This document shows, in pieces, positions 1-64,000 of a DNA stretch of 64,000 bases (positions within the stretch are counted from its first letter, which is position 1; each line of letters opens with the position of its first letter). This DNA is from Minisyncoccia bacterium (GTDB lineage Bacteria; Patescibacteriota; Minisyncoccia; Phycocordibacterales; UBA9973). A model generated the notes under the pieces. It ran no database searches and had not been told where the DNA came from. It saw nothing but the letters and a program-made list of their open reading frames with translations. The position numbers and the translations under genes were made by a program. The stretch is taken from assembly GCA_049287045.1 (NCBI GenBank), contig JBAQFC010000008.1:22198-86197 (forward strand). The letters are read 5' to 3'.

Positions 1-350
1 AGAGCTATAAAAATAGAACTAAGTTGTGTATACATCACAGGATTTATTTTAAAAATTGAGTTGTTAATTAAATATGTGATATGAAACAATGATAGGAAAA
101 GAACTAATGGTAATCCTAAACTTTTATTAATTTTAAAATTAAATTCAATTTGTTTTTTTTCTAATCTATATATGTAAGTAAAAAATAAAGCTATCAAAAA
201 ATTAAATATTGGTATAAGCAATATTGCAAAAAGTTTTGATATTTCGTAAATTTTTTCACTTTCTCCGGAATGTAATGATTGTAACTTTTCCGGTAAATAT
301 GGGTAAAACACTATTGAAATTAGAAAAGAAAAAAATACTATTGCCCACAT
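1..350 (-). CDS. partial membrane protein, N-terminus (DUF1648/SdpI-like); gene runs off window start
   Basis: Minus-strand ATG at 348-350 opens a frame to position 1 (MWAIVFFSFLISIVFYPYLPEKLQSLHSGESEKIYEISK...). Hydrophobic helices and the YPxLP(D/E)xxP-like motif are typical of SdpI/YhfL N-termini. Not in the ORF track because it has no stop inside the window. Confidence 0.3.
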   Translation of the reverse strand, partial: MWAIVFFSFLISIVFYPYLPEKLQSLHSGESEKIYEISKLFAILLIPIFNFLIALFFTYIYRLEKKQIEFNFKINKSLGLPLVLFLSLFHITYLINNSIFKINPVMYTQLSSIFIA

Positions 351-383
351 TATTTGAATTGTGTAATTTTTTTTCATTTAATT

Positions 384-827
384 TTATTTTCTTTGATATC
401 TCCCCATTAATTCTGATTCAGCTAAAATGTGATTTTGCATAGCCTTGATCAATTCTTTTGAACCGGCAGTTTTTGGTAAATCTAAAACTGTATCTAAAAC
501 ATAAAGCTTGAAAAAATATCGATGAGAATTATTTGGTGGACATGGACCACTGTATTCATTTTTCGGCCAACTATTCTCCCCTTGCACTGCTCCAACTGGT
601 ACACTGTTTTCTTTTATTTCTGTAGTATCGGGTGAAATATTCCACATCACCCAATGGTCCCAAGTCACACCTCTCGAGGCATCTGGATCATCCATTATCA
701 AAGCCAAACTCTTGGCTTCTTTTGGAACATCATTGATAATAAGTGCAGGATTTGTATTCTCGCCATCACAAGTATATTGTGCTGGGATTTCCTTTCCATT
801 TTCAAATGCTAAGCTTTGAATATTCAT
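384..827 (-). CDS. YbhB/YbcL family PEBP (Raf-kinase-inhibitor-like) protein
   Basis: Motifs DDPDA...WDHWV, GxNSW, HRYFFKLYVLD are diagnostic of bacterial PEBP. Confidence 0.8.
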   Translation of the reverse strand: MNIQSLAFENGKEIPAQYTCDGENTNPALIINDVPKEAKSLALIMDDPDASRGVTWDHWVMWNISPDTTEIKENSVPVGAVQGENSWPKNEYSGPCPPNNSHRYFFKLYVLDTVLDLPKTAGSKELIKAMQNHILAESELMGRYQRK

Positions 828-1084
828 ATTTAAATTATAGGTAATATTTTTCTTTAATGCAAACCAAAATAAAATACTAGCTCGGTACTATTACTATTAG
901 TAAAGTAATTAACAAAATGTTCCCCCAGGTCCACAATTTTCAATTCTAGAATCATAATCAGGATCATATTTTTCAGCAGGGATAAGTTTAACGGAAAGAT
1001 AAATTAAAACTATAACTCCCACAGGAATCAAGAGCCACAAATAATCTTTAAATTTCATACAGTTTAAACATTTAATATTAATAA

Positions 1085-1432
1085 TTATTTTAAATAAGCA
1101 TTTCTAATTTTTATATTATCAACCTTATTATTTAAATCTTGAACCTTTAGATTTTGTTCGTAAATATCTTTTTCTAAAGCAGAATAAAATTGAGCGTCAT
1201 TTTTGTTTGAAATTAAAATAGACACTGCTGTAGAAGCTACTATAAAGACAAAAGCAAATAAAACGGTAATCATTATATTTTGGTTTCTTACTTCTTGCTT
1301 TTCGTTACGAGATTCCTGTGTATTAACTAAATTTTCTATTCTAGAAAAACGTTTAGATATATCATCAATAGAATTTGCTTGTGCTTCAACAAGTCCAACT
1401 ATTTCTTGTTTCGTGGGTATTGAATCAGCCAT
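1085..1432 (-). CDS. hypothetical membrane-anchored coiled-coil protein
   Basis: 115-aa ORF with one central TM helix flanked by charged coiled-coil-like segments; no recognisable family. Confidence 0.4.
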   Translation of the reverse strand: MADSIPTKQEIVGLVEAQANSIDDISKRFSRIENLVNTQESRNEKQEVRNQNIMITVLFAFVFIVASTAVSILISNKNDAQFYSALEKDIYEQNLKVQDLNNKVDNIKIRNAYLK

Positions 1433-1438
1433 AAAATT

Positions 1439-1663
1439 TTACTGCTGATAAAATCCTTTAATATTCAAAACTCCATCTTTTTCGTCAACTGCAATATCCC
1501 AGTATTTATAAAGATGAAAATCTATACCACCAAAAGCGACTCCTTTTTGAAAAACAACACCTGGCCCAAAACTAATACCATTGACAAATATCTGTCTTTT
1601 TGGAGTTAAAGAACCATCTGAATTTTCGGTGAAAATATCTAAAAAATTGTATCTCTTTTCCAT
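1439..1663 (-). CDS. hypothetical protein
   Basis: 74-aa ORF packed tightly between neighbouring genes; no recognisable motifs. Confidence 0.3.
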   Translation of the reverse strand: MEKRYNFLDIFTENSDGSLTPKRQIFVNGISFGPGVVFQKGVAFGGIDFHLYKYWDIAVDEKDGVLNIKGFYQQ

Positions 1664-1689
1664 ACCTTAATTATATCACAGTAATAAAC

Positions 1690-2400
1690 TTAAAAACGAC
1701 CTAAATTTTCATTATATTTTTTTACAAAAAACTTACCTTTGGGTGTAAATTCTATTTTATTACCTATTATTTTTATAAGCTCATTTGTATCTGAATATAC
1801 TAAAATATCTGTCGGTATTTTATGATTCATTCCATCATCAATAAAACCCCTACGTTCATAAATAGAATTAATTATCAAATAAAATAACTTAAAAAACATT
1901 TCATTTTTTCTAAAATCATTAAACTCTTCCTCCCATAAAATAGTGGGGTCAGTGTCTTTTATTTTTTTCTCCTGAATTACCTTTTGAGCTACTGCAGTAA
2001 TTGTTTTTAAGGCCTCTTTTTCTAAGGCAGTTTCAAGTGATTTAATTTCTTTCTCTTCTATTAATTTAATTTTTTTCTTTTCTGTTTTATATTTTTCCTC
2101 TTTTTTGTAACCAGAAATTAAAAACCAATTTGGAAACTTCCAAATAATTAACCATGTTACAAAAAATGGCATAAACCAAGAAAACCAAAAATAAGGATCA
2201 TGAATACTAAAATATTTTCCCCACAAATAATCATTTTTCAATTTATTAGTTAATTGAAAAATTTTTGTATCATCAAGTGCAAATACTGCATATAAAAAGT
2301 TCCAATGAAAAACAATCCAACACATGGTGAAAGTTCCATAGATTGAATTTGTTAATCTGCTTTTTATGGTATCTGAGATTGAATCAAAGATTTCCTTCAT
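1690..2400 (-). CDS. hypothetical membrane protein
   Basis: 236 aa, Trp/Phe-rich N-terminal TM helices plus a K/E-rich coiled region; stop abuts the atpC start. Confidence 0.4.
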   Translation of the reverse strand: MKEIFDSISDTIKSRLTNSIYGTFTMCWIVFHWNFLYAVFALDDTKIFQLTNKLKNDYLWGKYFSIHDPYFWFSWFMPFFVTWLIIWKFPNWFLISGYKKEEKYKTEKKKIKLIEEKEIKSLETALEKEALKTITAVAQKVIQEKKIKDTDPTILWEEEFNDFRKNEMFFKLFYLIINSIYERRGFIDDGMNHKIPTDILVYSDTNELIKIIGNKIEFTPKGKFFVKKYNENLGRF

Positions 2401-2401
2401 T

Positions 2402-2662
2402 TTATTTCTCGGAGATAATGTCAGCTAAAATAAGTATATTACTCTTTGTTTTTATTTCCAAAACTCCACCAGAGATGGTAAAAGTTTTCTTTTCGTTTGC
2501 GAGGGTCAAAACAATCTCACCTTTTGCAAGAGCTGAAACAAGTTGCATGTGCTCAGGAAGCACTTCGATAATTCCACTTTTTGTAGGAACGATCACAGAA
2601 ATAGCCTCACCTTGGTAGACAACTTTATCTTTAGCTATAATTGAGATTTTTAGATTAGACAT
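2402..2662 (-). CDS. atpC: F0F1 ATP synthase subunit epsilon
   Basis: 86 aa with the typical N-terminal beta-sandwich sequence (LKISIIAKDKVVYQGEA...VPTKSGIIEVLPEH), immediately downstream of atpD. Confidence 0.85.
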   Translation of the reverse strand: MSNLKISIIAKDKVVYQGEAISVIVPTKSGIIEVLPEHMQLVSALAKGEIVLTLANEKKTFTISGGVLEIKTKSNILILADIISEK

Positions 2663-2669
2663 ATTTTAA

Positions 2670-4969
<2,300 letters not shown>

Positions 4970-4983
<14 letters not shown>

Positions 4984-5179
4984 GATTATCTTTATTTTTT
5001 TTAAAATCTTTTCTAAGACTTCTAGCACACATGAATACAACAAACCCTGCTACCGCCCAGATCGGAAGAATAAAAACTCCGTTAATTGCTAAAAATGAAA
5101 GCCAAATAAATACAATAGCGCTTAACGAGCCTAAAAGAATTGCAACTATTACACTTATTGATTTTCTTATATTATCCAT
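4970..5179 (-). CDS. small two-TM membrane protein encoded between atpA and atpG
   Basis: 69-aa ORF whose ATG lies 2 nt after the atpA stop; two clean hydrophobic helices and a basic C-terminal tail (RSLRKDFKKNK). Confidence 0.3.
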
Positions 5180-5181
5180 AA

Positions 5182-6669
5182 TTACATTCCCATGAATTCT
5201 ACAATCGCATTTCGTAGGTCAGCTTCTATTTTATCATCCCAACCTGTAGTAAGCTTTGTCAGTAAATCTTTTTTGGTGCGGTCAAGATGAGCGTAAAAAC
5301 TCTCTTCCCAAGCTCTGATTTCTGTAGTTTCTAGTTCATCCAAATATCCTTCGTTTACAGCAAAGATACTTGTAACTTGTTTCGCGACAGATACAGGAGA
5401 ATATTGATTTTGTTTTAGAAGCTCAGTCACTCTCTTTCCTCTGTTGATAGCTTTTTTGGTTTCGGGATCTAGATCAGAATCAAACTGAGCAAAAGACTCT
5501 AGCTCACGGTATTGAGCCATCGCTAGTTTCATCTTACCCGCGACTTTCTTCATTGATTTTATTTGAGCAGAAGAACCGACGCGAGAAACAGAAAGACCGA
5601 CGTTGATAGCTGGGCGAAGACCTTTGTTAAAAAGACCTGTCTCTAAGAAAATCTGTCCGTCAGTGATAGAAATAACGTTGGTAGGAATATAAGCAGACAC
5701 GTCACCAGCTTGAGTCTCGATAATAGGCAAAGCAGTGATAGATCCACCACCGTAATTTTTATTCAATCGGCAAGCACGTTCCAATAAACGAGAGTGCAAA
5801 TAGAAAACGTCTCCAGGGTAAGCTTCACGACCTGGTGGACGGCGAAGAAGAAGAGAAATTTCTCGGTAAGCGACAGCGTGTTTAGAAAGATCATCGTAAA
5901 TTATTAAAACGTCTTTTCCTTTGTCCAAGAAATATTCTCCGAGTGCTGTACCAGAGTAAGGAGCAAGATATGAGAAAGCTGGACCATCAGATGCTCCGGC
6001 TGAAACAACGATAGTGTAATCCATCGCTCCTGCTTCTTTTAATTTTGAAACGATACGAGCAACTTTTGATTGCTTTTGTGAAATAGCGACATAGATACAA
6101 ATAATATCTTCGCCTTTTTGGTTGATGATAGTGTCGATAGCTATGGCAGTCTTTCCTGTTTGACGGTCACCGATGATAAGCTCGCGTTGTCCGCGACCAA
6201 TCGGAATCATGGCATCTATGGCCTTTATACCAGTCTGTACGGGTGTTTTCACAGGTTCACGAGTCATAACACCTGAAGCTACTTTTTCTACAGGATAGAC
6301 AGCATCTGACTGAATAGCTCCAGCTTCATCGATGGGTTCACCTAGAGGGTTTACCACACGTCCAATGAAACCTTTACCGACAGGGATAGAAAGAATTTTG
6401 TTTGTTCTCTTTACAGTTTCTCCTTCTTTAATTTTAGAAAAATCTCCGAGCACGATAGCTCCAACAGAATCTTCTTCCAAGTTGAGTGCGAGCCCAATAG
6501 CTCCGGAATCAAAAGAAACCATTTCTGAAGACTGACACTTTGCTAGGCCAGAAATCTTTGCGATTCCATCTGCGACAGAAAGCACTGTGCCGTATTCATA
6601 CATCTCGGCCCCTCCTTCAAAACCAGCAATTCTCTTTTTTAAATTTTCTATTGTTGCATTCGCACTCAT
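5182..6669 (-). CDS. atpA: F0F1 ATP synthase subunit alpha
   Basis: Walker A GDRQTGKT; 495 aa; alpha-specific C-terminus. Confidence 0.95.
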
Positions 6670-6682
6670 AATAATTTTTTAA

Positions 6683-7057
6683 TTAACTTGTAATAGTTTT
6701 TTCTAATTTTTTCAGACCAGTCATAATGCTCGAATCATAAATCTTTCCTCCGAACTTCGCTCTAAATCCTGCAACCAGTTCTTTTTTGATTTTTAATGAT
6801 TCAGTCAGGTGGTCAGCTTTCAGGAAACTCTTTATTTGTTTTGCAGTCTCACTCTTTATCTCATGAGCTGTTTCTATCTGGATACCCTTCTTTTCTTTAT
6901 CTTGTTCAGTGATTCTTTCTAAGTGATAAAGAACTGAGTTCATCTGTCCTTTCAAATTTCTCTTTTCAATAAAACTAAAAAACTTCTGGTCTAAGCCTTC
7001 AGTATTCTCTTCAGACAATTCGAATAAAGCCTGAGCCAGTTGTTTTGATTTAATCAT
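6683..7057 (-). CDS. atpH: F0F1 ATP synthase subunit delta (short OSCP-like)
   Basis: Sits between atpF and atpA; 124 aa with weak OSCP-like similarity; shorter than the usual ~180 aa. Confidence 0.65.
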   Translation of the reverse strand: MIKSKQLAQALFELSEENTEGLDQKFFSFIEKRNLKGQMNSVLYHLERITEQDKEKKGIQIETAHEIKSETAKQIKSFLKADHLTESLKIKKELVAGFRAKFGGKIYDSSIMTGLKKLEKTITS

Positions 7058-7059
7058 TA

Positions 7060-7587
7060 TTATTTCTTAGCCAACATTGCATTGATAATTTCATCACCTT
7101 TACCAGCAGCTACGTAGCCTTCAACCATTTTTCGTACACCGACAGAGACGAGCTCTGCAGCTTCTTTTCTGATAGCTTCGTCGCCAGTCTTCTTTTCTTT
7201 TTCTACATCAAGTCGAGCTTGTTTTAATATTTCTTCTTTTTCAAGAGTAGCTTTGTCTTTTGCCTCTTTTACTATGTCTCTACCGTCAGCTTGTGACTGA
7301 GAAATAATATTTTTTGCATTGTCCTTTGCTTCTCTTGTGATTTCTTCCTTTTTTAGACTTGCTCCTGCGAGCTCTGCTTTTGCATTTTCGGCATCAGTCA
7401 ACCCGGTCTTTATCTCATCTTCACGGTCATCCATCATCTTGCGAAGTGGTTTCGCGGCAATAAAATATAAAGCTAGAAAAACCAACGCAAAGTTGAATAG
7501 CTGTGCAAGCATTATCTTCCAATCTATGTGAAATGTTGAAATTAGTTCATTCATGATTTTAATTTTGACAAGGTTGAACCTTGTCAA
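7060..7587 (-). CDS. atpF: F0F1 ATP synthase subunit B
   Basis: N-terminal TM helix followed by a long charged helix rich in E/K/A. Confidence 0.75.
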   Translation of the reverse strand: MTRFNLVKIKIMNELISTFHIDWKIMLAQLFNFALVFLALYFIAAKPLRKMMDDREDEIKTGLTDAENAKAELAGASLKKEEITREAKDNAKNIISQSQADGRDIVKEAKDKATLEKEEILKQARLDVEKEKKTGDEAIRKEAAELVSVGVRKMVEGYVAAGKGDEIINAMLAKK

Positions 7588-7592
7588 AAAAA

Positions 7593-7841
<249 letters not shown>

Positions 7842-7888
7842 TTATATTAACCTTTTAATAAAATCGACTAACTTATAATAATAAATAA

Positions 7889-8752
7889 CTATGCATGTGC
7901 TTCACTGTGTTTCTCCTCGTGCTCAGTGTGATCCTGTGCCGCCATTGCAAAATACACAGTGGCAAGCAGACTAAATACAACAGCCTGAATCAATCCAACG
8001 AACACTTCCAAAAATAAAAATGGTGCAGGGACGAGGTATGACATAATCGCACCCATAGAAGCTAGTAACACTTCACCCGCAAAAACATTTCCGAATAGTC
8101 GGAAGGACAAGGAAGCAATTTTTGCCATCTCACCTACTAACTCAAGAACTCCAACAAAGAAATTTATAGGGGCTACAATGAGCACTGTCGGATCTTTTTT
8201 CACTTTTGTGAATACAGAACCAAGCGATATTAGATTAACATATTTATTAAAAGTTTTCCATAATCCAACCATAAATATACCAAAAATATTTGAAGCAATA
8301 ACTACAACGATAGAAAGAGCCAATGTGGTGTTTATGTCAGCTGTAGCAGATCTGAAAAGAGGCACGAAAGCAGCATTTCCTCCCTCAAAAGAGGTAAAAC
8401 CCAAAGAACCTAGAAAAGGAACAAGACCGAGCCAATTGCTGATTAAAATAAAAAAGAAAAGAGTTAAAGAAAAAGGAAATACTTTTTTGGAAATTTTTCT
8501 GTCACCTGTCACCTGATCACAAAGGGACAAAGCACCGTCCATAATGATTTCAAAAAAATTTTGGAGCTTGCCTGGAATTTTTTTTATTTTTAGACGTATA
8601 GCTAAGGCGAGGACTGTAATAACAATAAGAGTCAACCATGAAGTAATAACGGAATTAGTAACAGTAAAATTACCCACACTAAAAATAGGTTCGGCAAAGA
8701 TAGTCACTTCGTGGGACACTGCAGTATTTGTATTTTGTGTATTATTTTCCAT
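7889..8752 (-). CDS. atpB: F0F1 ATP synthase subunit A
   Basis: Polytopic membrane protein with the conserved Arg region (SLSFRLFGNVFAGE). Confidence 0.85.
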   Translation of the reverse strand: MENNTQNTNTAVSHEVTIFAEPIFSVGNFTVTNSVITSWLTLIVITVLALAIRLKIKKIPGKLQNFFEIIMDGALSLCDQVTGDRKISKKVFPFSLTLFFFILISNWLGLVPFLGSLGFTSFEGGNAAFVPLFRSATADINTTLALSIVVVIASNIFGIFMVGLWKTFNKYVNLISLGSVFTKVKKDPTVLIVAPINFFVGVLELVGEMAKIASLSFRLFGNVFAGEVLLASMGAIMSYLVPAPFLFLEVFVGLIQAVVFSLLATVYFAMAAQDHTEHEEKHSEAHA

Positions 8753-8981
8753 TACTTTCTATACTCTTTTGATAATTTTTTATTTCTTTAAAAATACCGA
8801 AACATGAAACACCGAAACTTAATCCAATCAAAATTGGAAAAACTAAATCAGAATTTATATTTAAAAAAGATTTAACAAACAAAGACAACAATGCTGGGAT
8901 GATTATCCACGCGGTAGTCTTGGCATAAAAAATCATTGCTGTCATTTTCCAATCATTCCCTTTTTTATTTAATTCTTTCAT
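8742..8981 (-). CDS. small membrane protein, AtpZ/AtpI-like
   Basis: Two-TM small ORF directly upstream of atpB. The track start at 9008 overlaps the tRNA-Ile 3' end, so the internal Met (MKELNKK) is the more plausible start. Confidence 0.35.
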   Translation of the reverse strand: MKELNKKGNDWKMTAMIFYAKTTAWIIIPALLSLFVKSFLNINSDLVFPILIGLSFGVSCFGIFKEIKNYQKSIESNGK

Positions 8982-8984
8982 TTG

Positions 8985-9056
8985 TGAGTGTGGATGGAAT
9001 CGGACCATCGACCTCTGTCTTATCAGGACAGCGTTCTACCACTGAACTACACACTC
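8985..9056 (-). tRNA. tRNA-Ile (anticodon GAT)
   Basis: Manual fold: acceptor GAGTGTG/CACACTC, D stem GTTC/GAAC, anticodon stem CTGTC/GACAG with loop CTGATAA, T stem GATGG/CCATC; no encoded CCA. Confidence 0.75.
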
Positions 9057-9099
9057 AAATCAACCCATAAAATATAACAAAAATATATAAAAAAAGAAA

Positions 9100-9131
9100 G
9101 CCCCGTTATCATTTAGGATAATGGGGCTTTT
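9100..9131. terminator. Rho-independent terminator after the 9147-9536 gene
   Basis: gccccgttatc-atttag-gataatggggc stem-loop with T-runs on both sides. Confidence 0.5.
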
Positions 9132-9146
9132 ATTTATTCAATTCTA

Positions 9147-9536
9147 TTAATCAGGTTTGTAGTTGTTATTTAATAATTTGAACTGACTGCAAGCAATATC
9201 GCTTTCTTGCTGAGCTTCGGCTGCAACTTCTTTTGCTCTTAAAATAGCATTATTTTGATCAATCATCTTATTTAGAAAGCTAATCGAGACAGTTTTACTT
9301 TTTTTAATCTGTTCAATTTCAAAATAAATTTTTTCCAGAGAGTCCAGCACAGAATATTCATAAATAACATTTTGTACGGTATTCATAAACTTATTTTCTG
9401 TTTCTATCGCTTTTTGCTTCATATAGAAATATTCATTCAAAGTAGGATTTATATCCGAGCTTTGTTTTTCTTGTGCTCTTACATTTTGAAAACAAAATAC
9501 AAGTATAAACAAAATGGTCATCAATGTTTTATTCAT
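9147..9536 (-). CDS. secreted hypothetical protein
   Basis: N-terminal signal peptide (MNKTLMTILFILVFCFQNVRA|QE), then an alpha-helical charged domain. Confidence 0.4.
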   Translation of the reverse strand: MNKTLMTILFILVFCFQNVRAQEKQSSDINPTLNEYFYMKQKAIETENKFMNTVQNVIYEYSVLDSLEKIYFEIEQIKKSKTVSISFLNKMIDQNNAILRAKEVAAEAQQESDIACSQFKLLNNNYKPD

Positions 9537-9618
9537 TTTTTCAAGGTATTAAGTTAATATTTAAATTACTTTTTCATTTTAGATAGTACAATACTATCTA
9601 AAAAAAATCAATAAAAAA

Positions 9619-9641
9619 TACCCTGACTGAAAGTCAGGGTA
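9619..9641. terminator. Rho-independent terminator downstream of the RRM gene
   Basis: taccctgactgaaagtcagggta perfect hairpin flanked by A/T runs. Confidence 0.55.
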
Positions 9642-9669
9642 TTTTTTATTTTGAGTCTCTAATAAGAGA

Positions 9670-10020
9670 TTAGTACTCTCGGCGTCCACCACTGCGATTT
9701 CCACCGCCGTATCCACCACTATTGCCTCCACTACTGTATCCACCTGCTCCACCAGTTCTTGGTGGGCGAGCTTCCATAGGGCGAGCTTCATTAACTGTAA
9801 GTTTGCGTCCTTCGAATTCCTGACCGTTAAACATTGAGACAGCACCTTGTGCTTCCTCGTCTGTTGACATTTCAACGAATCCAAAACCTTTTGAGCGACC
9901 GGACATTTTGTCCATGATAATCACAGCGGAAGTTACATTTCCTGCTTGTGCGAAAAGCTCTTTAAGAGCATCTTCTTGGGTACTGTAAGGAAGTCCCCCT
10001 ACGTATAGCTTTGTAGCCAT
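9670..10020 (-). CDS. RRM-type glycine-rich RNA-binding protein
   Basis: RNP-2 (LYVGGL) and RNP-1 (KGFGFVEM) motifs plus a C-terminal GGYGGGN-rich tail. Confidence 0.85.
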   Translation of the reverse strand: MATKLYVGGLPYSTQEDALKELFAQAGNVTSAVIIMDKMSGRSKGFGFVEMSTDEEAQGAVSMFNGQEFEGRKLTVNEARPMEARPPRTGGAGGYSSGGNSGGYGGGNRSGGRREY

Positions 10021-10224
10021 ATTATTATTTCTCCCGTTTTAAAAAATCGGGCAAAAACTAATTATAATGCGTAGATACTCTTGTCGCTCAATTGGCCTAA
10101 TTGGTGCCAAAAATTCAAAACTCACAACTCAAACAAAAAGCTATTGGAGAAACTACTGGAGCAGTATAGCACAAAAGTGAGAAAAAGCAATGAAACTATA
10201 CTGTGTGGATAAATACTATAAACA

Positions 10225-10253
10225 ATATGTCAAAGGGCATCTTTGACATATTG
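10225..10253. promoter_or_regulatory. perfect inverted repeat aatatgtcaaag-ggcat-ctttgacatatt (terminator of prfA and/or operator)
   Basis: 12-bp perfect stem just downstream of the prfA stop, inside the long leader region of the RRM gene; carries TTGACA on both strands. Confidence 0.35.
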
Positions 10254-10273
10254 TTGACATATTTAACACAAAG

Positions 10274-11245
10274 TTATTCTTCGTCTTCATCCCCCACGAC
10301 CCCGGATTCAATAGATTCTATAACCTCTCCGATTCCACCTTCCATTATTTTTGGTAGGTTATGCCATGATTTTTTAATACGGTGATCAGTCACACGGTCT
10401 TGAGGAAAATTATATGTACGAATTTTCTCACTTCTGTCCCCTGTACCAATTTGTCCTTTACGTTCACTAGAATATTTTTTTGCTTCCTCTTCATCTTTTA
10501 ATTGCTGAATTTTAGCAGTCAAAATCATCATCGCTTTTTCACGGTTTGCAAGCTGACTTCTTTCATTCGTCGAACGAACATCAAGACCTGTAGGTATGTG
10601 TATCAAACGCACAGCCGTCTCAACCTTGTTCACATTCTGTCCGCCTTTGCCCCCGGAGCGAGAATATTCCATTTCCAAATCGACTGGATTGATAACAAAA
10701 TTAACTTTTTTCTTGATAGGTAAAATAGCCACCGATGCTGTCGAAGTATGAACTCGGCCATTTTTTTCTGTTGCAGGAATTCTCTGGACACGATGCACAC
10801 CAGTTTCATAACGCATTTTTTTATAAACATCTTTTCCTTTTATTTCAAAACTCGCTTCTTTATATCCACCGATATCATTTTTGGATTCATCATTTACTTT
10901 CCACTGCCAACCCTGAACTTCAGCAAGTCTTTCATACATATGAGCAAGTTCCCAAGCAAAAAGAGCTGCTTCATCACCTCCAGCTCCAGCTCGTACCTCG
11001 AGTACGATTTCATTTGGAAATTCTTCTTCCTCTTTGTCTTTATCTAAAATTTCTTGTATCTGCTTCTCAGTACCTTCTTTTTGTTCTTGAATTGACTTAA
11101 GCTCAATTTGAGCCATTTCGTGCAAAGTATCATCACCTGCAAGCATTTCTCTTACCTCAGCCTCTTCGCGAGCTAATCGCTCTAAAATACCCGCCAAGTA
11201 GCTGGTGTTGTGATTCTTTTTAAGTTCTTCTAAATCTAAAGTCAT
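10274..11245 (-). CDS. prfA: peptide chain release factor 1
   Basis: GGQ motif (SGGKGGQNVNKVET) and the RF1-type PAT tripeptide (RIPATEKNGRVHTS). Confidence 0.85.
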   Translation of the reverse strand: MTLDLEELKKNHNTSYLAGILERLAREEAEVREMLAGDDTLHEMAQIELKSIQEQKEGTEKQIQEILDKDKEEEEFPNEIVLEVRAGAGGDEAALFAWELAHMYERLAEVQGWQWKVNDESKNDIGGYKEASFEIKGKDVYKKMRYETGVHRVQRIPATEKNGRVHTSTASVAILPIKKKVNFVINPVDLEMEYSRSGGKGGQNVNKVETAVRLIHIPTGLDVRSTNERSQLANREKAMMILTAKIQQLKDEEEAKKYSSERKGQIGTGDRSEKIRTYNFPQDRVTDHRIKKSWHNLPKIMEGGIGEVIESIESGVVGDEDEE

Positions 11246-11303
11246 AAATTTATTATATCATCAAAAACACCCTCCTTGTGTAAAGGAGGGTGTTTAGAAG
11301 AAG

Positions 11304-11516
11304 TTATTTCTTTGGAGATGCAGCTCGGCGCTTGTTGAAACGTTCTACGCGTCCAGCAGTATCCATGATCTTTTCATTACCAGTATAGAAAGGGTGACAC
11401 TGACTGCAGATTTCAACTGAAATTTCAGGCAAAGTGGAACCAACTTCAAACTCAGCCCCACACGCACAGGCGGCCTTGGTTTTTGTGCTAAATTTTGGAT
11501 GTATACCTTTTTTCAT
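11304..11516 (-). CDS. rpmE: 50S ribosomal protein L31
   Basis: 70 aa, MKKGIHPKF...CxxC...C..CHPFYTG. Confidence 0.9.
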
Positions 11517-11537
11517 ACTTAAGAGATTATCATAAAC

Positions 11538-12881
11538 CTAGTTTGAAAGCAAATCTATATCAGCTTGGATGATCCTAGCTTTTTTCATAACACCATCACC
11601 ATAGAAAGCATTAGCCTTTTTATTCCAGTTACCACCAGCATAATATTTCAAAGCAGCGGTACGTTCGGCAGTAAATCCACCTTTTGAGGCACCTAATTCT
11701 CCTAAATAAATAGAAGATGCAAAGAAAGCGTCTTTAGGCTCCCATGGATTTGGCATTCCACTTATACCAAGTGCTTTCGCAATTTTTGATGCATAAAGTT
11801 CCCACGTAGAAGGAATAAATTGTGAAGGGCCCATCGCTCCACCATAACCACCATTCCAAGGACAAGAAAGTGGAGTACCTTCTGGATTAATTCCTAAGGC
11901 CGAAGTGATTCTCTTAAATGGTTCCAAGTCACGGCTTGGTTTCATAATATTCGTCCAGTTTTTTGCAGCTGAATCAGTAACACGGTTACATGTACCAATA
12001 TTTTCGCCCAAATTTGTTTCTTGAGTAAGAATAGCTAGTACAAATGCTGGACGTACCCCGGTCTTTTTCTCAGCCTCTTGAGCATACTTCAAAGCTGTAC
12101 CGAAAGGAATTGCTTTAGTGTCACGCAATGCAAAAAGTGCAGAACGAATTTTGTCAGCTCTAGCTTTTTTATCAGCAGCAAGTTTTTGATAAGCAGATTC
12201 TTTTTCTTTTGAAATGGCTAATAACTTTTTCTTATCCGCTTCTGATTGAACAACTTTTTTCTGTGCACTTTGTAGTTCATCTCTAGCATCAATTTCTGCA
12301 TTTTGTTTTATCTCTAAATCTTTCTTTTGTATTTCTGTTTCTTGTTTTACTCCAGTAATTTCTTCAACGGAAGCTTTTACAGCTTGCTTGATAGAAGCAT
12401 AAGATTCTAAATCGCTATAAAAATCTGAAACGGATTGATCAGAAAGAATCAAATGTATCATATTTTCATTATCAAACTCATTTGTATTACGTAAAAGCTG
12501 AGCAAGAGATTCATGCTCACGATCTATCTTATCTGAAAGAGTCCCTATTGTTTTTACTTTTTCATTAATAGAAACTTTTAATTGTGCAATGACTAACGCA
12601 CGGGCTTTGATTTTGGTTTTTAAAGCATTAATCTGGCTAGTCAAATAATTAACATCACCTTTCAGTGTACCAGTCTGTTTCTGTTGTTCTTTTTGTTTTG
12701 CTAAGAGCTCAGTCAGCTGTTGCTCAATTTGACTTAATTCACTACGACAGTAATCCTTGTCTGTCTGAGAAGAGGAAATAGAAAGTGTTAAACAATCAAA
12801 AACAGCGAATGTTTTATTCACCGAAAAACTTGAAAATAAAAATATAGCAAAAATAAAAGCCATGACCATTTTCCGTATCAT
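11538..12881 (-). CDS. coiled-coil protein with C-terminal lytic transglycosylase (SLT/MltB-like) domain
   Basis: Signal/TM at the internal Met, long Q/K/E coiled coil, C-terminal ILTQETNLGE...GPSQFIPSTW resembling MltB-type transglycosylases. The track start at 12959 overlaps rplY. Confidence 0.5.
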   Translation of the reverse strand: MIRKMVMAFIFAIFLFSSFSVNKTFAVFDCLTLSISSSQTDKDYCRSELSQIEQQLTELLAKQKEQQKQTGTLKGDVNYLTSQINALKTKIKARALVIAQLKVSINEKVKTIGTLSDKIDREHESLAQLLRNTNEFDNENMIHLILSDQSVSDFYSDLESYASIKQAVKASVEEITGVKQETEIQKKDLEIKQNAEIDARDELQSAQKKVVQSEADKKKLLAISKEKESAYQKLAADKKARADKIRSALFALRDTKAIPFGTALKYAQEAEKKTGVRPAFVLAILTQETNLGENIGTCNRVTDSAAKNWTNIMKPSRDLEPFKRITSALGINPEGTPLSCPWNGGYGGAMGPSQFIPSTWELYASKIAKALGISGMPNPWEPKDAFFASSIYLGELGASKGGFTAERTAALKYYAGGNWNKKANAFYGDGVMKKARIIQADIDLLSN

Positions 12882-12912
12882 AGCTTCTATTATAACATAA
12901 TTTGAATTATTT

Positions 12913-13551
12913 TTATTCTGCAGGAGTAGCTTCCTCTTCTTTCTTTCCTTTCTTTTCAACTTCGATAGCGGATAGATCTACTGGGGAAGCTTCTTCTTCT
13001 ACTTCTTCTACTTGAACAGCAATAGAAGCAATAACTTCATCAGCTTCACCAAGAATTGTAACTCCGGCTGGGACTTTCAAATCTGAAATAAGAACCTGGT
13101 CGTGTAAAGTTTTAAGTTTAGAAATATCAACGACGATATTGTGTGGAAGATCTTTTGGAAGAGCTTCAACTTCGATTTCGTGTGCTACTTTAACAAGAGT
13201 TCCTGTTCCATTTTTAACAACTTCAGAAACACCTTCGAATTCAAGAGGAACACTGACAGTGATCTTCTTGTTCATATCAATAGCCAAGAAATCAATGTGT
13301 ATAGGTTCATCTGTAACAGGGTCAACTTGAACATCATGGATTAGAACATTTACTTTTCCTTCTGGAGTTGTAATTTCAACTGTAGAAGATTCTCCAGCTT
13401 TCAACCAAACTTTTTTAAATTCTATTTTTGATACTGAGATGGAGGTAGTTTTCTTATCTGCTCCATAAAATACAGCGGGTAATTCACCTGCTTTTCGCAT
13501 TTCTTTTAAGTCTTCTTTAATATCTCTACTTTTCGCTGTTAATTTAAGCAT
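12913..13551 (-). CDS. rplY: 50S ribosomal protein L25 / general stress protein Ctc
   Basis: L25 beta-barrel N-terminus (LKLTAKSRD...ELPAVFYG) plus the Ctc-type C-terminal extension. Confidence 0.85.
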   Translation of the reverse strand: MLKLTAKSRDIKEDLKEMRKAGELPAVFYGADKKTTSISVSKIEFKKVWLKAGESSTVEITTPEGKVNVLIHDVQVDPVTDEPIHIDFLAIDMNKKITVSVPLEFEGVSEVVKNGTGTLVKVAHEIEVEALPKDLPHNIVVDISKLKTLHDQVLISDLKVPAGVTILGEADEVIASIAVQVEEVEEEASPVDLSAIEVEKKGKKEEEATPAE

Positions 13552-13624
13552 GAAGACATTATATACAAAATTTTAAAAAAGGCAAATTATTGTATATAAA
13601 ATGAGCTAACTTGATAATTTCCTA

Positions 13625-14278
13625 CTAAATTCCCTCTTTTTTCAACTCTTCTAGAAGCTCACGGGCTTTCTTGGAAATCTTACTTGGTATTTTTATTGTA
13701 ATAAGAATATACAAATCTCCGGGTTTTCCATTTTTTATTTGCTCTCCACCACCAGTCATTTTTATGGTCTGACCACTCTGAATTCCAGCTGGAATTTTTA
13801 TTACAATATCGTCATGTCCACTAATGGATATTTTTTTATCTGAACCTAAAATAGAATCAACAAGAGAAATAGATAATTCAGTCTTCATATCTCTTCCACG
13901 TGGAGTTCTCTGAGTACGAAAACCACCACCAAAAAATTCACCAAAAATATCATTTAAATCAAAATCTGCACTTCCTCCATTTTGGAAACCAGAAAAATCG
14001 AAACCTTCAAACCCTCCACCGAAACCACCTTGCTGGTATCCACCTTGTCCTCCACCACCTTGCATATTTTCAAAACCGGGACCATATTGATCGTATTTTG
14101 AACGCTTGGAATCATCAGAAAGAGTCTGGTAAGCTTCATTTACCTCCTTGAATTTAGCTTCATCGCCCTCTTTTTTATCAGGATGATATTTGTGAGCCAA
14201 CTTATGAAAAGCTTTTTTGATCTCTTCTTTTGACGCGCCTTTTTCTACCCCTAAAGTTTTGTAATAATCTTTTTTCAT
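13625..14278 (-). CDS. DnaJ-like J-domain chaperone (J + G/F + one CTD; no zinc finger)
   Basis: DYYKTLGV...HKYHPDKK J domain with HPD, a G/F-rich linker, and a DnaJ C-terminal beta domain. Confidence 0.7.
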
Positions 14279-14335
14279 TTAGTTTATGCAATATAACATA
14301 TATTATATTATTTATATAATCATTAACAAATATAT

Positions 14336-15322
14336 TTAATTATTCTTTGAAATAAGATTCAAAATTAGTTTAACAATCTTGTCTTTATGATTTGGATCAC
14401 TTTCCGCAACAAGAACTGTAAGCGCTGTTAAGGCTGAAGGGCTTAATTTTTGTATATCGAGTATATTCGCCTGCTTCAATAACCAAACAAAAGCAAAAGC
14501 TCCTGAACGCTTATTACCATCAGTAAATGGATGGTTCTTTACCATAAAATACAAAAGATGTGCAGCCTTTTCTTCAACTGTTGGATAAAGTTCATTGCCT
14601 CCGAATGACTGCATTACATTACCAACTATTCCCGACACAGAACCAACATTTCTTTCGTGACCAAAAATATCTGTCGCTTCACCTTTTTCAATAAGAATTT
14701 TTCTAAGCTCGGATAAATCTCGTGAAATTTTTTCGGAGGTGATGTTAACTTTCTTTTTTGTAAGCTTTCCTTTCGATAAAATTTCTCGATCATAAGCATC
14801 CAAAGAAAGCCAAGTATCAGCAAAAAGTGATATAAGTTCTATAGCATCTTTTGGATTAACCGCAGATTCAGCTGGCAAAAGTTTTTTAATATCATCAACA
14901 ACATTTAAAAAATGTTCATAATTTTTAGCAATTCGGTTTTTATTTATTGCAAAACCATCTACGATATAGCTTCGTAACGTTTTTGTTGCCCACTGACGAA
15001 ATTCAATAGCCTTCTTTGAACTTGTTCTATATCCAACAGCTAAAATAACATCAAGATTATAAAATTGTACCTGATACACCTTTCCATCATCTGCAGTATG
15101 TGCAAATTTTGCACATACTGAACTAGCATTAAGTTCTTTATCATTAAGAATATTTCTTATATGCTTAGTCACAACAGATCTTTCAGTCTGAAAAACATCA
15201 GCAATCTGCGCCTGAGTAGCCCACACAGTTTCACGAGAAAAATCACCACGAAGTTCAATAGCTCCATTTTTAGCTTGGTAAATAACTACATCTTTCTTTT
15301 TTAGTGTCTTTTTTAATACCAT
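14336..15322 (-). CDS. RhuM-family N-terminal domain fused to Doc/Fic toxin-like domain
   Basis: N-terminus KNGAIELRGDFSRETVWATQAQIADVFQTERSVVTKHIRNI...FYNLDVILAVGYR matches the RhuM (SPI-3) virulence family. C-terminus HPFTDGNKRSGAFAFVWLL is the Fic/Doc HxFx(D/E)GNKR motif. Confidence 0.7.
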   Translation of the reverse strand: MVLKKTLKKKDVVIYQAKNGAIELRGDFSRETVWATQAQIADVFQTERSVVTKHIRNILNDKELNASSVCAKFAHTADDGKVYQVQFYNLDVILAVGYRTSSKKAIEFRQWATKTLRSYIVDGFAINKNRIAKNYEHFLNVVDDIKKLLPAESAVNPKDAIELISLFADTWLSLDAYDREILSKGKLTKKKVNITSEKISRDLSELRKILIEKGEATDIFGHERNVGSVSGIVGNVMQSFGGNELYPTVEEKAAHLLYFMVKNHPFTDGNKRSGAFAFVWLLKQANILDIQKLSPSALTALTVLVAESDPNHKDKIVKLILNLISKNN

Positions 15323-15330
15323 ACCGAAAT

Positions 15331-15339
15331 ATTATAACA
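15331..15339 (-). promoter_or_regulatory. extended -10 (TGTTATAAT) for the RhuM-Doc gene; transcript likely leaderless
   Basis: Minus-strand TGTTATAAT lies only 8 nt upstream of the ATG at 15322. Confidence 0.3.
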
Positions 15340-15393
15340 TTTTTATGTTTTAAAATAGATAATAATTTTTTATTTTTAGTGAAGATTGAAACT

Positions 15394-15412
15394 ACATAGG
15401 AAACTCCTATGT
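15394..15412. terminator. hairpin terminator after the coupling-protein-like ATPase
   Basis: acatagg-aaact-cctatgt 7-bp stem right after the stop at 15417. Confidence 0.4.
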
Positions 15413-15416
15413 ATAA

Positions 15417-17512
15417 CTATTCTAAAATCTTCTTTAACACATCTTCAGGCACTTCTTTTATATTTTTTGGAGGTGTTGGGACTGGAATTTCTTTTTTTAC
15501 TTCCTCATTCACCGGCTCAACTTTTTTTTCTTGTGATGCTGCTGGTACTTTTTCAAAAATAAAATTTTTAAGTTTATTCATATCTTCTGCACTTGCAGAT
15601 CTATCATTATTTATAGAGGTTGCTGATACAGGATTTGATCTTTTTAAATCACTCAATGACATTGCAGGAGGTGGTACGGGAATTTTAATTTCTTTTACTT
15701 CTGGTACTACAACCGGTTTCTCTAAAACTTTATTCTCAGACAGAGTCTTATTTAAAATATCTCTCAAAGCTGTATTTTCAATAGGCTTTACTGACATCGG
15801 TATAGAACGAACAAATGGCTTTGGAATTTCTTTTTGAACTGGAGGTTCTGAAGCAATAGGAACTTTAGGAAAAATTTTTGGTTCCACAGAACCATGTCGT
15901 GCAATGTCCACTGGACGACTAGAAATAATCGGTATAATAGGCTTCAAAACTTTTGTAAGTGTTGAAAGAATTCCTGGTTTAACAGGCTCCTCAACTTTTT
16001 TAACCTCAGGTTCTTTAACAGGAGCTGGTTGTGGAACAGGTTTTATCTCTCCGGATTTAATTTTAGCTATACAATCCTTACAATATATAGGTCTTCCTGG
16101 TTCAGGTTTAAACGGCACCGATGTTTCCTTTTTACAATTAGAACAAACAGCTGGGAATTTTTCTACATTACTGATAGGACTGGTACTGACAATATTGCCA
16201 ATAGACATACCACTCCAATCATTTATTTCTTGTTCAACAACTTCTTTGGATTTACAGTAAAGAGCACGAGACATACTAATAACTTTATCTTCTACTTGTG
16301 TATCTGGATTTTTCGCTATTGGAGGCAACGTCTTCGCAGAAAAAGGTCGTGAACCGATACCATCAATCATCAGACGAAGATAAATACGGTAGTTCGGTAA
16401 ATTCACAATATCTTGTGGAGTAAATTCTGGTTCAAATTCTTTTTCTAGGAATAATGCATCATCAGCACCCACTCGGAATACAATCATCGTACCAACGTTA
16501 CCGAAGACAGCATCACGCACAGCGGAAGACCCATCAATAACAAGCTGAGCAGTATACTGGTGTGCAACGGTTAGATTCAATCGATACTTTCGAGCTTCAG
16601 ACAAAATACTAGCAAAAGAATCGGTCACGAAGTTTTGGAACTCGTCGACATATAAATAAAAGTCTTTTCTTTCATCTTCTGGAATACGCACGCGCTCCAT
16701 CGCAGCGAGCTGGATCTTGGTAATAATCATACCTCCAAGCAATGCGGAATTATCTTCACCAATACGTCCCTTGGAAACGTTCACCAAGAAAATTTTACCT
16801 TCATTCATGATATCAAAAACATTGATGGTACTCATTGATTGACCTACAACATTTCTAATGATGGAAGAAGAAAGAAATTGTCCGACTTTGTTTTGAATCG
16901 GAGCAATAGCTTCATTTCTAAATTTTTCATTCCAAGCTTCATACTCGTGAATCCAAAAAGCTTTGATGACCGGGTCTTTCAAATTTTCAATTATTTTTTT
17001 ACGGTACTCTTTGTCCACCAACATTCTAGGAATACCAAGAAGAGTCGAACCCGGAGTATCGAGCAATGCAAGAATTGTATTATTCAAAATATATTCCATA
17101 CGAGCAGACCAAGCATTCGCCCAGATCTTGGTGAAAATTCCCATCAAACCTGAAGCAACCAAATGTTTATATTTTGGATCTAGAATTTCAATAACATTAA
17201 AGCCGATATGATAATCCGTATCGGCTGGGTTGAAATAAATAACATCTTTGATACGGTCAGTTGGAATAGATTGTAAAACACTTTCAACTAATTCTCCGTG
17301 CGGATCAACAACACAAACACCATCACCGTTTTGTATATTCTGAACAATCATATTGGAAAGAAGCACGGATTTACCGGTACCTGATTTTCCGAGAACATAT
17401 ACGTGCTGGCGTCTGTCTCTGCGCTTCATACCAAAAATCTGATTCTTATCTCGAAAGGTTGTCTGACCTATATATGTCATATCTTTATTGATTGGTATTT
17501 TAGGATTCTCCA
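15417..17512 (-). CDS. type IV secretion coupling-protein-like (TraG/TraD/VirD4 family) ATPase with C-terminal zinc ribbon and Pro/Lys/Glu-rich tail
   Basis: Walker A VLGKSGTGKS, VVDPHGEL, Walker B YVDEFQNF and a TVAHQY...QL region resemble TrwB/TraG-type NTP-binding domains. Then CSNCKK...CKDC, followed by ~230 aa of PxxPxK low-complexity. Start at the internal MENPKIP (ATG 17510-17512). Confidence 0.5.
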
Positions 17513-17562
17513 TAAATTGAATTATAGCAAAAATTAAAAATAGGTGAAAGTAAAAATCCCCT

Positions 17563-17596
17563 CCAACCAAAGTCGGAGAGGATTTTTACTTTCTGC
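17563..17596. terminator. Rho-independent terminator downstream of dnaK
   Basis: aaaatcccctcc...ggagaggattttt stem-loop followed by a T-run on the minus strand. Confidence 0.5.
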
Positions 17597-17623
17597 GGAA
17601 GACTGTCCTTCGCAATATTTATA

Positions 17624-19540
17624 TTATTTTGCAGCTTCGTCAGCGGCTGGAGTTTCACCCTCCTTAGAATCAGCTTCATGAGTAGTAGCTTCTTCTTTTG
17701 GCTCTACTGGTGGTGCACCGGCATCATCTACTTTAGAAGATGCTTTTGCCATCTCTTCACCGATCTTGGACATCTCGCTAGAAAGTTCTTCAGTAGATTT
17801 TTTAATTGCATCCAAATCTGAACCTTCTTTCACTCCACGCAATGCTGTTATTTTTTCTTCAACACCTTTCTTTGTATCTTCAGAGATTTTTCCTTCATTA
17901 TCTTTCAATGCTTTTTCTGCTGTAAAGATAGTCATGTCGGCTGTGTTTTTTGCATCAGCGACTTCTTTTTTCTTTTTATCTTCATCAGCATGAAGCTCTG
18001 CGTCTTCTTGCATTTTTTTAATATCTTCAGGTTTCAATCCAGAACTAGCTTCAATTCTGATAGTCTGAGTTTTACCACTAGTTTTTTCTTTCGCAGTAAC
18101 ATTTAAGATTCCATTGGCATCAACATCGAAAGTCACTTCAACTTGTGGCATACCACGAGGAGCTGGAGGAACACCGTCCAAGATAAATCTTCCTAGAGAT
18201 TTGTTATCAGAAGCCATTGGACGCTCTCCTTGCACGATATGAATTTCGACAGAAGTCTGATTGTCAGCTGCAGTTGAAAATGTTTGTGATTTTGAAGAAG
18301 GGATAGTTGTATTTCTTTCTACAAGTTTTGTCGCAACTCCTCCAAGTGTTTCGATACCCAAGGAAAGAGGAATAACATCAAGCAAAAGAACATCACGTAC
18401 ATCACCTTGCAATACTCCAGCTTGGACAGCAGCACCGAGAGCTACCACTTCATCAGGATTGATTGTAAGGTTTGGAGTTTTACCGAATAATTTCTTTATT
18501 TCTTCGACAATTTTTGGCATTCTGGTCTGTCCTCCGACCATTATGATTTCATTTATTTCTTCGATTTTAAATCCAGATGCTGCAACTGCACGCTTTGCAA
18601 TATCTATCGAACGAGTAATATATTCATCAGCAATAGATTCCAATTGAGCACGAGTCATTTTCAACAACAAGTGTTGAGGACCAGCTGCGGTGGAAGTTAT
18701 GAAAGGAATATTTATTTCAGTTTCAATAGCTGTTGAGAGTTCGATTTTTGCTTTTTCTGCAGCTTCATCAAGACGCTGCAATGCCAATGCATCAGTTCGT
18801 ACATCTACACCGGAAGTCTTTTTAAATTCATCAGCAATCCAATTTATAATTTTATGATCAATATCGCGTCCACCAAGGTGACTATCACCATCAGTAGATT
18901 TTACTTCAATAACATCATCACCAACTTCAAGAACAGAAATGTCAGTTGTTCCGCCTCCGAAATCGTAGACTACAATCTTTTCATTTTTCTTTGAGTTCAA
19001 ACCATAAGCCAATGCTGCAGCTGTCGGTTCATTGATAATTCTTTTTACAGTCAGGCCAGCAATTTTACCCGCATCAATAGTTGCTTGTCTTTGTGTGTCA
19101 TTAAAATATGCAGGTACAGTAATAATCGCTTCAGTGATCTTCTCACCGATCTTTGCTTCCACGTCTGTTTTTATTTTTGACAAAATCATCGCAGAAATTT
19201 CTTCTGGACGCATCCACTTGTCTCCGATTTTTACTTCAACTCCACCATTTGCGCCTTTCTGAATTTTGAAAGAAGCATTCTTTAAATCTTTCTGCACTTC
19301 CGGATCTTCAAAATTGTGACCCATAAAACGCTTGATACCATAGATGGTATTTTCAGGATTTGTAACTGCTTGTCTTTTTGCTAAAAGACCGACAAGTCTG
19401 TCTCCATTTTTTGCAACAGAAACTACCGAAGGAGTCGTACGAGCACCTTCAATATTTTCTATTATTTTTGGCGCACCACCTTCGATGATAGCGACCGCTG
19501 AGTTTGTTGTACCTAAGTCTATTCCTATTATTTTTGCCAT
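17624..19540 (-). CDS. dnaK: molecular chaperone DnaK (Hsp70)
   Basis: [18 protein letters not shown], full 638-aa Hsp70 with an acidic C-terminal tail. Confidence 0.95.
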
Positions 19541-19645
19541 AATTTTATTTTATTAAGTTTATAAGGTAAATTAAAATTAATTTTTTTAGAAAGTCTTGCA
19601 CAGGAGCTTAGAAAATAAAAATGGTATTCCATTTATTATTTTCTT

Positions 19646-19680
19646 GAGCGACGAGCAGTTCGCTGGCGAAGCTTCGCCAG
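19646..19680. promoter_or_regulatory. GC-rich tandem palindromes in the dnaK/paaX divergent intergenic region
   Basis: agcga-cgagcagt-tcgct, overlapped by the 18-nt perfect palindrome ctggcgaagcttcgccag. Further imperfect inverted repeats (tagcaagc...gcttgtca, ttgtcaaaagacaa) lie at 19747-19789. Confidence 0.3.
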
Positions 19681-19803
19681 ATAGATTGCTTTATAAAAAA
19701 AATTAATTTTAATGAACATAGACAATTATACACACCATATTATTTTTAGCAAGCTTTTCGTGGTCGCGGAATGCTTGTCAAAAGACAATATATAGGATAA
19801 TAT

Positions 19804-20343
19804 ATGAATATGTCAACTAAACCCGACTATTCCAAGAAAATACTTAAGATTTTAGGCGAAAAAACAGCTATTTCCCTGCCTGATTTAACTAATCAAGTAA
19901 ATAGTAAAGACTGCTCTCAAAGCTCCGTATACGCCATCACACGCTCATTAAAAGGGCTTCGTGAAGCTGGTCTGATAGAAAATATTTCCTCCGGGCAAAA
20001 TGATTATGCTCGCCTAACAAAAGAGGGCAAAAAGAAAATAAACAGCCTAAAGCTCGACAGTGACACCACCCTCGTTGATACTTCCTGGGACGGGTTTTGG
20101 AGAATTATTTTACTCGACTTACCAGAGACTAGAAAAAGCGAACGTGAATCTCTTCGTTATTTATTAAAAAAGGCTGGGTTCGTGTGTCTCAAAAATTCCG
20201 CATGGATCTCCCCTTACCCTTATGAACATCTTTTTGAAAACATCAAAAAAGATTTAGAGCTCACTACTGAGATGATGATAATAAAAACTCAATTCATCGA
20301 CGAAGAAACTAAAAAGTTTTTATTTGATACTTTCAAGAAATAA
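19804..20343 (+). CDS. PaaX-family transcriptional regulator (wHTH + Cas2-fold C-domain)
   Basis: C-terminal WDGFWRIILLDLPETRKSERESLRYLLKKAGFVCLKNSAWISPYP matches the PaaX_C signature (WDG.W.....IPE..R..R..LR..L...GF..L.NSVWISP). Confidence 0.6.
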   Translation: MNMSTKPDYSKKILKILGEKTAISLPDLTNQVNSKDCSQSSVYAITRSLKGLREAGLIENISSGQNDYARLTKEGKKKINSLKLDSDTTLVDTSWDGFWRIILLDLPETRKSERESLRYLLKKAGFVCLKNSAWISPYPYEHLFENIKKDLELTTEMMIIKTQFIDEETKKFLFDTFKK

Positions 20344-20370
20344 AAAATCTCACAGTGATGTGAGATTTTT
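20343..20370. terminator. bidirectional terminator between paaX-like and grpE
   Basis: aaaaatctcaca-gtga-tgtgagattttt perfect 12-bp stem with flanking A/T runs. Confidence 0.6.
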
Positions 20371-20374
20371 TATT

Positions 20375-20992
20375 TTATTCTTTATGTCCAAAAACTTTTA
20401 CTCGAGCAGCTCTTAGTACTTTGTCTTTTGTTTTGTATCCTTTTTGTAAAACCTGAGCAATAGTGTCATCTTTAGTTTGGTCAACAGTTTCTACAACCTC
20501 CACAGACTGATGAATTTCAGGATTAAATTTATCACCTACTTGCCCAATAGATTTTATACCGTATTCTTCAAAGATATTACTCATCTGAGAATAGATATAT
20601 TCCACACCAGTCCTCCATGTTGCATCTACTTTCTCCCAAGCTTCTTTGTTTGAGAAAGCCATATCGAAACTATCCATTACAGAAAGGAAATTTTCTAAAA
20701 TTCTTTCTTGAATAATATTTCTGAAATTTCTATTTCTTTCTTCTTCTTCCTTACGGTAATTCACAAAGTCCGCTCGCTCTTTCTGCCAGCCGGTTAGGTA
20801 TTCTTCCTTTTGAGCTTTGAGTTCTTTTATATCAGCCCTAAATTTCTTTAAAGTTTTCTTTAAATCTTCCTCACCGTCATCATTGAATTCAAACTCAACA
20901 ACTTCTGATTCTGGTTCTGTTGGTTCTTTAATTATTTCCCCGCCTGCATCGCTTTGCGAAGCATTGCGGGCAGGTTCATTTTCTTCACTCAT
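20375..20992 (-). CDS. grpE: nucleotide exchange factor GrpE
   Basis: Acidic N-terminus, coiled coil, and the C-terminal GrpE beta domain (FNPEIHQSVEVVET...AQVLQKGYK). Confidence 0.8.
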   Translation of the reverse strand: MSEENEPARNASQSDAGGEIIKEPTEPESEVVEFEFNDDGEEDLKKTLKKFRADIKELKAQKEEYLTGWQKERADFVNYRKEEEERNRNFRNIIQERILENFLSVMDSFDMAFSNKEAWEKVDATWRTGVEYIYSQMSNIFEEYGIKSIGQVGDKFNPEIHQSVEVVETVDQTKDDTIAQVLQKGYKTKDKVLRAARVKVFGHKE

Positions 20993-21023
20993 ATTTTTAT
21001 ATTAACATAAAAAATTTACAATA

Positions 21024-21050
21024 AAAAATCCCTCGTGAGAGGGATTTTTT
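21024..21050. terminator. bidirectional terminator between grpE and rpsI
   Basis: aatccctc-gtga-gagggatt with flanking A- and T-runs. Confidence 0.6.
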
Positions 21051-21054
21051 GAGA

Positions 21055-21465
21055 TTAACGTTTTGACCACTGTGGAGCTTTTCTGGCTTTCTTCAAACCG
21101 AATTTTCTTCTTTCTTTCGCTCTTGAATCACGCATTAGGTATCCTAATGATTTTAGTTTTCCACGAAGTTCTAAGTCAGAATCAACAAGGGCACGAGATA
21201 GACCGTGACGGACAGCCTCAGCTTGGCCATGAATTCCTCCACCGTTAACTCTTGCTTCAACAGCATACTTCATTCCAGGAGTAGCTTTGACCATAGGGTC
21301 TTGGATAAGACGTCTCTGGTCTGCAGTCTGGAAATATTCATTAGAGTCTTTCCCATTCACTACGAAACTTGATTTTGTAGCTTCAAAAATACGAACTCTG
21401 GCTGTGGAAGTTTTTCTTCTTCCTACTCCTTCAATATATATATCTTTTGTTAATGTTTTTGCCAT
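21055..21465 (-). CDS. rpsI: 30S ribosomal protein S9
   Basis: GGGIHGQAEAVRHGLSRAL and the C-terminal RDSRAKERRKFG...R. Confidence 0.9.
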   Translation of the reverse strand: MAKTLTKDIYIEGVGRRKTSTARVRIFEATKSSFVVNGKDSNEYFQTADQRRLIQDPMVKATPGMKYAVEARVNGGGIHGQAEAVRHGLSRALVDSDLELRGKLKSLGYLMRDSRAKERRKFGLKKARKAPQWSKR

Positions 21466-21470
21466 TTTAT

Positions 21471-21824
21471 TTAATCTTCGATAGTTAAGTGTTTCATCAT
21501 CTCTCTTCTTAGTTTATTTCCAGGAAGCATTTGGTAGGTCGCAAGTCTGATTAATTCTTTCAGTCCTTTTTTCTCAGCTGTCTCAGTACCTTTTGTGATA
21601 CGTAGACCGCCTGGATAACCGGAATACTTGGTGTGATAAATTTCAGCCAATTTCTTTGTAGTAATACGAAGCTTTGAGGCATTCGTGATATTTACAGGAA
21701 AACCAGAATAAACATTCCTCTCAAAGGTAGCTTTGGTCTTGCCCATTAAAGACATAGCTGCTTCTGATGCAACTCTGCCTAGTGTTCTTCCTGATGCGTC
21801 AATTGTTTTCATGTGTTTTTCCAT
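21471..21824 (-). CDS. rplM: 50S ribosomal protein L13 (short form)
   Basis: L13 N-terminus (KTIDASGRTLGRVAS) plus the conserved rpsI-rplM pairing. Confidence 0.8.
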   Translation of the reverse strand: MEKHMKTIDASGRTLGRVASEAAMSLMGKTKATFERNVYSGFPVNITNASKLRITTKKLAEIYHTKYSGYPGGLRITKGTETAEKKGLKELIRLATYQMLPGNKLRREMMKHLTIED

Positions 21825-21854
21825 ACTAAATCATTTTTAAAAAAAATACAAATA

Positions 21855-22208
21855 TTATACGAATTCTATTTGTGCCATCTTGGCACCATCAGACTTTCTA
21901 GCGCCTAATTTTAATACTCGAACGTATCCACCTTTTCTATCAGCATACTTCGGTGCAATGACATCGAACAATTTCTTTACCTCTTTACTTCTGTTTGAAA
22001 GTTTAGAAATAACCAAACGACGTGTTGCAAGGTCTCCTGCTTTTGCTTTTGTAACAAGCTTCTCAATAAAAGGTCGTAGTTCTTTTGCTTTAGGTTCAGT
22101 TGTCTTAATTTTTTCACGCACAATCAAATTGAGCGCCAATGAATTGATCAAAGCGTTTCTCTGATTTTTCTCTCTTCCAAATTTTCTTTTTGAATTACCG
22201 TGTCTCAT
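21855..22208 (-). CDS. rplQ: 50S ribosomal protein L17
   Basis: MRHGNSKRKFGR...; follows rpoA. Confidence 0.9.
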   Translation of the reverse strand: MRHGNSKRKFGREKNQRNALINSLALNLIVREKIKTTEPKAKELRPFIEKLVTKAKAGDLATRRLVISKLSNRSKEVKKLFDVIAPKYADRKGGYVRVLKLGARKSDGAKMAQIEFV

Positions 22209-22220
22209 AAATTTTTAAAA

Positions 22221-23204
22221 TTATTCTTTCAAATTAAGCCCGAATTTTCCGAGCACTTTTTTAATCTCTGTTATTCCCTTTTCACCAATACCCTCTACTT
22301 CAAGCAAATCTTCTCTTTTCTTGCGAGCAAGACCTCCAAGAGTACGAATATTTGCGGCTGTAAGAGCATTTAAGGTTCGAGTAGAAAGATCAAGAGTATC
22401 TGTGCGTGTCTTTAAAACATCAGTAAAATCATCTCCTTTTTTATCATCCTCTTCTTCAGATTCTTTTTCTTCTTCCTTTGAAGCTTTCTTTTCAATCTTA
22501 ACTTCTTCTTCAGGTTCTTTGAAATCGATAATAGCCTTAAGCTGATTGATCATGATTTCGATAGATTGTGAAAGAACTTCACGTGCAGTCAAAGTACCAT
22601 CTGTTTCGATTGAGATTCTTAGGCGATTGTGGTTTGTTCTGTCTCCGACGCGCATATTCTCAACCTCGTAAGCAACACGGCGAATAGGAGTAAAGATAGC
22701 ATCAACAGCGATTGTGCCGACATCAACTTTTTCTTTTTGTAAAACTTCTTTTGAGATAAAGCCTAAGCCTTTCTCGATTCTCATTTCAATATTTAAATTA
22801 ACCTTACCAGTAACTTCAGCAATATGAAGATCTGGGTTTAAAACTTCAACTTGTCCACTTGTTTTAATATCTGCTGCTGTGACTTCCTTTGGTCCTTTTA
22901 TGGAAAGAGTCACTGTCTGAGGTTCATCAGAAGTCATTTTAAAACGAGTCTTTTTCAAATTTAAGATCATAACAATCACATCTTCTTTAACTCCCTCAAG
23001 TGTTGAGAACTCATGAGAAACACCATCAATTTTGATTGATGTTATACTTGCGCCTGGTAGAGAAGAAAGAATAATTCTTCGTAGACTGTTACCAAGGGTA
23101 TGTCCGTACCCAGGATATAAACCGTCTATTTCAAATACTCCTTTGTTTCCTTCTTCAACAACAACGCGAGGCTTAGATGGCATGATTATTTTATATTCAG
23201 GCAT
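22221..23204 (-). CDS. rpoA: DNA-directed RNA polymerase subunit alpha
   Basis: N-terminal dimerisation domain (GYGHTLGNSLRRILLSS) and the C-terminal alphaCTD HhH. Confidence 0.95.
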   Translation of the reverse strand: MPEYKIIMPSKPRVVVEEGNKGVFEIDGLYPGYGHTLGNSLRRIILSSLPGASITSIKIDGVSHEFSTLEGVKEDVIVMILNLKKTRFKMTSDEPQTVTLSIKGPKEVTAADIKTSGQVEVLNPDLHIAEVTGKVNLNIEMRIEKGLGFISKEVLQKEKVDVGTIAVDAIFTPIRRVAYEVENMRVGDRTNHNRLRISIETDGTLTAREVLSQSIEIMINQLKAIIDFKEPEEEVKIEKKASKEEEKESEEEDDKKGDDFTDVLKTRTDTLDLSTRTLNALTAANIRTLGGLARKKREDLLEVEGIGEKGITEIKKVLGKFGLNLKE

Positions 23205-23264
23205 GTTTTTTTATAAAAAGTTATTTTTAAATTTTTAATAATAAATAAAACGAATCTAAGTGAA

Positions 23265-23867
23265 TTAACGACTGTAGAATTCAAGCACAGCATTAAGGTC
23301 AAGGAAAGTTTCTGTATTCTTTGGTTTAGCTGAAACCTTGCCTTCCATTGTTTTTGCATCGAATGCTACCCATGCTGGAGATTTATAATCTTTTAGTTTA
23401 TCAGACATACCTTCAAAAATTTTCTTTCCTTTTGAACCTTCACGGATCTTTATGATATCTCCAGGCTTCATTTCGTATGAAGGAATAGTAACTTTGTGAT
23501 CATTAACAATAAAATGTCCATGTGACACCATTTGTCTAGTTGCACGTCTTGAACTTCCAAGACCCATTCTGTAGATTACGTTATCAAGACGAGTTTCAAG
23601 TCCTTCGTAAAATTTCTCTGCTGTACCAGCACCTTTGATATGAGTAGCTTTTTTAACATAGTTTGAAAGCTGGCGTTCAGTGATTCCATAAGAAAAACGA
23701 ATTTTCTGCTTTTCAATAAGCTGAGCTCCGTATTCAGAAGGAGCCTTTGGGCGACGTGCGCCAGGTCCAGCAAACTTTGCGGAAGGCTTAAATTTAGAAG
23801 TCTGACATTTGTCATAAACTCCTGGTCCTAATCTTCGGCAAATTTTAAATTTTGGTTTAGTAATCAT
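23265..23867 (-). CDS. rpsD: 30S ribosomal protein S4
   Basis: S4 domain (RLDNVIYRMGLGSSRRATRQMVSHGHFIVN). Confidence 0.9.
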   Translation of the reverse strand: MITKPKFKICRRLGPGVYDKCQTSKFKPSAKFAGPGARRPKAPSEYGAQLIEKQKIRFSYGITERQLSNYVKKATHIKGAGTAEKFYEGLETRLDNVIYRMGLGSSRRATRQMVSHGHFIVNDHKVTIPSYEMKPGDIIKIREGSKGKKIFEGMSDKLKDYKSPAWVAFDAKTMEGKVSAKPKNTETFLDLNAVLEFYSR

Positions 23868-23888
23868 TTTTGTTTAGTAATTTATTAA

Positions 23889-24317
23889 TTAAACTCTTCT
23901 AGGCTTCTTAGCTTTGGGACCATTGTGTGGTACTGGTGTGGCATCCTTGATTGTAACTATTTCAATATTGTGAGCCATGAATGCTCTGATAGCAGGTTCA
24001 CGTCCAGAACCAACTCCTCGGACAACTACATCTGCATCTTTAACTCCAAGAGTAGCTGCTTTGTCTCCAACAATGTCTCCAACCTTAGAAGCTGCGAAAG
24101 GAGTACCCTTTTTTGCTCCACGGAAACCTAGTGAACCTGAACTTGACCAAAACAATACGTTGCCTAATTTATCAGCGAAAATAACTTTAGTATTGTTGAA
24201 AGTAGCATCAACATACAAAATTCCAGAAGTTATTTTCTTCTTTGCTGTTTTAGATGGAGCAGCTTTTACTTCTCCTTCTGTCTTTACTTCTTCTGTTGTT
24301 GTTTTTGTCTTTGCCAT
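23889..24317 (-). CDS. rpsK: 30S ribosomal protein S11
   Basis: GILYVDATFNNTKV...GSLGFRGAKKGTPFAA. Confidence 0.9.
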   Translation of the reverse strand: MAKTKTTTEEVKTEGEVKAAPSKTAKKKITSGILYVDATFNNTKVIFADKLGNVLFWSSSGSLGFRGAKKGTPFAASKVGDIVGDKAATLGVKDADVVVRGVGSGREPAIRAFMAHNIEIVTIKDATPVPHNGPKAKKPRRV

Positions 24318-24331
24318 TTTAATTAATTATC

Positions 24332-24712
24332 TTATGTCTTACTCTCTTTTCTCTTTCCAGATGCCATGGTCTTTCTTACGTTACCTCGGACAGTTCTAGA
24401 GTTGGTCTTTGTACGTTGTCCTCTGACGGGTAATCTCTTCATATGTCTGACACCTCTGTGAGTTTTGATATCTTTTAGTCTTTTGATATTTCCAGAGATT
24501 TCTCGCTTTAGATTTCCTTCGATAGTCATTACTTCAATGATTGCACGAATTTTATTTTCTTCATCAGGTGTTAAGTCTTTAGCTTTTTTTCCATGATCAA
24601 GACCAACTTGGTCTAATATCTTGCGGGCAGCTGGGATACCGATTCCAAAAAGAACGGTTAAACCGATTTCAAGTCTCTTTTCATTTGGTATTGTAATTCC
24701 GAGTATTCTCAT
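24332..24712 (-). CDS. rpsM: 30S ribosomal protein S13
   Basis: MRILGITIPNEKRLEIGLT..IFGIG. Confidence 0.9.
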   Translation of the reverse strand: MRILGITIPNEKRLEIGLTVLFGIGIPAARKILDQVGLDHGKKAKDLTPDEENKIRAIIEVMTIEGNLKREISGNIKRLKDIKTHRGVRHMKRLPVRGQRTKTNSRTVRGNVRKTMASGKRKESKT

Positions 24713-24717
24713 AAATT

Positions 24718-24828
24718 TTATTGTTTTTGTTTATGTTTAGGATTAACGCAAATAACTCTTAAATGCCTCTGGCGCTTGACCATTTTGCAATTATCACAAA
24801 TTTTTTTTACTGATGCTCTGATTTTCAT
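24718..24828 (-). CDS. rpmJ: 50S ribosomal protein L36
   Basis: Hand-translated 36-aa [39 protein letters not shown], matching the C..C...C...H L36 pattern. Below the ORF-track length cutoff; sits between rpsM and infA as expected. Confidence 0.8.
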
Positions 24829-24851
24829 ATAAATTTTGAAATTAAGATAAA

Positions 24852-24870
24852 ATAAGGGGAAAACCCTTAT
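24852..24870. terminator. hairpin (partial terminator) between infA and rpmJ
   Basis: ataaggg-gaaaa-cccttat, then TTTTAT on the minus strand. Confidence 0.4.
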
Positions 24871-24931
24871 TTTTAATAACACTTATCGTCTTCTAAAACC
24901 GTAATTACTATAATACACTATTCCAAATAAA

Positions 24932-25153
24932 TTACAACCTTTTAACGATTCTACCCTTTCCACCGTACGGATCAAGCACAACTTCAACCTGATCTCCTAT
25001 CAAAATCTTTATACGGTGCATACGCATCTTTCCAGATAAGTAAGCAAGTATTTCCTTTTGATCATCCATCATCACTCGAAATAAAGTACTAGGCAATGCC
25101 TCAGTGACAACTCCTCTCGCTGTCAAAATTTTTTCATTTCTTTGATCACTCAT
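24932..25153 (-). CDS. infA: translation initiation factor IF-1
   Basis: S1-like OB fold (GVVTEALPSTLFRV...MRMHRIKILIGDQVEV). Probable start at the internal Met (MSDQRNEK); the track start at 25195 adds 14 codons. Confidence 0.85.
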   Translation of the reverse strand: MSDQRNEKILTARGVVTEALPSTLFRVMMDDQKEILAYLSGKMRMHRIKILIGDQVEVVLDPYGGKGRIVKRL

Positions 25154-25253
25154 TTGATGTTTGGTTATTTTAACAAAATTAGATAATAAAGTCAAAATAT
25201 ATTATGTTAATAACAACATATAATACTTAACGTAAATTTCTTGGAAATATTTA

Positions 25254-26528
25254 TTATGGGTAATTCACTATAATATCTATTTTTTGTTTTTTATCAGGTA
25301 AGGAACTCTTCCATGCTGGACGTAAAACTAAGTCAGCTGAATTGATATTAGAATATTTAGAAAATATACTATTAAAATCCTTCTTCTTTGTATTTAAAAG
25401 ATCAATAACAAGCTTTTCATTTTCTACTTTCCAGACAATCTTGGTTTTACCTTTTAATGTGAAATTTATATTTTTTACATCTCCGAATGATATATTTTCC
25501 TTGTTGGTAAGAGAGAATAATAAATCTTTAATTTTGGAAACATAGACATCACTGCCATCATAATCTTCAATATTTGAAGTAGCAATTTTTTTTGTTAAAT
25601 CTTTTTCATTAAAGAAAAAACCATATAGTGTTCCTTTTACACCGATTGAAACTTGACCACTCGCAGGGATAAAATCAACTGTCGCATCTTCGTTCTTAAA
25701 AAAGACTGCATCCTTAAATAAAATATATTCACTTGGAATTTGTTCAGTGGCCTTTTTAAATAATTTTGCTTGTAAAGTAGTCTTTAAATCATTTACAATA
25801 GTTTCTTTTTCAGTGTCAGAAATCTGACCAAATTTACCTTTGAGTCCACCAGTTATTGGTGACTTTGATCTAGCATAAATTTTTGAATATTTAGAAGTTC
25901 CCTTAAAACCAAAAATCTTAAAATCAAGTGGAGCACTATTATACTCACTCCCGGCTTCTTTTCCAGAGATATTTACTTCTACACGCCCTGGAGTGCCGTC
26001 TTTAGCCATTCCTGGCACGACAATCTTGGCATCTGTTGTGTACATCTTACCGTTTGACCCTTCAAGCCGTGTATCGATACTGAGAGACTGTGGAGCAGAA
26101 CTAAAAGTATTAAAAATAGTAACAACTCCTTTAGCTTTTGCAGAAACATCTTTTTCCTCTCCACCTGGTACTATTTTAATTTCTTTGTCAGAAATTGAGA
26201 TTAACTGAAAAGATAGACCGTCTGTACTTGAATCCTTGGTGGCAGACAAAGTCTCATTTAATTCCAAATCTTTTACTTTTGGATTAACAGTAACTTTTGC
26301 CCTAGAGAACAAAAAAGAAAAAGCAAAAAGTAGAAATACAACAGAAACCAACGCAACAAACCAAAGTGCATATCTGGAATTATTATTTTCCTCTACATGA
26401 TAATTAAAATGAGATTCTTTAAATTCAGGTTTTTCTATTTTTTCTTTCTTTTCTATTTTTCTTTCTGTAAGTACATCTCTATTTATACGTTTTATTTTTA
26501 CAATATCTTGAAAAGACTTTTTGGGCAT
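25254..26528 (-). CDS. hypothetical bitopic membrane protein (cytoplasmic K/E-rich N-terminus, one TM, ~350-aa external domain)
   Basis: TM segment YALWFVALVSVVFLLFAFSFLF; sits downstream of the actin-like ATPase gene. PilN/FtsQ-like topology but no sequence call possible. Confidence 0.4.
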   Translation of the reverse strand: MPKKSFQDIVKIKRINRDVLTERKIEKKEKIEKPEFKESHFNYHVEENNNSRYALWFVALVSVVFLLFAFSFLFSRAKVTVNPKVKDLELNETLSATKDSSTDGLSFQLISISDKEIKIVPGGEEKDVSAKAKGVVTIFNTFSSAPQSLSIDTRLEGSNGKMYTTDAKIVVPGMAKDGTPGRVEVNISGKEAGSEYNSAPLDFKIFGFKGTSKYSKIYARSKSPITGGLKGKFGQISDTEKETIVNDLKTTLQAKLFKKATEQIPSEYILFKDAVFFKNEDATVDFIPASGQVSIGVKGTLYGFFFNEKDLTKKIATSNIEDYDGSDVYVSKIKDLLFSLTNKENISFGDVKNINFTLKGKTKIVWKVENEKLVIDLLNTKKKDFNSIFSKYSNINSADLVLRPAWKSSLPDKKQKIDIIVNYP

Positions 26529-26537
26529 ACTTATATT

Positions 26538-27725
26538 TTAGCGAAGAAAACTACTAATGTAAATAGATTCAATAATAAGAGAAGGATCACGAATTATATT
26601 TTTTTCTAAAACAACAAAACCATGGAGTGTTTTTGTATCGAGCAAGACAACATTAAATTTTGATTCAGTTAAAGCATACTGATTAAACTGTTCCATTTTA
26701 ATAGTTCCTGAGAAAAAATCTGCTAAATCTTGATCTGCCATCACAAAAATAGACGATGGAACAGAAATATTATTTGAAAGGTTACCAAGAGACATCTGAA
26801 AATTTTTAAGCCATTCTAATTTTAATTCATCAACAACAGGCTTGAGTTTCCTTTCAGTTTGTTCATTAGCATGACCATCTTTATAGAGAGAAACAAGAGA
26901 CTTTGCTTCATGTAACGAGGTTTTCAAAACAGATGAGGCCTTTCTTATTATAAAATTCTTACCTAATGGAAAAGAAATTGATTCACATAATATGTCATTT
27001 TTTATTAGAGAAATATCTGTGACTTCCCCACCAATATCAACCAATAAAAAATCTTTCTGGTTTATAAACATGTCACGAGTAACAACAAAGGATGCCATCG
27101 CTAATGACGAGAACTTGATACTACTTGGATAAAAATATCTACCAACAGCATGTTTAAACTTTTCCAATACAACGTCAGAGCTCATTGAAATAAAAATAGT
27201 CATTTCGAGTTCTTTGGATTTCTTACCCAAAGGGCTAGATGTTGTATAACCGTTTAGTTTGGTCTTCATATTTTTAAGTTCGATCAATTGAACTCCGGAA
27301 TTTGAGTGCTGGATAGAATGTTCTTCTTTAAATAGAGATAGCTCTCTTTGAGTTAAACTATCAGCAAGTTTCGCAGTAAAAATGAAAGGTGTATTTTTTT
27401 CTAGGTTGATGGTTCTGGTTTGAGATGTATACCAAGGAGACGAGAGGATACAAAAAATGTCCTTTGGTGCACCAAGTTTCTTTAGAAGAATTTTATTGGC
27501 AACAATTTCAAGAGATTTTGCAGTCAAAGAAAGTAGTCGATCAAAATCAACTTCTTTTTCAAGAAAAATAGGTTCACGAATAGTACAAATTATTTTAGGA
27601 ACACCGGATTTTTGCAAAAAGAAAAGTGCTGCACCGACAGACGTCGAGCCAATATCAAAAACAAGAGTTAATTCTTTTTTTTCTTTGGATTTAGAAAAAA
27701 TCTTCATGAGATAATTGTACCACAA
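26538..27725 (-). CDS. actin-fold ATPase (PilM/FtsA-like)
   Basis: Two phosphate-binding motifs, LTLVFDIGSTSVGAALF and FLLVDIGGEVTDISL, typical of the ASKHA PilM/FtsA family. Confidence 0.45.
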   Translation of the reverse strand: MWYNYLMKIFSKSKEKKELTLVFDIGSTSVGAALFFLQKSGVPKIICTIREPIFLEKEVDFDRLLSLTAKSLEIVANKILLKKLGAPKDIFCILSSPWYTSQTRTINLEKNTPFIFTAKLADSLTQRELSLFKEEHSIQHSNSGVQLIELKNMKTKLNGYTTSSPLGKKSKELEMTIFISMSSDVVLEKFKHAVGRYFYPSSIKFSSLAMASFVVTRDMFINQKDFLLVDIGGEVTDISLIKNDILCESISFPLGKNFIIRKASSVLKTSLHEAKSLVSLYKDGHANEQTERKLKPVVDELKLEWLKNFQMSLGNLSNNISVPSSIFVMADQDLADFFSGTIKMEQFNQYALTESKFNVVLLDTKTLHGFVVLEKNIIRDPSLIIESIYISSFLR

Positions 27726-27732
27726 ACAAAAA

Positions 27733-29508
27733 TTATTCTAGAGTTGCTTTGATTCTACGTATTCCCGCAGCGACGGCTTCTTCTTTTAGAATTTTGAAAT
27801 GACCTAGTTCTGAAGTATTTTCAACATGCGGACCACCACAGAATTCTTTACTAAAAGCTTGTCCTGAGCCTGCCGAAGGATCTTCAATAAAATAAACACT
27901 CACCACTTCTGGATACTTAGCACCGAATTCCATTTGTGCACCAATTTTTTCTGCTTCAACAAATGGCATCTCGCGACGGACAACATTCAAACTAGCTTTT
28001 ATTTTTTCATTTACTAAATCTTCTACTTTTTTCTTTTCTTCATCGGTCAGTTTATGATCACATAGAAAATCAATACGTAAACGCTCTTCGGTAATATTAC
28101 TGCCTCTTTGCTTGATATCTGGGTTTACGACTTCCTGTAGTGCTGCTAAGAGCATATGGTGCGCTGTGTGAAGTCTAATAGTCTTTTCGTTATGATTCGC
28201 TAGTCCACCCTTAAACATACCGGCTGAGGCTGTCTGGGATAGCTTCTGGTGTTCAGTCATTTTCTTATGAAAATCTTCAAGGTCAACTGTCTGACCTTTT
28301 TCTTTTGCCAGTTCAACAGTAAGCTCTACGGGGAAACCATAAGTAGTAGCAAGAATAAATGGATCAACTCCTTTTTCAAATTCTTTTAATCCATATCCAA
28401 GTGTCTGACGGAATTTATTTTCTTCTTTTTCAATTTCTGCAAAAATAAAATCTGATTGTGAAGATAGATTCATATAATCATTCCTGTATTTTTTTATAAA
28501 TATATCTGCAATATTTGAAATATCACCAGGATTATTTTCTTGTCCTTGTTTCAATCCTAAATTGTCAGCATGACGAACAGCACGACGAACAAGGCGACGC
28601 AAAACGTAGCCTTGGTCTTTGTTTGAAGGAATAACTCCATCAGCAATAAGCATGACTGATGTCCTGATATGGTCAGTAACTATACGAGCAGATTTTTCAT
28701 TATATTTCTCTCCAGAGATTCTTTTGATTTCATTCATTACCGGAGCGAGCAGATCAGTCTCGTAGGCAGTCTGTTTTCCTTGCATCACTGCAGTAATACG
28801 TTCAAGACCAGCGCCAGTATCTACATTTTTCTGTTTTAGTTTACCAATTACTTTTCCATCTTTCTTTTCGTACTCCATAAAAACATCATTCCAAATTTCT
28901 ATGACAGTTTCTTTTTTATTCGCATCAGCAAAACCCTCTAGATTTAGATCACCAACATTTCCAGTCATATCATAAAACATTTCACTACATGGACCACACG
29001 GGCCATTGTCTCCAGGACTCCACCAATTGTCTTCTGCAGGTAAAGGATAAATGCGATGTTCTGGGACACCCAGGCTCATCCAAATATCTTTAGCTTCTTG
29101 ATCGAAAGGTGCATTTTCATCACCCTCAAAAATCGTAAAATATAAACGATTTATATCGAGGCCAAGACCTTCTTCTTTGGAAGTTAAAAATTCATAACTC
29201 CATTTGATAGTGTCTTCTTTAAAATAATCTCCGAGAGACCAGTTACCCATCATTTCAAAAAATGAAAAATGACGACTGTCACCAATATCATCCAAATCAC
29301 CGGTACGGACACATTTCTGAATATCAGCAATGCGCTTACCCATAGGGTGTTCTTGTCCGAGTAAATACGGTACAAGAGGTTGCATGCCGGCAGTATTAAA
29401 AAGCACAGAAGGATCATTCTCCGGTACTAGTGAAGCTGAAGGAATTATTGCATGTCCTCGTTTTTCAAAAAATTTTAAAAACCTAGATCTAATTTCGCTT
29501 GATTGCAT
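27733..29508 (-). CDS. alaS: alanine--tRNA ligase (truncated; lacks C-Ala domain)
   Basis: Class II catalytic core (FNTAGMQP...WSLGDYFK) and editing-domain motifs (HTAHHML, CGGPHV); only 591 aa. Confidence 0.85.
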   Translation of the reverse strand: MQSSEIRSRFLKFFEKRGHAIIPSASLVPENDPSVLFNTAGMQPLVPYLLGQEHPMGKRIADIQKCVRTGDLDDIGDSRHFSFFEMMGNWSLGDYFKEDTIKWSYEFLTSKEEGLGLDINRLYFTIFEGDENAPFDQEAKDIWMSLGVPEHRIYPLPAEDNWWSPGDNGPCGPCSEMFYDMTGNVGDLNLEGFADANKKETVIEIWNDVFMEYEKKDGKVIGKLKQKNVDTGAGLERITAVMQGKQTAYETDLLAPVMNEIKRISGEKYNEKSARIVTDHIRTSVMLIADGVIPSNKDQGYVLRRLVRRAVRHADNLGLKQGQENNPGDISNIADIFIKKYRNDYMNLSSQSDFIFAEIEKEENKFRQTLGYGLKEFEKGVDPFILATTYGFPVELTVELAKEKGQTVDLEDFHKKMTEHQKLSQTASAGMFKGGLANHNEKTIRLHTAHHMLLAALQEVVNPDIKQRGSNITEERLRIDFLCDHKLTDEEKKKVEDLVNEKIKASLNVVRREMPFVEAEKIGAQMEFGAKYPEVVSVYFIEDPSAGSGQAFSKEFCGGPHVENTSELGHFKILKEEAVAAGIRRIKATLE

Positions 29509-29519
29509 AATTTTATATT

Positions 29520-29996
29520 TTAAGTAGTTGGTTTATCTGCTTCACCATCACCTGCCATTTTTCTAATAGGTTCTTCAAGAATATTCATTGCGATAAAAAT
29601 AAAAAGAACTAAAATAGTTGAAATAGTTGCAAGGCTAAATAAACCTAATCCAGCAGCCATACCTATACCTGCTGTTACCCAAAGACCTCCTGCGGTGGTA
29701 AGACCCTTAAGTCTAGTACCTTGTAGGATTATTGAACCGGCACCCAAGAATCCTATTCCCGTCACAATCTGAGCAGGTATCATCGTTGGATTCAAACCAT
29801 TAAGACCAGCGTATTTTTCAACCATAGATTCAGAGACCAACATAAAAAGTGCTGCTCCCATAGAAACCAAAGCATGTGTCTTCATTCCGGCTTCTTTGTG
29901 TACAAAAAGACGTTCTGCCCCAATAAGCATACCAAGTACCACTGCTAAAATTATTCTTAAAATAAAATCACCATTTTCTATAAAAAATTGAGACAT
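29520..29996 (-). CDS. MgtC/SapB family membrane protein
   Basis: ILAVVLGMLIGAER...GIGFLGAGSII...GLTTAGGLW is the MgtC signature. Likely starts at the internal Met (MSQFFIENG); the track start at 30086 is over-extended. Confidence 0.7.
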   Translation of the reverse strand: MSQFFIENGDFILRIILAVVLGMLIGAERLFVHKEAGMKTHALVSMGAALFMLVSESMVEKYAGLNGLNPTMIPAQIVTGIGFLGAGSIILQGTRLKGLTTAGGLWVTAGIGMAAGLGLFSLATISTILVLFIFIAMNILEEPIRKMAGDGEADKPTT

Positions 29997-30086
29997 GAGC
30001 TTATTATACTTCAAAAAAAAGTGAAAGCAAAATAAAAATTCCACACTGTTTTTGAAGTGTGGAATAATAAAAAAATTTAAAAACAT

Positions 30087-30674
30087 CTATTGAGCGGCGC
30101 GTATACCACTAACACAAAAAACTCCATTCAGAAGAATGCAACTAACTTCTACTCTTTCTTCAACCTTACCTTTTTTACACCAATAAATAATTGGAATAAA
30201 ACCTTCAGAATCACGAGAGCCTGAACAAATAGTCATTCCTCTTATATCAAGATGATTACCCGTTTCAGTAAGATACCTTACTCCTAAAATAATCCTTTCG
30301 AGCAAGGTAACACCTAGCTTCATATCAGGATCTGACTGTTTTGCAGATTTACCTAAAAACTCACGATCTGGTTCAACTTCATCTTGTACCCACACAGCAT
30401 AATCACAATTTGTATCACGAACATTTTTTGTTATATGCTCATTTAAATTATTATAACAATTAGTACTATTAAAAAGTTTTGAATAAACTTTAAAAGCAAG
30501 ATTTAAATTTAAACCTTTAGGAATAAAGATTAACATCCATTCACCAAATACAGGTTTAGGAGAAATCATTACCTGACTGAAATCTACTTCTAAACCAAAA
30601 AAATTAGAATAGAATTTACGCCATTCTTCACAAACCTGCAGACTTGGTTTATGGCCATTTACGATACTTATCAT
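30087..30674 (-). CDS. hypothetical protein
   Basis: 195-aa soluble Cys-containing protein with no recognisable family. Confidence 0.4.
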   Translation of the reverse strand: MISIVNGHKPSLQVCEEWRKFYSNFFGLEVDFSQVMISPKPVFGEWMLIFIPKGLNLNLAFKVYSKLFNSTNCYNNLNEHITKNVRDTNCDYAVWVQDEVEPDREFLGKSAKQSDPDMKLGVTLLERIILGVRYLTETGNHLDIRGMTICSGSRDSEGFIPIIYWCKKGKVEERVEVSCILLNGVFCVSGIRAAQ

Positions 30675-30768
30675 TTTGTCCTCCTTTTTTATTTCAAATA
30701 GCAGTATTGCTATCTCAAAAAGAGAATACGACTAAATAAACAAAAAAGCAAATTATAAAATTTACAGT

Positions 30769-31887
30769 TTATATAACGACACCACCACCGAGGCAAACAT
30801 CTTTATCATAGAAAACGATAGATTGTCCTGGAGCAACGAGTACAGGTTTTTCAAAAATCACTTTTGCGGAAGTCGGACTTCCGCAAATTACTTGGCAAGG
30901 TAAAAATTCACCATGATAACGTACTTGAGCTGTATATTCTTTATTTTCATCTGGAGTGCCTGAGATCCAATTAATGTCACTAATTCTAATTTCTTCCCCT
31001 CCTTTTTGAGGAGGGGTGCTCTTTAGAGCGGGGTGGTGATTCTTTGAATTACCACCCCCAACCCCCTCCTTATTAAGGAGGGGGGAAATCTGTGACACAA
31101 TTATGATATTTTTCTTTACATCTTTACTAACAACATAATAAGCCCCATCATTCGGACCTTTTTTGGTAATGGTAAATCCATGTCTTTCACCTAGAGTCAG
31201 AAAAACAGCTCCGTCATGATATCCAATTTCTTCTCCTACCTCATTTAAAACTTTTCCCTTTTTCTCTTTAATATAATGTTTCAAAAAATCTTTCAAATCA
31301 ATATCACCTAGGAAGCAAATTCCCTGACTATCTTTCTTTTCTGCGACAGGTAATTTATATTTCTTTGCCAATTTTCTCACCGCTGTTTTATTCAAATGCC
31401 CTACGGGAAACAAAATATGTTTTAGTTGTTCTTGTTTTAATGTCCACAAGAAATAACATTGGTCTTTGGACGGATCAATGCCTTTAACTAATTTTTTTTC
31501 TAAAACTTGTGCATAATGCCCAGTCGCTACATAATCTGCACCCATTTCTAGAGCCTTTTTCAAGAAAGCACCGAATTTCACTTCTTTGTTGCACATAACA
31601 TCTGGGTTCGGAGTACGTCCCATTTTATACTCAGCAATCATATAGTCTGCGACTTCTTTTTTGTAAACATCTGAAAGGTCAAAAGTTAAAAATGGAATAT
31701 CCAAATGAGCCGCAACGCGCATAGCGTCGCGGCGCTCATCTTCTTCATTACAAACCAAAAAATCAGGGTGCCAGGTACGAATAAAGACCCCGACGACATC
31801 ATGTCCTTGATCTTTTAAAATTGCAGCGGAAACAGAAGAATCCACTCCGCCTGACATTCCTACAAATATTGTCTTTTTCTTCTTCAT
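30769..31887 (-). CDS. mnmA: tRNA 2-thiouridine(34) synthase MnmA (carries in-frame palindromic insertions)
   Basis: PP-loop SGGVDSS, catalytic cysteines, C-terminal beta-barrel. Contains the 90-bp GC-rich element at 30996-31085 and the 25-nt palindrome at 30863-30887, both in frame. Confidence 0.85.
   Translation of the reverse strand: MKKKKTIFVGMSGGVDSSVSAAILKDQGHDVVGVFIRTWHPDFLVCNEEDERRDAMRVAAHLDIPFLTFDLSDVYKKEVADYMIAEYKMGRTPNPDVMCNKEVKFGAFLKKALEMGADYVATGHYAQVLEKKLVKGIDPSKDQCYFLWTLKQEQLKHILFPVGHLNKTAVRKLAKKYKLPVAEKKDSQGICFLGDIDLKDFLKHYIKEKKGKVLNEVGEEIGYHDGAVFLTLGERHGFTITKKGPNDGAYYVVSKDVKKNIIIVSQISPLLNKEGVGGGNSKNHHPALKSTPPQKGGEEIRISDINWISGTPDENKEYTAQVRYHGEFLPCQVICGSPTSAKVIFEKPVLVAPGQSIVFYDKDVCLGGGVVI
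30863..30887. repeat. 25-nt palindrome tttgcggaagtcggacttccgcaaa (copy 1, inside mnmA)
   Basis: Near-identical to the palindrome at 39662-39688; encodes GSPTSAKVIF in frame. Confidence 0.5.
30996..31085. repeat. GC-rich triple stem-loop element inserted in frame in mnmA
   Basis: Three consecutive hairpins: cccctcc/ggagggg (30996-31016), ggggtggt/accacccc (31030-31058), ccccctcc/ggaggggg (31062-31084). The ~65% GC contrasts with the AT-rich surroundings. Encodes ISPLLNKEGVGGGNSKNHHPALKSTPPQKGGEE without stops. Confidence 0.6.
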
Positions 31888-31897
31888 TAAAATTAGC

Positions 31898-32428
31898 TTA
31901 CAGAGACATCAGCTTTTTGTAAAGCTCGAGGGTTGCGCGTATATCTGATAGCGCAGAATGTTCATGTTCATTTTTTATATCGAAATATGCACACAATTCA
32001 TGCAGTGACAACTTCTCAATATCCTCACGGTCATGCAATTTTGCATAAGCAATTGATATGGTATCGAGTAAATGAAAATGAAAAAATTTCTTTTTTGTTT
32101 TCGTTTCAAAAAAAGCTTTATCTAAAAATGCAGCATCAAAAGAAATATTATGTCCTATCATTGTTGAATCTTCTGTTTTATCGGCGAGTATTTTTATTGC
32201 TTCTTTCAAGGTGATAGCCTCTTCCCATTTTTCTTCATCGTAATGAACTATTTTTAGAGACACAGGATCAGCCGTCTCAATGTGTATTGGTTTTATTTTT
32301 AATGCGAACTCTTCTAGAATTTCAAAAGTTGGGCTCACAACAATACAACCAATCTCGATGATCTCATGCTGCATCAAGTTGAGGCCTGTAGTTTCTATAT
32401 CTATAAATGCTAAATTATGTTTTTTCAT
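31898..32428 (-). CDS. DEDD 3'-5' exonuclease (DnaQ/epsilon-like)
   Basis: Exo I FIDIETTGL, Exo II (HNISFDAAFL), Exo III (HSALSD). Confidence 0.7.
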   Translation of the reverse strand: MKKHNLAFIDIETTGLNLMQHEIIEIGCIVVSPTFEILEEFALKIKPIHIETADPVSLKIVHYDEEKWEEAITLKEAIKILADKTEDSTMIGHNISFDAAFLDKAFFETKTKKKFFHFHLLDTISIAYAKLHDREDIEKLSLHELCAYFDIKNEHEHSALSDIRATLELYKKLMSL

Positions 32429-32449
32429 AATGTTTAAATAAATTTGTTT

Positions 32450-33394
32450 CTATTTTAAATATCTAGCTATATTTTTTTTGTGTTCTGTAAAAGTGACAGC
32501 ATAATGAATCACACCATTTTTATCATGTAGATAAAAAAGATAAGGTGAATTTTCTGGTTTTAATGCAGCATTAATAGCTTCAATACCTGGATTCGATATA
32601 GGATTCTCAGGTAATCCCTTTGTTTTATATGTGACGGGTACAGCATCCACCTGGAGCATCATTCCTTTACTCAATCTATTCCAAAGAATACCAGAGATAA
32701 CACCTCGATCTGCATCTCCTTTTGCTTCACGTTCTACAATAGATGCCATAATAATAATGTCTTTTTCACTTTTACCAGATAAATTAATTTCAGATTGGAT
32801 TGGTTTAATTTTTTTACTAAAATTATCACTCATAGCCTTTAATACATCTTCTTCGTTTGCAGTAGTAAAGAAAAAATATGTATCAGGGAAAAGATACCCT
32901 TCTTTTTTTTGTGCTTCTAATAAAAATTTTTCTTTATTAAAATTTAATAATTTAGTAGACATGATATTTGAAATATCAGAAATATTAAATCCTTCTGGTA
33001 TAGTAATTTTTACAGGAAGTAAATGATGATCCCCATATGAGACTCTTCTAGCTACTTCAAAAACAAGGGACTTATTTTCAAAAAGATAATCTCCGGGTAC
33101 TATATGTTTTTCACCTCCATAAATAATGACGAAAGTTTCAAAAGCAACTCTAGATTTTATTATATGTTTTATTTCCAAATCTTTAGAAATACTTCTGAGA
33201 CTTGTTCCTTGTTCTATATTTATTATTTGCCCAACTGGAAAATTATTTGGTGCACTTAAAAATAAAAAATAGAAAATAATTACAATAACAAATATTCCGA
33301 TAGAACCAAAAAGAACTATCTTTAAGTAAGAATTTTGTTTAAAATTACTACCTAATTTATAGGCTGAATTATCTAAAGAAGGAATATTATCCAT
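32450..33394 (-). CDS. mltG: endolytic murein transglycosylase MltG (YceG-like)
   Basis: N-terminal TM, the YceG hallmark EGYLFPDTY, and a C-terminal catalytic region. Confidence 0.8.
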   Translation of the reverse strand: MDNIPSLDNSAYKLGSNFKQNSYLKIVLFGSIGIFVIVIIFYFLFLSAPNNFPVGQIINIEQGTSLRSISKDLEIKHIIKSRVAFETFVIIYGGEKHIVPGDYLFENKSLVFEVARRVSYGDHHLLPVKITIPEGFNISDISNIMSTKLLNFNKEKFLLEAQKKEGYLFPDTYFFFTTANEEDVLKAMSDNFSKKIKPIQSEINLSGKSEKDIIIMASIVEREAKGDADRGVISGILWNRLSKGMMLQVDAVPVTYKTKGLPENPISNPGIEAINAALKPENSPYLFYLHDKNGVIHYAVTFTEHKKNIARYLK

Positions 33395-33397
33395 AAA

Positions 33398-34651
33398 TTA
33401 TATAGGCAGATTAGAAGGAGGAGCTGCCTCTTTTGATTCAATACGTTCAAGAGTAGGAACCTGTAATATCTGACCTGGAAAATGAAAAATAGTAGCCAAC
33501 TCTTCAGTGTTAAGAACCGAAATATTTGGATGACTATATTTTGGAAAAAATAATGAAACAGGAAAAGGAATTGGAATATGGTGTATAAGAGGTGGGTAAA
33601 AGAAAGCTCTCTCTCTGTACTCTTCAAGCATTCTGTCTTTAAATCTAAAAAGAGAAGTAGAAGTGTATTGCCAAAAATGACTGAAACTTGTTGTATTCAC
33701 TCTCTTAAAACTATTCAAGGATGCTGACTCATACTGGCGGAAAATTAAACGAAGATTACGCTTGGTATTGTTTTGAAAATTTTCTTTCTTTGCCACATAA
33801 CAAACTCTTATTCCTGTATCGAACCCAACCTTGGCGCTTTTTTTGGTCATACCTTCCAAGACAGGATCCAACCATTTTGGTAATAATTTAAATGAAGATT
33901 CACCCTCTCCTTTTGTATATTTTTCGGTAAGCTCTTTCATTACATGTTCTGATTCTTCAAGCCATCCATGATGTTTTGATCTTGTGCCATGAGTATGAAA
34001 TTTTTTTTGTGAAGGTGCTATAACTATTTGCATCCATACTTGTTCACCTTTTTCGATTGAACCAAAAAGTTCTATAACCGGAGAAATCGGATCAACCTTG
34101 AATTCTTCTTTAGGGTCTTTATCTAATCCAAAATCAACATAAGTTTTAATAGGATATGCATCAGGTTTTGCTAAAGTAAATTCACACCCCCAAAGATCCC
34201 ATCCGCTCTGAGGTGATATTTTATTAACAGCTAAAGTATAATCCTCTGCTACTTTTACTTGTGCTTGAGGATACTGCGCATACAATTGAGTCTCGATTAA
34301 ACTCTTCATTCGGGATGGAGCTCGAAGATAAAAATGAACCTGACCTCCAATAGAAACAATCTCAAGTGAAAACCACAACTGAACTGCTCCAAGCCAGTAT
34401 GTTTCAAGAAATCCTTTATTACTTAAAGAATAAAGTCCGTTAGTAAAAAATAATTCCATTGCCTTAGGTGATCTTAAAACATCTCGTGGAGGAACTATTT
34501 CAAGCAGAACCCAATCAATACCAGCAATGAAATCATGTTCTACATAGTGATGCCAAAAAAGCCATGCAAAATGAGCAAGGAGTGCGAACCCAACAAAGGG
34601 CCAAACTGCGGAAAAAATATACGAAGAAAAATAAACTATTGAATCAACCAT
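33398..34651 (-). CDS. hypothetical membrane protein
   Basis: 417 aa with two N-terminal TM helices and a Trp-rich soluble domain; no family assigned. Confidence 0.4.
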   Translation of the reverse strand: MVDSIVYFSSYIFSAVWPFVGFALLAHFAWLFWHHYVEHDFIAGIDWVLLEIVPPRDVLRSPKAMELFFTNGLYSLSNKGFLETYWLGAVQLWFSLEIVSIGGQVHFYLRAPSRMKSLIETQLYAQYPQAQVKVAEDYTLAVNKISPQSGWDLWGCEFTLAKPDAYPIKTYVDFGLDKDPKEEFKVDPISPVIELFGSIEKGEQVWMQIVIAPSQKKFHTHGTRSKHHGWLEESEHVMKELTEKYTKGEGESSFKLLPKWLDPVLEGMTKKSAKVGFDTGIRVCYVAKKENFQNNTKRNLRLIFRQYESASLNSFKRVNTTSFSHFWQYTSTSLFRFKDRMLEEYRERAFFYPPLIHHIPIPFPVSLFFPKYSHPNISVLNTEELATIFHFPGQILQVPTLERIESKEAAPPSNLPI

Positions 34652-34845
34652 TAGTTATATTTTAATACATAAGTGAGACAAATCAAAATAAATTGGGGAT
34701 AGATTATTACTATTGAACCTGAGATGAATCAATTTCTGAGTTAGAACCTTGTTGCACAGAAAAAAAACCTAAAAGTACCAGGATAACTAGAACACCAATT
34801 AAAATTAAAATAATGTGAGCGATACCCTTATTGTACATAATAAGA

Positions 34846-35874
34846 TTAAGCTAAAGTATAAAGTCCGTTTTTGTTCTTCTTAAAGTATTTTGGATTCTGT
34901 AGATTTACTAAAATAGTATTCTTTTTAAAATATCTTTCTTTCATTACTCTTTCTACTACATCTTCTTTTGAAAGTGGTCCTTCTCTTTTTAGAATGTCAC
35001 GGATAACTTCACGAGCGATTCCTGTCTTGTAGCCCCATTCTGCAAGAGCGTACATTCCACGTCCAACAAGGACAAAGCGAGGGTCTTTGATAAGTTCATT
35101 GTGACAAGTTGCATAGTGTGTCTTTCTTCCAAAAGTTTTAGAAATAGAATCAGCAACTTCACGGAAGTGCATAGGATTACCATGTTTTCTCATTACTAAA
35201 AAGGCATAGTCTTTTACTCCACGAGTGTGAATATTTGGTGATGTTGATTTACCCCATTCTCCAAGAGGATTCTTTGATATAGTTTTAGAAATTGTCAGCC
35301 ATCTCTTAGCCATCTCTTCATTTTTGAACTGTTCAGAAACATCTTTCATTTGATCAAAAAACTTTTTAATCATTTCAGTTTCAGGAACAAGATCTGCATC
35401 ACTCAAACTTGAATAAAGTTTTTTTAGAGAATCATGAACTTTAGAAGCCATATCATCATCAATACTCCAACGTGTTTGGAAATGATCGTCTTCACGATGT
35501 TTCTTGAAGGAATCACCTAAAACCATATAAAAATGAATGTGGTTCTGAGTAGCTTTATCTTTTGATATTGAAGGCAAAAATTCATGTTCAGCGACAATTG
35601 AACCAAGAGAATGTATCAATTGTTTTATCTCATCAAAAGTAACCTGTTCTGCTTTATAAGCATCAGATTTCTTGATTGAAGCCAAAGCGGCATCTTCAAT
35701 CTGTCGAACACGTTCTCGTGTGATACTGTATTTCTTACCGATTTCTTCTAGAGTTTTACGTTGAGCATCAGCAGTCAAACCAAAACGATTCATGATAACA
35801 TCGCTCGCACGATCCTGAAGATGTGAAGTTATTTTCTTTGTTACTTGTTTTGGTTTAAATGATATTGTTGACAT
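34846..35874 (-). CDS. DNA-binding protein with N-terminal sigma-70 region-4-like HTH and C-terminal HARE-HTH domain
   Basis: SITRERVRQIEDAAL is the sigma r4 motif. The C-terminus FREVADSI...IKDPRFVLVGRGMYALAEWGY matches the HARE-HTH pattern seen in the RNAP delta subunit. Confidence 0.5.
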   Translation of the reverse strand: MSTISFKPKQVTKKITSHLQDRASDVIMNRFGLTADAQRKTLEEIGKKYSITRERVRQIEDAALASIKKSDAYKAEQVTFDEIKQLIHSLGSIVAEHEFLPSISKDKATQNHIHFYMVLGDSFKKHREDDHFQTRWSIDDDMASKVHDSLKKLYSSLSDADLVPETEMIKKFFDQMKDVSEQFKNEEMAKRWLTISKTISKNPLGEWGKSTSPNIHTRGVKDYAFLVMRKHGNPMHFREVADSISKTFGRKTHYATCHNELIKDPRFVLVGRGMYALAEWGYKTGIAREVIRDILKREGPLSKEDVVERVMKERYFKKNTILVNLQNPKYFKKNKNGLYTLA

Positions 35875-35924
35875 AATCTTTAAAAATAATTTTTAATAAT
35901 AAATAGTATTTTGGTTACATATAC

Positions 35925-35951
35925 ATATTACACTCATTTTTAACAATGTCA
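35925..35951 (-). promoter_or_regulatory. sigma-70-like promoter (TTGACA-16-TAATAT) for the sigma-r4/HARE-HTH gene
   Basis: Minus strand ttatgtcaaggtaaaatTTGACAttgttaaaaatgagtgTAATAT. The -35 lies in an atgtcaa...ttgacat palindrome. Confidence 0.35.
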
Positions 35952-35980
35952 AATTTTACCTTGACATAAATGCAATATTT

Positions 35981-37786
35981 TTACTTTCGTAAAGCTTTGA
36001 TACGGTCTTGTTCTGTAAGGTACTTCTTGCGTAGTCTGACTGATTTTGGTGTTATTTCTAAGTACTCATCTGAATTCATAACTTCAAGAGCTCGTTCGAT
36101 GGTCAAAGTATAAACAGGCTTAAGGAATAAGGCTTCATCGGTACCAGAAGCACGCATATTTGTAAGCTGCTTACCTTTTGTAGGATTCACTGCCATATCT
36201 TCCCCTTTTAATACGTTACCAACAACCATTCCTTCGTAAACCTCAGTTCCGTGTTCAATAAAGAGAACTCCACGATCCTGCAAGTTTGCTAGAGAGAAAG
36301 CAACTGCTTTACCAGCAACCATAGAGGTCATAGCACCGTATTCTCGTCTCTTGATTTCTCCTGCATAGTCCTGGAATCCTGTTACTCGTGAGGACATAAT
36401 ACCCTCACCTTTTGTGTCCACAGTAAATTCTCCACGGTAACCCAAAAGTCCACGTGTAGGAATATCGAAAACGATTCTCGCAATACCTTCCTTTTCAGTC
36501 ATATCTTTCATGATACCGCGGCGCTTTCCCATCTTTTCAATAACAACACCGGAAGATTCCATAGGGACATCAACAACCAATTCTTCGTAAGGTTCTGTCT
36601 TTTTACCATTCACTTCTTTGATGATAACCTCGGGCTGAGATACCTGCATTTCGAATCCTTCTCGGCGCATGTATTCCAAAAGAATCGCAACGTGTAACTC
36701 ACCTCTTCCATAAATTTTAAAGAAACTAGGACCTGATTTTATTTCACCTTGATCGGGAGAAAAATCTACTTTAAGACCAACGTTAATTTCAAGTTCTTTT
36801 TCAAGTCTTTCTTTGATCTGTCTTGAAGTAACAAATTTTCCTTCTTTACCTGCGAATGGAGAATCGTTCACTAAAAGGTTCAAGGAAATTGTAGGCTCAT
36901 CAATAGCAATGTGTGGTAAAGGTTCTACACTTTCATCTCCACAAATTGTCTCACCGATATAAATATCAGGAATACCAGCAAGAAGCACGATATCACCTGA
37001 TGTCGCTTCTGTGACATCTTTTCTACTAATACCTTCAAAGGTAAATAATTTTGTAATTCTTGCTGGTCTTGTACCATTTTCTCCTTTAACAAAGAGCTGA
37101 CTATTTGGAGTTATTTTTCCGGAATAAATTCTAGCGACAGCCATTCTACCTAAAAAGTTATCATAACCAAGGTTGAAAACCTGTGCAGACATTTTTGCAT
37201 CTTCATTTACAGATGCTGCTGGAACTTTTTCTAAAATAAGATCTAGAAGTGGAGACAAATCTTTAGATTCATCATTAAGATGTCTCTTTGCTAAACCTTG
37301 ACGGCCGATAGCATAAATAGTTTCAAAGTTTGCTTGTTCATCAGTTGCACCAAGTTCAAAAAACAAACCAAGAACTTCTTCGTGTACACGATTTGGATCT
37401 GCAGCGGGCTTGTCGATCTTATTAATAACGACGATAGGTTTAAGTCCTAACTCTAGAGACTTCTTTAAAACGAATCGAGTCTGAGGCATAGGTCCTTCAA
37501 CAGCATCCACCAAAAGAAGCACGGAATCAATCGCACGCAAAACACGCTCGACTTCAGAACCGAAGTCAGCGTGTCCAGGAGTATCAACAATGTTGATCTT
37601 TGTACCTTTATAATTAATAGAAGTATTTTTAGAATAAATAGTAATACCACGCTCTTTTTCAATAGCGTTTGAGTCCATGGTCAATCCTTCATCTTGAAGG
37701 CCTCCATTTTGTTTCATTAGGGCGTCGGTCAAGGTAGTCTTGCCGTGGTCAACGTGTGCGATAATTGCGATGTTTCTGATTTCCAT
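35981..37786 (-). CDS. typA: translational GTPase TypA/BipA
   Basis: G1-G5 motifs ([18 protein letters not shown]); 601 aa; TypA-specific C-terminus. Confidence 0.9.
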
Positions 37787-37918
37787 TTTGTGTATTTTTT
37801 ATAATAATAATATTGCCTCATCGGCAATCCACCGTAGAGGCGGAATAAAACAAAAAAGCCCGAGGGCTTCATTTGAATAAATCTATAATAGCATAGTTTT
37901 TCTAAAACAGCAAATAAA

Positions 37919-37946
37919 AAACACCACATAATATCGTGGTGTTTTT
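37919..37946. terminator. Rho-independent terminator after the 550-aa secreted protein gene
   Basis: acaccac-ataatatc-gtggtgt followed by a T-run. A second hairpin, aagcccgagggctt, lies at 37852-37868. Confidence 0.5.
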
Positions 37947-37968
37947 TATTTGCTGAAAGCTTTAAAAA

Positions 37969-39621
37969 TTAATTTATATTAATAGTATTACCCAAAATTG
38001 TAGGTCCAAAACTTAACGCATTACCATTAGAATTATCAATAGCAGTAAAATTAGTAAGTTGTATCAGAACATCCCTGCCTGCAGATGTAGATGACAAATC
38101 ACCTTTAATGGTTAGTGGTATTGTTTGTCCAGCAAGAATAGTGACAGCATCATTTATACCTGTATTTATATTAACCACAACAGATGGTGAAGATACCACA
38201 GACCCTAATTGAATTGAAGAGTTGTATGCAGATACATTAGTAAGACCGTCAGAAATAGATCCTGAAATATTCAGACTTACACCCGTCAATTTTACATCAC
38301 AAGAAGATGAAGCAGTCAGATTAAAGATTGCTAAATTTGCTGCAACGGTTCCAGCTTGAATATAACCACTAGGAGAATTATTTGCTTTAGCCACAGAAAG
38401 ACCACAAGCAGTAGAAGAAGTAGAACTCGAATTTATTGTAAATAGATTATTTGATTGACCATAAATCACATTAGTACCAGAACCCCAATTACCACTAGGC
38501 TGAAGATAATGAACTGTAAGATATATATTAAAGTTTTTTCCATAACCATAAATAGAATTTCCTAGTGGAGGTAATGTAAATAATTCTATCCCATCATCAG
38601 CAGTTGTCCCTACTAATTGAGTGGTAATTTTATTCTGAGGTGTAAGAGGTGAAATAGCTCCAATTGTTCCTGTGCCATTGGGATTATTAAGCTGTGCAGT
38701 GATAGCACTACCATTTGGTAAATTACAACTCGTCCATTTAACCATCATTTGTTGACCTGCTGTATATGTCTCTCCACCGTAAGGTGAAAGGACTGTTATG
38801 CTTGGTGATGAAGTTGAAGTACAACCAACTGTTGTCTGAACAGGAGCAGCAGTAGGAAGCGGAACAGGAAGTTGAGAAGAAGTAAGAACAGGGGTGGTTG
38901 TAACTGGAACAGGAGTAGCTGTGGTTGCAGTAGTAGGTGAAACATAATTAGTTGGATATACGTTTGGAACTTCAGGAGTCATAGTTGTAGTTAATTGTAT
39001 TGTACTAGTAGTACATGGCAATCCTGTCATTGAACTAAATTTATGACCCAGTAAACAACCGTCATTATATTTTTGATCATTCATTTTTGTACCAGAAGCA
39101 TTAAAAGATGTAGTTGTGGGCATCGCTTGTGTTGTCATTACAGGTACAGCCATTGCTTTTGGAACTGTTTGTGGAATATTTGATGTTGGTGTTGTTGGTG
39201 CAGGAGCAGGAGCAGTAGCAGTGGTTGTGGAAGTTGGTTGCTGAATTGTACTAACAGGTGTTGTAGTTGTGTTGTCTGTATTTACACAATCAATTTCTTT
39301 TATCTTTGCAATAGTAAAAGAACCGACATATCCTGTAGGACTTATACCATTTGATTTTTGAAAAGTCTTAACAGCTTTCAAAGTCGCATTACCAAAATAG
39401 CCACTAGCGGTAGCAGTTAAAAACTTATTAGTATTAAGAAAATCTTGTAAAAGAGAGACGTCATCGTTAGTATTAACATCTCTACTACCTAAACGTAGGT
39501 TGTGAGTAATAACAGCGCAATTAGAATTACCTAATGGATCAACATCTGTTTGTTGAGCAAGAGATAAACTTGGAATAATAAAAAAACCAACTAGAAACAA
39601 AATTCCTATATATTTTTTCAT
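37969..39621 (-). CDS. secreted cell-surface protein with peptidoglycan-binding (PG_binding_1-like) domain and Thr/Pro-rich linkers
   Basis: Signal peptide; the segment GSRDVNTNDDVSLLQDFLN...LKAVKTFQKSNGISPTGYVG resembles the PG_binding_1 fold; long T/P/A low-complexity; beta-rich C-terminus. Confidence 0.5.
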   Translation of the reverse strand: MKKYIGILFLVGFFIIPSLSLAQQTDVDPLGNSNCAVITHNLRLGSRDVNTNDDVSLLQDFLNTNKFLTATASGYFGNATLKAVKTFQKSNGISPTGYVGSFTIAKIKEIDCVNTDNTTTTPVSTIQQPTSTTTATAPAPAPTTPTSNIPQTVPKAMAVPVMTTQAMPTTTSFNASGTKMNDQKYNDGCLLGHKFSSMTGLPCTTSTIQLTTTMTPEVPNVYPTNYVSPTTATTATPVPVTTTPVLTSSQLPVPLPTAAPVQTTVGCTSTSSPSITVLSPYGGETYTAGQQMMVKWTSCNLPNGSAITAQLNNPNGTGTIGAISPLTPQNKITTQLVGTTADDGIELFTLPPLGNSIYGYGKNFNIYLTVHYLQPSGNWGSGTNVIYGQSNNLFTINSSSTSSTACGLSVAKANNSPSGYIQAGTVAANLAIFNLTASSSCDVKLTGVSLNISGSISDGLTNVSAYNSSIQLGSVVSSPSVVVNINTGINDAVTILAGQTIPLTIKGDLSSTSAGRDVLIQLTNFTAIDNSNGNALSFGPTILGNTININ

Positions 39622-39661
39622 ACTATAAGTATATCACAACACAAAATAAGCTGGTATACTA

Positions 39662-39688
39662 GTTTGCGGAAGTCCGACTTCCGCAAAC
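39662..39688. repeat. 27-nt palindrome gtttgcggaagtccgacttccgcaaac (copy 2; also a likely terminator)
   Basis: 13-bp perfect stem abutting the znuB-like stop; near-identical to the element at 30863-30887. Confidence 0.5.
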
Positions 39689-40491
39689 TATTGACCTCTT
39701 TTAAAGAAGAAAACAATAGCGAAAATAGAAAGCATTAGTAAGACTATTGTCCCACCGGTAGAAAGATTTAAATAAAAAGAAAAAATGATTCCGGAAATTA
39801 CAGAGAAAATAGAGATAATTTCTGCATAGATGATTGTCTGTATAAAACTTTTACGTAGTTGTAATGCTGTGACCACTGGAACAACTATCAAAGCAGCAAT
39901 TAATAAAACACCTACGATTGGCATTGCAAGAGACACTGTTAGGGCTGTAAGAAAAATAAGGGTTGTATTAATAAAACGAACTGGTACACCACTAACCTTC
40001 GCGGCTTCTTCATCGAAGGTCACATATACAAGTTCTTTATAGAAAGTAAATAAAGTAATGACAACTACAATAGCTAAAAGGCTAATCATAAATACATCGT
40101 TTGCTGTAACAGTGACAATACTTCCAAATAAATAATTAAAAAGATTCGCATTCAAACCATTAGAAAGACTGAGTAAAACAATAGCCAACGCCAAACTACC
40201 AGACATAAATAAAGCTAAAGATGATTCACCATAAACTTTTTTAGAAGTACGAAGACGTTCGATTCCAAATGAAGCTAAAACAGTCGAACCCAAAGCAGTT
40301 ACCATCGGATTCAAGCCAAGAAGTAATCCGATTGAGATACCTGCCAGAGACACGTGAGAAAGAGTATCAGCAATAAGAGAGTATCTTCTAAGAACAAGAA
40401 AAATACCTATCAATGGAGCAATAATAGCCACGACTATTCCAGCTTCCAATCCCCTGACCACAAAACCATATTGTAAAATATTTTCTAACAT
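39688..40491 (-). CDS. metal (Zn/Mn) ABC transporter permease
   Basis: ZnuB/TroC-like 8-TM permease. Confidence 0.7.
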   Translation of the reverse strand: MLENILQYGFVVRGLEAGIVVAIIAPLIGIFLVLRRYSLIADTLSHVSLAGISIGLLLGLNPMVTALGSTVLASFGIERLRTSKKVYGESSLALFMSGSLALAIVLLSLSNGLNANLFNYLFGSIVTVTANDVFMISLLAIVVVITLFTFYKELVYVTFDEEAAKVSGVPVRFINTTLIFLTALTVSLAMPIVGVLLIAALIVVPVVTALQLRKSFIQTIIYAEIISIFSVISGIIFSFYLNLSTGGTIVLLMLSIFAIVFFFKRGQ

Positions 40492-40509
40492 TTTTTTATA
40501 TTATTTTTA

Positions 40510-41283
40510 TTAATTATTATGGTGATGCGAAGTGATAATTTTTACTGGTAACCCAGAAATATTTACTGCGTGACTTTCTTCTATATATTCCTCTGGAGAC
40601 ATGTGACAAACCAGAGTTTTATCTATACAAGCAATATGCATTACTTCTTTAGTAATCTTTTCTATATCATGAGAAACAAGAACTAATGTCAAAGAAAATT
40701 CCTGGTTTAATTTTCTAAGTAAACTAAAAAATTCATTTTGAGTTTTTTCATCTACACCAGAGGTAGGCTCATCCAAAAAAATAATTTCTGGTTCAGAAAC
40801 AAGAGCTCGTGCGATAAAAACACGCTGTTGTTGTCCACCAGAAAGATCTCCAATAAGTCGATCTTTATATTCCCACATATCAACTTGTTTTAAAGATTTT
40901 TCAACCAAGACTAAATCTTTTTCTGTTACTCTACGAAAAAGTCCAACACGAGCATATCTGCCCATTAACACTACTTCTTTTACTGTTGCAGGAAAATTTA
41001 TGTCAAAACTGGTCGCCTTTTGTGGTACATAACCTATTTTTTGCCAATCTTTAAAATTCTTAATATCCTGTCCAAATAATTTAACAGAACCACTACCAGC
41101 AACAAGAAGTCCTAGCATTATTTTTAATAAGGTTGTTTTACCCGCTCCGTTTGGTCCTATCATTCCTAAATAATCACCTTGATGTACATCAAAAGAAATA
41201 TCTCGAATAACCTCTTCTTTATTATAAGAAAAGAAAATATTTTTTACTTCTATAATATTTTTTGTATGATCTACTGTTTGCAT
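40510..41283 (-). CDS. metal ABC transporter ATP-binding protein
   Basis: Walker A GPNGAGKTT, signature LSGGQQQR, Walker B IFLDEP. Confidence 0.75.
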   Translation of the reverse strand: MQTVDHTKNIIEVKNIFFSYNKEEVIRDISFDVHQGDYLGMIGPNGAGKTTLLKIMLGLLVAGSGSVKLFGQDIKNFKDWQKIGYVPQKATSFDINFPATVKEVVLMGRYARVGLFRRVTEKDLVLVEKSLKQVDMWEYKDRLIGDLSGGQQQRVFIARALVSEPEIIFLDEPTSGVDEKTQNEFFSLLRKLNQEFSLTLVLVSHDIEKITKEVMHIACIDKTLVCHMSPEEYIEESHAVNISGLPVKIITSHHHNN

Positions 41284-42194
41284 TGTAATGCTATTTCTAA
41301 ATTTAATAAATTATTCTGCATTTCAGAAAAATAATCTTTGCCTTGTGTTACCTCGTCCGCAGTCAGACCTTCAAGTGGATTCAAAACCAGCGTCTGTGCA
41401 CCAATCTCATTTGCTATTGTCTCTGATAACTTTGGACTAACAAGACTCTCAAAAAATATAAATTTAACATTATTAAGTTTAGCAAATTTTACGATATCTA
41501 CCAATTGCTTAGTAGAAGGTTCCGCATCAGGTGACAATCCTGCGATTGATACTTGATTAAAACCATAAGTTGCAGCTAAATATCCAAAAGCAGTATGAGA
41601 TGTAATAATATTTTTTCCTACGCAGTTACTTAAACCTTGCTTGTAAGACAAACTAAGGTTACTCAATCTTTCTTTTAAAATATCTGCATTAGCAAGATAG
41701 TAATCTTTATTTACAAAATCAACCGATATAAAACCTTCTGTTATTTTATCCACTATTTTTATTGATACTTCTGGTGAAAGCCAAATATGTGGATCAATAC
41801 TTTCTTTTCCATTTTCTGTTATTTGTCTATTTAATAAACCATCTCCTACTGTTAGTATTTTTGTATGTTCGGGGTTTATATTTATTTCAACATTTTTACC
41901 CCAAGATTCCAAACCACCACCATTTAAAATCAATAAACTACTATTTTCTATTTTGGCCATATCTTGAGCTTTTGGTTCATAATCATGTGGTTCAATACCA
42001 GCAGGAGTAATATTTATTACTTGAGCTTTGTCTCCACCGATTTGGCTCGCAAAAAAATACAAAGGATAAAAACTGGCTACTACTTGTAATTTGTTGGATT
42101 GAGCTGGTGTTTGTTTTTGAATGCGGAATAAAAAGACCAGAAACAAAACAATAGAAATTATTAGAATGAAACCGATAATATATCTTTTATTCAT
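41271..42194 (-). CDS. metal ABC transporter substrate-binding protein (ZnuA/TroA family)
   Basis: Cluster 9 SBP fold with His/Glu metal ligands (EPHDYEP, HIW). Confidence 0.7.
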   Translation of the reverse strand: MNKRYIIGFILIISIVLFLVFLFRIQKQTPAQSNKLQVVASFYPLYFFASQIGGDKAQVINITPAGIEPHDYEPKAQDMAKIENSSLLILNGGGLESWGKNVEININPEHTKILTVGDGLLNRQITENGKESIDPHIWLSPEVSIKIVDKITEGFISVDFVNKDYYLANADILKERLSNLSLSYKQGLSNCVGKNIITSHTAFGYLAATYGFNQVSIAGLSPDAEPSTKQLVDIVKFAKLNNVKFIFFESLVSPKLSETIANEIGAQTLVLNPLEGLTADEVTQGKDYFSEMQNNLLNLEIALQCKQ

Positions 42195-42238
42195 AACATA
42201 CTTAATTTATCATCTTAAACCAATAAAGCAAACAACTC

Positions 42239-44866
42239 TTATATCCATTCATATTTTTTAATAAACCACATCTTTAGTAATTGAGTTAATATAAAGTAAA
42301 GAATAAGCCCAATAACTAAAAATATAAAATATGACACTGGTAGTGCAACGAGTTTAAAGGCTTCAGCAAATGGTGAAAATGGAAGGAAAATACCAAATGC
42401 AATTACAGACAAAGTAGAAACAATAAGAGGCCAGCTAGCCATACTCTGGAAAAATGGAATCTTACTTGTTCTAATAATATGTACAATCAAAGTCTGAGTA
42501 AGTAATGATTCAACAAACCAACCAGTCTGGAAAAGAGCAGGATTACCCCAAGCGTGAAAAACATAAAGCATTACAAAAAAAGTAGCATAATCAAACAAAG
42601 AACTTATCGGACCAAAAAACAAAATAAATCTTTTGATATTTTTGAAGTCCCATTTTTTAGGTTTCAACAAACGTTCCTCGTCCACATTATCTGTTGGAAT
42701 AGTCATTTGTGAAAAATCATACAAAATATTATTAGTTAAAATCTGAATAGGCAACATTGGCAAGAAAGGTAAAAATATACTACCTCCGACTACACTGAAC
42801 ATATTTCCAAAGTTTGAACTCGCGGCCATCTTGATATATTTGATTATATTATCAAAAATTCTTCTTCCCTCTTTAATCCCTTCTTTAAGAACAAGCAAAC
42901 TTTTTTCCAATAAGATCATATCTGAAGACTCTTTCGCTATATCGGCTGCTGTGTCGACAGATATCCCTATATCAGCAGAAATTAAAGAAAGAGAATCGTT
43001 GATACCATCTCCAAGAAAACCAACTACATGATTATTATTACGTAAAGTTTTTATTATTCTCTCTTTATCATATGGAGAAAGTTTGGCATAAACTGAAACT
43101 AGTTCAACTTCCTTGGCTAACTCCTCATCAGAAAATTTTTCAATGTCTTTACCTAAAAGTATTCTGTCTATCTGCATACCTACCTCTTCACATATTTTTC
43201 TTGTAACTATTTCATTGTCACCTGTTAAAATTTTTACACTCACACCTAGCTCTTTTAAATCTTCTATCGTTTCAGCAGCACTTTGTTTGGGTGGATCAAA
43301 AAAGGCAAGAAATCCAACAAAAATAAGATCATTTTCATGATCACTGGTAAAAATCTTTTTATCTTTATCAACCTCTTTGTATGCAATAGCGATAACACGA
43401 AAACCATCTTTGTTTAATTCCTTTTCAATTTGTATTTTTTTATCTTCGCTGAAACTACTTAAAGAAACTACTTTATTGTCAACCAACACACCACTGCAAG
43501 AATCTAAAATCTCTTCTACTGCTCCCTTGCAAACAAATAAATTTTTATCTTTATTATTTGATACTATCACCGACATTTTCCTTCTATTGTAATCAAAAGG
43601 AATTTCATCTACCTTTTGATAGTTTACTATTTCTAGTTTTTCCTTGGCTTCTTCATGTTTTAAAATAGCGTCATCAATAATATCGTTTAAACCTGTCTGA
43701 AAATAACTATTTATAAATGCACAATGTAACGCCTCAACACTTTCTTTACCATTAATATCTAAATGTTTTTCTAAGACAATTTTTCCTTCTGTTATTGTTC
43801 CCGTCTTGTCTGTACATAAAACATCCATTACTCCTAGATTCTCGATAGCATCCAGATGTTTTACAATAACTTTATTTTTGGACAAAACTAAAGCTCCCTT
43901 TGATAAATTTACAGCCACAATCGTCGGAATCATTTCTGGCGCAATACCAACAGCGACGGCAATAGCAAACAAAAAAGCTTCAAACCAATCCCCTTTAAAA
44001 AAACCATTTAACAAAAAAACAGCTGGCACCATGACTACCATAAATTTTAAGATCAAAACAACAAATCGCTTCAACTCTTTATTAAAATCAGAAACATGGT
44101 TATTTTTATTTATATCATGCGAGATATTACCTAAATAAGTTTTTCTTCCTGTACTCAAAACCAGAGCTGTAGCCACACCGCTTTCAACACTCGTACCCAA
44201 AAAACACAGATTACTAACTTCTAATACAGTTTTATCTTTTAAATCAACATCAGTAACATGTTTTTCTACTGGCATTGATTCACCAGTCAATGTCGCCTGA
44301 TTTATGAATAAATCTTTTGAAGAAATTAACCTAACATCTCCCGGAATAATCGTACCGGAATACAAAAAAACTATATCACCAGGGACAATTTCTCTTAATA
44401 AAATTTGAGATTTAATTCCACCTCTTATTACGGTAGATTTTGTATGAATTATTGATTTTAATTTATCAGCAGCTATTTCAGCTTTTGTTTCTTGATAAAA
44501 ATTCAAAACAATACTCATTAAAACCATTATCGTAATAATGGTAGCAGCTTTAGTATCACCAACAAATAAAGAAACTATAGCAAGGATAGCCAAAAGTAAA
44601 TTTAAAGGATCTTTTAAGATTTTAAATAATCTAAATAAATGATTTGTTTTTTTCTCTTCAGAGAGATCATTAAAACCAAAAATTTTAATTCTTTTTTGAG
44701 CTTCTTCTCGGTCTAAACCACTCACTCTAGATTCTAGTTTGTCTAGTGCAAAATTAGAATCATTAATAGCAAATTTTAATAAATTATCAGAAAGTTCCTT
44801 CTGCGAAGAATTATCAATTTCTTCTTCTCCTTTAATTTTTAAAAAAATATGCCTAAGCCAATTCAT
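42239..44866 (-). CDS. mgtA: Mg2+-transporting P-type ATPase (MgtA-like)
   Basis: DKTGTIT, TGDN, GDGINDS; MgtA-like N- and C-termini (NPALFQTGWFVESLLTQTLIVHIIRT). Confidence 0.75.
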   Translation of the reverse strand: MNWLRHIFLKIKGEEEIDNSSQKELSDNLLKFAINDSNFALDKLESRVSGLDREEAQKRIKIFGFNDLSEEKKTNHLFRLFKILKDPLNLLLAILAIVSLFVGDTKAATIITIMVLMSIVLNFYQETKAEIAADKLKSIIHTKSTVIRGGIKSQILLREIVPGDIVFLYSGTIIPGDVRLISSKDLFINQATLTGESMPVEKHVTDVDLKDKTVLEVSNLCFLGTSVESGVATALVLSTGRKTYLGNISHDINKNNHVSDFNKELKRFVVLILKFMVVMVPAVFLLNGFFKGDWFEAFLFAIAVAVGIAPEMIPTIVAVNLSKGALVLSKNKVIVKHLDAIENLGVMDVLCTDKTGTITEGKIVLEKHLDINGKESVEALHCAFINSYFQTGLNDIIDDAILKHEEAKEKLEIVNYQKVDEIPFDYNRRKMSVIVSNNKDKNLFVCKGAVEEILDSCSGVLVDNKVVSLSSFSEDKKIQIEKELNKDGFRVIAIAYKEVDKDKKIFTSDHENDLIFVGFLAFFDPPKQSAAETIEDLKELGVSVKILTGDNEIVTRKICEEVGMQIDRILLGKDIEKFSDEELAKEVELVSVYAKLSPYDKERIIKTLRNNNHVVGFLGDGINDSLSLISADIGISVDTAADIAKESSDMILLEKSLLVLKEGIKEGRRIFDNIIKYIKMAASSNFGNMFSVVGGSIFLPFLPMLPIQILTNNILYDFSQMTIPTDNVDEERLLKPKKWDFKNIKRFILFFGPISSLFDYATFFVMLYVFHAWGNPALFQTGWFVESLLTQTLIVHIIRTSKIPFFQSMASWPLIVSTLSVIAFGIFLPFSPFAEAFKLVALPVSYFIFLVIGLILYFILTQLLKMWFIKKYEWI

Positions 44867-44972
44867 GTTTATATTATATGTTATATATATAAATTCGCCA
44901 TCTTTAGATATAAAAATATGACCTATTACATTAACGATAGTAAAATTACTTACAAAGTCCTATAATACAGAA

Positions 44973-46874
44973 ATGTTTAAACATCTTCCACATAAACATC
45001 TCAAAAAGAAACACCACAAAAAAGGTGTGGACGAGACACAAACGGAGAAGCCGAAAGAACCAGTTCCTCCTTTTGTTGCTTTTGGGCTCTCGTTTTTTGG
45101 CTTATTATTTTTATTATTACCATTACTCATAGGAATATGGGTATTCATAGCTTTTGAAACAAAATATAACGACCGATTTTATCCAGGTGTTTTTATTGGT
45201 AGTGAATCTATTGGTGGTCAGACCTATGATGAAGCACTCGGTCATTTTAAAGAAAAAGCAGAAGAACTACAAAGGAATGGGCTGAATGCAAGCTTTGAAA
45301 CTTCCAAAGGAATTCAAAAAATAAATATACCAATATCCACAACAGGATTAACTTCAGATAATTCTGTGGAATACTTTACACTCGATGAATGGGAAAATGA
45401 TTTAAAAGAAGCTTACGCTTGGGGTCATGAAAAAAATATATTACACAGACTAAAAGAACAATTTTCTCTCTTATTTGTAAGAAAAAATTTCAAGTTTTCT
45501 ATTTCTATTCAAAAAGAAGCCGTGAACTCATTACTTGAAAATGATCTTTCTGGTTTTTTGAAGAAAAATATACCTGCTAGATTTTTATCCACTGAAAATG
45601 AAATTTCTATTTCTAAAGAAGAGACAGGAGAAATTATAAACAAAGAAGAAATTCTAAATATTTTAGAGAAAAAATTAATTCAATTTGATACGTCTCCTAC
45701 CGTTTTCAAAACAGAAACAGACATCCCCACAGTAAAACAAGATGACCTAAAACCATTTTTGATTTTTGCTGAAAACTTTTCACAAAAAACAAATTTTGTA
45801 TTTCAATATAAAGGACACAAATGGAAAATAGCAGGACCAAAGCTTGTAACATGGCTGACAATAAATAAAGAAGGCAAAATCGATATTGACAACACAAAAC
45901 TAAACGATTATTTTAGTACAACAGTTACTAAATTTATTAATAACCCACCTCAAAATAGCCGTTTTGAAATTCAAAATGGAAAACTGATTGAAATAGCTCC
46001 AGGTAAACCTGGCAACATCATAGATATAGAAAACATTGTACAAAAAATTGAAAAAATAATTCATGAATCAGAAATGAATTTAGATACCCTAAATAATATC
46101 CAATATTTACCTATTGAAACTATTAATGTTGAACCCAACATAACAAAAGAAACAATATCAAAATATCAAATAAGGGATTTAGTTGGGGAAATACGTACAA
46201 GTTTTAATGGGAGTAGTAAAGATCGAGAACATAATATAAAAATAGGAGTCGCTGCTATCAATGGAATATTAATAGCCCCAGGCGCAGAATTTTCTACTGT
46301 ATCTTCTATTGGTCCCGTTACAGGAAAAGAAGGTTATGTAAAAGAAACGGTAATCAAAGAAAATAAAACCACCAAAGAATTTGGAGGAGGTTTATGCCAA
46401 GTTGCTACTACCCTTTTTCGTTTAGCTCTTAACGCTGGATTATCTATTACAGAAAGAATGAATCACCGTTTTGTTATTGGTTATTATAATCCACCAGGAC
46501 TCGATGCAACAATCTACGGCCCTCATCCAGATCTTCGTTTTGTAAATGACACAGGTGGTTTTCTGCTCTTACAAGCAAGAGTAGAAAATAAACAAGTTAT
46601 AATGGAACTTTACGGACAAAAAGATGGCCGCTCTGTAGAGATATCAAAACCATATATACATGACAAAATTCCTGCACCAAAAACAAAATATATACAAAGC
46701 AAAGATATTCCTGTTGGAAAAACACAATGCACAGAGACACCACACGATGGTGTGACTACTGAAGTTTTATATTCTGTAAAATACCAAGACGGTACAACTA
46801 AAAAAAGAATTTTCAAAAGTATCTACCAACCTTGGCAAAAAGTATGCCTTGTTGGTACAGCCTTAACGCGCTAA
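44973..46874 (+). CDS. VanW family protein
   Basis: N-terminal TM; VanW core GGGLCQVATTLFRLALNAGL...YNPPGLDATI. Confidence 0.7.
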   Translation: MFKHLPHKHLKKKHHKKGVDETQTEKPKEPVPPFVAFGLSFFGLLFLLLPLLIGIWVFIAFETKYNDRFYPGVFIGSESIGGQTYDEALGHFKEKAEELQRNGLNASFETSKGIQKINIPISTTGLTSDNSVEYFTLDEWENDLKEAYAWGHEKNILHRLKEQFSLLFVRKNFKFSISIQKEAVNSLLENDLSGFLKKNIPARFLSTENEISISKEETGEIINKEEILNILEKKLIQFDTSPTVFKTETDIPTVKQDDLKPFLIFAENFSQKTNFVFQYKGHKWKIAGPKLVTWLTINKEGKIDIDNTKLNDYFSTTVTKFINNPPQNSRFEIQNGKLIEIAPGKPGNIIDIENIVQKIEKIIHESEMNLDTLNNIQYLPIETINVEPNITKETISKYQIRDLVGEIRTSFNGSSKDREHNIKIGVAAINGILIAPGAEFSTVSSIGPVTGKEGYVKETVIKENKTTKEFGGGLCQVATTLFRLALNAGLSITERMNHRFVIGYYNPPGLDATIYGPHPDLRFVNDTGGFLLLQARVENKQVIMELYGQKDGRSVEISKPYIHDKIPAPKTKYIQSKDIPVGKTQCTETPHDGVTTEVLYSVKYQDGTTKKRIFKSIYQPWQKVCLVGTALTR

Positions 46875-47420
46875 TGCTACTTGTATTTTTGTTTCAGGAG
46901 GTCTTACAACAATAAGTCTTTTCTTCCAACCCTTCATAAAATCTGTAACTGATACTTTTCTGATACCATCGTGTTTTCCTGGATCGTTGTAATAAATAAA
47001 ATCTTCGTCAAAACCAGTTACGACAACGAGGTGACCATAAGGACTTTTTGGATTAAAACCACGATGAATTGATGCCACAGCAGGACCCTCTTTTATAATA
47101 TCTTGAAACTCAATAAAGGCACTCTTTTTGTCTAGTTTTGAAAAATCAAAGGTTCTACCGACTAGGCCGTGTTTTACAGCCAAGGCTGCAAGCCCGTCAT
47201 GTTTCCACCCTACGTTCTTTTGGTAAGCACCTCCAGCAATACCTTCCTCAAGAACCTTTTGAACTGAGGTTGTGTTGGGTTTATAGTATTCAATTATCAT
47301 TGCAAGGTCTGCTACTCCGCAACCTTTTTGCTTCCATGCAACAGATGAAATATCACTTATTTGGGAATATAAGGGTACGTTATAAGGCATTGTAGGCGGT
47401 ATCGTTACTGGTATTATCAT
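46863..47420 (-). CDS. papain-like cysteine peptidase (C39-like domain)
   Basis: YSQ...GCGVADLAM (Cys) and GHLVVVTGFDEDFIYYNDP (His region) are typical of Peptidase_C39_2. Confidence 0.55.
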   Translation of the reverse strand: MIIPVTIPPTMPYNVPLYSQISDISSVAWKQKGCGVADLAMIIEYYKPNTTSVQKVLEEGIAGGAYQKNVGWKHDGLAALAVKHGLVGRTFDFSKLDKKSAFIEFQDIIKEGPAVASIHRGFNPKSPYGHLVVVTGFDEDFIYYNDPGKHDGIRKVSVTDFMKGWKKRLIVVRPPETKIQVALAR

Positions 47421-47457
47421 ACTACAATTCTAACATAAATTGACCCAAAGTCAATAT

Positions 47458-47826
47458 TTATAGAGTTTTATTATTCTGTTCTCTGTAGGAGTATATAATT
47501 AAAAAAACAGCGGTTGCCAAGATAGATACATCTCGAAAAATAAGATCTAACAGTTTGTAATTAAAAATCAAGATACCAACAAGCATGAACGCAGCAATTA
47601 TACTTGGAATTAAAATTTTTCTACCAATAACAAGCCATAAACCAACCGTGATTTGCAAAATTGCCCAGCCTGTAATTAGAAATCCTTGAGGTAATAAATT
47701 CGTCATAAAAGGAGGAAAAAATCCAAGCCAAAAAGAAGGATTAATCAAACTAGCAATAGCTGCATAAATAAAAGGAAAAGCTAAACCAATCCTAGCTATT
47801 AAAATTTCTATTTTATTAGTATTCAT
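47458..47826 (-). CDS. DoxX-like small membrane protein
   Basis: Four TM helices, 122 aa. Confidence 0.35.
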   Translation of the reverse strand: MNTNKIEILIARIGLAFPFIYAAIASLINPSFWLGFFPPFMTNLLPQGFLITGWAILQITVGLWLVIGRKILIPSIIAAFMLVGILIFNYKLLDLIFRDVSILATAVFLIIYSYREQNNKTL

Positions 47827-47863
47827 ATCCCCTAATTATACCAAGCCATAATTTATTTTCAAA

Positions 47864-47912
47864 ATAAAAAATCCCCAACAAAGAGTTAAGGATTTTTATG
47901 TTGTGCGTTGTA
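47864..47912. repeat. ~45-nt partial duplicate of the tRNA-Tyr 3' end plus its terminator hairpin
   Basis: ataaaaaatccccaacaaagagttaaggatttttatgttgtgcgtt aligns with ataaaaaaatcccttaacaaagttaagggattttttattgtgcgtc at 49551-49597. Confidence 0.4.
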
Positions 47913-47939
47913 ATAGAGGATGTTAGGCATTATATATTT

Positions 47940-49307
47940 TTATTTAATACAAGACCTCACCCCTTCTTTTTTGATGATATCCCTAACACTAACCTGTTTG
48001 TAAACTGATTCCATCGCCATACGTTGGGTATTTCCATCTTGGTAACTTGTCTCTTTTTGTAAAATATCAAACTTTGTATCATATTCAGCCTGTGGAAGTA
48101 GCCCCATAAAATATATGGTAAAAGGGTGATCTTTTATTAGGTTAGATGCATTATCCTCGTCATATATGTAGGCAACTGAATTATTAGAGCTTTTTTTCCA
48201 TGCTATACCACCAAGAGTATCTTTGGTGCCCGCAGGAGAGGTCAACAACATAGAATAGTGAGCTCCTGAATTTTTTACAGGAAGATCTAACCCCGTTGGG
48301 TCACTGGTATCAAGGGAATCTCCCACAAAAACTCCCCACTGGTGTGCAGTTTCATGTAGTAATGTTAGCATCCCGCAATTATTTCCTATTGTTAATAGAC
48401 CTAAATTGTTCTTTTCCTGAAGATAACAATTTTTAGTAGAATCGACATCAAGTAAATCATCTAAATAATTTATACCCTCTAATTTCCTGTTGCTTCCATA
48501 AGTTGAAGAATTATTGGAGTACGAACTAGAAAGTCCTATACCACCAATATTGTTTATTGTATTAAAATGATAATTACTTCCGGTCGTATTTGTTGTATTT
48601 GTAAAAATTGAAATAAAATCATAATTATCACCGTGTGTTTCATAAAATTTTTTTGTTATTAATGCTATATTGAAATTTTCAGGAGTTATTCCAAGGATTT
48701 TTCCATCCATAAAAACTGCGTCATCAGGTATAGACATTATGGCAAGTCCTCCAGTTGCAAAACCAAAAGACCAAGGAAAACGATTTTTCACATATGCAAG
48801 TTCATCTGTGTATCTCTGTTTTTGCGAAAGAAAAGTCGGATCATTAATGTCTCTAGCAACAAAAATCAACGCCATTGTGAAACTTTTTTGATTACAATCA
48901 TATAAGGAAGTGGGCGTATTATCAGGAATAGTAGAAAGTGTGGGTGTGTAAATAGTTACAGAGTTAGGAGTAGAGATATTTGTATTAGTAGGGTTAGGTG
49001 TAAGTGAGAAATTCATCATTGCTTTAGTATTTTTACCAATAAAACCATCAGCTTTTAACCCATGGTCATTTTGCCATTTTTTTATAACAATAATTGTTTT
49101 TGGACCCAATTTACCATCAACTATTAACCCTAGATTTAGAGTTGTATTTAAAAATCTTTGAAGCTCCATAACTGCTTCACCTCTACTCCCATTTCTAAGA
49201 GTTGTGGCACCAAAATTGTAGATTGTTGTTGCCTTAATTGTAAATGGAATGATTAAGAAACCAAAAAATAAAAATATTAGAACAACTTTATATTTTTTCA
49301 TTTTCAT
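47940..49307 (-). CDS. secreted zinc metallopeptidase-like protein with peptidoglycan-binding domain
   Basis: Signal peptide, PG_binding_1-like segment (LRNGSRGEAVMELQRFLN...ADGFIGKNT), and HETAHQWG (HExxH) near the C-terminus. Confidence 0.5.
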   Translation of the reverse strand: MKMKKYKVVLIFLFFGFLIIPFTIKATTIYNFGATTLRNGSRGEAVMELQRFLNTTLNLGLIVDGKLGPKTIIVIKKWQNDHGLKADGFIGKNTKAMMNFSLTPNPTNTNISTPNSVTIYTPTLSTIPDNTPTSLYDCNQKSFTMALIFVARDINDPTFLSQKQRYTDELAYVKNRFPWSFGFATGGLAIMSIPDDAVFMDGKILGITPENFNIALITKKFYETHGDNYDFISIFTNTTNTTGSNYHFNTINNIGGIGLSSSYSNNSSTYGSNRKLEGINYLDDLLDVDSTKNCYLQEKNNLGLLTIGNNCGMLTLLHETAHQWGVFVGDSLDTSDPTGLDLPVKNSGAHYSMLLTSPAGTKDTLGGIAWKKSSNNSVAYIYDEDNASNLIKDHPFTIYFMGLLPQAEYDTKFDILQKETSYQDGNTQRMAMESVYKQVSVRDIIKKEGVRSCIK

Positions 49308-49369
49308 ATTATACCAGTTTCAATCCAATAACAGCTAGCAAAAATAATCTTATAAAATAAGCCTGAAAA

Positions 49370-49490
49370 AAGTGTGCGTTAGGAAGGAGTTTCTCTCCTT
49401 ACAGGAGCAGTAGGCCTTTTCTAATTCTTCGGGAAGGAGTTTCTCGGCTTACAGCCGCAGTATACCTTTTGCATCCCGCAATGCGGGATA
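49370..49490. repeat. two tandem ~53-nt tRNA-Tyr-derived degenerate repeats plus a 17-nt palindrome
   Basis: Unit 1 (49372-49420) begins gtgtgcgttaggaaggag, cf. the tRNA 3' end gtgcgtcgggaaggat. Both units carry a hairpin with loop TTACA (anticodon-loop-like TGTAA on the minus strand) whose stems differ compensatorily (ctcc/ggag vs cggc/gccg). Palindrome atcccgcaatgcgggat at 49472-49488. Confidence 0.45.
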
Positions 49491-49558
49491 AGCAAAAGCT
49501 TTTCGAATCCTTCATAAGAGCAAATAAATTTGCTCTTACTCGACGACACATATAAAAA

Positions 49559-49581
49559 AATCCCTTAACAAAGTTAAGGGA
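49559..49581. terminator. terminator hairpin downstream of tRNA-Tyr
   Basis: atcccttaac-aaa-gttaagggat flanked by A/T runs. Confidence 0.55.
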
Positions 49582-49591
49582 TTTTTTATTG

Positions 49592-49674
49592 TGCGTCGGG
49601 AAGGATTCGAACCTTCGAAGCCCGAGGGCGAGAGATTTACAGTCTCTTGTGATAGACCACTCCACCACCGACGC
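49592..49674 (-). tRNA. tRNA-Tyr (anticodon GTA), type II with long variable arm
   Basis: Acceptor GCGTCGG/CCGACGC, anticodon stem AGAGA/TCTCT with loop CTGTAAA, variable arm GCCC-TCG-GGGC, T arm GAAGG-TTCGAAT-CCTTC. Confidence 0.8.
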
Positions 49675-49680
49675 ATATAT

Positions 49681-50058
49681 TTAAACTTTCTTTTTATACT
49701 TTTGATATTTTATATTATCAATAGTAATTTCATTTCTACAATCAACCTCTTTCCAAGGAATAGAATACATTTCTCCACGTTCTGTATAAACAAAAAGGAA
49801 ATCGAAGGAATTTAAATTATATTTCTTTGAATAATTAAAAGATTGATTACCGCCCGTGATTCTAAGACCTACTTTGCATTTGTCATCACTATAGATACCT
49901 GCAAATTTTACTTGGACACGATGCAGAATGTTATTTTTTTCTACTACAAAATCGTAATCTTTTTTGTCGCCTATAGGCAAGCAAACCTCGTAACCACAAG
50001 TTACATAATACCGTATTGCATTAGCAACTGCAAGGTCCCCTTTTTCTTTGGTTTTCAT
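49681..50058 (-). CDS. PD-(D/E)XK-fold nuclease-like small protein (Hjc/Mrr-like)
   Basis: GDLAVANAIRYY...GYEVCLPIGDKKDYDFVVEKNN...VQVK fits a D-x(n)-(D/E)xK restriction-endonuclease-like core; 125 aa; abuts tRNA-Tyr. Confidence 0.35.
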   Translation of the reverse strand: MKTKEKGDLAVANAIRYYVTCGYEVCLPIGDKKDYDFVVEKNNILHRVQVKFAGIYSDDKCKVGLRITGGNQSFNYSKKYNLNSFDFLFVYTERGEMYSIPWKEVDCRNEITIDNIKYQKYKKKV

Positions 50059-50143
50059 ACTGTCTATTATAACAGACTACTACACTGCTAACAACTTTTT
50101 TAACAAGGTTCAACCTTGTCATTAAAATAGAATCATAGTTTAT

Positions 50144-51007
50144 TTACTCAGGTTTATTAGCTTTAAATATAGCCTTGGGAGCAGTGTAAATAGTATCATT
50201 TTCTGTTTCAGAATAATTCATTAAAAGTTTTTCTTCTTCTGAAAGATTTTCTTTAATAAAAGAACGAAGTTGTTCTATTTTTTCTTCAGATATTTTTTCT
50301 AGTTGTTCATTGTCAGATTCTTCAAGGAAACCTTTTTCTTCTAAGATTCTCAATCTGTCAGCAGAAACAAATTCTTCTTTTCTATTACGTATTGAAAGAT
50401 TAGGAAAAACATTATGTTCAACATTTGAATTCTCAAAACCAGTATTATCAAGCAAAGAAATAACTTCTTCTTTTTTAGGGAAATATCGGTTTCTTACCAA
50501 AGAATCAAAACCAGCGAGTTCATCCTTTTTTTGAACTATTTTTGAAAAAAGTTGCTGTGATTTATCATCAAGAGCTAATTCCCAAATTATCATTTTTCCA
50601 CCTGGTTTAAGAATTCTATAAAATTCCTTCATCATTTGTTCTTGGCTTTCTTTATCTACTTCATGTAATCCCATTTTATTTACAATAGTATCAAAGTGAT
50701 TTTCTGGAAAAGGAGTTTTTATTGCATCTGAAATAACAAAATCAAGGTTTTGTCCTTGTAAACTTTCTTTGGCTCTTGATAATTGTAAATCACTACTATC
50801 AAGCAGGGTAATTTTTGTATCTAAATTTTTTAATTTTATTGTTTCTAGTAATCTCTTTGAGACAGCACCATAACCACAACAAGCATCTAAAATAACCTGC
50901 TCATTTTGTGGGTTAACAATTGAAACTAATTTTTCGAAATCACTTTCATCTATTGAGTGTATTTTCTCATATGAGACTATACGTTTTTGATATGAATTAT
51001 TTTCCAT
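50144..51007 (-). CDS. class I SAM-dependent methyltransferase
   Basis: Motif I ILDACCGYGAVS, motif post-I LLDSSD; small-molecule/rRNA-type MTase fold rather than a DNA MTase. Confidence 0.7.
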   Translation of the reverse strand: MENNSYQKRIVSYEKIHSIDESDFEKLVSIVNPQNEQVILDACCGYGAVSKRLLETIKLKNLDTKITLLDSSDLQLSRAKESLQGQNLDFVISDAIKTPFPENHFDTIVNKMGLHEVDKESQEQMMKEFYRILKPGGKMIIWELALDDKSQQLFSKIVQKKDELAGFDSLVRNRYFPKKEEVISLLDNTGFENSNVEHNVFPNLSIRNRKEEFVSADRLRILEEKGFLEESDNEQLEKISEEKIEQLRSFIKENLSEEEKLLMNYSETENDTIYTAPKAIFKANKPE

Positions 51008-51015
51008 ATTTACAA

Positions 51016-53691
51016 TTAAGCTTTCACCGAAGAATTAGTTCTCACTCTCAAAGAGCTCTTGATTTTGGCTTTCTTAGTATCAATTACAATCTCATTATCT
51101 TTCATTGAGACAAAAATAGTATCCCCTTTTTTCGCTTTAAGAGAAATAATAAAAGTAGCAACAGAATTTAAAATCTTATTTTGAATTAGACGATTTAATG
51201 GGCGTGCTCCATAAGAAGGATTGTAACCTTCTTTTGCAAGGTAAGAAAGAGTCTCGTCTGAAATTTCAAAACCAATTCCTTTTATGGATAATCTATCTTT
51301 GACAACCTTTATTCTTAGGTCAACTATTTGTCTAATAGCTGCCTCCGGCAAGATATCGAAAACTATAGTCTCATCTAATCGATTCAAGAACTCTGGGCGA
51401 AAATGATCTTTCAAAGTCTCCATGACTTTATCTTTCATGCTGTTATAGTTTTGTTGGTCGGACGCATTTGAAAATCCGATTGATTCCATTTTATTTATAA
51501 ATTGGGAACCAATGTTGGAAGTAAGAATAATAATTGTATTTTTAAAATTGACTACTCTTCCCTTTCCATCAGTCAATCTGCCATCATCAAGAACTTGCAA
51601 TAATAGATTGAAAACTTCTGGGTGTGCTTTTTCAACTTCATCAAAAAGTATCACTGCATAAGGTCGATGTCTGATTGCTTCTGTTAATTGACCAGATTCA
51701 TCATGACCGACGTATCCTGGTGGAGAACCAATAAGTTTCGAAATAGAGTGACGCTCCATGTATTCAGACATATCAACTCGAACAAGAGATTTGTCATCGT
51801 TAAACATAAATTGTGCCAAAGCTTTTGTTAGTTCTGTTTTTCCAACACCAGTGGGTCCCAAGAATATAAAGGAACCGATTGGGCGGTTTGGGTCAGAAAT
51901 ACCAGCTCGTGAACGACGTATAACGTCTGCCACGCGTTTGATTGCCTCGTCCTGCCCAATAACTCTATTACGTAATTCATCTTCCATTTTCTCTAGTTTC
52001 TCACGTTCTTCTTCAAGCATTTTAACAAGAGGAATACCTGTCCAACGAGCAACAACTTCTGCAATATCCTCAGAGGTTATTTCTTCTCTTAAAATTTTTC
52101 TAGATTTTTGTAATTTTTTCAAACGTAAAAGTTTTGTTTCGAGTTCTTTTTTTAAACTTGGAATTTTTCCATAACGTATTTCTGCGGCACGAGAAAGATC
52201 AGCTCGAGCTTCGGCATTCTCTGCTTCAAGACGAAAAATCTCAAGTTCTTTTTTGATTGAACGTATTTCTGTAACAGTTGTTTTTTCATTCTGCCATTTA
52301 AGTTCTAATTCTTTTGTTTTTTCACGCAAGTTACCAATCTCTTTATCAATATCTTTCACGCGTATCTTGGCTTCTTTATTTTCTGCAGTTTCTTTTTTCA
52401 ATGCTTCTTTTTCAATTTCAAGACGCATTATTTTTCTATGTGCTTCTTCTAAAATTGGAGGTTTATTTTCAAGTGCAATTTTTAAGGATGAAGCAGCCTC
52501 GTCAATAAGGTCTACAGCTTTATCTGGCAAAAATCTATTTGTGATATATCGAGTACTCAAATTAACAGCTGAAAGAATCGCATCATCAGTAATGCGTACA
52601 CCATGGAAAAGTTCATATTTTTCTTTAAGTCCACGTAAGATAGCTATTGCATCTTCCACAGAAGGTTCATCAATAAAAACAGGTTGAAAACGACGAGCCA
52701 AGGCTGGGTCTTTTTCTATATGCTTTTGGTATTCTTTCAAAGTGGTTGCTCCGATTGCACGAAGTTCCCCACGAGCCAAGGCAGGCTTTAACATATTTGA
52801 AGCATCCATAGTTCCCTCTGCACCTCCAGCACCGACGATGGTATGAATCTCATCAATAAAAAGAATTATTTTACCGTCAGACCTCTCTATTTCTTTCATT
52901 ATGCCTTTTAATCTTTCTTCAAATTCTCCACGATATTTGGTACCAGCAATCAATGAACCCAAATCCAAAGAAACAAGTTCTTTGTCTTTTAAAGATTCTG
53001 AAACATCGTTCTTGGCTATTCTTTGAGCTAGACCTTCTACTACAGCAGTTTTACCTGTACCTGCTTCACCTATCAATATAGGATTATTTTTAGTACGACG
53101 GGAAAGAATCTGCATTATGCGCATAATCTCACTATCACGCCCAATAACTGGATCAAGTTTATCTTCCTTGGCCAACTTGGTCATATTACGAGTATATTTG
53201 GTAAGTAAACGAAATTTTTTGGTCTCTGATGTATCGGTAATATTTTGACTACGAAGTTCTTCTAAAATTTTTATTACCACATCTTTATGAATTCTAAATC
53301 GAGCTAAAAGTTCACGCGCTTCACCTGGTATTTCCAACATCGCGATAAAAAGATGTTCTGTCGAAACAAATTCATCCTTTAATGACTCTGCTAATTTTAC
53401 TGAATGTTCTATTGTTTGTGCCAAATCAGGATTCAGATAAATCTGGAATGAAGGAGAAACAGTTGTTTGCGACTCAGGTGATTCAATTAATTCTAAAACA
53501 GAATCGGTCAAGAGCATCGTATCAATTTCCATTTTATCTAAAATAGAATTCACCATACTCTCCTCCTGGAGTAATAATGCAGCAAGTAAATGCAAAGAAG
53601 AAACGTGGTTTTGTCCACGTTCAATCGCCAGCTCGTGAGCTTTTTTTATTGCGTCTTTGGCTTTAGTTGTAAATTTATTTAATGGTGGCAT
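51016..53691 (-). CDS. clpB: ATP-dependent chaperone ClpB
   Basis: N-domain, two AAA+ modules (GEAGTGKT; GPTGVGKT), long M-domain coiled coil; 891 aa. Confidence 0.9.
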
Positions 53692-53763
53692 ATGTTTGAA
53701 TGTTATATAATAGAATAAATAAATTAAATGTCAATGCTGTCACCAATAAGTAATAAGATTAAA

Positions 53764-54552
53764 TTATTGAACTTTAGGTACTTCTGTTATTGAAACAGGA
53801 ACCGGTACTGGTTTTAATGCCTCAGTAATTACAGAAATTTGGGCAAAAGAGGAGTTATCACCTGATAAAGCAATTCCAAGAACGTTTCCATCTAGGTCAA
53901 GAACTACTCCCCCAGCATTTGATTTTGTAACATTAATTTTAAGATCTTTTGATCCATCGAACATAAAAGAAGAAATCGATCCACCTAGGACTATTATTTT
54001 CTGTCCTATTTTCATTTTAGTAAAATCTCCCCAAGTAGGTAAAGCGAAAACTAGTTTATTTTTTTCATCCAACGGTGCACCAATTTTTAAAAATGAAAAT
54101 CCATCTTTTGTAGAAACGAAATCTGCTTTAAATGTACCTGAACTATTTTTAACATAATAAGCCACACTATTATCCGGCACTAAGGCCGCATCAGTTACAA
54201 TCATACCATCGATAGATATAACAAATCCTTTCCCAGCAGAAATTTCAATGATTGCACCAAGTTCATCAACCGACTCCTTGGTAACTGAGAAAATAGCAGA
54301 TTTATTTTTAGCAATCGCATCCACTACTAAATCTTCTTCCTTAATAATAATTGTCTGCGCTGGTTTTCCCATATCTGTCGGTACTATTTTTTCAACAGTC
54401 TGCCTAATAATTCTATTAATAGGTACCGTTACAGAATCTGGAGCTTGTTGCATTAGAGCAACAGTTGTAATACCAGTAGCCAATGAAGTAACGAAACTCA
54501 AAAGTAATGCCAATAATATTAATTGTGGTTTATTTAAATCTTTGATATCCAT
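53764..54552 (-). CDS. membrane-anchored trypsin-fold (S1C/HtrA-like) domain protein, possibly catalytically inactive
   Basis: N-terminal TM; the C-terminus TKSNAGGVVLDLDGNVLGIALSG parallels GNSGGPLVNxxGxVIGI, but the nucleophile position reads Ala. Confidence 0.35.
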   Translation of the reverse strand: MDIKDLNKPQLILLALLLSFVTSLATGITTVALMQQAPDSVTVPINRIIRQTVEKIVPTDMGKPAQTIIIKEEDLVVDAIAKNKSAIFSVTKESVDELGAIIEISAGKGFVISIDGMIVTDAALVPDNSVAYYVKNSSGTFKADFVSTKDGFSFLKIGAPLDEKNKLVFALPTWGDFTKMKIGQKIIVLGGSISSFMFDGSKDLKINVTKSNAGGVVLDLDGNVLGIALSGDNSSFAQISVITEALKPVPVPVSITEVPKVQ

Positions 54553-54555
54553 TGG

Positions 54556-55923
54556 CTAATTATACCACTTTTTTAGTTTGGTCAAAATTTGAGACAAAGC
54601 CTTTAGTGTGTAGTCAATATCTGCTTTAGTTGTCTGTCTGCCAAGAGAAAATCTGATTGATCCATCAATTTCTTTATTAACCAATAACTCCCCTAACTGT
54701 GCTTCACGGATAGCTTGTATTACATGAGAAGCCTTTTCATCACCTGATTTACAAGCACTTTTGACAGAGGCCATAATTCCATGAGCAGAAAGTTCGATTA
54801 CCAAAAGATCACTTGGAATTTTTGGAATCGTGATGTTTATATTGTTAGGTAGTCTGTTTTTTAGGTCACCATTTAAAATTACTTTCCCCGAAACCAGGTT
54901 TAGGGGAAAATCCCCTAAACCTGGTTTCTGGAAATGTGTAGTGTCAAGGCTTAACCTTGACATTTTTTTAATAAAATAATCACGAAGTTTAATTAAACGT
55001 TTTACTTCTTTGTCTTTTATTTGTTCAACAGTTTTTAAAGCTTTTGCTAGTCCGACAATCCCGACAATATTTTCTGTCCCTGGTCTTAATCCAAATTCTT
55101 GGTCACCACCAAATATAATATTAGTGATAGGTGTCATTCTTTTTATATACAAAACCCCAACACCACTAGGCCCATAAATTTTTGATCCATTAAATGAAAA
55201 CAAATCAACACCAAGTTTTTCAACATTGATTGATAAATAGTTTATTGCTTGTGTGGCGTCGGTATGAAAAACTGGAAAAATACCAAGGTCGGACCTTTCT
55301 AAATTCTTAAGGTCCGACCTTTTTGCAACTTTATTTTTTCGATAATGACGAATCTCTTTTGCAATTTCTCTTATTGGTTGAATCGTACCAATCTCATTAT
55401 TTGCGTACATTACAGAAACCAAAATCGTATTTGATTTTAATGCTTTTTTAATTTTCTCGGGATCTACTATTCCATTTTCTTCTACTGGCACATAAGTCAC
55501 TTCTATTTGTTTTGTTTTTTCTAAATGTTTACACACTTCCAGAACGGAAGCATGTTCTATATTCGTGGTGATTATATGAGGAATAATTTTTCGAGTATTT
55601 TTTGAAATGCCTTGCGCAGGCTGACGAGCCGAGCAGAGCAATTTGCCAGCAGGCAAATATGTGTGCATTTGAAAAAATGACTCGTAAAATTTATTAATCA
55701 CACCAAGTAGAGCCAAATTATTACTCTCTGTTGCACCAGAGGTAAAAACCACTTCATTAGAGTGTGCACCTAAAATCTTGGCAATTTCTTCTCTTACTTC
55801 ATTCAGTTGTTTTTTCGCTTTCACACCAAAATCGTGAATTGCTCCAGGATTAGCAGGATTAGCTGAAGCACCACTGGCATAATCCATATATATATTCTTT
55901 GATTTTTTGATTGATTTAACCAT
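54556..55923 (-). CDS. cysteine desulfurase (NifS/IscS family) carrying two in-frame repeat-element insertions
   Basis: PLP-lysine region FNGSKIYGPSGVGVLY and the active-site Cys loop SVKSACKSG. Two extra segments, encoded by the repeats at 55600-55677 and 54889-54929, interrupt otherwise IscS-like sequence. Confidence 0.8.
   Translation of the reverse strand: MVKSIKKSKNIYMDYASGASANPANPGAIHDFGVKAKKQLNEVREEIAKILGAHSNEVVFTSGATESNNLALLGVINKFYESFFQMHTYLPAGKLLCSARQPAQGISKNTRKIIPHIITTNIEHASVLEVCKHLEKTKQIEVTYVPVEENGIVDPEKIKKALKSNTILVSVMYANNEIGTIQPIREIAKEIRHYRKNKVAKRSDLKNLERSDLGIFPVFHTDATQAINYLSINVEKLGVDLFSFNGSKIYGPSGVGVLYIKRMTPITNIIFGGDQEFGLRPGTENIVGIVGLAKALKTVEQIKDKEVKRLIKLRDYFIKKMSRLSLDTTHFQKPGLGDFPLNLVSGKVILNGDLKNRLPNNINITIPKIPSDLLVIELSAHGIMASVKSACKSGDEKASHVIQAIREAQLGELLVNKEIDGSIRFSLGRQTTKADIDYTLKALSQILTKLKKWYN
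54889..54929. repeat. perfect 18-bp-stem hairpin element in frame inside the cysteine desulfurase gene
   Basis: gaaaccaggtttagggg-aaaa-tcccctaaacctggtttc encodes QKPGLGDFPLNLVSG; a second small hairpin, caagg-cttaa-ccttg, follows at 54945-54959. Confidence 0.55.
55600..55677. repeat. 75-nt structured repeat, copy A (in frame within the cysteine desulfurase gene)
   Basis: aaatgccttgcgcaggctgacgagccgagcagagcaa + 18-nt hairpin + atgtgtgcattt, bounded by the inverted ends tttgaaatgc/gcatttgaaa. 49 of ~75 nt are identical to copy B at 58720-58795. Confidence 0.6.
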
Positions 55924-55947
55924 TAAAATAGTATATATTGAAAAGGC

Positions 55948-56409
55948 ATGAATATAAAGCTCGAGATCGCTTTTTTTATTTTAACTGGAATTTCCGTCAT
56001 TGTTGGCGTTATTTGGGTTATAAAAACAGAGAAAAGATTGAAAAGATTTTTTGTTGGTAAAAAAGCAAAAGATTTAGAGGATACTATCATCGCGCTAGAA
56101 AGTGACCTTGCTAACTTAATAAAAATAAAAGAGGAACACGAAAAAGAAATTATTGAGATAAATGCAAAATTAAGAAAAAGTATTCGTGGACTCGAGACTG
56201 TTCGTTTCAATCCTTTTCCAGATCAAGGTAGCAACCAAAGTTTCGCAATAGGATTATTAAATGAAGATGGAGATGGTGTCGTCCTTTCTAGTTTGTATTC
56301 CCGTGAGAGAATGAGTGTTTTTGCTAAGCCTATTAAAAAAGGAAAATCAGAATACGAATTAACAAACGAAGAAAAAGAAATACTAAAAAAAGCTGAAGTA
56401 AAACAATAA
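55948..56409 (+). CDS. hypothetical membrane-anchored coiled-coil protein
   Basis: N-terminal TM, a coiled coil, and a conserved-looking C-terminal domain (RFNPFPDQGSNQSFAIGLL...). Its stop overlaps the infB start. Confidence 0.4.
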   Translation: MNIKLEIAFFILTGISVIVGVIWVIKTEKRLKRFFVGKKAKDLEDTIIALESDLANLIKIKEEHEKEIIEINAKLRKSIRGLETVRFNPFPDQGSNQSFAIGLLNEDGDGVVLSSLYSRERMSVFAKPIKKGKSEYELTNEEKEILKKAEVKQ

Positions 56410-57905
56410 TGAAAAATAAAACAGAAAACATAATAGAACGTCCACCGATAGTAGTAGTCATGGGTCATATCGACCATGGTAAATCTACGTTGCTGGACTA
56501 TATCAGAAAGACAAATATTGTCGACCGTGAAGCTGGAGGAATTACTCAGCATATTTCTGCATATGAAGTTATTCACAAAGACGAACATGGCAAAGATAAA
56601 AAAATTACTTTCTTAGATACTCCAGGACACGAAGCTTTTTCAAAAATGCGTGAACGTGGAGCAGAGGCAGCTGATATAGCTATTCTAGTTGTTTCAGCAG
56701 AAGACGGAGTAAAGCCACAAACCATAGAAGCTTATAAAACAATCCTTGAAAGTAAGATTCCTTTTATTGTAGCTATTAATAAAATAGACCGCCCAGCTGC
56801 TAATATCGAAAAGACAAAAATGGAACTGGCTGAAAATGAAATATATGTTGAAGGATACGGAGGCAAAACACCTGTCGCTGAGATTTCTGCAAAAGTTGGT
56901 ACTGGAGTAGATAATCTTTTAACTCTAATTCTCCTTATTGCTGAGATGGAAGAATTTACAGCAAATACGGAGGAAGGAGCAACGGGATATGTTATCGAAG
57001 CAAACTTAGATCCAAAGAGAGGAATCCAAGCTACTTTAATTATTAAAAATGGAAAACTTAAAAATGGTATGACTGTGGCAGTAGAAGATGCTTTATGTTC
57101 TACCCGTATCATGGAAAACTTTTTAGGAAAAATGGTTAAGGATGCTAGTTTTTCCTCCCCTGTTCGACTAGTTGGCTTTAGTAAAGTTCCAAAAGTTGGA
57201 GCAATGTTTAAAGCTTTCGAAAAGAAAGGTGATGCTGAAGAATACGCAAAAGAAATATTAAATAAAAAAATAACCAAAAATGAAAAGAGAGAGATAAGTG
57301 ATAAAAAAATGATTCCAATAGTTTTGCGTGCAGATGTCATGGGATCTATTGAAGCAATCGAAAAAGAAATAAAAAAAATACAAAGTGAAGGTGCAGAATT
57401 CAAAATAATCCAGAAAGGTGTCGGACCTATTACTGAGTCCGATATTAAATCATCCCAGGGTTCAGAAATCATTGTAATCGGGTTTAATGTAAAAGCAGAC
57501 AGAGGTGCCAATGACTTAGCTATAAAGCAAAACATTCCAATTCTATTTTTCGATATCATTTACAAAATGACAGAATGGTTGACAGAAGAAATGGAAAAGA
57601 GACGCCCTAGAGTAGAAACAATCGAAGTTACCGGACGAGCTAAGATAATCAAAGCTTTCAGCCGTACCAAGGAACGCCAAGTTGTCGGAGGAAAAGTTAC
57701 TGAAGGAAATATCTCTCTTGGTGAAACAGTTAAAATAATTCGTCGTGAGTTTGAAATAGGTAAAGGTAGAATCGTAAACCTAGAAAAATTCAAATCAAAA
57801 ACAAACAAAGTAGAAGAAGGTTCAGAATTTGGTACTATGATCGAATCAAAGATTGAGATAGTAGCAGGAGACATTCTTGAGTCGTTTTCAATAACACAAA
57901 AATAA
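56409..57905 (+). CDS. infB: translation initiation factor IF-2 (short form without the long N-terminal region)
   Basis: G domain ([24 protein letters not shown]) plus the C-terminal beta-barrel domains; 498 aa. Confidence 0.9.
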
Positions 57906-57906
57906 T

Positions 57907-58230
57907 ATGATCCCACGAAACGAAAAAATAGCACAATTTGTAAAAGAGCTTGCTGCTCAGTTTTTGGCACGCGAGAACAATAATACCTCACTCATAACTG
58001 TTACTTCATGCAACACCTCCCCTGACATGAAACGTGCAACTATATTTATCACTGTGCTCCCTGAATCAAAAGAGAAGCTGGCATTGGAATTCGCAAAACG
58101 CAGAAGAGCAGACCTACGAGACTTCTTGAAAAAGAATATGGAAGTAAAAACAATCCCATTTATTGATATTGAGATAGATAAAGGAGAAAAAAATAGACAA
58201 AGAATTGACGAACTGCTTCGAGAAAAGTAA
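57907..58230 (+). CDS. rbfA: ribosome-binding factor A
   Basis: 107-aa KH-like protein directly downstream of infB (conserved infB-rbfA order). Confidence 0.65.
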   Translation: MIPRNEKIAQFVKELAAQFLARENNNTSLITVTSCNTSPDMKRATIFITVLPESKEKLALEFAKRRRADLRDFLKKNMEVKTIPFIDIEIDKGEKNRQRIDELLREK

Positions 58231-58258
58231 GATAGATAGGCGTTGGTTGTGCGCCTAC

Positions 58259-58330
58259 GGCCTGGTAGCCAAGTGGTAAGGCATTCCTCTGCAAAAGGAA
58301 TATACGGCGGTTCGATTCCGCCCCAGGCCT
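58259..58330 (+). tRNA. tRNA-Cys (anticodon GCA)
   Basis: Acceptor GGCCTGG/CCAGGCC, anticodon stem TTCCT/AGGAA with loop CTGCAAA, T arm GGCGG-TTCGATT-CCGCC. Confidence 0.8.
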
Positions 58331-58360
58331 CAAGTGTAATTTGAAAAAAGAATCATATTT

Positions 58361-58430
58361 GCCCGGATGGATAAAAATCAAACTGCTTTGATTTTTATCC
58401 GAACAAAGTGAGGAGGCCGTCATCCGGGCA
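58361..58430 (+). ncRNA. tRNA-like structured element sharing the tRNA-Leu acceptor stem (pseudo-tRNA or small RNA)
   Basis: 5' gcccggatgg and 3' catccgggca duplicate the acceptor/D start of tRNA-Leu(TAA) located 48 nt downstream. The interior is replaced by a perfect 14-bp hairpin, ggataaaaatcaaa-ctgc-tttgatttttatcc, plus aaagtgaggaggccgt. Confidence 0.35.
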
Positions 58431-58477
58431 ATGGTTTTGTTTACAAAATTTAAAATATGAAATATATTTTAAAAATT

Positions 58478-58559
58478 GCCCGGATGGCGGAATTGGTATA
58501 CGCGCACGACTTAAAATCGTGTCTCGCAAGGGATGTGGGTTCGACCCCCACTCCGGGCA
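58478..58559 (+). tRNA. tRNA-Leu (anticodon TAA)
   Basis: Acceptor GCCCGGA/TCCGGGC, anticodon stem CACGA/TCGTG with loop CTTAAAA, long variable arm, T arm GTGGG-TTCGACC-CCCAC. Confidence 0.8.
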
Positions 58560-58624
58560 CAAGACATATTGAAAATAAAATAAATATGTTAAAGTAGAAA
58601 GTAAGTTTTTATATTTGTTTTTAT

Positions 58625-58697
58625 GCACCCATAACTCAGCTGGTAGAGTAGCTCCCTCTTAAGGAGAATGTCGGAGGTTCGATCCCTCCTGGGTGCA
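58625..58697 (+). tRNA. tRNA-Lys (anticodon CTT)
   Basis: Acceptor GCACCCA/TGGGTGC, anticodon loop CTCTTAA, T arm GGAGG-TTCGATC-CCTCC. Confidence 0.7.
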
Positions 58698-58719
58698 CAC
58701 ACGAGAGAAAGAAAATGTT

Positions 58720-58795
58720 TTTAAAATGCCTTGCGCAGGCTGACGAGCCGAGCAGAGCAAAAATTCAGCAGAATTTTATGTGTGCATTTTAAAAA
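58720..58795. repeat. 75-nt structured repeat, copy B (intergenic, between tRNA-Lys and tRNA-Leu)
   Basis: Identical 37-nt and 12-nt blocks to copy A. The internal hairpin aaaattc-agca-gaatttt differs from copy A (atttgcc-agca-ggcaaat) by compensatory changes that keep a 7-bp stem and the AGCA loop. Perfect terminal inverted ends ttttaaaatgc/gcattttaaaa. Confidence 0.6.
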
Positions 58796-58862
58796 TTTTT
58801 TCTTACTCTCGTGTTTGATTTATTATCAAAAGAAAGCTATTCTATATAGTAATCGAAAAAAT

Positions 58863-58944
58863 GCCGGGATGGCGGAATTGGTATACGCGCTAGTCTTAGG
58901 AACTAGTGGGGCAACCCTTGGGAGTTCGAGTCTCCCTCCCGGCA
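58863..58944 (+). tRNA. tRNA-Leu (anticodon TAG)
   Basis: Acceptor GCCGGGA/TCCCGGC, anticodon stem CTAGT/ACTAG with loop CTTAGGA (G37), long variable arm, T arm. Confidence 0.75.
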
Positions 58945-58987
58945 CAATGTTTATAAGCTTTAATAGGCTTGACTTTTAAATTTATAT

Positions 58988-59752
58988 ATGGTATACTTTA
59001 TGTATATGAATAAAACAACTAACAACTTAATAATAAAGACTTTAGGAGTATTAGGTATATTTGTTTTCAGTATCCTAGTTTTGCCTGTAAAAGCTAATGC
59101 TTATGGTGGCTTTTCTTATGACGGCGGAGCTGGTAGTTACTACAATGGATATTCTTATGTAGGTGATATTAATACACCCACAACAGCAACACCCACGCCA
59201 ACAGTCAATTTAGTTCCAACCATAAATTCAATTAGTCCTGATTCTGCAGTTTCAAGTAAAGCTGCTACTGTTGTAACAATCATAGGAACCAACTTTTCAT
59301 TTGGATCAGTTGCTAAATGGAACGGTGAAGAAAGAGCAACAACTTTTGTAAACTCAAATAAAATTACAACAACCCTTACCCCATCCGACATGTCTGGATT
59401 AGGTGCTTACACAATAACAGTTTTTAATCCTCTACCAGGAGGTGGAATGTCAAATTCCGCTATATTCCAACTAAACAAAGCTTCTGTCGCAAAAGCGACA
59501 ACTACAACAACCGCAACGACTGTAACAACAGCAAAGGTGGTAAAGAAAACAACTGTTGCTAAAAATACAACTAAAACAACAGATTCTAGTAGTAGTCTTA
59601 TGGCCAACGCACTGTTTGGAACAAATGGTTTAATGCCTTCAAGTTTAATCGGATGGCTTTTGCTTTTAACTCTAGTTCTGCTAATAGTAATATTTGCTAG
59701 AAAAGCCTTTGTTAAAGAAGACAAAAAACATACTCCTTTAAAACACGCTTAA
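58988..59752 (+). CDS. secreted surface protein (IPT/TIG-like beta-sandwich, Thr-rich stalk, C-terminal TM anchor)
   Basis: Signal peptide, the segment PTINSISPDSAVSSKAATVVTIIGTNFSFGSVAKWNGEE (IPT/TIG-like), T-rich linker, C-terminal LIGWLLLLTLVLLIVIFARK. Confidence 0.45.
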   Translation: MVYFMYMNKTTNNLIIKTLGVLGIFVFSILVLPVKANAYGGFSYDGGAGSYYNGYSYVGDINTPTTATPTPTVNLVPTINSISPDSAVSSKAATVVTIIGTNFSFGSVAKWNGEERATTFVNSNKITTTLTPSDMSGLGAYTITVFNPLPGGGMSNSAIFQLNKASVAKATTTTTATTVTTAKVVKKTTVAKNTTKTTDSSSSLMANALFGTNGLMPSSLIGWLLLLTLVLLIVIFARKAFVKEDKKHTPLKHA

Positions 59753-59770
59753 TAACACTACAAATAACAC

Positions 59771-59802
59771 AAAAAAGTCAGCCCAACAGGGTTGACTTTT
59801 TT
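59771..59802 (+). terminator. Rho-independent terminator
   Basis: gtcagccc-aaca-gggttgac followed by TTTTTTG. Confidence 0.55.
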
Positions 59803-59859
59803 GCTTATATATGCTATACTTTATAAATAATAAGTTGTTTGAAAACAGGTTAGAAAAAT

Positions 59860-59921
59860 AGTTATGTTCAGCAAAGATGCTCAGTCCCCTTTTACACTGA
59901 GCCGTTTCGCTGAACATAACT
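59860..59921 (+). promoter_or_regulatory. 62-nt extended imperfect hairpin in the 5' leader of the SPFH operon
   Basis: Outer 13-bp stem agttatgttcagc/gctgaacataact and inner 7-bp stem gctcagt/actgagc, 40 nt upstream of the AGGAG RBS and ATG at 59962. Confidence 0.35.
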
Positions 59922-59961
59922 ATTAATTAAACTAATCTAAAATAAAAAGGAGAAACAAAAA

Positions 59962-61038
59962 ATGACAGCACTAATTACATTTGCCATCTTAGCGATATTA
60001 TCACTAGGTTGGTTAGGCTTTACTTTGCTTTTAAAGCAATTGGGAAAAAATGACACTCACTTTACAGAACTTACAAAAGAAACTGGTAAAGGTGTTGTAA
60101 AGGGAAAGAACGTTGTAAACTTATTATTTAATTCCAAAAATGGTTTCTATGACAAAGAAGGAAACTGGAAGGAATGCAAAGACAACGAAGGAAACTTTAT
60201 ATGCAGACCACAAAATTTAGGTTCTTTGTTTGAAAAACTTGGCATAACCTTCTTTGGGTTAAGTCCAATTAATGAAATCCTTAAATTTAAAGTTTATCAA
60301 AATGATGAACAATTTGAAGAACATACATCTTTCAAGCATCTCTATGACTTTAGAATCATAGTAAAGGAAGTTGAATTATTGGGTGGTGAAATTAAAATAG
60401 ATTTAGATCTAAAGTTTAGGTTTAAGGTAATGAATATTACCAAACTGCTCTTTCTCTCACAACCTGATGGAATCACAATCTACAAAGCTTCAGCTGACAT
60501 AGAAACAGCTGTCAACAATTTTGTGAGAAATAAAGAATGGGATGCGTTTGAAAAAGCAGACAAAACAAGTAAAGATTCTGATTTTATCAGACAAATTACT
60601 GAATCCATTAATGAAACCACATTAAGAACCCTAGGAATAGAGGTTGATAGTATGAAACTTGCAAACTATGGCATAAGCAAAGGTCCATCAAATGAAGAAG
60701 TAGATAAATCGCTTTCTGAAAATTTAATAGCGGAAAACGAAGGAAAAGCTCTGATTACGAGATCAGAGACCGCAGCCAAGGTTTTGGAAATTAAAACCAA
60801 TTCTGAAGGCAAGGCCTTAATCGACAGCGCTAAATTTGCAAAAGATGCACACATACTTACGACAGAAGCTGAAGCACACCGCTTTGGTGAGATGAGTAAA
60901 GTTGCAAAGAAAAATCCTGGGATAATCCCGTTTATGAATTTGGAACAAGTGAAAGAGACACAGATACGTGTCCTTGGAGCTAATGTAATATCCACCATTA
61001 ATGTTGATGGTGATGAAACTAAAAAGGAGGGAAAATAA
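59962..61038 (+). CDS. SPFH/Band-7 (flotillin/HflK-like) domain membrane protein
   Basis: N-terminal TM, a central SPFH-like region, and C-terminal Ala/Glu/Lys-rich helical repeats (AENEGKALITRSETAAKVLEI...). Confidence 0.5.
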   Translation: MTALITFAILAILSLGWLGFTLLLKQLGKNDTHFTELTKETGKGVVKGKNVVNLLFNSKNGFYDKEGNWKECKDNEGNFICRPQNLGSLFEKLGITFFGLSPINEILKFKVYQNDEQFEEHTSFKHLYDFRIIVKEVELLGGEIKIDLDLKFRFKVMNITKLLFLSQPDGITIYKASADIETAVNNFVRNKEWDAFEKADKTSKDSDFIRQITESINETTLRTLGIEVDSMKLANYGISKGPSNEEVDKSLSENLIAENEGKALITRSETAAKVLEIKTNSEGKALIDSAKFAKDAHILTTEAEAHRFGEMSKVAKKNPGIIPFMNLEQVKETQIRVLGANVISTINVDGDETKKEGK

Positions 61039-61655
61039 TGGAAACATTTTTAGAAATTGCCTTAGGCATAGTAGCTTTTGTTGTATTAATTTTTGTTATC
61101 TCGTTAATTAAAAAAGGTGGCAAGGTTAAAGTAAAAGTAGAATTGGGATGGTTCAAAAAAAATGGACTGTTTATAATATTCTACATACTAGGAATAATCT
61201 TCATGCAAATGCAGTGCCCTCTACTTTGGCACGTGTGGTATGATTTTCCTTTATTCTTTTGGATTACCAATGCAATTGTTTTAATTGTATTGATCTTTTT
61301 TAGAGATTTTTTGTTTTTTGCGGTTTTGATTATTATTGTATTGATTGGTTTGAATTACACAATACCCTTTTTTGCACACAGCAGTCATGGTACACCAACA
61401 ATACAAACAATAGAAAAACAAGAAGCAAAAAAAGTATTTTATAAGTTTTCTGCAAATGTAAAATGTATTTCAGTTTATTTAAAAAGTGAAACTGCATTTT
61501 ACCCTAAGGGTGGAAAAATAATTATAAAATCTCCATCAGGGACTACATGGGAATTAAAACCAGGTGAAGTCCTAGATATGGGTCGCCAACTTGCAGGCTG
61601 GTTTTCGGTCTGCCAAGGTGAACCAAGTAATTATGGAGTAGAAGTATTGAATTAA
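61038..61655 (+). CDS. polytopic membrane protein translationally coupled to the SPFH gene (possible NfeD-like partner)
   Basis: ATGA start/stop overlap; ~4 TM helices followed by a ~90-aa beta-rich soluble C-terminal domain. Confidence 0.4.
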   Translation: METFLEIALGIVAFVVLIFVISLIKKGGKVKVKVELGWFKKNGLFIIFYILGIIFMQMQCPLLWHVWYDFPLFFWITNAIVLIVLIFFRDFLFFAVLIIIVLIGLNYTIPFFAHSSHGTPTIQTIEKQEAKKVFYKFSANVKCISVYLKSETAFYPKGGKIIIKSPSGTTWELKPGEVLDMGRQLAGWFSVCQGEPSNYGVEVLN

Positions 61656-61685
61656 GGGCATAATATCGCATTGCCCAATGCAAAC

Positions 61686-61720
61686 AAAAAGCCGTTCACA
61701 AATTGTGAACGGCTTTTTTT
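61686..61720. terminator. bidirectional Rho-independent terminator
   Basis: aaaaagccgttcaca-aatt-tgtgaacggcttttt perfect 15-bp stem. Confidence 0.6.
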
Positions 61721-61728
61721 ATTTTAAT

Positions 61729-62097
61729 TTAATTTATCTTCAACTCACCACTCCCTGCCGGAGGATTGTAATTACCTAAATCAACTTTACCTGTACTAGG
61801 ATTGATCTCTGTTGTGGAGATGTTTAGAGTATTCATAACAATTGAAAGAATAGTCCAGACTCCCATCATAATCGTAATCCCTATCAACCCATAAACCATG
61901 TGACTTTTTCCTGTTGTTTTCTTTTCTTCATTGTCTTGATTAGAAATAAAGACAAATACTCCCCAAAGAAAATAAGCTAAAGCTAAAGCAAAAAGTAAAA
62001 CGATTAGCGGATTGATAATCAGGTTGTTGACGTTCTGGATAAATTTATCCAGACTCTCACCAGCGGCATAAGCGACATTTGTAAAGAAAAAATTCAT
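61729..62097 (-). CDS. VirB2/TrbC-like pilin-family small membrane protein, paralog 1
   Basis: Hydrophobic N-terminus; core PLIVLLFALALAYFLWGV - charged loop (NQDNEEKKTTGKS) - MVYGLIGITIMMGVWTIL; architecture shared with the four paralogs upstream. Confidence 0.4.
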   Translation of the reverse strand: MNFFFTNVAYAAGESLDKFIQNVNNLIINPLIVLLFALALAYFLWGVFVFISNQDNEEKKTTGKSHMVYGLIGITIMMGVWTILSIVMNTLNISTTEINPSTGKVDLGNYNPPAGSGELKIN

Positions 62098-62117
62098 TAA
62101 TTTTTTAAGTAATTAGA

Positions 62118-62480
62118 TTAACAACCGATTGTTCCTGGGATACAAGGAGCAGTAATGCCCTGTGAACCACCACCAACACCGATACCGAAAGTATTAGCGA
62201 TAATACCAACTAGACCCCACATACCAACGATAACTACTAGACCGATAAGACCGTAGATCATTTTATCTCTTCCGGCCGTTTTAGCTTCTTCTTCTTTTGC
62301 AAGAACATAAGAAACAACTCCCCAGATGAAATAAATAACGGCTAGAGTAATAAGAATAGGTACTACAGTGTTAAGAAGACCTCCGATTGTAGTAATGATA
62401 TCACCCACTGTATTTACAGCGAAAGCAAAAGGAGCTAAGACTAAACCAAAAGCGACTAATGGAATTAATTTATTTTTCAT
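62118..62480 (-). CDS. VirB2/TrbC-like pilin-family small membrane protein, paralog 2
   Basis: Sec signal (..APFAFA|VNT); LLNTVVPILITLAVIYFIWGVVSYVLAKEEEAKTAGRDKMIYGLIGLVVIVGMWGLVGIIANTFGIGVGGG parallels the VirB2 mature region. Confidence 0.45.
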   Translation of the reverse strand: MKNKLIPLVAFGLVLAPFAFAVNTVGDIITTIGGLLNTVVPILITLAVIYFIWGVVSYVLAKEEEAKTAGRDKMIYGLIGLVVIVGMWGLVGIIANTFGIGVGGGSQGITAPCIPGTIGC

Positions 62481-62590
62481 ATGATTTTAATTTTTAATTA
62501 ATAATAATTGATAATTTAAAGCGACCTTTTATAACTTTCCTAAATATTAGGGTAATTTAATTATAACAACAAAAACCTCAAAAGCAAATA

Positions 62591-62977
62591 TTAATGGGTC
62601 TGAAGTTGTGGAATGGCATTGTTTATACCAAAAGTATTTCCGATGATAGCCACAAGGCCCCATATCGAAACCATCACGGCCAAAGCAATAAGACCCCATA
62701 TCATAAACTGTCGACCTTTTGCCCTTTTTGACTCTTCTTCAGCGCCCAAAATCACATACTGAACTACTCCCCAAATGAAAGCAGCTACAGCCAAAGCAAA
62801 CACAAGAGGAATAACTGATCTAGATATATTACAAGTAACAAAATTTAATAAATCACCAAATTTAGGATTTGGTACCAAGGTACAACTGGCAACAGTTGTG
62901 GTTTGAGCAAAAGAAACAATCGGTAAAAGAAAGGAAGTGACAAAAATTATAGAAGAAAGTTTTTTAAAATTTTTCAT
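62591..62977 (-). CDS. VirB2/TrbC-like pilin-family small membrane protein, paralog 3
   Basis: Sec signal (..PIVSFA|QTT), two Cys in the mature N-terminus, then the FIWGVVQYV...EEESKRAKGRQFMIWGLIAL...NTFGI core. Confidence 0.45.
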   Translation of the reverse strand: MKNFKKLSSIIFVTSFLLPIVSFAQTTTVASCTLVPNPKFGDLLNFVTCNISRSVIPLVFALAVAAFIWGVVQYVILGAEEESKRAKGRQFMIWGLIALAVMVSIWGLVAIIGNTFGINNAIPQLQTH

Positions 62978-63024
62978 TTGGTTTAATAAAATACTGTTGA
63001 TATAAATTGATTAGCTTATAAAAA

Positions 63025-63399
63025 TTAAAGTGCCAGTATTGTATTCGTTATAATCTGAGCAATTGCCCATGCCCCTAAAAGAATTGCTGCACCTATTACT
63101 GTATAAAGTAAGGATTTTTTGGCTACTTCAATTTCTCCAGGGTTACCACGAGCTTTTACAAAAAGAAAACCACTGTATATTATAGCCAAGGCAATAATAG
63201 GAATACCTATTTTTATAGCTCCTTGAAGAAGAATTTTTATAAAATCATTTAAACTAGTAACACTAATCGGTGGGCAAATTTTACCACCAGCTGGGTCACA
63301 AATTTGAACAGTTCCTTGAGCAAAAACGGTAAAAACTGGAACAAGGAGAATAAAGGCAAATAGGGACAATTTATGTATATTTTTCTTAATAAAATTCAT
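63025..63399 (-). CDS. VirB2/TrbC-like pilin-family small membrane protein, paralog 4
   Basis: Sec signal (..FTVFA|QGT), a CDPAGGKIC pair of Cys, and the same two-helix core. Confidence 0.4.
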   Translation of the reverse strand: MNFIKKNIHKLSLFAFILLVPVFTVFAQGTVQICDPAGGKICPPISVTSLNDFIKILLQGAIKIGIPIIALAIIYSGFLFVKARGNPGEIEVAKKSLLYTVIGAAILLGAWAIAQIITNTILAL

Positions 63400-63418
63400 G
63401 TGTATATTGTAACACTAT

Positions 63419-64000
63419 TTAAAACCCAATCCAAGAACCTTCATAACCTAGAGTTGTTAATATTAGCTCAATAATCAACCAGGAACCAGCGGCCAAGGCA
63501 ATACCAATAACTGCATTAGAAAATATCTTTTTGGCTTGTTCAGACTTGTGTGCATTACCACCCGATGTCACCATTTGGAACCCAGCGTAGACAAACATCA
63601 GAGCTGCAATAGGTACAGCCAAAGCAAATAAAACAAACTTAATAACATTGTTTACAAGTTGCATTAATTCATTAAATCCGCAGCCATTGGGACAGGCAGG
63701 GATTAACCCGCCAGCTGGACTGGAAGTATCTCGGACAAAAGAACCAGTGGTTGTGCTATTAGAACCCATACTTGTACTATTGGTAGAGTTAGCGTTAAAT
63801 TCTGTTACGGTCGACGCTGTGGGAACACAAGCACTTATTACTGTATCCCATGTAAAATTAGCAGGACATGTTTGAACTGTGTTTGCATTAAAATCTGTTA
63901 CAGTCGCGGCTGTGGGGACACAAGCACTTATTACTGTATCCCATGTAAAATTAGCAGGACATGTTTGTGATGTGTTTTGTGCGAAAGAAAAAGATGGAAT
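63419..64000 (-). CDS. larger secreted protein with N-terminal Cys-containing 25-aa tandem repeats and C-terminal VirB2/TrbC-like two-TM domain (5' end beyond window)
   Basis: The frame stays open upstream of the Met at 63769 through 63770-64000, encoding ...TCPANFTWDTVISACVPTA(S/A)TVTEFNA... repeats. The C-terminal half matches paralogs 1-4. Confidence 0.4.
   Translation of the reverse strand: MPSFSFAQNTSQTCPANFTWDTVISACVPTAATVTDFNANTVQTCPANFTWDTVISACVPTASTVTEFNANSTNSTSMGSNSTTTGSFVRDTSSPAGGLIPACPNGCGFNELMQLVNNVIKFVLFALAVPIAALMFVYAGFQMVTSGGNAHKSEQAKKIFSNAVIGIALAAGSWLIIELILTTLGYEGSWIGF
63790..63941. repeat. tandem 75-bp direct repeat (two near-identical units) encoding 25-aa Cys-containing protein repeats
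   Basis: Units ...ctgttacggtcgacgctgtgggaacacaagcacttattactgtatcccatgtaaaattagcaggacatgtttg... are repeated with ~90% identity. A third partial unit appears to start at the window end. Confidence 0.6.

Follow-up and report, generated by a model that had tools for sequence, protein, structure and literature searches.

A GC-rich palindromic repeat, probably dispersed and inserted in frame, in the inter-domain linker of mnmA in Patescibacteria

Introduction

In the mnmA gene studied here, a compact chain of G/C-run hairpins interrupts the coding sequence and leaves the reading frame open. The question raised by this locus is where such a chain comes from and what keeps it there: the protein, the nucleic acid, or the repeat itself. 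The preliminary description of this DNA proposed an in-frame insertion of a selfish palindromic element similar to the RPEs of Rickettsia.

RPEs are interspersed repeats of 100–150 bp present in intergenic and coding DNA, where they lie in frame in unrelated genes, encode a conserved peptide and fit the fold of the host protein (PMC10969869; PMC1779305). The families RPE-1 to RPE-10 go back to Ogata et al. (2000, Science; 2002, Genome Res), as summarised in PMC10969869 and PMC1779305. According to Ogata et al. 2002, RPEs are unique to Rickettsia. In-frame selfish palindromes have been described as a "unique but recurrent feature" of Rickettsia. Other short repeats invite comparison as well. 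REPs are extragenic, 20–40 bp long and carry GTAG/CGTC tags (PMC3733652), and the mitochondrial genes of Nematomorpha contain coding palindromes, long, perfect inverted repeats with two coding arms (PMC6649704). In the literature outside subscription journals, no earlier description of such elements in CPR, Patescibacteria or Parcubacteria was found.

Results

The element and its hairpins

The coordinates of the host gene, the element and its hairpins are given in Table 1. The element, referred to here as family A, has conserved termini, CT...A, which extend the core by about 2 nt on each side. The 90-nt core runs from the second position of codon S268 to the first position of codon E298, and the encoded peptide comprises roughly residues 268–298, (S)PLLNKEGVGGGNSKNHHPALKSTPPQKGG(E). 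The preliminary description gave the element as exactly 30 codons; the length of 90 nt does correspond to 30 codons, but the stretch is out of codon register and the peptide quoted for it has 33 residues. The GC content across the 90 nt was measured to be 55.6%, against a window average of 34.6%, and the earlier figure of about 65% has to be lowered accordingly. The three stem-loops named before are all present where they had been placed, and with the small hairpin 3 the actual count is four.

Table 1. Positions of the features discussed, numbered along the window, i.e., the whole stretch of 64,000 nucleotides (64 kb) that was analysed.
Feature	Position	Strand	Remarks
mnmA (tRNA 2-thiouridine(34) synthase), host gene	30769..31887	-	372-aa ORF; Pfam and structure matches
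Family-A palindromic repeat	30994..31087, core 30996-31085	-	Bounds set by comparing copies from further sites and genes
Hairpin 1 (mRNA 5')	31062..31084	-	CCCCCUCCUUA-A-UAAGGAGGGGG; inverted repeat, 11-nt arms, 100% complementary; + strand arms CCCCCTCCTTA/TAAGGAGGGGG
Hairpin 2 (central)	31030..31058	-	GGGGUGGUAAUUC-AAA-GAAUCACCACCCC; inverted repeat, 13-nt arms, 92% complementary; + strand arms GGGGTGGTGATTC/GAATTACCACCCC
Hairpin 3 (small)	31018..31029	-	GCUC-UAAA-GAGC in RNA; + strand GCTC-TTTA-GAGC
Hairpin 4 (mRNA 3')	30996..31016	-	CCCCUCCU-CAAAA-AGGAGGGG; inverted and direct repeat calls; + strand arms CCCCTCCT/AGGAGGGG
Second mnmA hotspot (site 2)	31477..31512	-	Residues A126-I137, AQVLEKKLVKGI; empty in the window genome

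The two outer 21-nt hairpins (1 and 4) are 90% identical to each other, and the loop of hairpin 3 is larger in some copies, for example by 9 nt in locus L004. The arms of hairpin 1 look like an anti-SD/SD pair.

Folding of the RNA gave an MFE of -61 kcal/mol (z = -7.8), a value equalled by none of 200 dinucleotide shuffles, and folding as DNA gave z = -8.2, also relative to dinucleotide shuffles. In a GC-corrected sliding-window scan, the element was the strongest in-ORF folding outlier of the 64-kb window. A search of Rfam 15 with E-value and gathering thresholds, ribozymes and introns included, returned no family at the gathering score; the best matches, TB10Cs1H1 (31.3 bits, threshold 45) and DUF1874 RNA (26 bits, threshold 42), are due to the G/C runs. 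Within the 64 kb, neither GGGGG nor GGAGGGG occurs outside the element on the same strand, and no further GGAGGGG hairpin was found. The window holds a single family-A copy, which points to a modest copy number per genome.

The host gene and its protein

The predicted protein contains the MnmA Pfam domains PF03054 (HUP, residues 6–194), PF20259 (PRC-barrel, 199–266) and PF20258 (C-terminal barrel, 299–371), and it matches solved MnmA structures with E = 2.5e-84 (2hma/9hlv) and 3.5e-83 (2der), which identifies the ORF as a bona fide MnmA. An AlphaFold2 (AF2) model built from an input of 82 sequences, with a mean pLDDT of 78.5, superposed on 2hma/2der/2det with TM 0.70–0.75.

The element had been placed between conserved MnmA blocks, and it falls exactly in the linker joining the PRC-barrel to the C-terminal barrel, where it adds about 30 residues. 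In the AF2 model, residues 271–296 have pLDDT < 50 and no secondary structure, and this segment is bounded by two confident strands, 261–265 at the end of the PRC-barrel and 299–307 at the start of the C-barrel. On this model, the insert would be a disordered loop between two MnmA domains. The structural mapping proposed in the preliminary description leads to the same unstructured, low-confidence loop and, as judged from the AF2 model, the insertion site is a surface loop that fits the host fold, as RPE sites do.

The linker in related genomes

The 120 closest database relatives were aligned, all of them proteins of 343–459 aa from Nomurabacteria/Paceibacterota-type Patescibacteria, and linker DNA was taken from 80 genome loci. 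At the same position, solved MnmA proteins have about 11 residues versus 33 here. The shortest and commonest linker among the relatives consists of 15–17 AT-rich codons, for example NKNISHSNILTNYRIEN (51 nt, GC about 0.2). The segment is therefore missing from the solved structures and from many close relatives, the outcome anticipated for an ortholog alignment when the insertion was first suggested.

A peptide of the query type at the linker site is confined to the nearest relatives (L001, L002, L004, L005 and P0001–P0018). A homologous peptide written in AT-rich codons and devoid of hairpins, the observation against which the insertion had been staked, did not appear; L001, L002, L004 and L005 keep GC-rich hairpins together with compensatory changes.

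The long linkers belong to several sequence families that are mutually unrelated. Nearly all of them fold as one long near-perfect hairpin or as a chain of hairpins, with z-scores of -5 to -12 that come from mononucleotide shuffles and are somewhat generous. The 51-nt linkers with no blastn match to any insert family still hold a small hairpin, which is conserved among insert-free linkers as ATTCTAA..TTC.TAAC.GAA..TTAGAAT. In some short 'empty' linkers (e.g., QNKNFCL), the sequence resembles what would be left of a palindrome whose stem had collapsed.

Recurrence of family A at other sites and in other genes

Family A was found again within mnmA itself. In L038 and L059, it occupies the second site of the gene in the same frame, TGHYAR[ISPLLDKEGVGGGNSKNHHPAYGTPPQKGGEG]FKLLK, with 90% identity across 95 nt for these site-2 copies.

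Metagenome contigs were scanned with the 19-base core GGAGGGGNNNNGGGGTGGTAATT; it was recovered from at least 120 stretches, and single contigs among the matches listed carry as many as 3 copies. These matches comprise 128 copies. An open frame of at least 200 aa runs through 71 of them in the sense orientation, with 46 distinct upstream contexts, and through 8 in the antisense orientation; no frame stays open through another 12, and the remaining ones lie in short frames or at contig ends. Thus, like RPEs, family A is interspersed in coding and intergenic DNA, as 79 of the 128 listed copies are spanned by open frames of 200 aa or more and 12 by no open frame at all.

The hosts confirmed by Pfam are PheS, PheT, UvrA, UvrB, TsaD, FtsK, LigA, TopA, RNase R and ComM/YifB, and UvrB carries two copies of the element within one gene. 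In addition, a protein-database search with a concatenated 67-aa peptide query (three candidates) recovered a UvrB fragment with the element in frame. The family peptide, (S/T)PLL.KEG.GGGNSK..HHPALKGTPPQKGGE, is encoded at the two mnmA sites and in the ten Pfam-confirmed hosts; as with RPEs, a common peptide is read in frame in unrelated genes. These findings support the proposal that a multi-copy palindromic element was inserted in frame in the manner of an RPE: besides the linker, the unit is found at the other mnmA site, in no fewer than 10 further gene families and between genes. It is from this distribution that family A may be called 'selfish' and 'mobile'. Among 2.9 million viral contigs, only 1 match was obtained, which leaves a phage vector unsupported.

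A native 'HEHPRLMS' linker motif, aligned by HMMER with NHHPALK and lying between two small hairpin insertions, was considered and discarded, since the whole unit including HHPA recurs elsewhere. With the family-A unit present elsewhere in mnmA and in further genes, HHPALK is part of the element and not of MnmA.

Two insertion hotspots in mnmA

The linker (site 1) is filled in 57 of the 81 mnmA genes and site 2 in 68 of 80. Both sites are filled in 50 genes and neither in only 6, and the window genome has site 1 occupied and site 2 vacant. The inserts at both sites belong to many unrelated palindrome families. When all fetched loci were compared by blastn, the families inserted at site 1 recurred about 500 nt upstream, in the mnmA loop TGHYA..[insert]..KG.DPSKDQ, and also near -970 nt and inside other genes, in both orientations. 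One family often fills both mnmA sites of a genome, with 96% identity in L049 and 94% in L010. The near-saturation of the two sites exceeds what a purely selfish model with random insertion would give, and it may reflect targeting, the replacement of old copies, or a selected role at the RNA or DNA level.

Covariation and nucleotide conservation

The four-hairpin structure was evaluated on an alignment of 45 distinct full-length copies among the matches listed. As much as 94.1% of the cells are paired, compared with 54–67% when the partners are slid by 1–3 columns. Two-sided changes were found at 8 pairs (40 cells), versus 0–6 pairs in the slid controls, and most of these double changes fall in helices 4 and 5, which were unconstrained, while the retrieval pattern had fixed part of helices 1 and 2 beforehand. 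None of 500 shuffles attained the observed values of pairing and covariation. Over the 45 copies, helix 1 is 95% paired, with double changes from U-A to C-G, and helix 2 is 97% paired. Hairpin 3 shows two-sided changes at 3 of its 4 pairs across copies. Helix 5 is 99% paired, and its columns 79/97 are U-A in 26 copies and C-G in 19.

Nucleotide conservation is also higher in the element than in its host gene. Between species, the mnmA copies of the element are 80–94% identical, whereas the flanking mnmA sequence is 65–78% identical and third codon positions are 37–62% identical. The window copy and the copies in FtsK and RNase R on unrelated contigs share 91–93% identity. An element with higher identity than its host must be constrained in sequence or homogenised, and is not decaying neutrally.

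Such constraint would also be expected if the hairpin cluster were a functional cis-acting RNA or DNA structure for which the family is retained at inter-domain loops, by slowing the ribosome at the domain boundary in favour of co-translational folding, exposing an SD-like AAGGAGG on unwinding, providing an RNase III site or stabilising the transcript. Internal SD-like pausing at the GGAGG motifs had been raised as a possibility in the preliminary description. The cis-acting explanation can draw on the covarying stems (94% paired among copies) and the conservation above that of the host gene, and on the arms of the terminal hairpins, CCUCCUU/AAGGAGG, which are anti-SD-like and SD-like. It would also account for the filling of two mnmA sites between structural units by many palindromes (57/81 and 68/80), and for the small hairpin kept even in 51-nt linkers with no recognisable insert. 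However, hairpins that serve as the substrate of propagation would covary just as well, and copies of family A are also found between genes and in antisense orientation. Its host proteins are functionally unrelated, and no Rfam family was matched at the gathering score. Six relatives are free of inserts at both sites, as is the window mnmA at site 2, so the structure is dispensable. Taken together, a cis-acting function as the reason for the element is considered unlikely.

Discussion

Other readings of the locus

An adaptive, lineage-specific surface loop of MnmA for tRNA or partner binding, in which the DNA symmetry is incidental, is very improbable. The peptide is indeed conserved at the linker site of the closest relatives (P0001–P0018 and L001/2/4/5), and HMMER paired NHHPALKST with the native linker motif HEHPRLMS, but the presence of the same peptide and the same DNA at the other mnmA site and in at least ten unrelated proteins largely refutes a role specific to MnmA. 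The nucleotide conservation exceeds the needs of a disordered loop, frame-shifted variants produce a different peptide from the same DNA, and many relatives have unrelated sequence or nothing at the linker position.

The palindrome could instead have arisen on the spot, by template switching or hairpin extension at the ancestral small hairpin of the linker, with no imported unit. A small conserved hairpin does pre-exist in insert-free linkers, the long outer stem of other families seems to include native-looking codons (SQDKN/NFCL), and short linkers resemble collapsed stems. These points are outweighed by the complete 90-nt family-A unit, which keeps about 90% identity between unrelated sites and genes, and by the outer stems of family E and others, which are common to sites 1 and 2 of one genome (L049 96%, L010 94%) and are therefore parts of the elements. 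A local origin is thus highly unlikely. A variant of this scheme, in which the long stems consist of native 5' codons and a 3' arm made locally by template switching, was rejected because the same stems are found at site 2 of the same genomes. Local processes may still lie behind the later growth and shrinkage of inserts.

The reading frame bears on whether the insert is present in the protein. All 81 mnmA linkers have a length that is a multiple of 3 and are free of stop codons. In the window element, stop codons interrupt five of the 6 frames; the remaining one is read in mnmA and in the other hosts. By a one-base change in the loop of hairpin 2, some variants switch frame downstream, to NSLITTSPFGHSSSTRRR, and these variants are devoid of the stop codon that the window copy has in that frame. 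Such a constraint on frame and stops speaks for translation of the element and against splicing or bypass. The insert is presumably translated, as judged from the conservation of the frame. Intervening sequences are a known feature of CPR rRNA genes, and the element is a compact, very stable structure with a closing stem; even so, its absence from the protein through RNA-level removal (intron-like, or by RNase III and ligation) or ribosome bypass is hardly credible, as removal would relax selection on frame and stops, yet all 81 linkers keep both, intragenic copies are read in the sole stop-free frame, frame-shifted variants have dropped the stop codon of the new frame, and Rfam 15 gave no ribozyme or intron family.

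The reading that the family-A copy is a non-autonomous dispersed palindromic repeat, inserted in the mnmA linker and kept by constraint at the nucleotide level, is by contrast quite probable.

Ends of the element and a possible history

The ends are conserved in the 48 full copies among the matches listed, as CT-CCCCTCC ... GGAGGRG-A, and they constitute terminal inverted repeats of the kind found in MITEs. A target-site duplication, also typical of MITEs, was not observed: in 45 of these 48 listed copies, the junctions show no direct repeat of 2 nt or more. No flank preference was found in the 48 copies beyond the conserved CT and A at the element termini. A search for Y1/HUH, RAYT-like or TnpA genes among 5,783 ORFs in 2.25 Mb of loci gave no match, although the test, made with an IS608-TnpA-like probe and an HUH regular expression, is a weak one. 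Likewise, no parent IS with matching ends was found in the 2.25 Mb with this weak probe, which addresses Y1/HUH only. Given hairpins at both ends and no target-site duplication, a single-strand mechanism that recognises hairpins (IS200/IS605- or REP/RAYT-like), or recombination between copies, seems likelier than the cut-and-paste of a DDE-type MITE.

In the history proposed here, family A would be a non-autonomous GC-rich repeat of about 88–92 bp, with four hairpins and termini CTCCCCTCC...GGAGGGGAG, which became dispersed across the genomes of Nomurabacteria/Paceibacterota-type Patescibacteria (CPR). In an ancestor of the sub-lineage to which the window genome belongs, one copy would have landed in the inter-domain linker of mnmA, probably with the loss of about 10 native codons. 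The gene stays open because the only stop-free frame is used. Translation of the insert would give a loop of about 30 residues, rich in Gly, Pro and Lys, that lies unstructured between the two barrels and is tolerated there. The constraint on the hairpins would then reflect the needs of propagation or gene conversion, or a role at the RNA or DNA level, rather than the needs of MnmA.

Comparison with known repeats

The closest analogue of family A is the RPE. Both are short palindromic elements found in coding and intergenic DNA of a reduced AT-rich genome, and both lie in frame in unrelated housekeeping genes, with PheT as a host in the two systems. Each family has its conserved peptide, the sites are compatible with the host fold, and no linked transposase is known. 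The likeness is one of behaviour; family A belongs to another phylum (Patescibacteria/CPR) and is apparently not related in sequence. It is also shorter (about 90 bp versus 100–150 bp) and strongly GC-rich, with four G/C-run hairpins and SD/anti-SD-like arms. Family A has modular variants, two near-saturated sites in mnmA and a conservation above that of the host gene, which are further differences. Given its host phylum, length and GC richness, family A is classed as RPE-like in its working and not as an RPE.

MITEs that form in-frame fusions (the Coxiella QMITEs, PMC5896051; intragenic ERIC, BOX and Correia elements, PMC10969869) are likewise small, multi-copy, free of a transposase and tolerated in ORFs, and family A shares with MITEs its terminal inverted repeats of 9 nt (CTCCCCTCC/GGAGGGGAG). 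In contrast to them, it has no target-site duplication in 45 of the 48 listed copies, and it is a chain of hairpins instead of two TIRs flanking a spacer.

With REP/BIME, REPIN-RAYT and IS200/IS605-derived repeats, family A has in common GC-rich multi-copy hairpins at both ends, no TSD and both orientations, and the occurrence of genome-specific family sequences at shared positions is another likeness to REP/REPIN. Unlike REPs, it is about 90 bp long and largely intragenic, and its termini, CTCCCC.../...GGGGAG, bear no GTAG/CGTC tag.

The GC clusters of yeast and other fungal mitochondria are GC-rich and spread in an AT-rich genome, with some in frame in protein genes. These clusters and the Nematomorpha palindromes resemble family A in being spread in an AT-rich genome, with some members in frame and translated, whereas they are organellar and not homologous to it.

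Significance

The comparison supports family A as a counterpart of RPE-type elements, apparently unrelated in sequence and phylogenetically remote, in core genes of the CPR. A CPR counterpart would mean that the RPE phenomenon arose independently in another lineage of small AT-rich genomes. Palindromic repeats would explain much of the odd length variation and of the low-complexity Gly/Pro segments in CPR proteins, and they are a warning to annotators and structure predictors that such segments are repeat-derived. The inserts also provide natural pointers to loops of essential enzymes that accept extra sequence.

A wider reading is possible, though doubtful at present: a large undescribed system of coding palindromes in the CPR, in which many families of GC-rich hairpin repeats would be targeted to or selectively retained at particular inter-domain loops of core genes, homogenised within genomes, and constrained at the nucleotide level above the host enzyme. 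The case in point is the filling of the two mnmA sites in about 70–85% of relatives. Such a system would imply either a new TSD-free mechanism that acts on hairpins or a host function at the RNA or DNA level; as one example of such a function, SD/anti-SD hairpins could pace ribosomes at domain boundaries. In any case, the saturation of the hotspots and a conservation above that of the enzyme raise the question of whether these repeats are pure parasites or have been co-opted by their hosts.

Conservation and Variants of the Family-A Element

Between species, the family-A element of mnmA, a GC-rich four-hairpin palindromic repeat of about 90 nt, is 80–94% identical at the nucleotide level, whereas the flanking enzyme-coding sequence reaches 65–78% and its third codon positions only 37–62% (window versus mnmA relatives L001–L005). 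The window copy shares 91–93% identity with copies inside FtsK or RNase R on unrelated contigs, and is closer to these than to the orthologous mnmA copies of L002, L004 and L005.

In a set of variants (L098, L100, L105, L116, L196 and others), the loop of hairpin 2, the central hairpin, differs by one base, which shifts the frame of the 3′ half. The shifted half encodes NSLITTSPFGHSSSTRRR and lacks the stop codon found in the same frame of the window copy, so that one DNA repeat gives two different peptides. Among 2.9 million viral contigs, the family-A core had a single match, at 8616–8638 of L201 (IMGVR_UViG_3300029286_000283). In L087 (contig Ga0194039_1000890), uvrA adjoins uvrB and family-A-type inserts were found in both genes, with two in uvrB, of which one is a full copy and the other a variant (SPILVEEGEGGGDSKLPPRPLGTPPLKGGD).

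Second Insertion Site and Short Linkers in mnmA

A second mnmA loop (site 2) is a further insertion hotspot, which is unoccupied in the window genome but carries palindromic inserts in 68 of the 80 relatives (L001–L080). Both this site and the linker between the PRC-barrel and the C-terminal barrel (site 1) are occupied in 50 of them, and neither in only 6. The shortest linkers, of 51 nt (L021, L030, L031, L033, L036, L037 and L042), still retain a small conserved hairpin, ATTCTAA..TTC.TAAC.GAA..TTAGAAT, with z between −2.3 and −4.3. Further short linkers, such as ..QNKNFCL.., resemble outer stems left over from the collapse of earlier palindromes.

Other Hairpins and Repeats of the Window

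Most of the remaining strong hairpins are intergenic palindromes with an A-run, a stem and a T-run. Typical in form of bidirectional intrinsic terminators, these hairpins have no relationship to the coding palindromes.

Features of the window outside the family-A element
Feature	Position	Description	Peptide	z
mnmA site 2	31477–31512	residues 126–137, between TGHYA and KG.DPSKDQ
Desulfurase-like gene	54556–55923	− strand
Insert 1	54881–54937	palindrome, 27-nt arms		−7.1
Insert 2	55283–55325	GGTCGGACC...GGTCCGACC	KRSDLKNLERSDL
Insert 3	55599–55641	43-nt repeat, first copy	..SARQPAQG..
43-nt repeat, second copy	58718–58760	intergenic
Inverted repeat	58696–58817	34-nt arms
A-run/stem/T-run hairpins	9581–9650, 20311–20380, 37891–37960, 49531–49600, 61651–61720 and others	intergenic

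The cysteine desulfurase-like gene contains at least three palindromic or repeat inserts, all in frame. The family of insert 2 was also found in the mnmA linkers of L022 and L043 and in LigA of L174. Insert 3 is 98% identical to the second window copy of the 43-nt repeat, which lies in a tRNA cluster within the inverted repeat. With one copy in the desulfurase gene and the other in the tRNA cluster, this is another repeat family, present in both coding and non-coding DNA of the window.

Follow-up and report, generated by a model that had tools for sequence, protein, structure and literature searches.

Short hairpin repeats in groundwater Patescibacteria and their association with RAYT-like transposase genes

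Described systems of hairpin repeats

The closest described systems to the repeats reported here are the REP and REPIN sequences with their RAYT (TnpA_REP) transposases, the 'REPtron' arrangement (Nunvar 2010; Ton-Hoang 2012; Bertels & Rainey 2011; Quentin 2018, PMC6006769). Few bacterial repeat families persist by vertical descent, and REP/RAYT is one of them. The palindromes that we have followed from a 64-kb stretch of DNA (the window) are similar to REPs in that they are short, GC-rich hairpins, and in that a Y1/HUH transposase, whose top structural match is the Escherichia coli RAYT (4ER8), is flanked by its own repeat type. As in REP/RAYT, there is one repeat type per transposase gene, and a genome may have several such genes; intergenic copies are located just past stop codons. 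Inverted doublets occur at some loci, although most copies are singlets. However, the family has no GT[AG]G or CGTC foot, and its stems are perfect with loops of 1–5 nt, whereas REPs are bulged and imperfect. A genome contains from a few to about 14 copies, against hundreds for canonical REPs, and about 78% of the family copies are intragenic, whereas REPs are extragenic. Furthermore, a copy in a host gene mostly takes the place of native codons and leaves the protein length constant, without adding 20–30 aa. In the literature that we searched, of which the coverage is incomplete, we found no description of REP/RAYT or of palindromic repeats in Patescibacteria.

The Rickettsia palindromic elements (RPE; Ogata et al. 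2000), reportedly selfish DNA with in-frame insertions in protein-coding genes, are likewise palindromic repeats found in frame in essential genes of a reduced, AT-rich genome, where surface loops tolerate them. They are 100–150 bp long and add 30–50 residues, whereas the repeats here are about 21 nt and add few or no residues at four of the five sites compared; our length comparison of five proteins found no added peptide segment of the RPE type. To our knowledge, RPE have no dedicated transposase, whereas a Y1 transposase is associated with the present family. HIP1 of cyanobacteria and the USS/DUS of Pasteurellaceae and Neisseriaceae also lie in coding sequence without indels where the protein tolerates their translation, at orthologous sites common to species and with lineage-specific variants. 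However, they are 8–12 nt long, occur about once per kb, and have many near-matches and no flanking-transposase signature. Finally, the transposases of the IS200/IS605 elements (IS608, ISDra2) are of the same superfamily, whose enzymes recognise subterminal hairpins in single-stranded DNA. Here, by contrast, the transposase gene apparently stays at one conserved locus as a single copy and is not multiplied, and the dispersed unit is the hairpin alone, with no tnpB gene present.

The palindromes in the window

The earlier note on this DNA had reported two copies of one palindrome and judged them unlikely to arise by chance. Both statements hold, as the 19-nt core matches exactly twice in the window (Table 1), and none of 100 dinucleotide-preserving shuffles of the window matched it. 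The length given there, 25–27 nt, is correct for copy 1, but copy 2 is longer. The central base is the sole difference between the copies, so that they are exact reverse complements over 25 nt. Either strand of both palindromes folds as a hairpin, with DNA folds of −12 to −15 kcal/mol (z-scores −7 to −10) and RNA folds with z-scores of −3.3 and −4.7. The palindrome is free of stop codons in all six frames, and its central codon can give Gly or Pro.

A search of the 64 kb with the 15-nt core at ≤3 mismatches found no further sequence. The half-site GCGGAAGT occurs three times in the 64 kb, twice inside the palindromes, and is not enriched. Rfam at gathering thresholds identified only six tRNAs in the window, with no match at either palindrome. 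The two copies, both singlets, correspond to a density of about 1 per 30 kb. A degenerate sequence 10 nt past the stop of another minus-strand ORF may tentatively be assigned to the family as well; it has two differences from the sister type TGCGGAAGACcGTCTTCCGCA, which flanks a RAYT-like gene in locus L173.

Table 1. Positions of the palindromes and neighbouring features in the window.
Feature	Position	Strand or location	Description
mnmA, tRNA 2-thiouridine synthase, host of copy 1	30769..31887	−	homologues have Pfam tRNA_Me_trans domains; match to solved MnmA with E = 2.5e-84
Palindrome copy 1, TTTGCGGAAGTC-G-GACTTCCGCAAA	30863-30887	inside mnmA, in frame	25-nt odd palindrome, 12-nt arms, central G
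19-nt core GCGGAAGTCSGACTTCCGC, exact matches	30866-30884 and 39666-39684	copies 1 and 2	
Triple-hairpin element	30985-31090	inside mnmA, in frame	separate element, ~100 nt from copy 1
PG_binding-type secreted protein gene	37969..39621	−, downstream of copy 2	alignment with relative L170
Palindrome copy 2, TAGTTTGCGGAAGTC-C-GACTTCCGCAAACTA	39660-39690	intergenic	31 nt, 15-nt arms, central C
ABC-3 family metal transporter permease gene	39688..40491	−	L170 orthologue: Pfam ABC-3/FecCD
Permease stop codon, TAG	39688-39690		in outer arm of copy 2
Possible third, degenerate family member, TGCGGAAGAC-t-GTCCTTCGCA	17594-17614	intergenic	2 differences from sister type
ORF next to the degenerate sequence	17624..19540	−	

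Copy 1 lies inside mnmA and near the triple-hairpin element, as the earlier note had stated. Within mnmA, it is read as ICGSPTSAKVIF and encodes CGSPTSA, at a β-hairpin turn of the C-terminal domain of MnmA. The loop is only 2 aa longer than in the solved structures 2HMA and 9HLV. The earlier note had considered the case that only two copies exist and that the mnmA residues are conserved, but many copies lie outside the window, and in the alignment of the orthologues no residues vary more than those coded by the palindrome. Copy 1 codes for a loop and is tolerated there.

Copy 2 is located at the stop of the permease gene, where it had been placed previously. Its outer arm supplies the stop codon, and the last permease codons border or overlap it. 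The copy has the tail GTATACCAGC, is followed by GTATAC on the gene strand, and precedes the ATG of the next minus-strand gene by 38 nt. It is missing from the close relative L170, of which 21 kb were covered. The nucleotide identity of L170 with the window is 91.9% up to position 39700, where homology stops, to restart at 39622. The PG_binding-type gene is itself a variable region, as its first ~390 nt alone align with L170, with 72% identity. Copy 2 is in the classical REP position at a gene end, on an indel or synteny breakpoint.

Distribution of the family and its RAYT-like genes

Judged by sequence, both palindromes are members of a repeat family of predicted ~21-nt hairpins in small-genome groundwater Patescibacteria, in agreement with the suggestion in the earlier note of a family of short palindromic elements. 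A genome-collection scan gave 89 loci, and the 19–21-mer is present in dozens of Patescibacteria genomes; in relatives it flanks RAYT-like genes. Loci of ≤50% GC contain 68 copies of the 19-nt core, nearly all in MAGs labelled Patescibacteria; the arithmetic chance of the core at 40% GC is about 3e-12 per position. When the contexts were tabulated, as had been proposed, 53 of the 68 copies (78%) were inside ORFs of at least 120 aa, in frame, in housekeeping genes. These 53 copies are read as AEVxLP (39), CGSxTSA (9), or RKSDFR (5), and the centre codon is Gly in 27 versus Arg in 12 for the AEVxLP frame and Pro in 8 versus Arg in 1 for the CGSxTSA frame. Three other genomes have the 19-mer at the same mnmA codons.

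The family unit is ~21–23 nt, YT-GCGGAAGTC-S-GACTTCCGC-AR. In the flank profile of the 68 copies, the only preferences are for T at −1, in 71%, and for A at +1, in 78%, and both just lengthen the palindrome; none of the tetranucleotides found at the foot of REPs is present. Representative genomes contain 1–14 exact copies. Most copies are singlets, with REPIN-like inverted doublets in L013, L014, L045, and L050, and tandem half-site duplications also occur. There is no sign of phage carriage, since a scan of IMG/VR with the 21-mer gave zero matches. A host protein of ~860 aa (L019 group) had been a candidate for ribonucleotide reductase, and this was ruled out by alignment to the RNR of L174.

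The protein encoded at L041, positions 3094–3783, has 230 aa and matches NCBIfam REP_Tyr_transpos with E = 3e-12 and 46.5 bits, below the curated cutoff of 80, and Pfam Y1_Tnp with 22.3 bits, against a cutoff of 23. The PDB gave no sequence match to the RAYT-like protein. By fold, its AlphaFold model (pLDDT 88) is best matched by 4ER8, a complex of the E. coli RAYT with a REP hairpin (E = 3.4e-7), followed by the TnpA proteins of IS608 and ISDra2. There are more than 7500 homologues, some of them named RayT by JGI, and the HUH motif (NHFH) and the tyrosine of YIHLNP are invariant among the RAYT-like proteins.

All ten RAYT-like genes examined (L041, L008/L050, two in L028, L060, L172–L175, and L178) have their own perfect palindrome within ~60 nt of both the start and the stop. 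The type is identical upstream and downstream of a given gene and varies between genomes, the flanking types being GCGGAAGTC-S, GCGGAAGC-aag, GCGGAAGAC-c, GCCAAAGTC-g, GCGAAAG-caaga, and others. The exact window 19-mer flanks the genes at L041 and L008/L050, and a close variant that at L060. Furthermore, seven of the ten genes have an internal perfect family palindrome after the HUH motif, which is in frame in the genes of the lysS–mraZ type; that of L060 is the 19-mer itself, which is related to its flanking type but differs from it in sequence. Copy number goes with the transposase, as the highest number of 19-mer copies, 14, is in JACPXJ01, a MAG whose RAYT-like gene has 19-mer flanks. One copy in L174 mismatches its own RAYT-flanking type. 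In three genomes (L041, L172, and L174), the gene is at the same lysS–mraZ locus, suggesting that the transposase gene is inherited vertically. The window gave no tblastn match with RAYT-like proteins, MraZ, RsmH, or LysS over its 64 kb, and several genomes with 3–4 copies have a RAYT-like gene beside none of the copies at the scan loci.

Fixed sites and the explanations considered

We consider it likely that the two window palindromes belong, as orphan copies, to a non-autonomous, REP-like family of hairpins in Paceibacteria/Nomurabacteria-type Patescibacteria, with a RAYT-like Y1/HUH transposase, apparently single-copy and vertically inherited, as its partner. The arrangement in the related genomes is that of a putative REP/RAYT 'REPtron'. 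The family exists, it associates with RAYT-like genes, its type co-varies with that gene, and it has in-frame copies. We infer that the RAYT-like enzyme moves or overwrites the hairpins, and a RAYT gene is probably present, or was formerly present, in the source genome. The palindrome would fold to a hairpin on single-stranded DNA and be recognised, cut, and rejoined by the enzyme, with the result that the hairpin is copied to new places. Such copying would keep all copies in a genome matched to the current specificity of the enzyme. Patescibacteria genomes are ~90% coding, and hence most surviving copies would be those in protein loops. Points against this reading are the lack of a RAYT-like gene in the 64 kb and beside the copies in several genomes, the low copy number, the missing foot tetranucleotide, and the mismatched copy of L174.

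Three of the four types from transposase genes are read as DNA at the mnmA loop, in different genomes (GCGGAAGTC, GCGGAAGC-aag, and GCGGAAGAC-c), and the peptides CQSRTLA and CQSPTLA point to the probable presence there of the fourth, GCCAAAGTC. GatB has at least two types at one fixed site, and GCA_028718635.1 has the same type at its GatB and mnmA sites. In a neighbour-joining tree of mnmA, of which the deep branches are poorly resolved, and in the pairwise identities, the palindrome types are unclustered. This argues against a simple vertical inheritance of the types, and it is no proof of recurrent gain.

The lengths of the proteins with a palindrome were compared with those of distant homologues with solved structures. 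The differences are +2 aa for MnmA, −2/−3 for GatB, −1 for GDH, and about −1 to +2 for ArgRS, and MurE, with +3 to +6 aa, is the sole longer protein at the palindrome site among the five. In GatB and GDH, the translation of the palindrome mimics native residues. That four of the five sites show hardly any net change in length suggests that overwriting may have occurred rather than plain insertion, and this is a point against the REP/RAYT reading, as near-constant protein length is not expected from the peel-and-paste insertion known for Y1 enzymes. It is possible, and we propose it tentatively, that the hairpins spread by overwriting, a templated and length-neutral conversion of a ~21-nt patch to the current cognate palindrome. 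What is replaced may be an earlier hairpin or else native coding sequence that is already palindrome-like. The RAYT-like enzyme may cut at both hairpin feet and exchange strands, or ectopic template switching may take place at stalled hairpins. No boundaries of conversion patches are visible in GatB of L018, L176, and L177, the nearest relatives that differ in the state of the site, which are only 78% identical in DNA and too distant, and GatB of L175 is too divergent for alignment at the palindrome site.

Could the hairpin be a structural element selected by the host, with no transposase? As an mRNA stem-loop that stabilises the 3′ end, pauses ribosomes, or is cut by RNase, it would be held by selection and compensatory change, and the RNA folds are significantly stable. 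In the RAYT-like gene as in mnmA and GatB, the hairpin keeps to one codon position although its stem sequence co-varies, always with perfect pairing, and intergenic copies occur directly after stop codons. The three single substitutions in slightly decayed copies (one in L170 and two in L178) also favour this explanation, as all are C>T and give G:U pairs; however, C>T is the expected mutation in AT-rich genomes anyway, and G>A changes that give A–C mismatches are found too (L095, L124). Moreover, identical 19–21-mers are present in more than 12 unrelated genes and at RAYT flanks, which requires copying, not independent compensatory evolution. The hairpin must be dispensable, since most mnmA and GatB orthologues have none at the site, and the scatter of types on the mnmA tree also speaks against the structural element, which we regard as improbable.

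A palindromic operator or terminator of the metal ABC transporter operon or the PG-binding gene, with the mnmA copy arising by chance or secondarily, is very unlikely. Copy 2 does lie between two co-directional genes, including a stop codon and followed by GTATAC, and the upstream palindrome at RAYT loci adjoins a −10-like box. But neither copy has a T-run, whereas other terminator-like hairpins in the window have A/T-run flanks, and a terminator/promoter scan of 39400–39900 did not call copy 2. In addition, L170 retains the transporter operon without the palindrome. The proposal in the earlier note of a protein-binding site reused as a terminator is not supported, given the same lack of a T-run and scan call, the location of most family members within unrelated ORFs, and half-sites that are not enriched.

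Mutation with biased transformation is known to build motifs into coding sequence while its length stays the same, and to leave them in inverted pairs where genes end; Patescibacteria probably depend on DNA uptake. A motif like a DNA uptake sequence, built up in this way, would fit the near-constant protein lengths, the native-peptide mimicry at GatB and GDH, and the lineage-specific 'dialects' at orthologous sites. It is nevertheless scarcely credible, given a density far from 1 per kb and the sequences within 4 mismatches, which are perfect palindromes of sister types rather than a cloud of near-matches. The strict association with RAYT-like flanks would also be left without explanation. The absence of half-site or near-match enrichment in the window leads us to reject both this idea and that of iterated binding sites. 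Chance or an assembly or sequencing artefact, to which only the low copy number in the window lends itself, has a negligible probability given the shuffles and the recurrence of the sequence across independent assemblies of numerous studies, where it is in frame within genes that are conserved.

There looks to be a REPtron-type system in Patescibacteria, with repeats reduced to a bare, perfect 21-nt hairpin and housed in loops of housekeeping proteins, where intergenic space is nearly nil. The different palindromes at the same codons and the matched flanks of each gene are a natural data set on the matching of Y1 transposases and hairpins, which is also able to test the overwriting of hairpins in place. 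The hypervariable 7-aa patches (AEVGLPQ, CGSPTSA, and RKSDFRK) and the variation in length that these elements cause in the conserved markers of CPR MAGs affect alignments, phylogenies, and assembly. If overwriting is true, the hairpins at fixed codons of mnmA, GatB, GDH, ArgRS, and the transposase gene would evolve in concert and decay after conversion ends. This would be a mode of propagation undescribed for REP/RAYT or IS200/IS605 systems, and it would give the protein loops of these ultra-small genomes a built-in turnover of sequence.

The window palindromes and their family

Within the window, a pattern search with GCGGAAGTCSGACTTCCGC matched exactly two places, 30866-30884 and 39666-39684; in 100 dinucleotide-preserving shuffles it matched none. 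The two copies described in the earlier note are thus real and beyond chance; copy 2 was rightly called a near-identical palindrome, but its extent was given too short, as the arms are really 15 nt. Both copies are odd-length palindromes differing only in the central base, which makes each the exact reverse complement of the other over 25 nt. Copy 1 is translated within mnmA as ICGSPTSAKVIF. The permease ORF, whose orthologue in a close relative matches Pfam ABC-3, has its TAG stop inside the outer arm of copy 2. Each strand of both copies gives a stable hairpin, with DNA fold z-scores of -7 to -10 and RNA fold z-scores of -3.3 and -4.7. A near-match scan of the window showed no further sequence within three mismatches of the 15-nt core, and a count of the half-site by itself showed no enrichment there.

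Features of the window, palindrome types and site lengths (L-numbers are loci from other genomes)
Feature	Palindrome	Position	Strand	Size or length difference	Loci
Copy 1	TTTGCGGAAGTC-G-GACTTCCGCAAA	30863-30887		12-nt arms	window
Copy 2	TAGTTTGCGGAAGTC-C-GACTTCCGCAAACTA	39660-39690		15-nt arms	window
mnmA, host of copy 1		30769..31887	minus	ORF of 372 codons	window
Permease ORF at copy 2		39688..40491	minus		window
Triple-hairpin element		30985-31090	minus		window
Spacer palindrome	TGCGGAAGACtGTCCTTCGCA	17594-17614			window
GC-rich perfect hairpins		11265-11295, 19663-19680, 49473-49489, 54890-54928, 54942-54962			window
RAYT-like ORF		3094-3783	minus	230 aa	L041
RAYT-like gene type	GCGGAAGTC-S-GACTTCCGC				L041, L008/L050
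RAYT-like gene type	TGCGGAAGC-aag-GCTTCCGCA				L172
RAYT-like gene type	TGCGGAAGAC-c-GTCTTCCGCA				L173
RAYT-like gene type	TTGCCAAAGTC-g-GACTTTGGCAA				L174
RAYT-like gene type	TGCGAAAG-caaga-CTTTCGCA				L175
RAYT-like gene types	TGTGAAGGT-tcg-ACCTTCACA and a second type				L028
RAYT-like gene type	TCCGCGGAAGT-tgg-ACTTCCGCGGA				L060
RAYT-like gene type	CAGACAGCGCCT-t-AGGCGCTGTCTG				L178
mnmA site type	19-mer				window, L004, L020
mnmA site type	TGCGGAAGCaagGCTTCCGCA				L118, L120, L164, L165
mnmA site type	TGCGGAAGACcGTCTTCCGCA				L152
mnmA site type	TGTGCAAAGTcgaACTTTGCACA				L103, L109, L111, L115
mnmA site type	TGTGCAACATCgGATGTTGCACA				L098, L126, L131
mnmA site				+2 aa	
GatB site				-2 to -3 aa	
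GDH site				-1 aa	
ArgRS site				about -1 to +2 aa	
MurE site				+3 to +6 aa	

A scan for GCGGAAGTCNGACTTCCGC across one genome per bacterial or archaeal species returned 89 loci. The low-GC loci (≤50% GC) hold 68 copies, so the possibility that only the two window copies exist is discarded. Nearly all these loci are labelled Nomurabacteria, Paceibacterota, "Saccharibacteria", Zambryskibacteria, Ryanbacteria, Nealsonbacteria or "Patescibacteria group". By our own arithmetic, the probability of 18 specified bases at 40% GC is about 3e-12 per position, so the low-GC copies are not explicable by chance; the remaining 29 copies are in high-GC genomes, where a chance match to a GC-rich motif is far likelier. 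In Acidobacteriota (L042, L055, L069, L082) and the PVC group (L027, L061), the 19-nt core lies within a longer repeated unit. The central base varies in these high-GC genomes (example unit GGAGTGCGGAAGTCNGACTTCCGCTCTGAAAAGCGGCACT...AGTGCCGCACT), and these repeats are probably unrelated REP-like families with the same stem sequence.

Tabulating contexts showed that 53 of the 68 low-GC copies (78%) lie inside ORFs that are 120 aa or longer. All six frames of the palindrome are free of stop codons. The reading frames of the ORF copies are skewed, with AEVxLP(Q) in 39, CGSxTSA in 9 and RKSDFR in 5. The central codon in the AEVxLP(Q) frame is Gly in 27 and Arg in 12, and in the CGSxTSA frame it is Pro in 8 and Arg in 1. 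The skew and the excess of Gly and Pro over Arg point to selection on the encoded peptide, favouring turn-forming residues.

Outside the shared 19-mer core, conservation is limited to T at -1 (71%) and A at +1 (78%), so the repeat unit is about 21-23 nt; the flank profile of the 68 low-GC copies has neither a GTAG nor a CGTC tag. Copy numbers are low, with 14 in the JACPXJ01 MAG, 3-4 in a few genomes and 1-2 in most, and the 21-mer has no matches among IMG/VR viral contigs. In 646 kb of loci not selected by the motif, nearly every sequence that differs from the 19-mer at four positions or fewer is itself a perfect palindrome of a sister type, a different palindrome of like design. Since there is no cloud of degenerate forms, this argues that the palindromes arose by all-or-none templated events rather than by gradual mutational build-up.

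Palindrome types at fixed sites in host genes

The host genes are housekeeping genes. PDB or Pfam matches confirm mnmA, GatB, glutamate dehydrogenase (GDH), MurE and ArgRS, while Fmt, TatD, ApbE, UvrC and a RecD-like helicase are labelled by sequence reading only. Several genomes have a palindrome at one shared site of a gene, for example in mnmA (L004, L020), GatB (L010, L018, L021, L066) and GDH (L043, L077, L081, L085).

The mnmA comparison covered 120 protein homologues and 80 loci with DNA. At the codons of copy 1, other orthologues have different perfect palindromes of like design, including several types beyond those in the Table, and peptides CQSRTLA and CQSPTLA in the homologous proteins P0002 and P0016 suggest that the L174 type (GCCAAAGTC) also occurs there. 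Some orthologues have a mildly decayed palindrome, an unrelated GPERSRRAE-type element or an AT-rich, palindrome-free sequence (KIISKTKAE). The loop length is constant except in carriers of the GPERSRRAE-type element and a few others (e.g. L130, L161, L169). Palindrome types do not cluster in the mnmA tree: pairs with the same type share 73-78% identity, matching the 74% mean for the whole set, and the nearest neighbours of palindrome-bearing genes mostly have no palindrome. Three of the mnmA-site types are also read as DNA at the flanks of genes like RAYT (REP-associated tyrosine transposase) elsewhere.

The single GatB site shows the variants SAEV[R/G]LPQ, xAEARLPQ ("aag" type, that of L172) and NLDIRCPS; the majority are palindrome-free, e.g. 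NPEIKLPS, and length variation is essentially nil. GCA_028718635.1 has a perfect "aag" type at the GatB site and the same type at mnmA with two synonymous C>T changes.

The copies are in frame, with signs of peptide-level selection, and length is essentially unchanged at four of the five sites compared with distant homologues of solved structure. Thus, in four genes the palindrome takes up native-length sequence with no added block. In GDH, native AEYGKSIQ aligns with palindrome-coded AEVGLP-Q, and the E, L and P that the palindrome encodes in GatB are residues conserved among palindrome-free orthologues. True insertions are seen for the copy in the transposase gene, relative to homologues without it (P0196, L028), for doublets (+10 aa in L013 vs L044) and for tandem half-site duplications (L008, L028, L037).

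Other elements were noted in these genes. Inside GatB of GCA_028718635.1 (L179, 10393-10435), an in-frame inverted doublet with 21-nt arms, TCGGACGTtggACGTCCGA twice, encodes SVSDVGRPKFGRPTSDGE and looks like a REPIN-like dimer within a housekeeping gene. The GC-rich element gaaggtcctgagcgaagtcgaagggc in the mnmA loop, read as (A)EGPERSRRA(E), is present in L092, L117, L127, L136, L144, L147, L149, L150, L154 and L163, in several cases as a true insertion that lengthens the loop by 3-9 aa. The triple-hairpin GC-rich element, in frame inside mnmA of the window, consists of CCCCTCCTttttgAGGAGGGG, a hairpin GGGGTGGT...ACCACCCC and CCCCCTCCTTAtTAAGGAGGGGG, and adds about 22 aa relative to solved MnmA structures. 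Over about 200 alignment columns of this region, the close relative L170 differs at four positions, none in the first 133 columns; the flanking mnmA is ~92% identical. Hairpins of the CCCCTCCTT type also occur in L013, L020, L036, L097, L123, L133, L157 and L179.

RAYT-like genes with their own flanking palindromes

Locus L041 has four palindrome copies in 1 kb around a RAYT-like ORF: one immediately upstream of the ATG, two downstream, and one in frame directly after the HUH motif (MPNHFHIYITLDEN-LRKSDFRK). The protein matches the NCBIfam "REP-associated tyrosine transposase" with E = 3e-12 (46.5 bits; the curated cutoff is 80) and Pfam Y1_Tnp with 22.3 bits (cutoff 23); its sequence has no match in the PDB. 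An AlphaFold model with 52 homologues as input has pLDDT 88.4 and pTM 0.88, and its sole internal low-confidence stretch is the palindrome-coded loop, residues 91-100. The top PDB fold match is 4ER8, the E. coli RAYT with bound REP hairpin (E = 3.4e-7, target-normalised TM 0.63), followed by ISDra2 and IS608 TnpA. The protein collection contains more than 7500 homologues, some named RayT by JGI.

Ten RAYT-like genes were examined (L041, L008/L050, two in L028, L060, L172, L173, L174, L175, L178). All ten have a perfect palindrome of their own no more than about 60 nt from the start and likewise from the stop, and seven also have a perfect family palindrome internally, after the HUH motif. The internal copy of L060 is the 19-mer itself, related but not identical to the flanking type of that gene. 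The type is uniform around one gene and differs from genome to genome, and the post-HUH loop in 120 homologues can be read as translated palindromes (RKSDFRK, RKQGFRK, RKTVFRK, LPKSDFGK, RMSDIR, HMSDMW and others). This is a REPtron arrangement, a RAYT gene flanked by its own REP repeats. There is one palindrome type per transposase gene, and three types recur as DNA at dispersed coding sites. The short palindromic family suspected in the earlier note is real, spread across Patescibacteria and associated with flanking RAYT-like genes.

In L041, L172 and L174, the gene lies between lysS/aspS and mraZ-rsmH, and this common position fits vertical inheritance as a single copy, like that of described RAYTs. 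The window lacks lysS and mraZ as well as any RAYT-like gene.

In L041 (~3817-3835) and L172 (~9940-9965), the palindrome preceding the gene has a perfect DnaA box, TTATCCACA, a few nt upstream. The upstream palindromes are followed by a -10-like box (gTATCAT, gTACTAT, TATACT or gTATAAT) 7-15 nt before the ATG, which suggests that the upstream hairpin overlaps the transposase promoter. In L178 (GCA_028718635.1, 5530-7278), two genes lie between a HARE-HTH/sigma70_r4 gene and a DUF8128 gene, ~3 kb from mnmA: one is RAYT-like (weak Pfam Y1_Tnp match) with CAGACAGCGCCTtAGGCGCTGTCTG at its flanks, the other an ORF of 284 aa. At the same position, the window (34652-34845) and L170 have only a 195-nt spacer. 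The spacer palindrome of the window, in a 53-nt spacer 10 nt past the stop of ORF 17624..19540 (minus), is the sister palindrome of the L173 gene flanks with two mismatches, and may be a decayed third family member. The two hairpins near 54.9 kb (arms of 18 nt, then TGTCAAGGcttaaCCTTGACA) are inside a minus-strand open frame of 474 codons, and palindromes of the TGTCAAGG type are also found in L030, L058, L064 and L074.

Origin of the two copies

What are copies 1 and 2? They are most likely orphan members of a REP-like hairpin family partnered by a RAYT-like Y1/HUH transposase. The enzyme would recognise the single-stranded hairpin and copy or replace it, and the genome of the window would have a RAYT gene now or have had one formerly. 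Any overwriting of native sequence by a patch of about 21 nt could occur by RAYT-mediated cuts at both hairpin feet with strand exchange, by insertion beside a resident hairpin and then deletion, with the doublets as candidate intermediates, or by ectopic template switching.

Window 20002-41334 and L170 (GCA_036169735.1) are syntenic, with ~92-93% nucleotide identity. In L170, the mnmA palindrome differs by a single synonymous C>T (TTTGTGGAAGTC...), which still allows a G:U pair. Such G:U-compatible changes and the fixed positions fit an RNA or DNA hairpin selected by the host. However, host selection cannot explain why unrelated genes and transposase flanks have identical 21-mers, and the hairpin is missing from most orthologues.

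Copy 2 is missing from L170. Homology ends at window 39700, four codons short of the permease stop, and restarts at 39622, so copy 2 lies exactly on an indel or synteny breakpoint in a variable region. Between the permease and PG_binding genes, the window has the palindrome alone (39622-39700), whereas L170 (1636-3009) has two added opposite-strand genes, one for a sigma-70 factor and one for a DUF5667 protein, and after them a far shorter PG_binding gene (267 aa vs 550 aa in the window; identity is 72% and limited to the first ~390 nt). Copy 2 may have come with the local rearrangement or promoted it. The suggestion of a protein-binding site reused as a terminator is not supported, for copy 2 as either operator or terminator, since no T-run follows the palindrome, the terminator scan makes no call, this close relative lacks the copy and family members are mostly intragenic. 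A DNA uptake sequence, which would share the indel-free pattern and the mimicry of native peptides, fails on density, half-site counts, missing near-matches and the transposase association.

REP/RAYT systems, REPtrons, intragenic REPs (PMC3733652) and REPs within tnpAREP genes are all already known, and our literature search found no description of REP/RAYT in Patescibacteria. The Patescibacteria host lineage, the perfect palindrome without a tag, the small number of copies and the predominantly coding location appear to be novel. The chief novelty appears to be the codon-fixed, constant-length turnover of palindrome types, tracking the types at transposase flanks.

Follow-up and report, generated by a model that had tools for sequence, protein, structure and literature searches.

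A conserved family of structured elements downstream of tRNA genes in Paceibacteria-type Patescibacteria, probably selected as RNA

Results

All coordinates given here are positions within the window, that is, the whole 64,000-nt stretch of DNA that was analysed, and the element described below is read on the tRNA strand (minus). A type II tRNA-Tyr(GTA) gene in which CCA is not encoded lies at 49591-49674 on the minus strand (ARAGORN; 60.3 bits with the Rfam tRNA model). A free-standing PD-(D/E)XK endonuclease gene (PDDEXK_5, I-Ssp6803I-like; 49681-50058, minus; Pfam 6e-21; PDB 2OST, E 1.5e-8) ends 6 nt before it, an adjacency that is repeated in the related loci L046 and L051 and absent in L069. 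Directly 3' of the tRNA gene is a palindromic terminator hairpin, T_B (49554-49587, strand not applicable), which corresponds to inverted repeat I2 (arms of 26 nt, 85% complementary) and which, together with the flanking tRNA 3' end and an inverted copy of that end, makes up a longer palindrome at 49544-49598. Beyond it, on the minus strand, come a structured element of about 185 nt with two P5 modules (49366-49552; identified by covariance model R1, fold and homologues), a gene for a secreted PG_binding_1/HExxH peptidase (47940-49307; Pfam), and a segment that we term Copy A (47864-47908), in which the last 8 nt of the tRNA-Tyr region (ACGCACAA) are joined to a terminator hairpin homologous to T_B. 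The peptidase gene is the sole ORF longer than 100 aa within 47864-49600, is directly preceded at its ATG by TGGTATAAT, and is a conserved neighbour of the element that lies outside the element itself; the window version encodes 455 aa, and the public copy starts at the second ATG. Copy A now serves as the predicted terminator of this gene.

Read on the tRNA strand (all parts minus), the element opens with the P1 5' strand GUGUCGU (49543-49549), in which the acceptor 3' strand of the tRNA is copied in inverted and degenerate form, and in the fold this strand pairs with ACG-C-ACAC at 49372-49379 (7 bp, one bulge) and so uses the distal tRNA copy. Hairpin P2 (49515-49538; 9-11 bp, UUUA loop) follows, and all 9 of its pairs covary. 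The P3 5' strand GAAGGA and joiner UUCGAAAAG (49499-49513) together copy, in inverted orientation, the T-loop and the 3' strand of the T-stem of the tRNA (the reverse complement of UUCGAAUCCUUC), and are followed by hairpin P4 (CUUUUGC ... GCAAAAG; 49466-49498), which has a variable tip and is marked by covariation. Module a (49422-49465) comprises the joiner GUAUACUG, hairpin P5a (CGGCU-GUA-AGCCG, 49445-49457), the joiner AGAAAC, the P3 3' strand UCCUUC (49433-49438) and a degenerate acceptor copy. Its tandem duplicate, module b (49372-49421), comprises GAAAAGGCCUACUG, hairpin P5b (CUCCU-GUA-AGGAG, 49395-49407), GAGAAAC and, at its end, a direct copy of the tRNA 3' end, UCCUUCCUAACGCACAC (49372-49388). 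A U6 run (49366-49371) stands right after the closing helix and is likely to be the 3' end of the element's transcript. The single-sequence fold of the element has an energy of -58.7 kcal/mol (z -3.5), and model R1 matches the window at 49420-49550 with 137 bits (E 1e-37).

A sequence-only reading of this DNA had taken the modules for two tandem, decaying tRNA-like units. The tandem repeat itself is sound (49382-49420 versus 49432-49470, 85% identity), although its period is 50 nt rather than the roughly 53 nt given earlier; the unit motif occurs twice in the window and in none of 100 shuffles, and both units do carry the tRNA-3'-end-like sequence that had been noticed in them (GGAAGGAG, near the tRNA's GGAAGGAT). 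Likewise, the hairpins that had been noticed do exist, with a GTA/TAC loop and stems that compensate, two pairs being swapped compensatorily between CGGCU-GUA-AGCCG and CUCCU-GUA-AGGAG (tRNA strand), but their identity as anticodon loops does not hold. The pair that closes GUA covaries (U-A 13, C-G 3, U-G 1), and because the flanking U and A thus behave as a base pair, the loop is a 3-nt triloop and not a 7-nt anticodon loop; moreover, GTA is kept in copies beside tRNA-Ser, Trp and Leu. ARAGORN and the Rfam tRNA model (RF00005) find only the true tRNA-Tyr, and nothing in 49366-49552 even at E up to 10. Decay, too, is contradicted, as the element is kept at the same position despite a ClpB DNA identity of only 68-79% and its stems covary extensively. 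What had been read as two units is the P5 module, duplicated in tandem together with the distal tRNA copy: the closest relative, L069, has one such module, the window two, L045 four and other lineages two to four, and module expansion of this kind arose independently in those other lineages. Two tandem full elements are found in each of L091, L046 and L078.

The fold is borne out by comparison. RNAalifold recovered P2-P5, with 23 of 33 pairs compensatory. Across alignment A1, 93.4% of cells were paired against 73.4% in shuffles, none of 500 shuffles reaching the observed value, and only 41-55% were paired when the partners were slid. With 26 sequences, in an alignment fitted to the model, the figures were 94.8% against 67.5% in shuffles, and 31 of 33 pairs were compensatory. 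As to strand, G-U pairs outnumber A-C pairs 22 to 8 on the tRNA strand, a modest bias (p about 0.02, in sequences that are not independent). The plus strand of the element also folds well, and it counts against a reading as RNA that the same covariation would come from the folding of single-stranded DNA.

Three other identities for the sequence were considered and rejected. A T-box on the plus strand, with UAC as Tyr codon, is contradicted by the strand evidence and by the fact that the motif is a terminal triloop; the resemblance to a hammerhead core (CUGA ... CGAAAC around a hairpin) is superficial, with the core positions U7-G8-A9 absent and no Rfam match; and a primer-binding site, in which the inverted copy would complement the tRNA 3' end including CCA, fails in that there is no UGG even where CCA is encoded.

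Homologues of the element lie 3' of tRNA-Tyr in about 17 of 83 related Patescibacteria genomes. About 80% of the related tRNA-Tyr loci are without it, and the element must therefore be dispensable. The copies directly 3' of tRNA-Tyr (L069, L052, L017, L012, L024, L027, L025, L045, L080 and others) are 74-88% identical to the window, as high as the flanking ClpB gene, while other intergenic DNA cannot be aligned. Motif matches in metagenomes follow a tRNA gene in 8 of 8 cases (tRNA-Tyr in 7, tRNA-Ser in one), and model matches of 45-55 bits were obtained after tRNA-Trp (L064, L067), Leu (L021) and Arg (L080). A copy after tRNA-Leu in L046 (20.5 bits) was assigned to the family by shared architecture, and the tRNA-Ser copy of L091 (110 bits) was already among the model's training sequences. 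The core is found, then, after five different tRNA species (Tyr, Ser, Trp, Leu and Arg), and the flanks are cognate each time. One orphan copy, in L050, has no adjacent tRNA.

The layout of these elements is constant. In the 5' part an inverted copy of the cognate tRNA from the T-loop to the 3' end (T-loop, T-stem 3' strand and acceptor 3' strand) is followed by hairpin P2; in the 3' part the three-way junction P3/P4/P5 is followed by a direct copy of the tRNA 3' end (tRNA positions about 57-76) and usually by a U-run or terminator, with one or the other judged by eye to end most family members. In the modelled fold the inverted and direct copies pair together (P3, sometimes P1) and close a core of P2 and the three-way junction. 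The joining strands UUCGAAAAG, GGUAUACUG and GAGAAAUU are conserved, and the P1-like acceptor helix is well formed in about 40% of members (about 9 of 23) and weak or absent in the others. The inverted T-loop/T-stem relation is also seen in the Trp, Arg and Leu versions, and in L096 with its UUCAAAU T-loop variant. A second subfamily (CAGCAG/GCGACGGC) has longer hairpins without GUA in place of P5, and the direct repeat of L007 spans about 55 nt. At tRNA terminators without an element or a remnant of one, inverted tRNA-end copies are essentially lacking, and a general habit of tRNA terminators reaching into the tRNA was rejected on this ground. No family of Rfam 15 matches the element, whether the window is scanned at gathering scores or 47700-49800 at E up to 10, and scans of 16 related loci gave tRNAs and noise only. 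In the literature we found no equivalent described in Patescibacteria, the nearest case being group I introns at anticodon position 35/36, which are unrelated.

A repeat of about 45 nt, consisting of the tRNA-Tyr 3' end and its terminator, had been noticed earlier and is confirmed: 47864-47908 matches 49552-49596 without gaps at 76% identity, and the gapped local score of the pair is 48 where the maximum of 2000 shuffles is 27. The match goes beyond A/T runs: it takes in the loop region of the hairpin (AACAAAG..GTTAAGG) and also TTGTGCGT, which is reverse-complementary to the 8 nt at the end of the tRNA region (the final tRNA bases and the first trailer bases); those 8 nt are the only tRNA-derived part, and the remainder is terminator hairpin. 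Terminators of the form AAAAAATCCC..GGGATTTTTT also occur at 17552 and 21023, and the hairpin type is thus generic in the window, but the 47864/49552 pair has more in common than the generic type, and Copy A is even closer to the tRNA-Tyr terminator of the nearest relative, L069 (blast E 4e-5). What lies at 47864 is a genuine duplicate of the tRNA trailer and terminator, of the same kind as the duplications that frame these elements elsewhere.

The interval had been proposed to be an integration scar, and part of this proposal survives. The repeats do derive from the tRNA-Tyr 3' end, which is present in direct orientation at 49591-49604, 49372-49388 and 47902-47908, along with the duplicated terminator, and such repeats bracket an insertion/deletion polymorphism: the DNA after the distal copy in L012 is about 80% identical to the DNA directly 3' of tRNA-Tyr in the 'empty' loci L031, L032 and L049. 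However, the peptidase gene is unlikely to be a foreign island, because the distant L096 has tRNA-Tyr, element and peptidase in the same order, with a peptidase that is 51% identical; a 52% homologue also stands in the same ClpB/tRNA-Tyr/typA neighbourhood in L093. The peptidase is absent from the locus in L069, whose flanks are 92-94% identical. Relative to the window, L069 has the tRNA/element module inverted and lacks the methyltransferase, endonuclease and peptidase genes, for which an error of MAG assembly is possible.

Rearrangement has a hot spot at the tRNA-Tyr gene: in the window, L046 and L051 it is immediately adjoined by a homing-endonuclease-like gene, and in L064 and L057 it is faced by a convergent, truncated serine-recombinase ORF. 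The interval itself contains no integrase, as had been said of it before: none was found among the ORFs of 45500-52000, or by Pfam in six neighbouring proteins. Clustering of the ORFs within 3 kb of 28 elements gave housekeeping neighbours only (ClpB, TypA, and sigma-factor-like and MiaA-like families, the last two named from sequence starts only) and no recurring recombinase family. An apparent 'recombinase' cluster was discarded as mostly antisense translation of tRNA-Tyr, its real homologues being only those of L064 and L057. Motif scans of viral contigs gave nothing, or three chance 18-mers without model match or tRNA, and a viral origin of the element was rejected on these scans. Nothing speaks for the earlier suggestion of SINE-like elements, with no reverse transcriptase, no A-tail, and copies that almost always adjoin a tRNA gene.

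Discussion

We consider it probable that 49552-49366 (minus) belongs to a conserved family of structured elements located 3' of tRNA genes in Paceibacteria-type Patescibacteria, the core of which is selected as RNA, and we favour the view that the element is a selected tRNA-derived small RNA. Such an element may have originated through partial duplications of tRNA-Tyr, after which recombination or palindrome correction would keep the flanks identical to the adjacent tRNA while selection would maintain the core as RNA. Transcription could proceed in the tRNA direction, either by read-through of a leaky tRNA terminator or from a start of the element's own, and would stop at the U-run that follows the closing helix. 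This helix, which is T-arm/acceptor-like, might then give the RNA tRNA-like ends, and the conserved junction would be the working surface of the RNA, most likely a putative site at which a partner with a link to tRNA metabolism, either protein or RNA, would bind. Several observations weigh against parts of this scheme. The tRNA is separated from the element by a strong-looking terminator; only about 40% of members have a well-formed P1, and tRNA-like end processing therefore cannot be general; and the tRNA-derived flanks and the pattern of empty and filled sites also fit a mobile DNA element.

We judge it unlikely that the family consists of non-autonomous mobile or insertional DNA elements (MITE-like or CIME-like) which target the tRNA from the T-loop to the 3' end, such that the direct repeat would be an att or target duplication, the inverted copy and hairpins would serve an in-trans recombinase at the level of DNA or ssDNA, and RNA would be incidental. 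Empty and filled sites do differ exactly by terminator, inverted copy, core and direct copy, and the exchanged segment is bounded by direct repeats of the tRNA 3' end that begin inside the T-loop, where crossover by tRNA-targeting integrases classically takes place. The recurrence of the same core after five tRNA species with flanks that are always cognate, the orphan copy of L050, the existence of tandem arrays, and the recombinase and homing-endonuclease genes at tRNA-Tyr in some relatives are all in keeping with mobility. However, stems that covary freely while the sequence drifts argue for selection on the fold rather than for terminal repeats recognised by a transposase, and at the ClpB/tRNA-Tyr position the copy has persisted in genomes whose divergence is saturated. 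The two copies of L080 are highly divergent from each other, and as such give no sign of recent transposition; no element-linked integrase or transposase is found among the flanking ORF families, viral contigs yielded no real copies, and precise loss through direct-repeat recombination accounts for the empty sites equally well. Furthermore, MITEs have element-specific inverted termini and a short target duplication, whereas the inverted termini here are copies of the adjacent tRNA (Tyr, Trp, Arg and Leu; Ser for the acceptor strand) and the 'duplication' consists of about 20 nt or more of tRNA.

More doubtful is the proposal that these are a hitherto undescribed class of tRNA-gene-linked RNA elements which spread among tRNA genes by copying the cognate T-loop-to-3' end in both orientations. 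The inverted copy would then guide insertion or recombination beside that tRNA, as in an RNA- or hairpin-guided mobile element directed at tRNAs, or the cognate acceptor/T minihelix would act as a decoy or alternative substrate for enzymes specific to that tRNA. Were it true that the flanks guide insertion or mimic the cognate tRNA for an enzyme, this would constitute a new mechanism linking tRNA genes with mobile or regulatory RNA.

The notion of neutral scars, by which att-type duplications were left by integration and excision of a peptidase island beside functionless, decaying tRNA-Tyr pseudogene units, appears improbable, and for the tandem units it is already largely refuted, since they score within a conserved, covarying family and are not recognised as tRNA by ARAGORN or by the Rfam tRNA model. 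It can draw on the three directly oriented tRNA 3'-end copies and duplicated terminator, on the presence of ACGCACA on both sides of the peptidase gene, on the absence of the peptidase between the 92-94% identical flanks of L069, and on the fact that parts of the units can be read as tRNA-Tyr T-arm and acceptor strand; it is opposed by the order of tRNA-Tyr, element and peptidase that L096 keeps at 51% protein identity, and by the lack of an integrase among the 45500-52000 ORFs and the six Pfam-scanned neighbours.

It is very improbable that the element mimics tRNA-Tyr, its GUA hairpins imitating the anticodon arm and titrating or regulating a protein that binds tRNA-Tyr (TyrRS, Tgt or MiaA), much as the E. 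coli thrS operator imitates tRNA-Thr. The loop context CUGUAAG does resemble the anticodon loop CUGUAAA, two such hairpins occur in the window and four in L045, and tRNA-Tyr has the very same acceptor and T-stem sequences. The comparative data nevertheless count strongly against mimicry: the U and A that flank GUA covary as a pair, which makes the loop a triloop, GUA persists where the neighbouring gene is tRNA-Ser(CGA), Trp(CCA) or Leu(CAG), and the P5 replacements of the second subfamily are without GUA. Least credible of all is a cis-regulatory 5' leader or riboswitch for the downstream peptidase gene, for although in the window the element precedes the peptidase ATG by 60 nt on the same strand, and in L096 by 37 nt, the U-run terminates it, a -10 box (TGGTATAAT; GATACAAT in L096) falls between it and the ATG, and in most genomes the downstream genes vary (typA, convergent ClpB, others), many copies then carrying their own terminator.

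The Patescibacteria (CPR) have tiny genomes with little spare DNA, and yet many of them keep a folded element of 130-190 nt after several tRNA genes, one that diverges as slowly as a chaperone gene. The family is probably one of structured RNAs, without a match in Rfam 15. It serves as a clear example of how partial duplications of a tRNA gene can produce new RNA structure, and it has a natural counterpart in the rtT repeats of E. coli tyrT, themselves long unexplained. There is also a value to annotation, in that loci with the element look like att scars or tRNA pseudogenes and could be mistaken for the borders of islands.

Among known systems, the distal 178-bp repeats of E. coli tyrT-tyrV (RttR, rtT) also stand in tandem after tRNA-Tyr, each repeat with a tRNA 3' end, and RttR is annotated as an RNA of about 170 nt that begins 7 nt after the tRNA; rtT is released by processing from the tyrT transcript. 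The likeness is one of analogy only; the 178-bp units overlap tyrV by 19 nt, and the units of the window have a period of 50. The Rfam library presumably includes an rtT family, and the window shows no rtT match at gathering scores or at E up to 10, nor any similarity of sequence or model. Unlike the element in the window, the E. coli repeat lacks a copy of the tRNA end in inverted orientation, and we know of no evidence that it has a covarying junction structure; moreover, rtT is confined to tRNA-Tyr in enterobacteria, whereas the family described here extends over a class of Patescibacteria, where at least five tRNA species are followed by it.

The duplications of att sites (attL/attR, and integrase-less remnants of the CIME type) are alike in their direct repeats from the T-loop region to the tRNA 3' end or beyond, in the empty and filled sites among relatives, and in a tRNA that stays intact. 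They differ in that the segment bracketed here is only 100-200 nt, is without an integrase, and has an inverted copy and a covarying structure, and in that the core remains homologous from one tRNA species to the next whereas the flanks do not stay the same.

Small RNAs from tRNA trailers and spacers, such as 3'ETS-leuZ of E. coli (review PMC8166272), are short, mostly unstructured, Hfq-dependent sponges. They share with the element an RNA encoded in the transcribed flank of a tRNA gene, with ends presumably set by tRNA processing and termination, but the element in the window is a multi-helix fold of 130-190 nt with tRNA-derived closing helices. To our knowledge, regulation of the Hfq type is not established in the organisms that host it. 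The tRNA-like RNAs (YrlA Y RNAs, PMC4201824; mascRNA; viral tRNA-like structures; the tRNA-like domain of tmRNA) offer a counterpart to the acceptor/T-stem-like helix of tRNA sequence that part of the family forms, and a T-loop-derived UUCGAA lies at the junction of the element. In contrast to these, the element gives no matches to their Rfam models, its T-loop is split by two inserted hairpins, its acceptor helix is often missing, and its flanks are copies of the neighbouring gene rather than an independent mimic. Bacterial repeats of the MITE type (Correia/NEMIS, REP/BIME, BOX, RUP), last, are similarly small, present in several copies per genome, bounded by inverted termini and found beside terminators; the element differs from them in termini that derive from the target tRNA, in copies that lie almost only directly after tRNA genes, and in internal stems that covary where those repeats would show conservation of sequence.

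Results

Directly 3' of tRNA genes stands a conserved, covarying element whose flanks are copied from the cognate tRNA. Along the tRNA (minus) strand of the window, tRNA-Tyr(GTA) (49674-49591) gives way to a palindromic terminator hairpin (49587-49554), the hairpin-rich element (49552-49366, ~185 nt, with a U6 run at its end), a secreted PG_binding_1/HExxH peptidase gene with a -10 box ahead of it (49307-47940), a second terminator hairpin (47897-47867) and, last, a DoxX-like gene. A free-standing PD-(D/E)XK gene (Pfam PDDEXK_5; 49681-50058, minus strand) and a methyltransferase gene (50144-51007) also belong to the locus.

The sequence-only reading had taken the repeats around the peptidase gene for an integration or excision scar, or for decayed tRNA units; its observations stand, and that interpretation survives only in part. 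The 45-nt repeat is real (47864-47908 against 49552-49596, 76% identity ungapped; gapped local score of 48 against at most 27 among 2000 shuffles), and the similarity is not confined to A/T runs, as the loop region and TTGTGCGT are also common to both copies. Its tRNA-derived part is limited to the final 8 nt of the tRNA region, and the same general terminator type recurs at 17552 and 21023. The copy beyond the peptidase gene is closer to the tRNA-Tyr terminator of L069 (L-numbers denote related loci from other genomes) than to the window's own, and is therefore a true copy of tRNA end plus terminator. The two hairpins at 17552-17587 and 21023-21050, of the AAAAAATCCC...GGGATTTTTT type, show the reuse of one terminator flavour in this genome. 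The tandem units share a 39-nt core at 85% identity, with a motif that has two occurrences in the window and none in shuffled sequence; the repetition was correctly described, while their period measures 50 nt and not the ~53 nt proposed. Their hairpins, CGGCU-GUA-AGCCG and CUCCU-GUA-AGGAG, indeed differ by two compensatory pairs. The GUA loop had been likened to an anticodon, but copies of the element next to other tRNAs keep it and the pair that closes it covaries, which rules out anticodon mimicry.

When one genome per species was searched with the last 22 nt of the window's tRNA-Tyr, 83 loci were recovered, nearly all of them in Patescibacteria (Paceibacteria, Nomurabacteria, Minisyncoccia). 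At ~17 of the 83, similarity to the window runs beyond tRNA and terminator across the unit region, with element identities of 74-88%, which match those of the flanking ClpB in the same genome pairs (68-79%), where other intergenic DNA is unalignable. Scanning metagenome contigs for the motif turned up eight loci, all directly 3' of a tRNA (seven tRNA-Tyr, one tRNA-Ser(CGA)). Our covariance model, R1, has a single match in the window (49420-49550, 137 bits), and also matches directly 3' of tRNA-Trp (L064, L067), tRNA-Leu(CAG) (L021) and tRNA-Arg(CCG) (L080), with one orphan copy lacking an adjacent tRNA (L050); a scan without the model added elements at tRNA-Trp (L051, L078) and tRNA-Leu (L046, L053). 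The element is not confined to tRNA-Tyr. Viral contigs yielded no real copies.

On the tRNA strand, the order is terminator, 5' flank, CGAAAAG joiner, P4, GGUAUACUG joiner, P5 (GUA triloop), GAGAAAUU joiner and 3' flank. The 5' flank is the reverse complement of tRNA UUCGAAUCCUUCCCGACGCACA, uninterrupted as UGUGCGUCGGGAAGGAUUCGAA in L077, L051 and L070 and otherwise split by hairpin P2, while the 3' flank UCCUUCCCGACGCACA repeats the tRNA 3' end in direct orientation. P3 (GAAGGA with UCCUUC) closes a three-way junction, and acceptor-derived strands may form a further helix, P1. The flanks copy the cognate tRNA in every non-Tyr case found: at the tRNA-Trp of L064, the 5' flank GAAGAAUCGAA is the reverse complement of UUCGAUUCUUC, unlike the tRNA's own 5' T-strand GGGAG. 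Likewise, the T-loop variant UUCAAAU of the L096 tRNA is mirrored in AUUUGAA and UCAAAAUU. The core is homologous between tRNA contexts, GGAAAAGUACCCGCG being common to the tRNA-Arg copy of L080 and the tRNA-Tyr copy of L024. A second subfamily, assigned by architecture without a model (L007, L036, L040, L046, L051, L053, L070, L077, L078), keeps the same frame with extra hairpins (loops CAGCAG and GAGCGACGGCGA) and with GGUGCCCAG in place of GGUGUACAG. In these elements (for L051, the Trp copy), CGCC-G-GA-GCG faces CGC-GA-GGCG, giving tandem G-A pairs beside a one-base bulge; the arrangement resembles a kink-turn or GA motif, where an L7Ae-type protein might bind.

RNAalifold recovered P2-P5, with compensatory changes in 23 of 33 pairs. 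In the family alignment, paired cells make up 93.4%, as opposed to 73.4% after column shuffling (none of 500 shuffles reached the observed value), and sliding the partners lowers pairing to 41-55%. Among 26 model-aligned sequences the figures are 94.8% against 67.5%, with 31 of 33 pairs compensatory, in an alignment that leans towards the model. P1 is well formed in only ~40% of members. G-U pairs exceed A-C pairs on the tRNA strand (22 to 8), which modestly favours that strand; the window sequence outdoes its shuffles in folding on either strand, so this single sequence is no guide to strand.

At L012, the 104 nt past the distal tRNA-end copy are ~80% identical to the direct tRNA-Tyr trailer of three loci without the element (L031, L032, L049), and the sequence right after its tRNA is dissimilar to those trailers (55/104 identical). 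Terminator, inverted copy, core and direct copy therefore form one indel between directly repeated copies of the tRNA 3' end, which in L007 reach ~55 nt with the terminator within. Insertion with duplication and precise loss via repeat recombination fit equally well, and the pattern cannot separate them. P5 modules number one in L069 (the closest relative, flanking genes 92-94% identical), two in the window and four in L045, and full elements occur in tandem pairs at L091, L046 and L078; unequal exchange between repeated tRNA-derived segments has thus led to expansion recurrently. A third partial tRNA 3'-end copy (UUUCCUAACGCACA) lies ~20 nt past the element of L027 and resembles the window's distal copy UCCUUCCUAACGCACAC. 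Just upstream of tRNA-Tyr in L085 (~590-675), a partial 5'-half copy (GCGUCGGUGGUAGAG ... UCAAUUACAACAGAC) with an inserted 30-nt hairpin is probably another partial tRNA-Tyr duplication.

The peptidase gene, flanked on each side by ACGCACA, had been viewed as possible island cargo. It is not a recent foreign insert, since L096 keeps the order tRNA-Tyr (5700-5784), element (5825-5964, 114 bits) and peptidase (6001-7332, 51% identical to the window's), and L093 holds a 52% homologue within the same ClpB/tRNA-Tyr/typA neighbourhood. An extended -10 box abuts the peptidase ATG in both the window (TGGTATAAT, 49301-49316) and L096 (GATACAAT, 5985-6003), which rules out the element as a peptidase leader; together with a public protein record that begins at the second ATG, it suggests an mRNA whose leader is absent or very short. 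In L069 the ClpB-to-DoxX-like interval spans only 370 nt (1707-2078) against 3.2 kb in the window (47871-51056), with the tRNA/element module inverted and the methyltransferase, endonuclease and peptidase genes absent; the difference would amount to an inversion plus indels, with MAG assembly error possible.

The PD-(D/E)XK gene ends 6-12 nt before tRNA-Tyr in the window, L046 (525-893) and L051 (2834-3202), the proteins being 63-67% identical, and is absent from the close relative L069. The nearest solved structure to the window protein is PDB 2OST (E 1.5e-8), that of I-Ssp6803I, a tRNA-intron homing endonuclease; the gene looks like a homing-endonuclease type travelling with, or targeting, tRNA-Tyr. 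Zn_ribbon_recom ORFs that lack the catalytic domains found at the N-terminus of large serine recombinases converge on tRNA-Tyr in L064 (3427-4299, plus strand) and L057 (3082-3888) and continue antisense through it, suggesting remnants of integrated elements there. Between tRNA-Tyr and typA/bipA, a conserved leader (AACUUGUUGUUUUUAG..AUGUUAUUAUAAAA, then a GC hairpin with U-run, then the ATG; L012 ~2455-2545, also L031, L032, L049, L060, L073, L019) looks like a promoter with an attenuator-type hairpin.

Discussion

We propose that the element arose from partial duplications of tRNA-Tyr, that its flanks have been homogenised with the neighbouring tRNA through repeat and palindrome recombination, and that selection may maintain its core as an RNA, transcribed in the same direction as the tRNA, which would end at the U-run or terminator found after most copies. 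The main weakness of this RNA reading is the terminator between tRNA and element. The principal rival, a non-autonomous DNA element targeting the T-loop-to-3' end of tRNA genes, we regard as unlikely, because the stems covary instead of keeping their sequence, copies in conserved synteny are old, and at the 28 loci surveyed the elements have no linked recombinase. The element fails defining tests for a tRNA pseudogene, MITE, riboswitch leader or known ribozyme, and as an island it lacks an integrase or recombinase gene in the bracketed interval.

What we describe is a tRNA-gene-linked structured element without a match in Rfam 15 and with local module duplication in the window, and it merits experimental follow-up. 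Bracketing by direct repeats is a trait it has in common with the att scars that tRNA-integrating elements leave, and it occupies the same position as tRNA-trailer small RNAs (PMC8166272). The nearest analogue is E. coli tyrT-tyrV, where 178-bp tandem repeats, each holding the last 19 nt of the tRNA, and the small RNA RttR follow tRNA-Tyr; that system differs in having no homology to the element, and neither the inverted copy nor the junction core.

Follow-up and report, generated by a model that had tools for sequence, protein, structure and literature searches.

The question raised by this locus is why the same structured sequence is found twice within a 64,000-nt stretch of DNA (the window), once within a cysteine desulfurase gene and once between two tRNA genes. 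Both copies were recovered where the original prediction placed them, and they lie on the + strand, with the following surroundings:

54556 to 55923, − strand: gene for a NifS/IscS-type cysteine desulfurase of 455 aa, host of copy A
55583 to 55692 (approximate), + strand: copy A, full element, with a long outer stem (P1) and a three-way-junction core
55605 to 55670, + strand: 66-nt core of copy A, common to copies A and B
58625 to 58698, + strand: tRNA-Lys(ctt), directly upstream of copy B
58696 to 58817, + strand: copy B, full element, with 34-nt outer arms forming an inverted repeat
58724 to 58789, + strand: 66-nt core of copy B, with P3 as aaaattc-agca-gaatttt
58863 to 58945, + strand: tRNA-Leu(tag), downstream of copy B

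Copy B, which begins at the tRNA-Lys 3' end, has the same (sense) direction as the tRNA cluster and lies between the two tRNA genes as expected. The 75-nt size first given for the element is too small, as the stem runs outwards for a further ~25–34 bp in each copy; the sequence of this outer stem differs between A and B while its complementarity is kept. The predicted identical block of 37 nt (55605–55641 = 58724–58760) was confirmed, and the second block was found to be 13 nt (55658–55670 = 58777–58789) rather than 12. A 33-nt core pattern occurred exactly twice in the window, against none expected from 100 shuffles. The folds of copy A (−43.7 kcal/mol, z −5.4) and copy B (−50.1 kcal/mol, z −7.9) were both stable, with covariance-model scores of 103 and 102 bits, respectively. 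The inverted termini do pair, but they close a three-way junction and not the simple hairpin that had been pictured. In copy A, the helices are:

55605 to 55610 with 55665 to 55670, + strand: inner part of P1 (aaatgc/gcattt)
55612 to 55615 with 55633 to 55636, + strand: P2a (ttgc/gcag)
55616 to 55618 and 55631 to 55632, + strand: internal loop of P2 (gca and ga)
55619 to 55630, + strand: P2b (ggct/agcc) with a gacg loop
55638 to 55662, + strand: P3 (gca-atttgcc-agca-ggcaaat-a-tgt)

The P3 hairpin of copy A (atttgcc-agca-ggcaaat) differs from that of copy B at seven compensated positions, as had been noted.

Copy A is antisense to the desulfurase gene; read from the − strand, it stays in frame and contributes ...FYESFFQMHTYLPAGKLLCSARQPAQGISKNTRKI... 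to an otherwise IscS-like protein, in agreement with the original prediction. That it is an insertion was also upheld, the segment being missing from all solved desulfurases and from 106 of 120 CPR orthologs, while in a relative of 90–97% identity another palindrome occupies this position. Against the close relative L019, the block 55584–55711 could not be aligned. Compared with solved structures, the desulfurase has three insertion hot spots, at aa ~80–113, ~192–217 and ~325–346.

The pairing in P3 is one instance of a wider pattern, and covariation was found in every helix. The family shares a conserved three-way junction which caps the long stem P1, the outer part of which is locus-specific; P2 has a G-N-A/G-A internal loop and a GACG-type apical loop, and P3 is a hairpin of 6–9 bp which covaries freely. 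In a first alignment of 46 copies, P3 was paired in all 46, and at 6 positions both partners had changed. The first collection scans demanded an exact 19-mer, and because of this the near-invariance of the core around it in that set is partly built in. Diverged copies show variants of P2a and P2b. In a model-based alignment of 64 distinct sequences, five of five helices covaried, 24 of 26 pairs had changes on both sides, and 97.4% of cells were paired against 75.0% after shuffling, none of 500 shuffles being as high; the covariation score was 0.569, compared with at most 0.13 for slid partners. Wobble pairs were strongly one-sided, with 130 G-U against 6 A-C pairs (39 to 6 once two near-constant wobble columns were removed), and therefore one strand is the folded strand. 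The outer stem was also more stable on the + strand than on the opposite strand in 44 of 49 copies, and at the Fmt locus sense folds ran from −39 to −66 kcal/mol against −32 to −50 for antisense. These data show that it is the fold of the strand carrying CUGACGAGCCGAGCAGAGCAA which is conserved, and not the added peptide. A fold specific to one strand favours a single-stranded form, either RNA or ssDNA, in which the element may be active.

To what extent the element has spread can be judged from its relatives. Around 65 distinct relatives were recovered, every one from Patescibacteria and mainly from Paceibacteria/Parcubacteria. These occupy ~25 unrelated contexts, including tRNA spacers and in-frame sites in protein genes; most copies are intergenic, in about 20 spacers. 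Copies within genes fall in loops of housekeeping proteins and are read through in either orientation, antisense in the desulfurase and sense in Fmt, TsaD, RNase R and a RecG-like gene, the insertions in TsaD and RNase R having been mapped against solved homologues. In Fmt, a long insert at a single site is present in about 111 of 120 orthologs (62–83% identical), its peptide varying greatly; of eight insert-bearing loci analysed at the DNA level, seven had the same fold. The same ~105-nt subtype is found at the spacers rbfA|tRNA-Cys, RNaseH|ComEC, map and ftsZ|trxB, and at recR|VKOR and RNaseH|ComEC the element is present in both orientations. When relatives were compared, sites were seen in filled, empty and replaced states. 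Copy number is modest, at 2–3 per 64 kb in the window, where a probable further copy was picked up by a covariance-model match and a predicted fold:

19577 to 19706, + strand: probable third, diverged copy

It sits between dnaK (17624–19540, − strand) and an ORF at 19804–20343 (+ strand). Its P1/P2a ends match the L005/L059 subtype, its P3 is different, and an AT-rich hairpin of 48 nt is nested in P2b. This nested hairpin is the reason that the score, 33 bits with default filters (E 2e-9), is only 10 bits with the filters off. It is probably a third, diverged member of the family. The original prediction was to fail if no further copies existed and all orthologous desulfurases had the segment; more copies do occur, in many genomes as well as in the window, and the prediction stands on this point. 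Taken together, it appears likely, on balance, that copies A and B are dispersed structured palindromic insertion elements of Patescibacteria, of ~100–130 nt. No match to Rfam 15 was found for the window copies on either strand even at E ≤ 10, with only tRNAs reaching threshold, nor for diverged copies at E ≤ 0.5. Literature text searches returned no description of the element, and the family is apparently undescribed.

The behaviour of these copies resembles that of the Rickettsia palindromic elements (RPEs), as had been suggested. RPEs are interspersed hairpin-forming repeats of 100–150 bp whose host genome is reduced, small and rich in A and T; they are located between genes and in frame in housekeeping proteins, with no known transposase, and the insert in PheT is old and common to the whole Rickettsia clade (Ogata et al. 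2000, as summarised in PMC1779305 and PMC3184786). The present element is similarly an interspersed long hairpin (~110–122 nt), resides both in spacers and in frame (in the desulfurase, Fmt, TsaD, RNase R and a RecG-like gene), and has its clade-wide old insert in Fmt. However, what it conserves is a three-way junction, central and asymmetric, its terminal stem is locus-specific and partly host-derived, its fold shows a clear one-strand constraint with compensatory change, and its copy number appears lower. The likeness is one of description, and because all hosts found are Patescibacteria, a different phylum, the element is best regarded as an analogue of the RPEs and not a member.

[quoted passage not shown] The element shares the small size and the long stem-loop, but its outer arms vary by locus while its centre is conserved, it has no conserved terminal inverted repeats, and no direct duplication was seen in comparisons of filled and empty sites. 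The hairpins of Correia and ERIC are RNase targets. REP/BIME sequences and IS200/IS605-type ends are strand-specific imperfect hairpins recognised in single-stranded form, as RAYT or TnpA-Y1 substrates, in which the structure and a few bases matter. REPs are ~35 nt with a conserved 5' tetranucleotide and are extragenic in hundreds of copies, whereas the present element is ~110 nt, has a three-way junction, enters ORFs and is present in 2–3 copies per 64 kb. The GC clusters of yeast mitochondria and the Allomyces double-hairpin elements are GC-rich structured mini-elements of AT-rich genomes; they populate spacers, with an occasional in-frame copy within a protein gene, and have a two-hairpin core and, to our knowledge, no mobilising enzyme. 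They differ in being organellar, about 30–80 nt and without a long locus-specific stem, and we know of no comparable evidence in them for clade-wide retention with covariation. PARCELs are palindromic DNA translated in proteins and horizontally distributed among small-genome microbes, but are tandem protein-repeat modules under selection at the peptide level (PMC2996958), unlike the element, whose peptide is unconstrained and whose nucleic-acid fold is kept. The element is thus RPE-like in behaviour but differs in anatomy from MITEs, REPs and RPEs.

The origin of the outer stem offers a possible clue to how the element is acquired. Of the two arms of P1, one is the host's own sequence and the other repeats it in inverted form; filled and empty sites differ by such an inverted copy of one flank, in place of a duplicated target site in direct repeat. 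It could be that the core enters AT-rich DNA and that fold-back or template-switch copying then converts one flank into the stem partner. Within genes, the survivors would be only in-frame, stop-free insertions in tolerant loops. The active form would be the single-stranded + strand, most simply an RNA transcript, serving either as a propagation substrate or as a structure for processing or stability. No transposase was noted among the neighbours, nor did a gene for a transposase, a reverse transcriptase or an HUH enzyme accompany the element. Because direct duplication of the target site and conserved repeats at the termini were likewise not seen, we infer mobility from the distribution of copies only. 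It is tentatively suggested that this is a new class of structured element, mobile or host-recruited, whose one-strand fold is selected class-wide even in translated coding sequence and which builds its own stem by inverted flank copying. Should this be so, the CPR would have a machinery for single-strand recognition or propagation (RNA or ssDNA) distinct from those of the MITE, REP and RPE kinds, and if flank copying is the insertion chemistry, it would be an undescribed way of moving DNA.

It should also be noted that the CPR/Patescibacteria are a large share of bacterial diversity with tiny genomes and little room for passengers. Here the element lies in essential genes (fmt, tsaD, rnr and the desulfurase) and tRNA operons, conserved as a fold and not as a peptide, which explains part of the puzzling variation in length of CPR proteins and their 'insertions'. 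Such protein segments are nucleic-acid features, a warning for annotators and structure predictors, and offer a tractable case of RNA or ssDNA structure selected through translated sequence.

A different reading is that the element is a host-useful structured RNA module, mainly vertically inherited under purifying selection, with in-gene copies as tolerated or exapted passengers; possible roles include protein binding, processing or stability (an RNase III-type site between tRNA precursors), 3' end protection or termination. This is considered rather unlikely, but it draws on several observations. One is the Fmt insert, whose fold was kept in seven of the eight loci while its peptide changes completely. 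The tRNA-Lys|tRNA-Leu spacer likewise holds a copy in L019, L008 and L057 as well as in the window, although the sequences have diverged strongly. The spacer is empty in L010. Both the Fmt and the tRNA copies appear to have been passed on vertically across deep divergences while keeping their fold, a pattern seen more typically in elements that serve the host than in selfish DNA undergoing decay. The element also has unpaired nucleotides that are conserved and wobble pairs that are fixed, as functional RNAs typically do; the fold is one-stranded, and sense orientation is somewhat commoner. However, copies run both with host transcription (about 15 sense) and against it (about 7 antisense), a mixture that fits poorly with a role at the RNA level alone; the desulfurase copy is antisense, and both orientations occur at the same spacers. 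No single cis function would predict ~25 unrelated contexts with presence, absence and replacement in close relatives, and a duplex of ~30 bp in essential mRNAs would be costly if cleaved. A consensus scan gave no promoter or terminator signal above chance, with no intrinsic terminator at copy A or B; T-rich runs follow several intergenic copies but are also a feature of much of this AT-rich DNA. Were the element a host module after all, it would be a new, widespread structured RNA without an Rfam family.

Less probable still is a pure DNA palindrome without an RNA role, in which hairpin-templated replication errors maintain the pairing and extend it into the flanks, intra-strand template switching (quasi-palindrome correction) continually re-perfecting the inverted repeats. 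Such correction is an established mutational process, the near-perfect, locus-specific outer stems with their inverted flank on either side would suit it, and the same protein hot spots hold many other simple perfect palindromes. Under self-correction, however, wobble pairs and asymmetric loops should disappear; the P2a U-G (56 of 62), the G-U/G-C at the base of P3 and the G-N-A/G-A loop nevertheless persist. The excess of G-U over A-C falls on one strand regardless of gene orientation, and the central 66 nt are not palindromic.

Membership of a known RNA class (a hammerhead-like or other small self-cleaving ribozyme, a riboswitch aptamer, or an SRP- or tRNA-like RNA) is very improbable. The three-way junction with conserved loops would fit, and CUGACGAG resembles the hammerhead CUGANGA box. 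Rfam 15 gave no match at either threshold, and CUGACGAG is shared between the stem and the loop of P2b, its stem part covarying away in relatives. The hammerhead (CUGANGA ... GAAA ... UH) was also rejected directly, as CUGACGA falls within the stem and loop of P2b, there is no GAAA after P2 and the junction strands are of 1–2 nt.

That copy A is an ancestral functional part of the desulfurase, and copy B a chance or pseudogene fragment, is almost certainly wrong: the 14 orthologs with the element do have the HTYLPAGKLLCSARQPAQGIS peptide in common, conserved above the rest of the protein, but this reading is contradicted by the solved homologues and 106 orthologs that lack the segment, by the replaced site in the close relative, and by the same DNA in four other proteins in different frame and orientation and, mostly, between genes. 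On the strand opposite the folded one, all three frames of copy A are open.

Both copies of the element are present on the + strand at the places originally predicted, copy A antisense within a cysteine desulfurase gene and in frame with it, and copy B in the tRNA cluster between tRNA-Lys and tRNA-Leu(tag):

55605-55641 and 58724-58760, + strand: identical block of 37 nt, common to copies A and B
55658-55670 and 58777-58789, + strand: identical block of 13 nt, common to copies A and B
~55583-55692, + strand: full copy A, fold -43.7 kcal/mol, z -5.4
58696-58817, + strand: full copy B, fold -50.1 kcal/mol, z -7.9
54556-55923, - strand: host ORF of copy A, 455 aa, with copy A read in frame

The 37-nt block was as predicted, while the second block is 13 nt and not 12 nt. 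The window has exactly two occurrences of a 33-nt core, with zero expected. Each copy folds into a long stem (P1) that ends in a three-way junction, from which the arms P2 and P3 branch off. The size of 75 nt first assigned to the element is too small, as the stem runs outwards for a further 25-34 bp in both copies, with sequences that are unlike yet complementary. The compensatory change predicted for the 18-nt hairpin between the identical blocks was confirmed, its 7-bp stem being unlike at all positions in A and B with pairing kept. The P3 variant of copy A leaves all three antisense frames open and that of copy B would interrupt the desulfurase frame with a stop codon, so this compensated difference is shaped by pairing and ORF jointly.

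To find relatives, genomes, metagenomes and viral contigs were scanned with an exact core 19-mer (GACGAGCCGAGCAGAGCAA), which matched at 25 loci in genomes and 61 in metagenomes, with zero matches in the viral contigs. Five genome matches and about 12 metagenome matches were in GC-rich organisms (Bradyrhizobium etc.) with the rest of the element missing and were dropped as chance, leaving about 54 distinct copies. Since the 19-mer is fixed by construction in such a search, a covariance model was built and run over the fetched DNA, where it found diverged copies without the 19-mer. The further copies looked for in related genomes were obtained, with all hosts being Patescibacteria by MAG label (Paceibacterota, Zambryski-, Nomura- and some 'Saccharibacteria'-labelled). 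A probable third copy was detected in the window:

19577-19706: probable third copy, upstream of dnaK, 33 bits with default filters and 10 bits with filters off

A 48-nt hairpin nested in P2 explains the score of only 10 bits. In two loci of relatives (L008 and L072) the model found as many as three copies within 8-14 kb, copy number per genome being an extrapolation from the fetched loci. Rfam 15, with the gathering threshold as well as permissive E-values, matched only tRNAs on both strands of the window and diverged copies, and literature text searches on CPR palindromic, MITE or in-frame elements gave no relevant description. A hammerhead reading of CUGACGAG was ruled out by anatomy. Readings by eye as SRP-RNA, k-turn or tRNA-like core were rejected given the multiple copies per genome and the silence of Rfam, with the bases flanking the 3-nt loop also being wrong for a k-turn.

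All 46 sequences of a first alignment keep P3 paired, and both partners have changed at 6 positions. A second alignment of 64 distinct sequences, fitted to the covariance model and taken without regard to kinship, had 97.4% of cells paired compared to 75.0% when shuffled (0 of 500 shuffles equal), two-sided changes at 24 of 26 pairs across all five helices, and a covariation score of 0.569 against at most 0.13 with partners slid by 1-3 columns. Covariation is seen in all five helices, in line with the predicted selection on structure. Single-sequence folds of diverged copies, which are independent of the model, gave the same architecture with variant helices both in P2b (GGCU/AGCC, GGCG/CGCC, GCGC/GCGC, GGGC/GCCC, GCAC/GUGC and GACAU/AUGUC) and in P2a (CUUGC/GCAG, CUCUC/GAGAG and GCC/GGC). 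Unpaired bases are conserved in a G-N-A / G-A internal loop in P2, in a GACG-type loop and at the junction. Wobble pairs are one-sided, with G-U outnumbering A-C by 130 to 6 (39 to 6 without two near-constant wobble columns), and in the locus-specific outer stem the + strand is the stabler in 44 of 49 copies. The favoured strand is sense in fmt and antisense in the desulfurase; strand asymmetry goes with the element and not with the host gene.

Most copies are intergenic and fill the whole spacer:

rbfA to tRNA-Cys: intergenic copy
tRNA-Lys to tRNA-Leu: spacer occupied in the window and in relatives L019, L008 and L057, empty in L010
adjoining tRNA-Gly: intergenic copy
recR to VKOR-like gene: intergenic, opposite orientations in different genomes
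RNase H to ComEC: intergenic, opposite orientations in different genomes
ftsZ to trxB: intergenic copy
adjoining ligA, leuS, map, uvrD and dnaK: intergenic copies

Copies within genes are antisense in the desulfurase and sense in TsaD, Fmt, RNase R and a RecG-like protein, the sense copies always reading LAQADEPSRA..QQ..MR. A subtype of ~105 nt (AAATAGTCTTTGAAAAATGCC...GCATTTTGAGAAGAGCTATTT) was found at several unrelated spacers in different genomes, and this recurrence is the best evidence for dispersal by movement over descent. Concerted evolution within a genome was rejected, as P3 sequences go with the locus and not with the genome (ATT(T/C)GCC in the desulfurase lineage). There was no clear replication-strand bias (multi-copy loci same-strand in 6, mixed in 5), and no excess over shuffles of a promoter or terminator belonging to the element.

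The host protein of copy A has an exact NCBI match, annotated as cysteine desulfurase, on a 106.5-kb contig of a Minisyncoccia (Patescibacteria/CPR) MAG. Compared to solved NifS/IscS structures it has three extra segments, at aa ~80-113 (copy A), ~192-217 and ~325-346, and an alignment of 120 CPR orthologs (370-484 aa) identified these sites as insertion hot spots with many distinct insert peptides, of which the same types return at other sites. The original prediction had allowed that, if no more copies existed and all orthologs carried the segment, copy A would be an ancestral protein region. Relatives were found, and only 14 of the 120 orthologs have the peptide of copy A (HTYLPAGKLLCSARQPAQGIS and variants). 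Furthermore, L019, whose genome shares 90-97% identity with the window, has a different, perfect 24-bp palindrome at the exact site and retains only the N-terminal flank, RKYFETF (NKFYESFF in the window). Copy A is therefore an insertion, as predicted.

Further hairpins were observed in the same gene. The L019 palindrome (reverse complement, 2831-2919, against window 55584-55711) encodes SPYVRHRGVSPMSDIGA. A second in-frame palindrome of the window lies at hot spot 3 (54881-54937, - strand, 27-nt arms, 3-nt loop, -50 kcal/mol), encodes ..HFQKPGLGDFPLNLVSG.. and is absent in solved homologues and most orthologs. A third in-frame hairpin at hot spot 2 (~55283-55320, - strand, AAGGTCGGACCTT..AAGGTCCGACCTT) encodes KRSDLKNLERSDLG; as 'KRSDL..RSDL' peptides also occur at other sites of desulfurases P0067 and P0099 and of Fmt orthologs P0190 and P0192, it represents another dispersed palindrome family. 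At least six or seven more recurrent insert-peptide families share the three loops, including CALPRVRVGTL, FSRVLGLGPDQLEN, LLxKERVGER, AGLAGVGDPxNRGPEK, FFSGFPATQRQ, YPYLASPYSRGRKKEG and FLRSSEKIPRPFKNL, with one family found at different loops. A varied set of in-frame hairpin elements seems to reside in CPR genomes. It should also be noted that the desulfurase region of L019 is only 90% identical to the window against ~97% in neighbouring genes, which suggests allelic replacement by recombination.

About 111 of the 120 Fmt orthologs from Paceibacteria (62-83% identical) have an insert at a single site, flanked by QPEK.. and DFFLVVAYG. The insert peptides diverge widely by clade (TLAQADEPSRAIFQQENMRGE, TLGRSDGDGQRKFSAENFRGE, GLASDGEPASGIFKLQKFRTE, SIAQGDGPSIAIRQQADMCGF), and at the DNA level seven of eight insert-bearing orthologs keep the long-stem three-way junction with different but compensated stems (sense -39 to -66 kcal/mol, antisense -32 to -50), a rare 'empty' ortholog having no structure at the site (-11 kcal/mol). 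The constraint is on the nucleic acid and not on the peptide. Splicing or bypass of in-gene copies is unlikely, as one arm encodes conserved native residues (such as DFFLV of Fmt) and the frames are open in >100 orthologs. In ortholog P0219 (L094, 1501-2442) the element is half replaced, with the 3' part (..KNMRGE) kept and the 5' part a GC-rich hairpin (RGSHSEGEGRRGEK..), pointing to nested or replacing insertions at one Fmt site.

Within genes, native residues can be recognised in the peptide encoded by one P1 arm, and the other arm is the reverse complement of the first:

Desulfurase: native NKFYESF, copy SKNTRKI
Fmt: native (P)DFFLV, imperfect copy NQKEVW with G-U pairs
TsaD: native LAEENRK, compared with LAKEGKK in solved homologues
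RNase R: native SYEEAQNLLD, compared with AYSEAQGVIEG

The first guess, that the 3' arm is always native, was ruled out by TsaD and RNase R, where the 5' arm is the native one; in the other two cases it is the 3' arm, so polarity is not fixed. Some orthologs in which a single arm is left (NKFTELF-VPHIV, NKNTQFIF-PHII, and P0238 compared with P0127) look like scars. Neither direct target duplication nor conserved termini were seen in these comparisons. It is suspected that AT-rich DNA receives the core by insertion or copying, and that a fold-back or template-switch step would then convert or add one flank as stem partner.

The element can be classified with in-frame palindromic elements. Rickettsia palindromic elements (RPEs) are palindromic repeats of 100-150 bp that lie in intergenic DNA as well as in frame inside housekeeping genes, some of them old and present throughout a clade (PMC1779305; PMC3184786); the behaviour seen here matches this predicted RPE analogy. 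Unlike MITEs, REPs and, as far as documented, RPEs, it has a conserved and asymmetric centre, host-derived termini, clear constraint on the fold of one strand, and orthologous copies which hold that fold over deep divergence. The long retention of the element, together with its fixed wobble pairs and conserved loops, speaks for use in single-stranded form, with RNA the simplest candidate. These features are also compatible with a structured RNA module useful to the host, mainly vertical and under purifying selection, which we consider rather unlikely; its presence in both orientations and in many contexts, and its turnover among close relatives, speak for an element that is mobile and largely selfish. 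A 'self-correcting palindrome' arising from mutation alone accounts for the perfect outer stems but fails on the strand asymmetry and the conserved non-palindromic core, and is very doubtful.

Other repeats were observed aside from this element. A segment of ~105 nt between tRNA-Cys and tRNA-Leu(taa) (~58360-58465), missing in the near-identical L019, starts with TGCCCGGATGG, which duplicates the 5' end of tRNA-Leu, and in its fold GCCCGGATG.../...CATCCGGGC enclose a perfect 14-bp AT hairpin. The segment had no Rfam or ARAGORN match and could be a recent insertion or partial tRNA duplication. Paired GC-rich hairpins (CCCCTCCTT...AAGGAGGGG) at 30996-31083 and a similar hairpin (CCCTCTCC..GGAGAGGG) filling the rbfA to tRNA-Cys spacer of L008 (~1400-1470) are possibly another spacer element family. 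An inverted repeat with 29-nt arms (86% complementary, 10-nt loop) lies at 59857-59924, just upstream of ORF 59962-61038. In L018 (~240-330), the intact tRNA-Cys is preceded by an apparent fragment (GGCCTGGCAGCCAAATGG...) that resembles its 5' half, which suggests a putative local duplication or rearrangement of the tRNA cluster.
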